64,000 nucleotides of DNA from Macrostomum lignano. Taxonomy: Eukaryota. How positions within the stretch are numbered: position 1 is the stretch's first letter; each line of letters begins with the position of its first letter. The notes under the pieces are model-generated. The model was not told the origin of the DNA. It made no database searches and saw only the letters and a list, made by a program, of their open reading frames with translations. Both the position numbers and the translations under genes were made by a program. The DNA lies in contig NIVC01002528.1 of assembly GCA_002269645.1 (NCBI GenBank), positions 100,168 to 164,167 of the forward strand, given 5' to 3'. Positions 1 to 64,000 of the stretch are shown in pieces.

Positions 1-220
1 TACGTGTTTCCTATTGGTCGGACGTCGGGCCGACGTCGAAGTCGTAGTCCAAAAATTTATTTCGCGCTTCTTTAACATTTATTTTCGCGGGATGAACTGG
101 CAAGCAATACTGTTATGCTTAATTTAATTATTTAAGGCGAATAACGTGAATTAAGGCGAATTTAATTTTTCGACTACGACTTCGACGTCAGCCCGACGTC
201 CGACCAATAGGAAACACGTA
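1..220. repeat. Inverted repeat / foldback (MITE-like), arms about 58 bp, possibly extending beyond the window start
   Basis: 1..58 TACGTGTTTCCTATTGGTCGGACGTCGGGCCGACGTCGAAGTCGTAGTCC.. is the near-exact reverse complement of about 163..220. Confidence 0.8.
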
Positions 221-281
221 ATGTTACATAGACGTCGTACGACGTCGGTCAGATACGTCGGATTGTTGTACGGGCTAGGAC

Positions 282-870
282 CTATAGATGGGTGTGTCTA
301 GAATCTCTAGATGGGTGTGTCTAGGATCTATAGATGGGTGTGTCTAGAATCTCTAGATGGGTGTGTCTAGGATCTATAGATGGGTGTGTCTATGATCTAT
401 AGATGGGTGTGTCTAGGATCTCTAGATAGGTGTGTCCTATGATCTCTATATAGGTGTGTCTAGGATCTATAGATGGGTGTGCAGGATCTCTAGATGGGTA
501 TGCAGGATCTCTAGATGGGTGTGTCTAGGATCTATAGATGGGTGTGCAGGATCTCTAGATGGGTATGCAGGATCTCTAGATGGGTGTGTCTATGATCTCT
601 AGATGGGTGTGTCTAGGATCTATAGATGGGTGTGTCTATGTTCTCTAGATGGGTGTGTCTAGGATCTCTAGATGTGTGTGTCTAGGATCTCTAGATGGGT
701 GTGTCTATGATCTCTAGATAGGTGTGTCCTATGATCTCTATATAGGTGTGTCTAGGATCTATAGATGGGTGTGCAGGATCTCTAGATGGGTATGCAGGAT
801 CTCTAGATGGGTGTGCAGGATCTCTAGATGGGTGTGCAGGATCTATAAATGGGTAGGCAGCATCTATAGA
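282..870. repeat. Minisatellite, 23-bp unit GGATCTATAGATGGGTGTGTCTA with 21-bp variants
   Basis: Direct tandem copies visible in the sequence. Confidence 0.95.
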
Positions 871-1072
871 TAAATGCCAGGTTCTGTAGATATGTGGTTT
901 CCAGGGGCCTCTGGTTCTCTAAAAGTCTGGGATGAGATCCATGAAATTCTGGCGGGATTTACTCTGCCCGAGCGGTAATTCCAATAAAACTATAAACTTA
1001 GATAAATGTGAACATTATTTAACTATTTATTAATCTGCCCAACAAGGCCAGAACAGATATCTCATAACTTAC

Positions 1073-1277
1073 CAGTTCGCATCAATTTAGTTGGAGTGGC
1101 GTATTCTTTGAGTATGTTCCATTCAATATCGTCATAGCTACTCATGGTTGCTGCGCGTTTACGAGCAGAGACAGTGGCATTGTCATTCGACTCAGGTGAC
1201 CAGGTTGTTCCGGTGAGCTCGGTCCTCTGCACCAGCTGATTGACTAAGCTGTTCGAATCTAAATTGTAATAATTCAT
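1073..1277 (-). CDS. Probable first coding exon of a gene that continues beyond the window start (possibly a GPCR-like extracellular N-terminus)
   Basis: ATG at 1277, 68 codons plus 1 nt (MNYYNLDSNSL..EYATPTKLMRT), then a consensus donor G|GTAAGT at 1072; contains an N-A-T sequon. The product assignment is inference only. Confidence 0.5.
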
Positions 1278-1379
1278 TTATTCATGTAAGGATTGTTTGA
1301 TTTATTGAATAATCTTTCAGTTTACTAGTACTAATTCCTTTATTGATTGTTTATCCCTTCATTGATTACTTCATATACC

Positions 1380-2080
1380 AATTGATCGATCGATTGATTA
1401 ATTGCTAGACTGATTGATTGATTGATAGATTGATTGCTGGGTTTCATTAATTGATTGACTGATTGATTGATTGATTGATTGATTGACTGATTGATTGATT
1501 GACTGATTGATTGCTGGGTTGATTGATTGATTGCTGGGTTTCATTGATTAATTGCTGGGTTTCATTGATTGATTGACTGATTGATTGATTGACTGATTGA
1601 TTGACTGACTGATTGATTGACTGATTGATTGATTGACTGATTGATTGCTGGGTTGATTGATTGATTGCTGGGTTTCATTGATTAATTGCTGGGTTTCATT
1701 GATTGATTGACTGATTGATTGATTGATTGATTGACTGATTGATTGATTGACTGATTGATTGCTGGGTTGATTGATTGATTGATTGATTGATTGACTGATT
1801 GATTGATTGCTGGGTTTCATTGATTGATTGCTGGGTTTCATTGATTGATTGACTGATTGATTGATTGACTGATTGATTGATTGACTGATTGATTGACTGA
1901 CTGACTGATTGATTGACTGATTGATTGATTGACTGATTGATTGCTGGGTTGATTGATTGATTGATTGATTGATTGACTGATTGATTGATTGCTGGGTTTC
2001 ATTGATTGATTGACTGATTGATTGACTGACTGATTGATTGATTGCTTGATTGCTGGTCTGATTGATTGCTTGATTCATTT
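1380..2080. repeat. (GATT)n-type microsatellite interspersed with GCTGGGTTTCA variants
   Basis: Direct observation; explains the spurious QSINQS ORF. Confidence 0.95.
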
Positions 2081-2769
2081 ACTCGTTAATTCATTCATTG
2101 CTTGCCTGAAAGGAACCGATATCATTTCAAAGAGCTAACGTTTGGAACAAAATTTCGAGAGGCATCGAGAATCCCTAATTAAACATTGGAACCGAGAAAA
2201 ATATTTTTTTGTACACGACGGCAAAAATTTCGAGTGACCTTATAGCCTGGTAAAGTACCGGTCATTTATAAAATGCTACTTAGAAGTAGAGTAATACAAA
2301 CACTCGCTGTATAACAAAATAATAAATCGTTATGAAAAAACAATCAAACAATTAATAAACAACGAATTACCGAAAGTAGAGTTACAGCTAGGCTAGGCTG
2401 CTTATTAAAAAACCAATTTCCGTTGAATTTTTAGTTCCGATACCCCTAAGAGGTTTATTGATTTGATTATTGATTGAACCTAATCACGATACCCTAGACG
2501 CCTAGAGTAACAGGATTTAGTTACTCAGTTATTCAGATTCAGTTATTCAGAGAAAGATGCCCTTTCTGGAGGACCTAATTGGTATTATGGTAAATTGATA
2601 ACATTATTAGACCGCATCCTAGTTGTGTTTTCGAACTTTCGAGCTCGGGTAATAGTAAAAGCTCCCACGAATTGAATTGTTTTGTATAAACTACAGTTGC
2701 TCTTGTAAGTACGGAGTCTGTAACCATAAGTGATCACTAAAATTTGTTCTCAGACTTGCGGTCTAAAGT

Positions 2770-2845
2770 CTCTCCTCTCTCACTCTCTCTGTCTCTCTCC
2801 TCTCTCTTTCTCTCTCCCCTCTCTCTCTCTCTGTCTCCCTCTCTA
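2770..2845. repeat. Degenerate (CT)n microsatellite
   Basis: Direct observation. Confidence 0.8.
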
Positions 2846-3657
2846 ATGTAATAATTCACATCAAAATTGACAAATAAAAAAGCAAGCAATCAACAACACT
2901 TTACCTGTCGAATTGTCCAGATTTTCCCGTCGAGTTTGAGACATGCTTCTTTTAAAACAGAGGAACAAGAAAAGTAGAAGATTAACGGAGAACAAGCGAA
3001 GAGCCGGCTTGCAAGAAGTTTCTTGAACAGAGAGGAGCGTCTGGCTTATCCTTATATACCTGGAATTAAGGCATTCCTTCACTGGGGGGGGGGGCGGGTG
3101 GATCCAGAGAGGGAGAGAGAAAATGGGATTGACAATGTACATATCAATAGAACTTGCTGGCTCCTGCATGTGCTGCTTCAGGACTGTATCCGCAAACTGT
3201 CAAGGTAGGCCCCCACACCCTCCTGAGATAGACACGGAGTCACCCTCCACCCATGCGATGACTCATAATTTTTTCGAATATAAATCTGTGCACACACGGT
3301 GGATCTGCTCGCTATAACGCTGGGCCCGCATCACCATTTGTTAGAACTGTCTGAGTCATAACCCCAACCTTCCAACACTTCCAATGGTAGATTAGATAAC
3401 ACTGCCCCGGAGTCGTGAAATGGCTGAATATGAATAAGGGATGAGGCCCATATTAGTTTAGCTAATTTTAGACATCTATAATGAAATAACCATGGCTTAG
3501 AAATTTTCCAGAGACTCCAGGAGCGATCAGCGATTTCAGGCATCTTGGTCTCCTCCCTTCGGTGCCTCCGATTTTAGCTTAAAATTAGCTTAAAAATTAA
3601 TTTTTTTAAACAGCTCATCTGAAAAATAACGGCCAGACGGTTCTCTAAAAAATCATT

Positions 3658-4335
<678 letters not shown>

Positions 4336-4663
4336 GAACGCAAAATTAGTATATAGAAGATTTAGTATATTTAGAGGTGTGTTATATCAATAATTATAGT
4401 TGTATAGTTAGTCATTTGGTTTTAAGTTTTTTGTCTAATGAATTGCATGTAAATGAAATTTTATTAAGTAATCCACATATACTAAATATCTAAAGTCTGT
4501 TAAGTAATATTAGCTAAACTTCAAATATTTAACGACAACTAAGATATGAAAAAATGTTTGAATAATAACAGACGTTACGATTTTGGTACAACAAGCATTC
4601 ATCTACGCGTACCAGTTTAGTAACAAAGCAAAACATTTCTTCCTACTAAGACTAACCCTAACT

Positions 4664-4820
4664 CAGGGGCGTCGCCACCAGGAAGGACAGGGCGGACATT
4701 CCCTGCCCCCCCCCCCCAGTAAAGCTATGGGGGGGCATGTCAATGCTTTGTCCCCCCGCGCCCCACCTTGCGACCCGTTATGGAAATCAAAAAGTTTGCC
4801 TCATGGCGCAAAATGAGTAA
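4664..4820 (+). mobile_element. Fragment of hAT-like MITE family A (CAGGGGCGTCGCCA end)
   Basis: Begins CAGGGGCGTCGCCA and matches 34926..35100 (cagtaaagctatggggggg, caatgctttgtc, accttgcgaccc). Confidence 0.75.
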
Positions 4821-4983
4821 CTGTGGGGCTGGATGTGGGATAATATCGCCGAAGGCGGCGTTGCGCCAGGATGCCGGCAGAACTGCAACTATTTTCATTA
4901 ATATTATTGTTATAGTTATAGCCTCAGGTCGTGGCCTCAGTGCTTTTACCCCTGAGCTACTCTGCTTCCACATAATGTGTTAA

Positions 4984-11130
<6,147 letters not shown>

Positions 11131-11513
11131 GGCTTGAGCTTAGCTATATCGATTTCTAGATGATACTTTGCAGGTTTGAAGAATCCTGATTTTCGCTGGG
11201 CCTGATCCGAGATTAAATATATAGACTTCAATTTCAATGCAAATGATACATCTGCAGGGTTGGTTGCGTTGGTCAACCTGTCATCATGCAGAATTATACG
11301 GCTTTATTTAATGGCTTGCAGCTTAGATTTACTTCCAATTAAGTATAAGTTTCCCTTGATCAAGAATCAGAGATCGTCACGGATATCACGTCAAATACTG
11401 TAAAGTGCATGATGGGCATTAATAGTTCCAAATTCGATCTCATTAAATGCTACAGTACTTAACTTACTCTTGCCTACTATAAATCAATATTGCTTAGTCT
11501 ATATCCTTCTATA

Positions 11514-12931
11514 CCTTTTTACGTTCTATTTGATAAAAACTGCAACCAATTTGGCCACGGCTCAGCCTGACCATAGACATAGAATTTTCCATAGACAGCC
11601 ACCGCCAGCGGCAACCAATCTGGTAAAAACTGCGAGCTATTTTGCCAGCTTGAAGATAGCAGCTGCTCTGATGGCGAATCGTGGGCCGTACCAAAAGATA
11701 AGTCAGCTGGATCGAGAGCGAATCGTGAGAGCGTACAGGAGTGGCGACGACTGGGGAGAGCTTGGCAGAATGATGGGGATGAAGAAACCGACAGTGAGGA
11801 ACATCGTGACCACGTATGAACGAACTGGTAGAGTTGGCACTCTGCCAAAAGGAGGAGTGAAGAGGATGGCGCTGACGGAGGCTATGGTGGACACCATTGT
11901 TCAATTCGTCGAAGGTCAACCTACTGCGACGCTGCAACAAATGAGAGAGCACCTGCTGCACCAACACAATGACGTTGCCAACGTGAGTCTGACCACTATC
12001 AGTCGTGCTCTGGATGGTCGCCTCATCACCCTGAAGTTACTGCGCCAGGTACCTGTGAACTGGAACATGCCTGTTACAAAGGAGGCGCGAAGGATGCACG
12101 TTGAATGGATGCTGGACGAGGGAAGCCAGGTGAACACCATCTTCATGGACGAGTTTGGGGTGAACATCTGGACGGCGAGGACTCAAGGCCGCTCAGCGAA
12201 GGGGCTCCCAGCTGTGACTGTCGTCAGCGGACAGCGTGGGCAGAATCTCACCATCTGCCTGGCCATCTCGCAACTCGGCCTGATTCACAGCACTCTCGTC
12301 GAAGGAGGCTTTAAGAACGAGCACTTCATGGAATTCCTCTCTGAGATCGATGTTCTGATGGAAGAGGAGTTTGTGCTACTGTCCGATGGGGCTCGCACTC
12401 ACCTAGGTGTCCCTGGGATGTCTGAAGGTCATGCTCACCGATTCCTGCCTCCATACTCGCCGTTCATCAACCCGGCGGAGTACGCAGGCTCAGCGCTGAA
12501 GGCCAAGCTGAAAACGCAATTGCAATCACCTGCCATTCAGCTCGAGGTGGCAGATACTGGACTGGCTGCTGCAGCAGGTGCGACACTGCATCAGCACAGG
12601 ATGCGCATTCTGAAGAGAGAAGTGCAGCAAGCACTGAACTGCATCACGCCTCTCAAGTGCCTGCGCTGGATCAACCATTCCCAGACGTACTTCAATCGGT
12701 GCTTGAATGCTGAGGACATAATGTTCTGACTTCGTGCATGTATTGTTAACATTCTTTATCGTTATTGTTATGCTATTGAGCTGCTATCTTCAAGCTGGCA
12801 AAATAGCTCGCAGTTTTTACCAAATTGGTTGCCGCTATAGCGGTGGCTGTCTATGGAAAATTCTATGTCTATGGTCAGGCTGAGCCGTGGCCAAATTGGT
12901 TGCAGTTTTTATCAAATAGAACGTAAAAAGG
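11514..12931 (+). mobile_element. Full-length IS630/Tc1/mariner-superfamily DNA transposon with long TIRs (11514..11664 and 12779..12931)
   Basis: Near-perfect inverted repeats of about 150 bp starting CCTTTTTACGTTCTATTTG and flanking a single transposase ORF; left flank TA, right flank AA. Confidence 0.93.
11671..12729 (+). CDS. Tc1/IS630-like DDE transposase, 352 aa, intact, DD30E
   Basis: N-terminal HTH-like region; IFMDE, LSDG, LPPYSPFINPAE catalytic motifs. ATG 11671 lies just inside the left TIR; the upstream TTG-initiated extension reads through the TIR and is not real. Confidence 0.92.
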   Translation: MANRGPYQKISQLDRERIVRAYRSGDDWGELGRMMGMKKPTVRNIVTTYERTGRVGTLPKGGVKRMALTEAMVDTIVQFVEGQPTATLQQMREHLLHQHNDVANVSLTTISRALDGRLITLKLLRQVPVNWNMPVTKEARRMHVEWMLDEGSQVNTIFMDEFGVNIWTARTQGRSAKGLPAVTVVSGQRGQNLTICLAISQLGLIHSTLVEGGFKNEHFMEFLSEIDVLMEEEFVLLSDGARTHLGVPGMSEGHAHRFLPPYSPFINPAEYAGSALKAKLKTQLQSPAIQLEVADTGLAAAAGATLHQHRMRILKREVQQALNCITPLKCLRWINHSQTYFNRCLNAEDIMF

Positions 12932-13169
12932 AATATTATTAATCTGGTAATAGGAACACCATAAGCATACGTGCGCTTCCAAAGTTCCAATCAACAGTCT
13001 ATATGGCTGTCAAAGCTCGTATGCACAGTAAATTATGTTTGGAAAAGCAAAATCATTTTTCACCCCCAGACTGATTTGATCGAAGACTCATTCGATGTGT
13101 CTGTGAAATTAAGCTTGTCAGTCAAGATGCAGTGTAGTAGACTAGAATAGTAGAGATGTCTATTACACA

Positions 13170-14189
13170 TGCGCCGCACTTATTTTAGCACCGCAGCTAG
13201 AACTCATTTTGGCGCCAGACACTCATTTTGGCGCCACAGACACTTTTTCTGGCCGCAAACACTCATTTTGGCGCCGTACTCATTTTAGCGCCACAGACAC
13301 TCATTTTAGCGCCACAGACACTCATTTTAGCGCCACAGACACTCATTTTAGCGCCGCAGACAGACACTCATTTTGGCGCCACAGACACTTTTTCTGGCCG
13401 CAAACACTCATTTTGGCGCCGTACTCATTTTAGCGCCACAGACACTCATTTTAGCGCCGCAGACAAACACTAATTTTGGCGCCGCAGTCATTTTGGCGCC
13501 GCAGTCATTTTGGCGCCGCAGACAGACACTCATTTTGGCGCCGCAGACAGACACACATTTTGGCGCCGCAGACAGACACTCATTTTGGCGCCGCAGTCAT
13601 TATAGCGCCGCAGACAGACACTCATTTTGGCGCCGCAGACAGACACTCATTTTGGCGCCGCAGTCATTTTGGCGCCGCAGACAGACACACATTTTGGCGC
13701 CGCAGTCATTTTGGCGCCGCAGTCATTTTGGCACCGCAGACAGACACTCATTTTGGCGCCGCAGACAGACACTCATTTTGGCGCCGCAGTCATTTTGGCG
13801 CCGCAGACAGACGCACATTTTGGCGCCGCAGACAGACACTCATTTTGGCGCCGCAGTCATTATAGCGCCGCAGACAGACACTCATTTTGGCGCCGCAGAC
13901 AGACACTCATTTTGGCGCCGCAGACAGACACTCATTTTGGCGCCGCAGACAGACACTCATTTTGGCGCCGCAGTCATTTTAGCGCCGCAGACAGACACTC
14001 ATTTTGGCGCCACATATATACTCATTATGGCGCCGAGAGCGCTATATATTTTGGGGCCCTGAAGCATAAATTATTGATTTCCATAACGAGTCACAAGGGT
14101 AGGGTGAGGGGGACAAAGCATTTGCATGTCCCCCCATAGCTTTTACTGGGATAGGACACCCCCATGTCCCCCTAGTGGCTTTGCCACTG
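13170..14189 (-). mobile_element. MITE family A copy with an expanded internal 21-25-bp minisatellite (TTTTGGCGCCGCAGACAGACACTCA)
   Basis: 14040..14189 is the reverse complement of the family A left end (compare 34926..35040); array at about 13203..14010; the other end is missing. Confidence 0.8.
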
Positions 14190-15160
14190 ATAGTGCAGCT
14201 ATACAGACAAAGTGGTACTTGAATTAGTCGTGCCAAATGTATAATCAGAACACATAATCCATCGATCACGTCGCCTGACTGCCAAATGTGGTATTTTTAC
14301 ATCCACCAACGTTCAGCCTTCCCCAACTGACTCGCTGTACATTGCATGGGGTCTTCATTTGCTACTGATTTTCTGGATGCATACATGATCGATCATGCAC
14401 CACACGTTTTGTAGAGTTCGTATTACATATAGCCAAGGACCAATCGACTACGTGGTCCTTGCATATAGCTTTATATAATTACAGTGTATTACGCATAACA
14501 TAGTCACCAAGAAGATTTAAATCAGTTAAAGCAATAAGTTCTGAAGATTTCTGTTTTTAAACTAATATTTAATAAAATATTAAAATATAGGATTCCACAA
14601 TTTCGGTAAATTTCGGTAAAGATCGAGCTTACCAATTCGGAAAGTAATTGGCTGATTTGCTATAATTTCTAGTCGGATGGTTGCAACTGAATAACAATAA
14701 CAAAATGAAAGCGTAGTGAGCTAAGTGTCATGAATGTGTGAATGAAGCTTATATTATTTTTCGCGTTAATCGGCGGAATTTCATTGGCTGACTGGCACAC
14801 AGTGATGCAAAAATCGGCACTTATTAAAAAAGTGTCATTTTATAATTTTTAAAAAAATTACAGAGATCAACTAAATTCTCTGTACTTAGATAAAAAGTCT
14901 AACTACAGCATTTTTTACATAAAAGTTTTGTTATGTAATGCAGTGATAGCTAACGTAGTTCTTTAAAAATTACAAACTGATATTTTCTATAAAACGGAGA
15001 AGTTTTCCAAGTTGAGGACTTGAGGCCAAGCGTAGCCTAGCCTACTAGTTCGATTGGCAAAAAAGTGTTTTTCCTAAGCTGGAAAAATCTGTGAATTGAA
15101 TTTATATAATTAACACGTTCATCAACTTATAACGCTGATTTTTTAATTATCAAAACTACA

Positions 15161-28860
<13,700 letters not shown>

Positions 28861-29029
28861 TTAATAACTTTAATTTATGATTCTTTACGCTACTATAGTG
28901 CATGCAGAAATTGCTGAATAGTTCTATTGTCTGTTGTGTTTATAAGTTTTTTTGCTTGAAGTTATTTAATTAGTTTCTATTCATATAGTGTCTTATTATT
29001 ATAAACTTGATCCGTAAAATTTTGCTCTT

Positions 29030-29578
29030 GGGCCACTGCCAGCCTCCCAGAGTGTCAGTTGCTGGGCCAGCCTCCCAGATCCTCAGCTGCTTGGCCAGCC
29101 TCCCAGAGTGTCAGTTGCTTGGCCAGCCTCCCAGACCCTCAGTTGCTGGGCCGGCCTCCCAGATTGTCAGTTGCTTGGCCAGCCTCCCAGATCCTCAGTT
29201 GCTGGGCCAGCCTCCCAGATCCTCAGCTGCTTGGCCAGCCTTCCAGAGTGTCAGTTGCTTGGCCAGCCTCCCAGACCCTCAGTTGCTGGGCCGGCCTCCC
29301 AGATTGTCAGTTGCTTGGCCAGCCTCCCAGAGTGTCAGTAGCTGGGCCAGCCTCCCAGAGTGTCAGTTGCTGGGCCAGCCTCCCAGAGTGTCAGTTGCTG
29401 GGCCAGCCTCCCAGAGTGTCAGTTGTTGGGCCAGCCTCCCAGAGTGTCAGTTGCTGAGCCAGCCTCCCAGAGTGTCAGTTGCTGGGCCAGCCTCCCAGAG
29501 TGTCAGTTGCTGGGCCAGCCTCCCAGATCCTCAGTTGCTGGGCCAGCCTCCCAGATCCTCAGTTGCTGGGCCAGCCAA
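29030..29578. repeat. 28-bp GC-rich minisatellite GGCCAGCCTCCCAGAGTGTCAGTTGCTG downstream of the Rab6 stop
   Basis: Direct observation. Confidence 0.95.
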
Positions 29579-29796
29579 TTTTTTAGTTTTCTTGTGCTGT
29601 CTTTATTCAGGTACATTTTGTAACCTCAATCTGAATGCAAATCGCACAGGCTAACATCGAAAATTTTGCAAACGAAACTAGAATTTAGACTTAAAGACTT
29701 CGCAATAATTAGCGCTGCTTTTTGAAAATCCCAGTTATCAATGATATTAGAAGAAATTTGATTGACTCAATGCACTTTAATGTTGTTCACAAAATG

Positions 29797-30232
29797 CACA
29801 CAGATACTAAAAGAACTAGATGGGCCACTCAGGCAAATATACTTAGTAAAGCGGCTTTCTAATTTCAGTTCAGTAGCAAACAAGAACACATAAGCTATTT
29901 TATAAAAGTAAAGGCAGCTTAAATGCTTATTAAGTTTAGAAGCTAAGTGCAGGCGTAAACAACTTGCTAATTGGTTCAGCAATGATGTACATCAGCCAGT
30001 CCACTGAAATGTACATGGCAGCTTTAGGCTGGAATTCCGAGAAGGCAATAAAAATTGGGGCGGAGGTTGTGCGTGGAAAGGCGGGGTTGGAGGGTTTAAG
30101 CTGGGGGTAAGAGCCAGTAAATGAGCCTTGTTTTTAAAAATGCATTAAAATGCTTCTGTTTAACTTACTACTGAATTGAAAGTAGCTTACACGCAAATCT
30201 GCTGAGTGGCTCATCTAGTTATTGTATCTGTG
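29797..30232 (+). mobile_element. MITE family B (about 440 bp; TIR CACAGATACTAAAATAACTAGATGGGCCACTC), copy 1
   Basis: TIRs at both ends; candidate 8-bp TSD ACAAAATG; colinear with 62030..62470. Confidence 0.85.
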
Positions 30233-30889
30233 ACAAAATGTTTGAAATTTCATGCGCTGAAAATTTTCTGTAATTTTTAGGGTTTTTAAAACCAATCTAC
30301 TCGTAATCTTTCGCTGCTTTCAAGCTAATTTTAACCGATGATCTCTGCTCTCGATTTGCTTCCTATTACTCGTAAATCACTCTCTGTTCGCACACATTTT
30401 AGTTAAGCTTCCGCAAACCAATTTCCTAGTTTCTTACATTTTATCACAATCGTTTTTTGTTTGTTTTTATCTCGGAATGCTTGGCTTATTAACAGACTAC
30501 TTATTTAGTAGGCATGCTGCGGACATGTGTATCATTTTTTATTTGGGCGTGCTTTACTGATAAGGAAGCAACCCGCTTGCAAAAGTTTTTTATATTCAGC
30601 TATTTTGCTATGTAGCCTTAATATTCTGTTTTCATATTTCAATTTATCTTCTCGCTGATAAATTGCAATTTTAAGTAGCTTTTCTCATTTGAACAAATTA
30701 TACGAAAATGATTAATTCTTTCTTAAATTCGACGTATCTTATTCGATGTACTGCCTTTATATATGGCCACCCAATCAAAATCAGCATTTGGTCAGAATTC
30801 CATTGTTAGATCTTAATTCCTTAAATATGAAGAGCAACAGTTTGATGCAATTTTAACAAAAAATAATAATTGATTACACATCCATTGGC

Positions 30890-31160
30890 CAGATGTGCAA
30901 CCGACAGCTCAGCCGCAGCTATTGCGCAGCGCATCTGAAGGCTGCGTACGGCTGTTCAGTCCAAGGACTGTGGAGTCGTCACAAACACCCTGAATAATTA
31001 CCCCGGCTAATGCTGGCACCCATTTTGCAGCTGGGTGAACTGAAGCAATGTAGACATTGCAGAGTTAAGTGTCTTGCTCAATGACACAAATTGTTCCGAG
31101 TGGGATCGGGAATCGAACCCCCGACCTTGAAATATGGAGGCTTTATTGACAAGGTGCTGA
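30890..31160 (-). mobile_element. tRNA-derived SINE with a CORE-like central domain
   Basis: Minus strand: B-box GGTTCGATTCC, then TGTGTCATTGAGCAAGACACTTAACTC..CAGTTCACCCAGCTGCAAAATGGGTGCC, which resembles CORE/MIR-type SINE bodies. Confidence 0.7.
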
Positions 31161-31389
31161 TTGTTGCACTGGGGTGTATTGAATACACAATATCTCGACG
31201 GTCTGGCTGGCGACTTGATTGTTGTTTGAGAAGTTGTGCAAAATAATTTAGCCCGTGTTTAAAGTTTTTAACAGAAACTTTAGTAAATGGGACTATAGTA
31301 ATCGTAACCCCCTTTGGGAAGGTACATGGGGATTGCACCGTATAAAGTAATAAATACTTACCTACTAAAAAATAAATTGTGGTTTATAC

Positions 31390-32830
31390 TAAATGATGGG
31401 TTTCGACCTTTCGGCCCCCTTGTGGGGAAGCCTTCGGGCCTCAGGTCTCAGAAATAAATCAATTAGAGTCCTGCCCCCCCCACTCCTGTCAGATGGTCAG
31501 CCCCATGGTAACTTGATCGTGTGGCGAGCAGTCTTATAGGTCCTATAGCTAAGAGAGGGACAGCGAGCGAGAGACGAGCAGGGAGAATTTTGAAGGTAGC
31601 GATCAGCTAATCCGCAGATTTTCTAACTCGCTGCCACCAGCCCGTGCGTCCTGGCTCACCACACTGGGACTCTCGAAATCGGGCTTCCGACTAGAAGGGG
31701 CTTTGCACTTACCTGCCAACTAGTGTCTTTTTGCTGTCAATCTCGAAGTCATAGTTGATGATAAGGGACACTGCTGGGACTAGATCGCATTGGCCATGCA
31801 GGTACAGAGGGGACTTGTGCAGGGGATTCTTGCGGTGGCGAGTCTATGGGGTAGCTACATGTACTATTACATTGCTAAATACGAAGATATGTACTTTTGG
31901 CCTTCAACGCGCCAACTAGCCTCTCATAGCGCTGATGATAGACTAACTCGAACATCAGAGACCGCATGATTCATCACCCGAGCCGCTTGGCGAACCTAGA
32001 GTGCACAAAGTACATCTCTGGCGCCGATTTCGCACTTCTGGCAGTTTTGCTCACTGGTTTGATAGGTTGATCGACTGAGAACTGCCTTGCCATTGGTCCA
32101 CTGTGACCGGCGCCTACTAGCTTAGCTACTCATCTGAGCCATCGGCGAACAAAGAAATAAAACCGATAAAAATAACTGTCAGATTTAACCTTCTCATTAG
32201 ATCAATCACTTCACACTTCAGATTGAATTGGAGTTTTAGACTACTAGCAGTATTATTGAATGACTTCTGCCTCAGCAACAGACAGCACTACTGAACAAAG
32301 AGAGCAAAAGTGTGCGCTTAATCCAGCTACTGAAACAGGGGACAGATAGGGAATCACCCAATCAAGCAAGTCTAGGTAGCCTCTCACCCAACCAATCAGA
32401 AACTCAACAGCCGGAGACCAGGTAATCCACAGTGACCGAATCGGCTTAGTGCTTCGCAGCTGTAGACCCGGGATGATGCTGTCACAATCTTCGCTGATAG
32501 CTAGCAGGTGATGCTCTTAACTTTGATGTTCGCTGCTGATGACCGGGGGATTCGTCCTTGATGATGATGGGGGGAAGTCGCAATCCGGGGATCAAGAAAC
32601 GACGGTCGCGCTCCGGGAACCAGAAGTTGCGTGCTGGGCCCGAGCAAGTTGGAGTCCGAGCGGGCCAAAAACTCCGGTTTAAATAGCCGCCAACTGGACC
32701 ACAGTTTGTTATAATGGAACACATCGATTCTGATTGGCTGAGCCGATTTGTTAAAATGAGCGCCGAATTTTCTGATTGGCTAAGCTTGTTGCTACCCAGA
32801 ATCACGTGACCGGGAGATCCTATCAGTTCC
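31390..32830 (-). mobile_element. Probable LTR-like or other retroelement regulatory fragment; boundaries uncertain
   Basis: Minus strand has tandem CCAATCAG boxes and TATTTAAA near 32680, followed by a GC-richer non-coding tract; no recognisable ORF or TSD. Confidence 0.3.
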
Positions 32831-34365
32831 CACAGGGTCGTAAAAGATGACAGGTGCGGCCATAAATCAATCAAAATCGCAACAAAATGATTTATGACTT
32901 TTCGCGTAGGATTGACAGAAATTAATGAAAAAATATACATTAGAAAGCTCTTATTAAATAGAAAGTGAAGATAATGAAGAGAAATCACTAATCGCTAATC
33001 CCAAGGTACTTTTAGGGGTAAAACGCATAGCTGTCAAAGCTGTCACACGCTTGAGTGAACACGAGCAATAGGCTCTGACCTCATAAATCTTGATGGCCTG
33101 TCAAAATGATGAGAAAAAAGCTACCGCATCCTCTCAGACCATCTGGCGCCCGCCTCAACACTGAGTGAGGCGCAGGTGGCTGTCAGACCAGCTTCGAAAG
33201 CGATTATTTATGACCCAAAAAGCTGCGCCTATGTTATTATGACTACTAGTATGACCAGACATTATATCTAGTATAGATTCTATGACAATTCGCAGAAAAA
33301 GGATAAAAATTCCCATTGCCCACTGTTAGTAGGCTAGTAAGTTTAGAGCCCATGTGCTAGCGCGGGGTTTGGAAAAAAGTGCGTCCTCATCAGAAAGTCG
33401 TTAACAATTGTTGATTTTCTGCAATTTAAGATGCTTAAACCGGAAAGGTAGTTATTGATCCCCGGGATACGAGCGGATATCAAGCAATTTTTGCCTAAAA
33501 CAGTTTCAGTTTCCGCCCTGCATGGTAGCATCAGCATCTCAGCGACTGCCCCTTGGTACCAATGAATGCCGATCAGCATACCATGTCAGTTGATCATCGG
33601 CACCTTAACTCTTTAGCTCGGGATATATTCATAACTTTAGCGTGTTAACAGTCGAAATAACAAAAGCCATATTATTCCACCCATAGATCGAATTTCCATA
33701 GAAGATTACTGCAGCTTCATGAGTGCGTGACGTAGCCTCGTGTTAGATATCGGGGTATTATGTTAGTACGTACGTAATACTGTTATCATCTGCGTCAGCA
33801 GTGTAATAGCTATTACATAACTCGAATCAAGTCTAAGCAGTAATTATTACTGCTAGGTACATGTACTTGCAAACACATACCCAGACAGGTATATCACATG
33901 TAGCTGAGAACAGGACCATCGATTTAACCTAAGGCTCGCATTAGTCACCAAGTTTTATAAATACACTACGAGCGCATCGAGTCCCAGCGTGCTACTGCAA
34001 CTAATACACGCGAGCCTTTGAAAACTGTCTTCTAAAGGCATGCAGCTCGACCGTGTGTGTTGTATTAATACATGTATAAATAGGGCGACATTTTTAACTT
34101 AAAATGTCAGCATGGATCGGAGCTGATAACGCAGTGAAAATGACGCATTTCTGATACATTGGCCAGAGCTGAATATATGCATATTAACTACACGTAGCAA
34201 CCAGCTATAGTCATTGGCTTGCAAACCGAACTCTATTAAAAGGTTAGGTTATAAGGTTATAAGAGAAAGGCTTTCTATACGTAGATAAAAACTTGCATTT
34301 AAGAAACTCGACTCGTGCCACTTTCTGCTGCCGATAGTTGCTGTAATAGTCACAAACCTGCGATC

Positions 34366-37300
34366 ATGAAGCGCCTCTGCAGTTTACTGCTGCTCTGCTC
34401 TCTGGTTGCTCTGGTTGCAGCGAGGGCGGCGGCACCTCCGCCAACGCATCGTCCTCTGTGCGAGCCCGGAGTGACGCCGCCGCCAAACCGGTTCAACTCG
34501 ACCGAACGGTTGCGGATGTTGCGCAATCGCATGGCGCAAGAGACTGCTCCAGGCATCGATTGGTACCTGGTCACCGGACTCAATAGAATGCTATCGGCGC
34601 CTCAGCCAAGCGAACAGTACCGGTCATGGCTAAGCGGATTCACGGGATCTAGTGGTAATCCTTATTTCAAAATGACTTGTTATTGTATAGATTGATTGAT
34701 ACTCTGATCACTGACAGGGCTATTGTTCTTTTAGCTGACATTCCATGAGAACTTTTTTTAACATCGACACATGTTAAAAATTCTGTTAATCTCAGTCACT
34801 TGGAAGAAATGAACGAGTATATACTGCACGCAAATGGGAGTGTTAGCCGACAACACGTTTATTATCAACAAAACTATTTTCCGACAACACGAGCAGAACG
34901 TTCAATCCAAAGTGAGAAGCGTCACCAGGCGCGTCGCCACTGGGAGGACAGGAGGGACATGTCCCCCCCCCCCCAGTAAAAGCTATGGGGGGACATGCCA
35001 ATGCTTTGTCTCCCCTCCCACCTTGTGACCCATTGTGGTAATAAATAATTTTTCTTCAGTGTGCCAAAATATAGCGCCTTCGGTGCCAAAATGAGTGCCT
35101 GCGACGCTAAAGTAAGCGCTGACAGCACGATTATCAAAACAATTGGAAATGTAGGACCTTCGTCATGTACATGTTGAATTCTTGGTTTTGTCCCCCTCAC
35201 CATAAAATCCATGGCGACGCCTCTGACCGTTACAGAGCCTGTCTCTTGACCTGGGTGCGAACCAGGGACTTCTTAAGCTAGCATCTTAAGCTAGACACGC
35301 AAGGCCTTACCTTGCGTGCCCGGTGCTGCTAGCTTGGTGCGAAGGTATTGGCGGAGCCGCTAGTGTCAGCCAGCAGACATGTTTGACGAAGTGCAAAAAA
35401 GCCTAAAAAGCATCTTACACATACGGAGCATACATGCGTAGGAATAAAACAATACCCACACATCCATCCGACGTTTAGAGTATTAGTACGAGTACAAGAT
35501 CATTTTTAGTATAGTAGAAGATTTAGTATATTTAGATTGGTTAAGACGACAAAAAGTAGGTAAAAAAAAAAATTTAGGCATAAGATTTTTCACGTCACCA
35601 ATTTTTCATTGACTATCGACGTAGTCGGACACGTCTGTAACGTTGGCATAACTCGTAGTAATAAATCAGTTTTTTCAATTTTATTTCAGGCCAGATACTG
35701 GTCAGTCAAACCGAAGCCTATCTATTCACGGACACTCGCTACACCGTGCAAGCCGATCAAGAGTTGGACTGCGATTGGAAATTCTTCGATTCATTGTCAA
35801 CAGATCGATGGGTGAACGCCTACAACGGCACCAGTGTTTCGCTAGCCGTCGATGCAAGAGAGATTCGAGCCAGAGATTACGAGAATCTGTTGAATAATGC
35901 CTCTGTTAAGCTGGTACCGCTGCAGAAAAATCTTGTCGATGAAATCTGGGTGGAGAATCGTCCTGAGCCCATCAAGCAGGACATTTATCCGCTGGCAATG
36001 ACTTATACTGGAAAGACCTGGCAGGCCAAGGTCGCTCAGATGCGCTCTGAGGCCCTGGGAATCGGATCAGACAAAGCCGACTTCCTGGTTGTGACAGGCC
36101 TGGACGAAACTGCCTACCTGTTGAATCTGAGAGCCACTGTGGTGGCAAATTTCCCCTACTTCCCAAGCCTCGTGCTGCTTTCCGCTGACAAGGCGCTCGT
36201 TTTCGTTGATGAACCGGCCTATTTCTATGGCAACGAGTCACTGCGCAAGCATCTCAGTCTGAATAGCGACGGAACATGCGAGGCTGGCGCGCAGCTTTGC
36301 ATCGAACTGAAGCGCATGACGGAGCTGAGCCCGGTAGCCAACCAGCTGCTCACAAACACCAGCAGAGTTTGGCTTGACGCCGCCAGCTGCTCCTACGCCG
36401 TCCAATCCGCGCTGTCAAAAGCTGCCATAATTTCTAAATCCACTCCAGTCCAGAAAGCGAAGGCCGTGAAGAATTCGGCAGAACAAGTGGCCTTCAAGGA
36501 CTGCTCGTTGATGGACTCGGCTGCTCTGGTAGCTTTTCTTAATCAGATGCGGCATCGCATGGCGAACAATGTGGCAATGACGGAGCTGTCGGCCAGTGCG
36601 CTTCTAGCCAACTACCGAGCCAAGATACCGGAGTTCCGCGGCCTCAGCTTCACTACTATTGCCGCCTCCGGCCCAAACGCCGCCGTTATCCACTACAGAC
36701 CGACTGAGAGCACCGATCGGTCCATAACCAAGTCCGAGGCTTTTTTATTGGATTCTGGCGGCCACTACCTCGGCTGCACTACCGACGTCACCAGGACATT
36801 GTACTACGGAGATCAACCGGTTGACGAGGTTCGCGACGCATACACTCGAGTACTCATGGGCGTTATCGACTTGTTCAATCTGACGTGGCCCAGCCACCTG
36901 ACCACGCGTCACGTGGACCCGTTTGCGCGTCACAACCTCTGGTCAGTGCTGAAAGACTACGCCCACGGCACCGGACATGGCATCGGGCTGTTCCTAGGGG
37001 TGCACGAAGGACCCAACGGAATCGGGCGGGACTATCCGCTTGAGGAGGGCAATTTTCAGTCAATTGAGCCGGGCTTTTATCAACGCGAGGCGGCCGGAGT
37101 TCTTGGCTTCGGAATTCGGCTTGAGACAATTTGCGGAGTCAAACTCACCGGCAAGTTTCTACGGTTTGAGCCGGTTACCTGGGTGCCGTTCGAGAGGAAG
37201 CTGATCAAACAGGAGATGCTGAGCCCGGATCAGCTGCGCTGGCTTAACTGGTACCACGGCGAGTGCCGGAAGCGTCTACCAGAAGCGCTGCAGAAAATTG

Positions 37301-37449
37301 GCGAACAGGCAGCAGTTGAAGAATGGCTGAACGCGGCTACCGAGCCAATTGTTGTCGAGGTGAAGTCGGCTCAAGGTGTGTACGCCAACGTCGTGACGAC
37401 ATTCATGCCCGTTCTGGTGGCAGTATTTCTGGTATCTAAATCGGTTTAA
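34366..37449 (+). CDS. X-Pro aminopeptidase (aminopeptidase P, M24B), XPNPEP2-like, with signal peptide and GPI-type hydrophobic tail, 682 aa
   Basis: join(34366..34654, 35690..37449) = 2049 nt. Motifs: SWLSGFTGSSG, FTDTRY, LLDSGG, TTDVTRT, HGTGHGIG..VHEGP, SIEPG, GIRLE, WLNWYH. N-terminus MKRLCSLLLLCSLVALVAA; C-terminus TFMPVLVAVFLVSKSV. Confidence 0.93.
34926..35225 (+). mobile_element. Complete MITE family A copy (300 bp), hAT-like, in the aminopeptidase intron
   Basis: TIR CAGGCGCGTCGCCA / TGGCGACGCCTCTG; degenerate 8-bp TSD AGCGTCAC / ACCGTTAC (6 of 8). Confidence 0.85.
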
Positions 37450-38321
37450 GAATGATTTCAATTAATCTATTTGTATAGACAATTGATTGGACGCGGATTT
37501 TTTCTTGAAACATTGATTCGATCTTGCACACGGGGAAGAAAGCAAAATTAATTTTTTGTAGACTTATCTAAGTAACTTAATATAATAGTAATCAAATAAC
37601 AAATAAATAACAATTTATCACAGGTACTCAAATTTACTAAGCGGTTAATATTGAACCCAATGGATTTTTTAATCAGATATTATACACGTCTGTCACAAGT
37701 TGACTCACCATATTTAACTACTCACCTAAATAATTGCCAACTAAATATAAAACATCAGCAAACGCTATAGCTCGTATATGCACGTTGTCGTTTTTGTGAA
37801 GCCGTCGGTTAATTGTTTAAAGCGGATGTGGGTTTAAACTGACTGTACATGTACTTATTAGTCATTTTATCTCTTTATTGTAACTCATCACCACACCTTT
37901 GGTAATTATGAGCTCAATTGGCAATTTGTTCATGTGAGCATTAAGTAGTATAACGACAATCGTCATTGAAATTTTGTTTGCCCCCCTCCCCTCGGATATT
38001 CACTGGCTGTACTTGTAACTTAGCCGACGGCGTCTGCAGGATTCTCAAGTAACTAGTTGAAGATATCAGAGATATTTGCAATAAGATGTCTGTAGTCACA
38101 GCTTGTGCCACCTGTTGAAGGTCCAGAATCTCCGCTTGTGAAGGGGCCATGCAGGAACCAACGAACTTGATGAAATTTGGAGGCTTGACAAGGTTGCACT
38201 GAGGCTTCAGTTTCAAGCATTCAGAAGTTGCAAGGAAGCTAGACTTTTTGTCGACGACGCGTGAATTTCGAGTTCAGGATAGGTCCCATACATGATCTTT
38301 GATTTCGACCAACTGCAGCAA

Positions 38322-39185
38322 AACAACAACAAACAACAACAAATTACGCAGCCCCGCAATCAAGGCCACAGAGCAAGGTGCGTCAGATGGCGTGCCGCAG
38401 AGCCTGAGAGCGGACGAAGTCCGCCCCGTTGGCAGTGTCGGGCGCCCCGGCGTCGCACAACAGGCAGTCCACGTATCGACGGGTTCGGGCCTGACTCTGC
38501 CTGAGCGGGCCCTGCAGGGTGAGCAGCAGGACGTCCTGAACAGGCCCAGATCTCATGGCCCGCCAGTTGAAGTCACCGCCGGCGCAGGATGATGGACGGG
38601 GCGCTGCAGCTTGGCCCGATTGTTCAGGGCCTCGGTCCCGACGCTCTCGTCAGCTCAAAAGGCCGCACGGAGCAGCCCTGAGTGCGCCGAGTCCAGCTGC
38701 CGTTCCAGCGTAGCCGTAAGCGTCCACGTCTCGGCTTTGTAGAGCAGGACGGGTTCGAGCACCGCCTGTCACAGCTGAGCCCTCTGGCGGTCGGGCAGCG
38801 CTTCGGACTGGAAGACGGCCCGGATCGAACGGAAGGCCGCCCAGGCAAGTCCTCGGTGCCGCCGGAGGTTTTCGTCCACGTGAGGCACCAGACCGTCAAG
38901 GTAGGTGAACCGCTGGCAGCGTGCGAGCCTGGTCGTCTGCCCGTCTGCACCGCGGCATGTTAGGTCCGCTGGGATGTCGGCCGGCACAGTCAGCACCTCG
39001 GTTTTTAGCGTGTTGACAACCAGTCCGACGCTCGATGCCACCTCAACCAGTCTGACGATCTGGCGCTGAGCGCCTTCAACGGACGAGGACAGGAGGGTGA
39101 GGTCGTCGGCGTAGCCAAGCACGCTCAGGCGCTTTTCGCCGTGACGGCGACCGATGCGTCTGCGCAGCAGGAAGCCGTCGTATAG
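38322..39185 (-). mobile_element. 5'-truncated RTE-clade non-LTR retrotransposon (RT C-terminus), disrupted
   Basis: LGYADDLTLL (RT YADD), GLVVNTLKTE, FTYL, AWAAF, VLLYKAETWTLT; (TTG)n 3' tail; candidate TSD AACTGCAGCAA 38311..38321 / AACTGCAACAA 39186..39196. Confidence 0.85.
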
Positions 39186-39254
39186 AACTGCAACAACTTG
39201 TTGCAGCCAGCTTTCAGCATCAGTCGGAAGGGGACCTCTGTAGTTAATGCGTTT

Positions 39255-39335
39255 GTGCAGCTGGCGCCCCTCTGTAGCTGGCGCCCACTCTGTAGCTGGC
39301 GTCCCCTTTGTAGCTGGCGTCCCTTTGTAGCTGGT
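39255..39335. repeat. Short tandem repeat, unit about 18 bp (CTCTGTAGCTGGCGCCCA), about 5 copies
   Basis: Direct observation. Confidence 0.8.
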
Positions 39336-41078
39336 TTCCGTTAGAAGATGTTTAGGGCAGGCGATCGAGTGATTCTCGCGCTATAAAAACACGGTTGGTT
39401 AGCAAAGAAAAATTCCGTAATTAAAAATTGGGGCCCAAAGAGCAGCAAAGCAAAAAAGCAAAAGTACATGTGCCTTAAATAATCAGACCGGGGTCGCCTC
39501 ACAGTCCAGGGGCCGTTTCGCCGTCACGGGAGCTGTCTTCAGCGGAGTTCGTCGATGTCGTCCGTGTCGGTGTTAGAGCAAGTTATTCAAGGGCGGAGGC
39601 TTATGGTTGTTTGTCGAGGATACCCGCTTTGGCGATTGGGGAAAGTCTCTTGAGATTTGCCCGGGTGGATCAGGTTGACCAGAGGGCCAAGTTGATCAAA
39701 GCGGGGTCAAATAAAAAGGCTCATGCATGGACATGTATTTATAAGCCCGAGAGTCACGTGAAATGTCACGTGACTTCCACTGCTAGGCAACCCAGTGATA
39801 ATTGCCGTGCTGTGATTGGCTAAAAGGGAATCCTGGGTGCTGCAAAGAGGTGGCTGAGTCATCGAGGCCAGTTTACGGGTAATGAGGGATCTGAAAATAG
39901 GTGCCACTAAATCATAACTGATAAATATTTATGTCACGTTTGAATAGTGTTAGAAGATCCGATCCCGTCGCGATTGATCGATCGAGAACAAAATTTAATT
40001 ATGGAGTCAAATTTGTGCAATATGTGCATGTGAAAAAGCAATGCCTGCAGCTGAGTTTGAACATACCGGCAATGAAAATCGTCAATAAAATTGTAATTTT
40101 ATTCTAGAATTTTCTGCTGGTTTGAATGGAAGGGTGATCAGACATTGGGTAGACATGCACATGCATGAACAGCATGAGCAAGTTAAGGACAGTCTGCTAC
40201 CCAAGGACAACTGAAGTAGTAGGACGCAACACTCGCGTATCGTGTAATTTTTTTTGGAGGCCTGGTCTTCACATATATGTAATTTTCGACTAGTTGCACG
40301 TAGAAAGCTAATTCTTTCGGTGTTAGGTCCAGAATTTTGTTTTTCGTTAAAATGTCAGTAATAAAATAGTAGACTACATGTATAAGCAGCGTACAGTTAA
40401 GTAGAGTGAAAACAACGCAATTTCGTGCAATTTAAAATTTACAATTCCTGTCACAATTCCTGGTCAATTGCGAAAACGATTTTTTAGTTTGTAAACTAAT
40501 AATCTCATTAAGCAAGTGTAAAATAAAACAGTTTATGTATTTTAGAAAATTTCACTGTCAAATGCCATTGGTTTATTATTACGAGTATCAAAAAAGTGAA
40601 TAAATTTTTGGCTTGCGTTAGAGTGAGACAAAACGGAAAACAAAAAAACTGATGAAAAACAATAGCAAACTCGACAAAGCATCTGCGACGAAGCAGAACC
40701 TGAAGGACCTGGATCTGGATCTATAATAAGTATAAAAAAATTGCTTTGTAAACATGGTCTCTTGTTGACATTTGTGATATAAAGAAACATTGTTTGTCAG
40801 CAAAAAAGAAAACAAGAAAACCAGTATTTCACAAATCCATATAAAGAAATGCATATTGTTATTGGCCATTAAAAGAACGTGGTATAATTATTTTAATTAG
40901 TAGGTGAAGTCAGCTTATCAAGTTTAGTAAGAAATGAAAACCTGAATGGTTTATTACAACACACACAGTCCTGTGCTCTATTTGTAGCGGTCGAATCCTA
41001 GGCTTATGTACGTAGAACTTTATACGGCTTACGGGCCTCCAAAAAAATTTCCACGAAAGCTGAGTGTCGCGTCCTATA

Positions 41079-42388
41079 CGAGGGTCACTCAGAAAGTTCT
41101 TAGCCTGAACACGAAAACAGCAACAAATGAACTAAAAAACGACTACAAGTGCTCAAAATACTCTCCACCGGCATTGATACAGGCTTGCATCCTGTGAAAC
41201 CAGCTGTCAAAGCACTGCCGCCAATCCTCATCCCGGAGCTCTTCGATGATGTTTTTGAACTCATTCACAGCTTCTTCCGGTGAAGAAAAGACCTGGCCCT
41301 TCAGAATCTCCTTGCACTTCGGAAACAGAAAAAAGTCGCACAGTGCCAGGTCTGGACTATACGCAGGGTGAGTCATCAGCTGGACCCCACAGTCAGCCAG
41401 AAACTCAAGAGTTTGAGCCGCCGTGTGCTCGCTGGCGTTGTCGTGGTGCAGAAGCACCCCGCGCATTCCGCACCTAGGGCGCCTCTGGCTCACAGCAGAA
41501 AAGACTTTGGGCAGGCAAACCGTTGTGTACCAGTCAGCGGTGACTGTCTGGCGATCTTTAAGTGAAACGGAAGCCACATGCCCAGTGCGCATGAAGAAAC
41601 AGGCCACCATCTGCTTGCCGACACTCCGGCTGCGTCGAAACTTGGTGGGGCTGTCCTCGTCTCCAAAGGTCCACATGGCTGACTGGCGCTTGCTTTCGGG
41701 GTCGTATTGATAAATCCAGGTCTCATCGCCCGTGAGGATGTCCCAGATACGCCGGCTGGTCCCAGATTCGAATTTCTGCAGCATGAATCGGCACCAAGCC
41801 ACCCTGGTGTCCTTCTGCACGTCCGACAGCTGATGGGGGATCCACCGGGAAGCCAGCTTCCGCACTCCAAGGTGTTCGTGCAGAATGGCGTGCACACTAC
41901 CCGATCCAATACCGATCTCCTGCTGGATCTGCTGGTAGGTCACTCGCCGGTCAGCGGCAATCATGCTGGACACAGCGCAGATATTTTCTGGAGTCACTGC
42001 GTCACAGGGTCTCCCGGATCGATGTTCATCTTCGAGGCTTTCTCGACCTCGGCGAAACTCAGCGAACCAGTTTTTGACGGTTGCGTATGAAGGACATACA
42101 TGGGTAAAAACGTTCTGTAAAGTTTGATACGATTCGGTCGGCGACTTGCCTTGCTTGAAGTGCAAGTAAATCATTGCTCTGAAGTCGCGATTTTCCAGCT
42201 TCATTGTTAAATTGAAGAACTCAGGGGGTGAACTGATTTTAACTCGCTGCAGTGGACTCAAAAGTGGCTGCTTCTGTTTGAAATTTTTGTTGCAATACTT
42301 TTAAAAGTTGGTCTTTACCATAGACAAATTTCATGCTTCTACGTCTCGTGGATCCTACTCAGGCTAAATACTTTCTGAGTGACCCTCG
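41079..42388 (-). mobile_element. Full-length mariner element (1310 bp) with 30-bp TIRs and TA TSD
   Basis: TA|CGAGGGTCACTCAGAAAGTTCTTAGCCTGA ... TCAGGCTAAATACTTTCTGAGTGACCCTCG|TA, two mismatches between TIRs. Confidence 0.96.
41143..42204 (-). CDS. Mariner transposase, DD34D, 353 aa, open frame
   Basis: WIPHQL, TGDETW, HHDNA, HPAYSPDLALCD (34 residues between D2 and D3), GEYFE; ATG at 42204 (MKLENRDF). Confidence 0.95.
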   Translation of the reverse strand: MKLENRDFRAMIYLHFKQGKSPTESYQTLQNVFTHVCPSYATVKNWFAEFRRGRESLEDEHRSGRPCDAVTPENICAVSSMIAADRRVTYQQIQQEIGIGSGSVHAILHEHLGVRKLASRWIPHQLSDVQKDTRVAWCRFMLQKFESGTSRRIWDILTGDETWIYQYDPESKRQSAMWTFGDEDSPTKFRRSRSVGKQMVACFFMRTGHVASVSLKDRQTVTADWYTTVCLPKVFSAVSQRRPRCGMRGVLLHHDNASEHTAAQTLEFLADCGVQLMTHPAYSPDLALCDFFLFPKCKEILKGQVFSSPEEAVNEFKNIIEELRDEDWRQCFDSWFHRMQACINAGGEYFEHL

Positions 42389-43399
42389 TATATAACGTAA
42401 CTTCAGTTGTCCTTGCTGCTACCTAGCTATTACATCAATTGTAATTGCATAAAATTTTCTATAGATGCTTTTATTGTGCCTAAAATACGGAAGAAACTAT
42501 AAGATTTATAATAAATGTTTTAATGCGTTTTCCTAGCAAAATCTTGCAAACTTTGGTCTTTTCTAGGATGTTACATATCTAAAGATGAAATTGCAAAAGC
42601 TCGGACTCTCAGATCATCGAAATCCCTACTTTTGAGAATTAGTGAAATTTTGTTCATGAAGTTTCGAGGTAGGAAAATTTCGAATTCTAAAAAGCTGCCG
42701 ACATCATGTTAAATAGACATTCACGTTCTTTGATTTTAAAATTCCGTAAATTACACTACACTATAACAATAATTCACCCGTAAAACATTGAATCCAGCAG
42801 TCAATTTCTTACAGCAAGATTGATTTTTATACTGAACAGAAATTTACTGCTTGTAAAGTAAAAAACGCGACAAAAATTATATGACGCGATAAAGCAAAGG
42901 AGAAACCGGTTAAATTAAATCGCAAAGCACTGCTGCACAAGATTCCAAAGAACACGACTCAATTTACTACATGACCATTCTGCCGTTTAATCTGAAAGAT
43001 TCATAAGGTATGGAAGTAAATTCGGAATAGTCATCAGACTAAAAATGCATGCTTGTATAATTTTACATTATATATATAAACAGATTTTTTGGTCTTGTAA
43101 CTTTTTATGGCATTGGATTTATAAACATTGTATGAAACTTTGTGCACGTGTAGATAACGTGTAGATCAGTTTTTAATATTAAATTTCATTTTTAAATAGA
43201 AAATATTTTGCATGATATACTATTTCTATTATTTAAAAATTCAATATTAGACATAAAGTTATATATCGTACATTAGTTATAGCCACTGTATCATATAAAC
43301 TACGATAACCACTCGCTATATAAATAGCTAGCTAAACATATTACGCGTATATATAAAGTAAATTTACGGGCTCGTATTAACCTAACAAACTATTTTAGC

Positions 43400-51149
<7,750 letters not shown>

Positions 51150-51489
51150 ATAAGTGGCTGTACTGTCTGTCCTAGAGCTGCTTTTGTAAATCAAGGTCAA
51201 GATTCTCATTTTGTTTAGTGCATCAAATACGTCATTCTGCATGCAGTATAACTACAACGTCTTGTAATTTCCTGTCACTCGCAGTCAACTCAAAGCTGTT
51301 AAATCATTTTATTTGTCACGTTCTAGCATTTTTCGAGTTGAATTAGTGTCATACTTCATAATAAAATAGCATGCACAGGCACATTGTATCTGAGATGTAT
51401 TTTCTTGACACAAATGATTAAAATCAGATTAAAATGCTTTCCGTGACTGCAATCTTCTAAAATTTCACTGCTTTATCTCTATCATCTCA

Positions 51490-51895
51490 AGATTCACCCA
51501 TTTCTCACACTCCCACACCCTTCCCCACTCTCCCACACCCTTCCACAACCTTTCCCACTTTCCTACACCTTCCCCACCCTCCCACGCCCTTCCCCACACT
51601 CCCACGCCCTTCCCCACACTCCCACACCCTTTTCCACACCCTTTCCCACTCTCCCACACCCTTTCCCACTCTCCCACCTCTCCACAACCTTTCCCACTCT
51701 TCTACACCTTTCCCACACTCCCACACCCTTTCCCACACTCCCACACCCTTCCCCACTCTTCCACACTCTTCCCTACTCTTCCACACCCTTTCCCTCAGTC
51801 CCACACCCTTCCCCATTCTTCCACACCCTTCCCCACGCTCCCACACCCTTCCCCACACTTCCCCACCCTTTGCCACTCTCCCACTCCCCACACTC
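51490..51895. repeat. Degenerate C-rich repeat (CCTTCCCACACTCCCACAC-like)
   Basis: Direct observation; the minus strand is G-rich (GGG runs). Confidence 0.85.
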
Positions 51896-52379
51896 ACAGA
51901 CCAAATTTGAAACCCACTTCAGTTATGGACAAAGTGAAACTAGGCACTTCGTAAACACCCATTATTTCCTGGGTATTTTTAGATTAACGAGAGTCTATCA
52001 AAAAGAAAATTGTTGAGGCCATCTTAATTAAAACAAAATGCATTACAAAATGTTAACTGTAAGGTTTGGTTTTAAAAGAAGAAAATTGGTTTCTTTGTGT
52101 TTTGTTTCTTGTAATTTACATTCCCTCGTGGGATTCAGATTAAAAAACTCTTAGCACAGGCTCCCTCATAAATTAATTTTTTCGCTGAAAATTACGTGTT
52201 GCAACTTTAATTGCTTTTAATATTAACTTTGAATTTGTATCAAAAGCAAGAAGACGCACAGAATATACAATAGCTTTTTGCAGCCCATTTTGGAGCATTT
52301 AATGTAATCCAAGATACGTTTTCCAATGCAACGGAGCTTTTGTCTATGGTAGCAAGGCTGGCACAGCGGCATTTAAGTT

Positions 52380-52790
52380 GGTCCAGCAAGCATCAATCCA
52401 TAGTGGACCATATGCTAGGCTGTCTAACGAGTGCCATTGGCTTGTGATCGAAGCTATCTACAGAGGTGAACACCCAAAAGACATTGCAAGGCTGCTGAAT
52501 GCAGAAGAAAATCTGGTTTACAGCATCCATCAGCGCGTTAAAATTCTGCCTTTGTTTGACGGTGCAGAAATGCAGCAGAAGCTGAAGGAACAGTTCCAGT
52601 AGGTTATCAGATTTCGACTATCGGCTGCCAGAGCTCTGGAAAAGCGACTGAAAGTTGTTGGTACGAGCTAGACTCGCTGATATTCCTGCGGTACGCAACA
52701 ACCTGCAGACGGTTGCGAGAGGGAAGGAGTTTGCCGAATGGCTCACGAGCATTTGGACCAAACTGATGCTTGTTGGGCCATATTGAAATG
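52380..52790 (+). pseudogene. Decayed N-terminal fragment of a Tc1/IS630-like transposase related to the 11.7-kb element
   Basis: RLSNECHWLVIEAIYRGEHPKDIARLLNAEENLVYSIHQR (HTH-like), MQQKLKEQF, ARALEKRL and frameshifted LADIPAVRNNLQTVARGKEFAEWL parallel the 11671 protein (TLQQMREHL, SRALDGRL, LRQVPVNWNMPVTKEARRMHVEWM). Confidence 0.55.
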
Positions 52791-53849
52791 GAATTCGCGT
52801 GTCAACTTCTCAATTTGCTTGTCAAGCTGTCTGTCTATATGTCTGTGTCTGCATGCAGCAGATAACTGAGTCTCTATACCATGGTCTCAACTATAAAAAA
52901 TCTAGACAGTTCGTATCTCTTTAATATGCAGTTTAAGGTCGACATTGGACATTTACAAAAAAAACTTATGAAGGTGCTACTTCGTTAAGCCTATATAAAA
53001 CATTGTAGAATGGGATAAAAAAGTACAAATTTGTAGCAGCAATACGGGAGCCAATTACGATAATACGAGCTAAAGACAAATTTTCGGACACACAAAAACT
53101 GGCTAGTGAGACCATCGATCATGTCTATTTTTTTCTGTCTCTTCGCCAAAGCAGAGTCGCAAAAAGCGTCTGACTAATGAGTTATGCAAACTACAGATTG
53201 CACACGCAAACACCACATAAAGAAGCAGCAGAGATCGAAAAAATAGCCTGCTGACTTCCTATTCACTCAAGAGCAGGAAAGTCTGAATACTTCCGTCGAG
53301 CTGTCGCAAGTTAGATAAATATACAATATTTAAGCTTCACTGGCTTCCCAATTTTGTAACTGACATATGGCTGAGTAAGGAGCGAGAGTAGGGCTGGGTA
53401 AGGGGCCCGCCCTGCCTCTCTCTTGTCAGTTCAATTAGAGCTGTCAGCTGTGTTGCTGGATCGGTAGGGATCTTGATATCAGACTGCGCTGGTTCACAGT
53501 TGAATTGATTCACAGCTAATTTCAAATTCAGGCTGTGGTAGCGTTTTTTCAATATTCAAAAGAGATTTTTTTCTCATTAAGCTAACCTATAGTCTTGGCA
53601 AGAAATCAAGTTGAAATTTAATTGAAGTCCTGCATGTTCTGCATCTCTTTAGAGGGTTGCTTTAATTTATTAACCCATGGGGATTTAGGATCCCTAGAAA
53701 TTCAGTAACTGACTATTGCGTTTTAAGCCATACTTAAGTCTTAAGTTCACTCGTCGTGACGTAAATATTATTCACGAATTCTACTGAGTAATCACTCAAA
53801 CAAGAACGTGTTTAAGAGTCGTTCATAAACCAATTAAATATATTCATTA

Positions 53850-54240
53850 ATCGTGTCCAAAGTGTATACTAATCGTGTCCAAAGTGTACACTCATCGTGT
53901 CCAAAGTGTACACTAATCGTGTCCAAAGTGTACTACACTCATCGTGTCCAAAGTGTACTACACTCATCGTGTCCAAAGTGTACTACACTCATCGTATCCA
54001 AAGTGTACACTCATCGTATCCAAAGTGTACACTCATCGTATCCAAAGTGTACACTCATCGTATCCAAAGTGTACACTCATCGTGTCCAAAGTGTACTACA
54101 CTCATCGTGTCCAAAGTGTACACTCATCGTGTCCAAAGTGTACACTAATCGTGTCCAAAGTGTACACTAATCGTGTCTAAAGTGTACACTCATCGTGTCC
54201 AAAGTGTACACTAATCATATCTAAAGTGTACACTCATCGT
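53850..54240. repeat. 22-bp minisatellite ACTCATCGTGTCCAAAGTGTAC (25-bp variants) overlapping the GPCR stop codon
   Basis: Direct observation. Confidence 0.95.
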
Positions 54241-55642
54241 CCGATGCAGAACGATCTCCGATACAGTTAACTCCGCTATTAGTTACTAAGGCAGCGGTGA
54301 CTATCGTGCCAGAGACCTGCGGTTGCGCAATCGGCGTTGTCGATTGGTGGCGCAGCAGCAACTGCAGCGGCTGCAGTTCACCGTTGCGAGCCTGCACCGC
54401 CTCGTGCTCGGAGCGCAAGCTATTCGCTTGAGCGCCGCACATGCTTGCCTGTTCCAGAGTCAGTCGGGTCGTAACGCCGCGACCACCGCAGCGCAGCACC
54501 CTGCCTCGGAACGTTCTAGACGACACGAAATAGGCCAGGAAATTTGTGGCATTATTAGCAAACATCAGCGTCTTGAGGACGTCCAGAGTGACTCGGGTTG
54601 ACTCAGAACGGGTTAGCCAGCCGCTAACGCTGAGCAGTTGACCCAGGGAGGCGGGCAGGGTGGTACAAATGTGAATAACAGTCAGCACCGCCAATAGACG
54701 CATGATACTCTCAGGTTTCCGTCCGCGAGTTAGGTTAGACGATTCTGCAGGCTCAGTAGAAACTTCCAGTGCAGCCTGCACCACATCCTGCTGTTTCTTC
54801 TGCCTTTTCTGCTCCTCATCCTGGTTATTGGCCGCCATTCTCCGTTTCCGCATAGTGGCATAAATGTACACATTGGAGACTAGCAGAACAGTGTACGGTA
54901 CTACCAAGAATGTAATGACGTCAAGCTTAACAAACCAACGACCAAATTCTCGATCGTAGTCGCACTTTGTTAGCAACAATCGATAAGATTCGTTCGGTAG
55001 CTCGTTCAGCTCCGAGATGCTCACTGTGGTTGGCTTGCGCCGGAGTTCAGTGCCATTAATCTTGCCGCCAAGTTGGCTGGCAAGAAGCTGCACGCATCGG
55101 GTAGTGAAACGGAAGAAGCCAAGCGGCGCATTCTTCGCCACGATAGCCGCAGATACGACGCCGAACACTGCGGAAAAATTTCTCTTAGTGATCAGCCGGC
55201 TGGCCCGATTGTGATAGGCCACAAGAATGAAGCGCTCAACGCCGATGCCGCAGAGGGCGTAGACGGCCAAGTCGCTGACTGTGGCAACCACGGCCTGGTG
55301 CAGATGGCACAGTACCGGATGCTGATCGCGGATGTCCAACCCGACCGTCTCGGTCAGCCAGTATCTGAGCACGGCCAGCAGCAGCACGGCGCAGTCAACC
55401 AGAGCCAAAAACACCATCAGAAAGCGGGTGGTACCTCGCAGCGATCGGTCAGTGGCCTGCAGGTAGGCCGTGGCCGAATTGCCAGCAACCCCGCCAATTA
55501 TGATTGCAGCTCCGAGCACTCGGAGCGACCATTCGGCGAGGCGGACAGCCAGGCTGCTTGAGTCGGTCGACAATGTGCCAGCATTGCAGACGGGAAGGCT
55601 GCTGATGTTATCGCTGCCTAACTGACTTAGTAAATCAGACAT
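54221..55642 (-). CDS. Intronless rhodopsin-like (class A) peptide-type GPCR, 473 aa
   Basis: Seven hydrophobic segments; GN in TM1 (GVAGNSAT), LALVD in TM2, C at the start of TM3, ERF as DRY equivalent, VPY..L.SN in TM5, TLP in TM6, NNATNFLAY as NPxxY equivalent, SRTFR helix 8. Confidence 0.9.
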   Translation of the reverse strand: MSDLLSQLGSDNISSLPVCNAGTLSTDSSSLAVRLAEWSLRVLGAAIIIGGVAGNSATAYLQATDRSLRGTTRFLMVFLALVDCAVLLLAVLRYWLTETVGLDIRDQHPVLCHLHQAVVATVSDLAVYALCGIGVERFILVAYHNRASRLITKRNFSAVFGVVSAAIVAKNAPLGFFRFTTRCVQLLASQLGGKINGTELRRKPTTVSISELNELPNESYRLLLTKCDYDREFGRWFVKLDVITFLVVPYTVLLVSNVYIYATMRKRRMAANNQDEEQKRQKKQQDVVQAALEVSTEPAESSNLTRGRKPESIMRLLAVLTVIHICTTLPASLGQLLSVSGWLTRSESTRVTLDVLKTLMFANNATNFLAYFVSSRTFRGRVLRCGGRGVTTRLTLEQASMCGAQANSLRSEHEAVQARNGELQPLQLLLRHQSTTPIAQPQVSGTIVTAALVTNSGVNCIGDRSASDDECTL

Positions 55643-55897
55643 GTCGCTTGATCAAACTGAATTTAATTTACTATAATCCACTGCAGTTTGTTTTGGACAT
55701 GCGATTAAATAGATAGCAGATAGCCGCCGAGATTTAAACGGATTCCCATTGGCTGCTCAAAATGAGGACCAATAATGACATTCTCGTTTGGCTTCTCAGA
55801 GTGATTCCAGTTTTGCAAGTAAATAAGCCTATTATTTAAGCATTGATACTCTCTATTAGAGTATTAGCTGCAGTATGCTAATATTTTGGCTGCAGGG

Positions 55898-56020
55898 GGT
55901 TGGTAGCCTAGTGGTTAGAGCGTCGGACTCAACACTGAAAGGTCATGGGTTCGATTCTTGACCAACTAGAAACAATTTGTGTCCTCGATAAAACATTTTG
56001 CCTCGATAAAATGAGTACCT
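55898..56020 (+). mobile_element. tRNA-derived SINE head (same family as 30890..31160); not a bona fide tRNA
   Basis: GGTTGGT/ACCAACT acceptor stem, A-box TAGCCTAGTGG, B-box GGTTCGATTC, defective anticodon stem, then AACAATTTGTGTCC as in the other SINE copy. Confidence 0.7.
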
Positions 56021-56152
56021 GTGGCGCTAAAATGAGTGCCTGCGGCGCCAAAATGAGTGCCTGCGGCGCCAAAAGTGTTAATGGCATAAGGCATAGCCAG
56101 CCAGGCCAACCCGCCCCCCCCCCCAATTGAAAATTCGTGGCTACTCCGCTGC
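56010..56152 (+). mobile_element. MITE family A-related fragment with about 3 copies of the 21-bp unit
   Basis: AAAATGAGTGCCTGCGGCGCC units; ends GTGGCTACTCCGCTG (TIR-like). Confidence 0.6.
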
Positions 56153-57737
56153 CTACACGGCAGTAAACAAATAAATTAGGCAAGCCAATTAATTACTCGT
56201 AAAACTTAATTATCACGATTTCCAGGTTGCGGGATATTTTTTTATCGCGAGACACATTTTATAAAACGTAATAAACAACTGCCGACTTGTACGTCTTAAA
56301 TATAGAAACAACGACCTACTACAATATTTGTATGAAAAAAGAATTTGTTTTTGATTTGATAAAAAGTTCCCAGAGTCAAGCTCAATCCGGACACCCATGC
56401 AGGTCGCTTTCCGCTCATCGAATGTGTTAATTTTGAATGTTCGCTCGCAGGTCGAGGGTCCGCGGCTCAACAAACCTTTCTGGACCGATACGCTCCAACT
56501 GCTAATCGAAACTTAAGCAAATTTTTTTACAGCACGACTATAGTTAGTAGTTTTAGTTACGAGCGTAGACACAGGCGGCTGTGTTAAGGACATTACACAT
56601 AATAAGGAAATTTTATCATTCAACTAGTGGTGCACCCTGGCGCACTTTACAAGCGACATTGTCATACAACCGGCGAGAGGCATTGCTGCCCATTCCACCG
56701 ACTCCCCTGAGCAGGCACACAAGCGCGCGGATACGTACGCAGTCATACGCACAGGCACACACTCACACAGGAGTGTACAGCGGCCCTAACTTTATTTATC
56801 GTTAGGCATGTACACTTCACTGTGCCTTGGGGTTGGCCCTCAAGCTGGGCGTTAAAAATCACACCAGAGCGCCGCGCTGGACAACTGGGCTACGGCCTCC
56901 TATGTATTGCAATACAGTTCAAAAGAGCCAATCAGATGATTGAGAACAAATCAACTAGAAACTATCTTCTAAAAACCAATCTACGCTCGTATTTTCTAAA
57001 TCCTCCTAAAAACTACTCAAGTTAAAAACTTAAAACGACCGTGGCGCTGGACTCTAAGATTCTAAGAAGGTGAAATCTGAATAAATATTATTGCAAGAAA
57101 AACAAGAACAGTCTCTACTTCTACATAGGTATACTGAATTGCCAAAAGCAATCTTTCATCAAAGTTTATTTCTCATCGTTTCGGAATTCGGACCACACCG
57201 TTTCAAAGTAATGAAAATAATAATTTTATTTTTCAACTTTTGACTGGTGAACTGAAATGAAAACTGACACAAAAGACCACTTTTATTTTGATCTGTTTGT
57301 TAGTAATGCAGCAGTGATTTCTAACACTTTTCAAATAGCACTAAAAACTGCAGTCGGATGTTATCCTGCCATATTAAAGCGAGCAATGGCTGACACGTGA
57401 CAAAATCAAATGTAACTGAAATCTTCTCGGCTACAGAAAAAAATCATTCCTCTTTTTGTTTCCATGAAAGAGTTTGAATAGCCAAACCAAAGCAAACTGT
57501 TTTTGTAAAACCGCAAAACTTTCTAACGAAAAATCATAGAAGGTAAATAGAATCAGGAAAAGCAACAACACAAAGCAGAAGAGAAATGATTTCGAGAAAA
57601 ATAATTAAGTAAACTTTACTTTCTATTCTAGGATGTGGACGACAGAAAAGTAACAAATAATTAAAGAAGAAAAAATTACCCGATAAACAGCAGCAAGTCA
57701 CTACTTAGTCAGTACAGTAGTCAGTAATAGCCAACAC

Positions 57738-58182
57738 CACAGATACTAGAATAATAACTAGATGAGCCACTCAGCACATTTGCGTGTAAGCTACTTTCAG
57801 TTCAGTAGCAAGTTTAACAGAAGCATTTTAATGTATTTTTAAACACAAAGATTATTTATTGGCTCTTACCCCCAGCTTCAACCCTCCAGCGGCGCCTTTT
57901 CACACCCCTCCCCGCCCCAATTTTTATTGCCCTGTCTCGGAATTGCAGCCTAAAGCTGCCATGTACATTTCAGTGGACTGGCCAATGTACATTATTGCTG
58001 AACCAATTAGCAAGTTGTTTACGCCTGCAAGCTTGGGCTTCTAAACTTAATAAGTCATTTCAGCTGCCTTTATTTTTATAAAATAGCTTCTGCATTCTTC
58101 TTTGCTACTGAACTGAAATTGGAAAGCTGTTTTACTAAGTATATATGCCCGAGTGGCCCATCTAGTTATTTTAGTACCTGCG
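57738..58182 (-). mobile_element. MITE family B copy 2 (inverted)
   Basis: Reverse complement of 29797..30232 and 62030..62470, with the same TIRs. Confidence 0.85.
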
Positions 58183-58788
58183 GCAGAGACAAACAAAGCA
58201 GCCAAAATCGATATTTAAATAAACAAATCAAATAAATATTAGCAACAACGAACTGTCACTATTTTAATTGCAAGTCACAGACTTATGGTAATGGGCTCGA
58301 GAACTAATGTAGTTGATAATTCTTTAATGAAAAATATGATTATTTTAACACAGTTTCCGGTGTTTAATTCCGGATGTAAATCGAATTTATGTATATAAAA
58401 TTACAAAACTAATTGAAGGCAGGACAAGCTATTACAACAAAACTTGAATAATATCGAATTGACTGGAGACCGAATCAAATTGGAGTACAAAATTATCAAT
58501 CAAATTTTTGTTAAAAATAACTTCTACTTAATACTGGATTTGCTAATCTACCTTGGCAAAGCATTTTAATCTCAAGATTAACGTGTTATTTATAGGAAAC
58601 ATAAAAAGCTCTGCATTGGCAGATTAGCAATCCCAATGTCGAAAAAAACAATTTGTCAAAACTCGGAGCAGTTCGGCTCTGATATTAAATTGACACTTTA
58701 AAAAATTACTGTCTAGCATCAGTTATCAGTCGAATTTCACAATTGTTTATTATTATTATTATTTTGTTAATTCTAAACTAAAATAAAC

Positions 58789-61700
58789 TCAATGCGACTT
58801 GCGAGGCCGCAGATTTCGATCGCTTCCACCACCGCTGTTGTTTCCATTAATCGTGAGCACTTGCACGCCCAGGTACGAGGCAATCTGACGGCATAGTCTG
58901 GCGGAATATTGAACCACATCTGCTAAGCCGATAATTGCGGCTAAATAGAGGGCGACACCCTCCGACAGGGGCTCGTTAAAGTACTGATTGACAACCAGCA
59001 GGGCGGGGCCGAGGAGGCCAGAGTCCCACACAGCCAGCTCAGTGCGAGTCATGTGAGCAACAATCAGACGTTCGCAAATTTTAACGCTAGCCGCGCCAAA
59101 TGCGGTGATGAATAGGCAGGGCCGGTCAAAAAATAAACTGGGAGATTTGTTGCTAACGGCAGCCGTGATGACAATCAGCATTAGCCACACAACGCCGGGG
59201 AAGATGATGCTGGTATTGGCTACTGTTGACCCGTTTTTACCTGCTCCGCCTTGGCTGATGCAGTAGGCAAGACGGAAGTACAGCGAGCTCGAAGTGGTCA
59301 AGTATATCAGCACCTGGGAGGGTAGGGGAGTGAGTGTTGAGGGGCGGTTGTGGCATCTGACAGCCCCCGAAAGAAGCTCTCATCTTTGGCAGACAGAATC
59401 TGTGAACTTCATCTGACAGAATCTGTGAACTTCATCTGACAGAATCTGTAAACTTTATTTGACAGAATAGAATCTGTGAACTTCATCTGACAGAATCTGT
59501 GAACTTCATCTGACAGAATCTGTGAACTTCATCTGACAGAATCTGTGAACTCCAACTGACAGAATCTGTGAGCTCCATCTGAAAGAATCTGTGAACTTCA
59601 TCTGACAGAATCTGTGAACTCCAACTGACAGAATCTGTGAGCTCCATCTGAAAGAATTTGTGAACTTCATCCGACAGAATCTGTGAGCTCTATCTGACAG
59701 AATATGTGAACTTCATCTGACAGAATCTGTGACCTCCATCTGACAGAATCTGTGAACTGTATCTGACAGAATCTGTGAGCTGTATCTGACAGAATCTGTG
59801 AGCTCCATCTGACAGAATCTGTGAGCTCCAGCTGACAGAATCTGTGAACTCCATCTGACAGAATCTGTGAACTTCATCTGACAGAATCTGTGAACTTCAT
59901 CTGACAGAATCTGTGAGCTCTATCTGACAGAATCTGTAAACTTCATCTGACAGAATCTGTGAACTCCATCGGACAGAATCTGTGAACTTCATCTGACAGA
60001 ATCTTTGAGCTCCATCTGACAGAATCTGTGAACTCCATCGGACAGAATCTGTGAACTTCATCTGACAGAATCTTTGAGCTCCATCTGACAGAATCTGTGA
60101 ACTCCATCGGACAGAATCTGTGAACTTCATCTGACAGAATCTTTGAGCTCCATCTGACAGAATCTGTGAACTGTATCTAACAGAATGTGAGTTCCATGTG
60201 ACAACCAAATTTCACCAAAAAGAATTATCTGTAACGACTTTACCTGAACATGCCGCAACAGGATGCCGCCAGGCAACACGCTGACACCCCACAATCCGTT
60301 CACTCCGCCAAACGCCGTGGCAATAAACACTCCCATACAGCACAATTGCGCTTCCGTGACGTCAAACATGCCAAACATAATCTTGCCAGTAATATAGGCA
60401 ATCCAATGCGCCACAAAGAACAGCGTCATAGACGAAGCGCACTGGACCAGCATCAGCTTAGGCGTATGGCCCAGTCCCGTAGCAACAGACAGGCTCAGCG
60501 TTACTAGCAGAGTATTAGCCGCGTCGCAGCCGTGATCGAATAGTTCGCCAAGCTGATTGGCGGAACCGGTGCGCCTGGCCTGCTTGCCGTCCAATGCGTC
60601 CAGGGTTTGATAGACGAATAGAGCGAAAGCGGCGTAGAGCAGCAGCCAGGCTGGGATGTCCTGCGTGCCAATTGTGCCGTCACGCATAAGTTCTTGACGA
60701 TAATTACACCTTGGAATTTCCTGTCTGGCCCTCATTTCTTCATTAGACCATTACGGTTGATTCTTAGAAAGATTCAGGGCCGATTCTTAGAAATATTCAG
60801 GGCCGATTCTTAAAAAGATTTAGGGCCGATTCTTAGAAAGATTCAGGGCCGATTCTTAGAAAGATTCAGGGCCGATTCTTAGAAAGATTCAGATCTGATT
60901 CTTAGATTCAGGGCCGATTCTTAGAAAGATTCAGGGCCGATTCTTAGAAAGATTCAGATCTGATTCTTAGATTCAGGGCCGATTCTTAGAAAGATTCAGG
61001 GCCGATTCTTAGAAAGTATCAGGTACGATTCTTAGAAAGATTCAGGTTCGATTCTTAGAAAGATTCAGGTTCGATTCTTAGAAAGATTCAGGTCCGATTC
61101 TTAAAAAGATTCAGGTCCGATTCTTAGAAAGATTCAGGTCTGATTCTTAGAAAGATTCAGGTCCGATTCTTAGAAAGATTCAGGTCCGATTCTTAGAAAG
61201 ACTCAGGTTCGATTCTCAAAAATATTCAGGTCCAATTCTTAGAAAGATTCAGGTCCAATTCTTAGAAAGATTCAGGTCCGATTCTTAGAAAGATTCAGGT
61301 CCAATTCTTAGAAAGATTCAGGTCCAATTCTTAGAAAGATTCAGGTCCAATTCTTAGAAAGACAGGGATGATTCTCGGGGAGATTTGGGGCGGATTCTTA
61401 CCAATATTTAAGATGATTCTTGAAAAGATTTAAGAGAAAGTTTAGGAAGATTTTAGGATTGATTCTCAGAAAGATTTACGACCGATTCTTAGACGGACTT
61501 AGAAGCGAGTATTAGGGCAGTTTTACAGCAACTATTAAAAAACAGTAAAAATTGCTGTTTTCCTACCTGTTTAGCATCGGGACTATAGATTAGCAGCAGC
61601 ACTGCGCTACTGGCGTTCATCATCAGGCCGGCGAGTGTCAGAGCGTTAGGAGCAGCGTTCATCGGCACCCAATCGATCAGGGCGCGCCAGAACCGTTGCA

Positions 61701-61818
61701 AAAGTGGTTCAACAATAGACGTACCAGTTACTGAGTACTCGTGCTGCAGCAGATGCTTGAGATGCCGCTCGTCCAATGGACCGGATACAAATTGGCCCCG
61801 TGCACGGCTGCTGGCCAT
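58789..61818 (-). CDS. CEPT1: Choline/ethanolamine phosphotransferase (CDP-alcohol phosphatidyltransferase, CEPT1/CHPT1-like), 397 aa, 3 exons
   Basis: complement(join(61567..61818, 60244..60660, 58789..59313)) = 1194 nt, phase 0/0. Motifs: YQTLDALDGKQARRTGSANQLGELFDHGCD (CDP-alcohol phosphatidyltransferase signature), APNALTLAG, DVTEAQ, GGAGKNGSTVA, LIVAHMT. Confidence 0.93.
59385..60190. repeat. 23-bp minisatellite TCTGACAGAATCTGTGAACTTCA in CEPT intron 2
   Basis: Direct observation. Confidence 0.95.
60760..61365. repeat. 23-bp minisatellite GATTCTTAGAAAGATTCAGGGCC in CEPT intron 1
   Basis: Direct observation. Confidence 0.95.
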
Positions 61819-61931
61819 TGCTGTGCTCGCAGAGGCGGATTCGAAGGTTCAATTGTTTAGTTGCTAAGGTGGGACTATCAGCTTACTGATTAGGGATAGG
61901 AATCTTCTAATGATGGGAAATCTCTAATAAT

Positions 61932-62020
61932 CTTCAGGTAGTTGGATTCAGGTGAAATTCAGGTAGTTGGATTCAGGTGAACTTCAGGTAGTTGGATTCA
62001 GGTGAACTTCAGGTAGTTGG
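61932..62020. repeat. Short tandem repeat (TTCAGGTAGTTGGA-TTCAGGTGAA), about 4 copies, just upstream of the CEPT ATG
   Basis: Direct observation. Confidence 0.8.
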
Positions 62021-62029
62021 AATTGAATT

Positions 62030-62470
62030 ACCAGATACTAAAATAACTAGATGGGCCACTCAGGCATATATACTTAGTAAAACAGCTTTCTGCTTTCAAT
62101 TCAGTAGCAAAGAAGAATGCATAAGCTATTTTATAAAAAATAAAGGCAGCTCAAATTAATTTGATAAGCTTAGAAGCCCAAGCTTGCAGTCGTAAGGAAC
62201 TTGCTAATTGGTTCAGCAATAATGTACATTGGCCAGTCCACTGAAATGTACATGGCAGCTTGAGGCTGCAATTCCGAGAAAAGCAATTAAAATTGGGGTG
62301 GGAAAGGGTGTGTGTCGAAAGGCGCGGTTGGAGGTTTAAGCTTGGGGGGGGGATAAAAGCCAATAAATAAGCCTTGGCTTTATAATGCTTCTGTTTAACT
62401 TACTACTGAACTGAAAGTAGCTTACACGCAAATGTGCTGAGTGGCCCAGCTAGTTATTCTAGTATCTGTG
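62030..62470 (+). mobile_element. MITE family B copy 3, upstream of CEPT
   Basis: Same TIRs; candidate 8-bp TSD ATTGAATT / ATTAAATT (7 of 8). Confidence 0.85.
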
Positions 62471-62945
62471 ATTAAATTCAGATAGCCTTCAGGTAGTTGA
62501 GAAAGTCAAATAACCTTCAGACAACGGTGAAATCTAAAGTAACATATAAGAATGTAAGCCAAGAGTCAACTAAAAACACGTTTAAATATTGAAAGTATAA
62601 GAAACAACATTATATATTTATGCTAATTATCATACAAGTCGTTAACTAAAAATATGTAAGGATTAGTTGAAAATGCTAATTTTTTTGCAGCTTGACAAGA
62701 ATCAGACTATTTAAAGTAGAAAGTTACCATGAAAGTGGATTGTGCTGAACAAAATTTTAATGCAATTAACTTTGAAATAAATACATCAATGTCAGAAATT
62801 GGAACTGAGTACTTTAGTCCTTGTCAGCTTCTCCAACTGCCAGTTGAATAAAAGCAATAGCACTCTGCGCTCGATCAGCAGCCTGAGCAGCTTCGTTAGC
62901 CAATTGAAATTCGAGCTCAGCGCATCGGCGAAATAGCCCGAGATT

Positions 62946-63211
62946 TCAGCGAATCAAGTCGGCAGCGATCTTTAACGAATCTAAGCTGCTATTAGAACAG
63001 TCTGGCAGGGGAGCGGCAACACTCCAACCACCGTTATTGCAGCTGTCAATGCCTACTGATGATGCTTGATTATTATTAGACCAAGCCTTTGCTTCGGCAG
63101 AGAAGTTATTGCAAGCATTTAATAGCATCAATTCGTACTGTTCATCGCTGATTATCTCTTTATTGTCATCCGAATTATCGACTTCATTCTCTTTACAAAC
63201 TTTTAACATTG
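62946..63211 (-). CDS. Possible terminal coding exon of a gene beyond the window end; product unknown
   Basis: Acceptor-like CTTACTCAG| at 63212, open frame of about 88 codons with higher GC than its AT-rich flanks; no recognisable motif. Confidence 0.35.
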
Positions 63212-64000
63212 CTGAGTAAGGCTAGGCCTAGAGTCATGAAGTTAAAATTTAGCAATTTTTGTTAACTTCTGTAAGTTCTGCAATCTTAGTAACCTGAGAT
63301 AAGACAGAACTATATGCTTAGCGAGTGCACTTGTCTTTCAGCTAGTGCACTGGTAGTTACTTATCTCGAAGTGACAGCAAAAAAGTAATAACTATGTTGA
63401 ATTTGCACTAAAATGTATAACACATTTACTTAAAACCAGAACAGAGACGAGATCATAAATAAAAACAAACATTAATCTATGGCACATAAATACTACTATG
63501 AAACATTTAAGACTTTTTGGGATTGAGGTTATCCTTTTTGTATGCCAACAGTGTTTGGCTTCCAATTCAGTCTTGCTATTTAGACACTTCTTGCTAGGGA
63601 AGAAGCTGGGGACACCACCATAGGTATTCCAAACATTAAGGAAATAAATATTTAATGTTTCTTTGTATGCCTACAAATAAAAAATAGTTGCTATAAATTG
63701 GTGCCAATAGTAGGACACTAAAAAAAGAAGAAACAGCCTTACAACAGTATAAAAAACAACTACAACTTTTCTATTGAAGTGAATCTGCAGAAGTTGGCCT
63801 TAGAAGTTGAACAATAGAAGTTGAGCACTGGAACTGAAGTCTAGTAAGATTATTTAAGTGACAAAAATAGTCTATCAATATTATCCCAGTTAAACTACAA
63901 TTTAGATGTATCAATTTCCTTTCTGTGAAACTGAGATCCAAAAAATTCCCTTTAATAAAACTAAAAAAGCATCAAAATATTTTTTTAAATATATTGCACT

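Follow-up and report, generated by a model that had tools for sequence, protein, structure and literature searches.

The Macrostomum lignano window, that is, the whole 64,000-nt stretch of DNA that was analysed, contains at positions 11512-12933 (TACC...GGAA) a 1,422-bp (1.4 kb) element that is a structurally intact cut-and-paste DNA transposon of the ITm type with a DD30E catalytic triad. A 100% match of one gene in the window to M. lignano A0A1I8GG13 identifies the host. Among DNA transposons the ITm group is the most widespread, and it has yielded tools such as Sleeping Beauty (SB) and Mos1. By convention, ITm families take their labels from the spacing between D and E, and new classes (DD35E to DD41D, DD82E) have been treated as new families. 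Overall, the best explanation, to which we assign a probability of about 85%, is that the element and its 352-aa transposase belong to a large short-spacer clade that is a relative of the DD34E family HvSm.

The transposase gene (11671-12729, plus strand) begins with an ATG at 11671 and runs for 352 codons to a stop at 12727-12729; as claimed in the first-pass annotation, which was made from the letters alone, it is interrupted by neither a stop nor a frameshift. The assignment of the gene is based on the frame check, Pfam domains, homologues and the NCBIfam IS630 model. Pfam matches are to DDE_3 (E=1.3e-14), HTH_32, HTH_SB, HTH_28 and PAX. The last four cover an N-terminal bipartite paired-like DNA-binding domain (about aa 10-115; 11698-12015, plus strand) with a GRVGTLPKGG linker, which also matches Pax5, Pax6, Pax8 and the SB PAI subdomain in the PDB and has six helices in the AlphaFold2 (AF2) model. 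The transposase profile matches Mos1 (6e-7), SETMAR and the SB100X catalytic domain. An RNase H fold model, one of the checks suggested by the first-pass annotation, gave the same picture: the AF2 model has a mean pLDDT of 84, its top Foldseek matches are the Mos1 transpososome (1e-11), SETMAR and SB, and the triad falls at the catalytic positions. Thus the protein carries a DDE triad on an RNase H-like fold, as is expected of an ITm transposase.

The triad consists of D160 (GAC in FMDE, 12148-12150), D239 (GAT in LSDG, 12385-12387) and E270 (GAG in NPAE, 12478-12480), all on the plus strand. In the model these residues lie in strand beta1, directly after strand 234-238 at the end of beta4, and at the start of helix 268-284, respectively. 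An alignment of the family found all three invariant in 31 sequences, nearly all of which have 30 residues between D239 and E270. In the window protein that spacer is encoded by bases 12388-12477 (plus strand), 90 nt or exactly 30 codons between the GAT and the GAG as originally counted, with the translation GARTHLGVPGMSEGHAHRFLPPYSPFINPA. It contains a GARTH motif, a 10-residue Pro/Gly loop (LGVPGMSEGH), strand beta5 (HRFL) and LPPYSPFINPA. The SB catalytic residues are D153, D244 and E279, and the first two aspartates are 78 residues apart in the window protein against about 90 in SB.

The left terminal inverted repeat (TIR; 11512-11664, plus strand, about 153 nt) starts with TACCTTTTTACG and the right TIR (12779-12933, minus strand, about 155 nt) ends with ...CGTAAAAAGGAA. 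The first-pass annotation had described the TIRs as nearly identical, and global alignment of the roughly 154-nt arms bears this out with three mismatches and one 2-nt indel; as inverted-repeat arms, 11510-11605 and 12840-12935 are 99% identical and 11607-11664 and 12779-12836 are 98% identical. Two exact occurrences of the 30-nt terminus are present in the window, where zero are expected. With TIRs about 97-98% identical, the insertion is probably recent. Each TIR carries two direct repeats of 30 nt. On the left (plus strand; repeat family D3) the outer copy, ATTTGATAAAAACTGCAACCAATTTGGCCA, is at 11528-11557 and the inner copy, 80% identical and 90 nt downstream, is at 11618-11647; on the right (minus strand; family D2) the inner copy is at 12796-12825 and the outer copy at 12888-12917, and the left and right copies were also recovered as inverted pairs (I3, I4). 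The AAAACTGC core of the repeat is found twice per end in four relatives (L001, L004, L005 and L007). By analogy with the IR/DR ends of SB, these repeats are presumed to be transposase-binding sites.

The first-pass annotation had placed the ends at 11514 and 12931, which is 2 nt short on each side. Three relatives (L004, L005, L007) have the ends TA|TACC...GGTA|TA and two more (L054, L055) have TA|CACC...GGTG|TA; the two bases before the CC are therefore part of the element, and the TA duplication (11510-11511 and 12934-12935) is perfect. YACC termini with a TA duplication are thus seen in five relatives, and once the ends are set from them the window element has the TA target-site duplication characteristic of ITm transposons. 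The sole terminal mismatch of the TIRs is at base 2 (TACC versus TTCC). Two other end models, one with CC...GG termini and a TA/AA duplication (11514/12931) and one with a 4-bp TATA duplication, were dropped in favour of YACC plus TA because of the ends seen in L054 and L055. In the second family member from M. lignano (L003), the flanks are AA/AA and not TA.

TIRs surrounding a single transposase gene with an N-terminal bipartite helix-turn-helix (HTH) are likewise what is expected of an ITm element. Together with DDE_3, the invariant triad and the TA duplication, they uphold the original identification of an ITm element with a DD30E triad. A chance origin is excluded because of the DDE_3 match (E=1.3e-14), homologues with E-values down to 2.7e-161, and the paired 30-nt terminus. 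In transposition, the paired-like HTH would presumably bind the two ~30-nt sites in each ~154-nt TIR, in an IR/DR layout like that of SB. The C-terminal RNase H-like domain carrying the putative catalytic residues D160, D239 and E270 would then allow the transposase to cut the element out and integrate it at a TA dinucleotide, which would be duplicated. We infer that the enzyme is catalytically competent and that the element may currently be mobile.

A homologue search with the transposase returned 63 proteins, the best 69% identical, with E-values down to 2.7e-161, and an identical protein was not on record in the protein databases. Repeating the protein search with a profile added just four fish proteins and two anonymous ones. 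The transposase profile finds 1,325 clusters (50% identity) at E<=1e-30. Among 208 relatives, DD30E is the commonest spacing (70 proteins), with DD34E in 41 and 31-33 residues in 53 (DD31E 20, DD32E 13, DD33E 20). The relatives include a second M. lignano protein (P0015, 45% identity) and one from the coral Porites harrisoni (P0038, 35% identity), and DD30E is also found in relatives merely 33-45% identical. Judged from these comparisons, a 30-residue spacing characterises a large clade of related elements from animals and metagenomes. Within the short-spacer clade the spacing is itself labile, ranging from 27 to 33 with seven members at 34-38. Members of the clade are already on record in public databases, under labels such as 'hypothetical protein' and 'Tc1-like transposase DDE domain'.

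In a full-length neighbour-joining (NJ) tree rooted on archaeal IS630-like proteins, a single clade of 108 takes in all 101 short-spacer sequences, with a bootstrap of only 41%, and leaves out HvSm, the fish DD35E proteins and 34 DD34E neighbours. Reference sequences were taken from part 9 of the Sailor supplement and from Additional file 5 of Dupeyron et al. Tc1-type references (SB, FP, Pp, TR, IC, IT, TRT and two mosquito DD34E elements) form a separate cluster (69% bootstrap), with the window protein on the IS630-like side. The separation from Tc1 comes from an NJ tree of the DDE domain only, a phylogeny of the kind proposed by the first-pass annotation, whose deep branches have too little support to fix the position of the clade with respect to Sailor and IS630. 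On the short-spacer HMM the window protein scores 464 bits, HvSm 254, Gizmo 65, TRT 26, Sailor 20 and SB 16.5, and in the reverse test the DD34E-neighbour HMM gives 396 bits for HvSm against 289. By these sequence comparisons the clade is related to HvSm and to the fish DD35E proteins and falls outside Tc1 proper, mariner and pogo, with the Tc1, Gambol, TRT, Sailor and mariner references far more distant than HvSm.

HvSm (DD34E; Hydra vulgaris and Schmidtea mediterranea, including Repbase Mariner-6_SM) is the closest described family among those tested. Over about 280 aa, identity with the window protein is 28% for Mariner-6_SM (E 1e-33) and 27% for HvSm of Hydra (E 1e-31). Both groups have a paired-like HTH with a ...KGG... 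linker, a TA duplication, TIRs with repeated internal motifs, a protein of about 340-380 aa with the motifs DE.G.N/S..R..GR...G, DN..xH and LPPYSPFLNP.E, and a flatworm among their hosts. In contrast to the 30 residues of the window protein, HvSm of Hydra and Mariner-6_SM have 34 between D and E, with an amphipathic helix segment. HvSm also sits within the DD34E neighbour cluster (45% identity to P0146), where it scores 396 bits as opposed to 254 on the short-spacer HMM, and its TIRs (TACAGGG... and TTCAATTTTGACA...) are unrelated to the TACCTTTTTACG... of the window element. The fish DD35E proteins (Esox, Acanthopagrus, Neoarius, Labeo) likewise resemble the window protein in architecture and in the LPPYSPFLNPIE signature, at 23-29% identity, but they have a 35-residue spacing and the helix segment, and they group with the DD34E neighbours and not with the short-spacer clade. 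From their host range and spacing, they are probably the Hiker/DD35E family (Shi et al. 2023). One of them is annotated as 'Insertion element IS630 uncharacterized 39 kDa protein'.

The IS630 model (NCBIfam NF033545) matches the whole window protein, spanning HTH and DDE (E 3e-26), at 92.4 bits, which is below the curated cut-off of 100 bits; of the clade members, P0015 reaches 97 and P0037 100.2, and the DD34E neighbours score 125-168. IS630 also uses TA targets, but its spacing is 35-36 residues and the host of the window element is an animal. When the genomes of 185,579 prokaryotic species were scanned with a sequence pattern, no close prokaryotic member came up, just short local matches to IS630-like sequences in Nitrosopumilaceae MAGs, which have the LPPYSPFLNPAE motif in common with the window protein and were used solely as an outgroup. 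Tc1 and SB elements are like the window element in superfamily fold and chemistry (Foldseek 5CR4, 2e-6), TA targets, a paired-like PAI+RED domain and long ends of the IR/DR type, each arm carrying two repeats. However, the window protein lacks the Tc1 signatures WSDE[ST]KF, QQDNDPKH and WPxQSPDLNPIE, its spacing is 30 residues and not that of DD34E, and it does not group with the Tc1 references. Mariner (DD34D) was rejected given an invariant E as the third residue and no match to Transposase_1 or HTH_48, and Sailor (DD82E) given the 30-residue spacing and the 20 bits of its references on the family HMM. Elsewhere in the window, a mariner ORF (41143-42261) matches both Transposase_1 and HTH_48.

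Given these affinities, the element could be a new member of a family that already has a name, be it a Repbase or Dfam 'Mariner/Tc1' consensus, a broadly drawn HvSm, or Hiker. Repbase already holds the sister-group element Mariner-6_SM, UniRef gives P0015 the label 'Tc1-like transposase DDE domain', and the description of HvSm drew on only four sequences and anticipated further members (Dupeyron et al. 2020, PMC7325037). Against this, neither DD30E nor any of DD29E-DD32E was found as a family name in the literature searched, a library of 8.3 million papers, where DD30E was absent from transposon papers and DD28E and DD33E families were not found either. The nearest matches there were one partial Wolbachia-phage DD31E entry and pogo DD30D, and a search for M. 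lignano transposon papers returned nothing specific. HvSm, moreover, was defined as DD34E, is just 27-28% identical, and is split from the clade by the HMMs in both directions. We therefore consider membership of a named family unlikely, though well short of negligible. The DD30E clade is apparently unnamed, as judged against the literature searched and the references of the HvSm and Sailor papers. Of the proposal that this may be an uncharacterised ITm lineage, the parts that stand are that the spacing is a lineage trait and that a described family with it was not found in the literature searched; the HvSm and fish DD35E relatives and the members already in databases qualify it, as the lineage is not isolated. 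The accompanying premise, that named ITm families are defined by spacing, describes a contested convention (PMC11544213), and this clade's own spacing runs from 27 to 38.

The short spacer has a predicted structural correlate. In the AF2 model of a DD34E relative (P0061), helices 247-250 and 252-260 lie between beta4 and beta5 with a pLDDT of about 95, whereas with essentially the same alignment rows the window protein has just a 3-residue turn and a loop (pLDDT about 81). The loop has a conserved proline and a Pro+Gly fraction of 0.14 versus 0.06 in DD34E, and the spacer sequence xNVPxxxxxH is conserved across the clade. These models suggest that the amphipathic helix between beta4 and beta5 of the DD34E relatives was replaced in the clade by a shorter proline-containing loop, and that this replacement may explain the short spacer. 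As RNase H-like folds normally include that helix, its loss might harm catalysis, and the M. lignano copy could be intact in appearance but dead, with an inactive shortened core and an ORF kept by chance, or co-opted by the host. Such a fate seems quite improbable: TIRs and TA duplication are retained, which does not fit a domesticated gene, and at this spacing the triad, the motifs around it and full-length ORFs persist in hundreds of diverged lineages. These lineages, together with clusters that have many near-identical members (463 sequences in P0046, 132 in P0033), imply propagation by the short-spacer enzyme.

The first-pass annotation had also raised the possibility of one copy with an in-frame 12-bp deletion, such that the 30-residue spacing would be a peculiarity of this copy. 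While the nearest described relatives are DD34E (HvSm, Mariner-6_SM) and the fish relatives DD35E, a private deletion is refuted at the level of the family, since 30 residues is the spacing most often seen among the 208 relatives, including proteins 33-69% identical and from other hosts, and the spacer is a different, conserved Pro-containing sequence and not a shortened helix; we regard this explanation as highly improbable. A pogo-type origin can be dismissed almost outright, for although DD30D is typical of many pogo/Tigger groups (PMC7325037, PMC7386202) and the residue count between the last two catalytic residues is similar, pogo has D as its third residue, DDE_1 and a CENP-B-type (HTH_Tnp_Tc5) DNA-binding domain, while the window protein has an invariant E, DDE_3, a paired-like domain, and HvSm and IS630-like proteins as its nearest relatives.

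The window element is thus a genuine and intact ITm transposon whose short-spacer clade apparently has no name yet. It adds modestly to the classification of transposons and does not overturn current understanding. A more ambitious proposition is that DD30E is a monophyletic, widespread, propagating and unnamed ITm family, sister to HvSm/DD34E, with the shortest D-E spacing among DDE-type ITm elements and a core that works without the beta4-beta5 helix, and that the M. lignano copy is autonomous and active. We put this forward tentatively, as the odds are somewhat against all its parts holding together. A large DD30E clade would extend the known spacing range of DDE-type ITm elements downwards and would give the four-sequence HvSm family a sister group. 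The predicted loss of a helix from the catalytic core while the elements spread would be a natural test of what the fold requires, and the drift of the spacing from 27 to 38 inside one clade bears on whether spacing is a sound classifier. In M. lignano, a regeneration model, an intact native element could be tried for transgenesis and, if autonomous and active, would be a candidate for a compact native vector of 1.4 kb with a 352-aa transposase.

The feature is a real, intact ITm (IS630-Tc1-mariner) transposon, as the first-pass annotation proposed, with an uninterrupted ORF, inverted arms, a TA duplication and a DDE_3 domain. The sole ORF of this compact element encodes a 352-aa transposase on the forward strand (ATG 11671 to stop 12729). 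Its triad, D160 (GAC, 12148-12150), D239 (GAT, 12385-12387) and E270 (GAG, 12478-12480), all on the forward strand, is invariant across a 31-sequence alignment. D1 and D2 are 78 residues apart, and counting codons on the DNA places exactly 30 between D239 and E270 (12388-12477), in agreement with both the spacing and the peptide read earlier. In the AlphaFold model (mean pLDDT 84) the triad occupies the canonical sites on strand β1, at the end of β4 and at the start of the helix after. The frame is also open for 67 codons 5' of the ATG, across the left TIR (11470-11670), and a mechanical ORF list gives 419 aa from TTG 11470. Because homologues begin at the MA(N/Q)RGPY methionine, this extension is probably meaningless.

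The inverted arms comprise an outer pair (11510-11605/12840-12935, 99% identity) and an inner pair (11607-11664/12779-12836, 98%). An end-to-end alignment of the ~154-nt arms shows three mismatches and a single 2-nt indel; 6 nt separate the left arm from the ATG and 50 nt the stop from the right arm. Each arm carries two direct repeats of ~30 nt, spaced 90-92 nt, with the common core AAAACTGC. This matches the IR/DR layout of Sleeping Beauty (SB), with two repeats per arm, and by analogy the repeats are putative transposase-binding sites. The exact ends were placed via relatives. Three close ones (loci L004, L005 and L007) have the ends TATACC...GGTATA, and two distant ones on large eukaryotic contigs (L054 and L055) read CACCTTTTGCTG...CAGCAAAAGGTG between TA dinucleotides; therefore, both bases preceding CC are part of the element. 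On this comparison the element is 11512-12933 (TACC...GGAA), flanked by a perfect TA duplication (11510-11 and 12934-35), with base 2 of the terminal repeat as one mismatch between its ends. The earlier limits of 11514 and 12931 identified the right element but lay 2 nt too far inward, implying a TA/AA "duplication"; this and a 4-bp TATA duplication are rejected on the relatives' ends.

A 12-bp deletion private to this copy had been offered as one explanation of the spacing, an uncharacterised lineage as the other. A protein search found 63 relatives, mostly 344-369 aa, including a second M. lignano protein (P0015, 45% identity) and one from Porites harrisoni (P0038, 35%). In their alignment the spacing is 30 in nearly all, the sole members with 34 being P0060-62, the most distant three. 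Among 1.84 billion cluster representatives, a profile search gave 1,325 clusters at E<=1e-30. Among 208 proteins measured in total, DD30E is the commonest spacing (70), which refutes the private deletion; 20 are DD31E, 13 DD32E, 20 DD33E, 41 DD34E, seven DD27-29E and 11 DD35-40E, while the other 26, being fragments or lacking at least one catalytic residue at the aligned position, have no spacing class. Judged from these sequences, DD30E is a trait of the clade. The spacer of the DD30E members, D[NG]AR[AP]H-xN[VP]Pxxxxx[H]xxxx-LP[PR]YSPFLNxxE, reads as a distinct sequence rather than a trimmed version of the DD34E pattern, DNVxFH-KxxxVKxxLxxxxxxxxF-LPPYSPFLNPIE. AlphaFold predictions run on essentially identical alignment rows give the DD34E relative P0061 a β4 (239-243), helices at 247-250 and 252-260 and a β5 (264-267; pLDDT ~95 in the region), and the window protein a β4 (234-238), a three-residue turn, a loop (245-254) and a β5 (255-258; pLDDT about 81-92). 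On these predictions a proline-containing loop appears to have taken the place of the β4-β5 helix, which would account for the short spacing.

Pfam assigns the window protein DDE_3 (1.3e-14) and the paired-like HTH models HTH_32, HTH_SB, HTH_28 and PAX; the domain search gave no match to mariner Transposase_1 or pogo DDE_1. Kinship with pogo, whose DD30D is well known (PMC7325037, PMC7386202), is rejected, as that is a different domain family. The NCBIfam IS630 model scores 92.4 bits, slightly below its 100-bit cut-off. PDB matches were the SB PAI subdomain and Pax6 for the single-sequence query, and Pax5/6/8, Mos1 (6e-7), SETMAR and the SB100X catalytic domain (3.7e-4) for the family profile; Foldseek with the model returned the Mos1 transpososome (1e-11), SETMAR and SB.

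For a DDE-only NJ tree, reference domains came from Data S2 of the Sailor paper (Tc1 (SB, FP, Pp), two mosquito DD34E, TR, IC, TRT, IT and Sailor), and the mariner reference was an ORF from the window itself. The Tc1-type families form one cluster (69% bootstrap) and the window protein lies opposite, with IS630-like proteins, the deeper nodes being poorly supported. The two mosquito references are presumably Gambol. HvSm is a minor DD34E family of Hydra and Schmidtea (Dupeyron et al. 2020, PMC7325037), and two full-length examples were translated from Additional file 5 of that paper. The Hydra protein is 45% identical to the DD34E neighbour P0146. Its score is 396 bits with the DD34E-neighbour HMM and 254 with the short-spacer HMM; the window protein scores 289 and 464, respectively, and is 27-28% identical to HvSm and its Repbase member Mariner-6_SM (E 1e-31 to 1e-33). 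The short-spacer HMM gives Gizmo 65 bits, TRT 26, Sailor 20 and SB 16.5. A full-length NJ tree, with archaeal IS630-like proteins as its root, contains a 108-member clade (41% bootstrap) that unites all 101 sequences with 27-33 spacing and seven with 34-38, leaving out HvSm, the fish DD35E proteins and 34 DD34E neighbours. By these comparisons HvSm/DD34E is the closest described family. The fish DD35E proteins (P0339, P0341, P0343 and P0344, from Acanthopagrus, Esox, Neoarius and Labeo; DNVAFHHSQAITAWFEVHP..LFLPPYSPFLNPIE), annotated either as uncharacterised or as 'IS630 39 kDa protein', group on the DD34E side and are probably the Hiker family. The HvSm-like and short-spacer HMMs give 65-90 bits to GIZMO1_EI of Entamoeba invadens (Dupeyron et al. 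2020, Additional file 5); therefore, short spacers may also exist in a protist relative. Several MAGs of the ammonia-oxidising archaeal Nitrosopumilaceae (L008-L051, e.g. CBDCOI010000001.1, OZ242365.1, OZ241884.1) each hold nine to fifteen or more copies of an IS630-like element, DD36E by count, whose motif LPPYSPFLNPAE is a C-terminal signature shared with the animal elements.

A search of a library of 8.3 million papers found neither "DD30E" in transposon papers nor DD28E to DD33E as family names; the sole near case, listed in a Wolbachia phage table, was a partial DD31E IS630/Tc1 fragment. Since Repbase contains the sister-group element Mariner-6_SM, and Repbase, Dfam and Hiker data lie outside the search, a deposited or named representative of the short-spacer clade is possible, though less likely than not. 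The spacing drift seen among the clade's sequences agrees with a 2024 paper that disputes DDxE spacing as a reliable classifier (PMC11544213).

P0015, a member of the DD30E family, belongs to an element at about 2741-4417 of the M. lignano contig NIVC01003397.1 (L003). A CAPS-like gene (C2_CAPS/PH/MUN) spans this locus on the opposite strand. The element's TIRs are 85 nt long (95%) and share the terminus CCTTTT with the window element; its internal repeat is a different one, GTGAAATTTATTTAGTCC, present three times, and AA, not TA, flanks TACC...GGTC on both sides. A further ITm element, apparently intact and belonging to a separate, mariner-type family, lies at 41070-42397 (reverse strand), with 39-nt TIRs (41070-41108/42359-42397, 90% complementary) and a 372-aa DD34D ORF (41143-42261, reverse strand; HHDNASEH...YSPDLALCD; Pfam HTH_48 and Transposase_1). 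Long tandem-repeat or satellite tracts (5224-7529, 7789-8433, 8654-9316, 13150-14140, 29007-29654 and 47511-48281) yield spurious repetitive ORFs; a GAGTCTGTG-type array lies at 5.2-7.5 kb and a CTCATTTTGGCGCC-type array (tract 13150-14140) begins ~220 nt beyond the right side of the transposon. Host genes include a 567-aa ORF in a large exon (35746-37449, forward), 100% identical to the M. lignano Xaa-Pro aminopeptidase A0A1I8GG13, a rhodopsin-family GPCR ORF (7tm_1; 54221-55642, reverse) and a CDP-alcohol phosphatidyltransferase fragment (60127-60735, reverse). The aminopeptidase match identifies M. lignano as the source of the window.

The element has the parts, and the TA duplication, of a standard ITm transposon, and would move by cut-and-paste: the paired-like domains would bind the outer and inner repeats at both ends, and the DDE domain would cleave and then integrate at TA. 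We infer binding, catalysis and present-day mobility alike. The exact protein has no database record on look-up, the nearest being 69% identical. With its ORF intact and its arms ~97-98% identical, the element seems to have been inserted fairly recently. Among the relatives, some near-identical sequences form large clusters (P0046 with 463 members and P0033 with 132), which speaks for a functional short-spacer enzyme.
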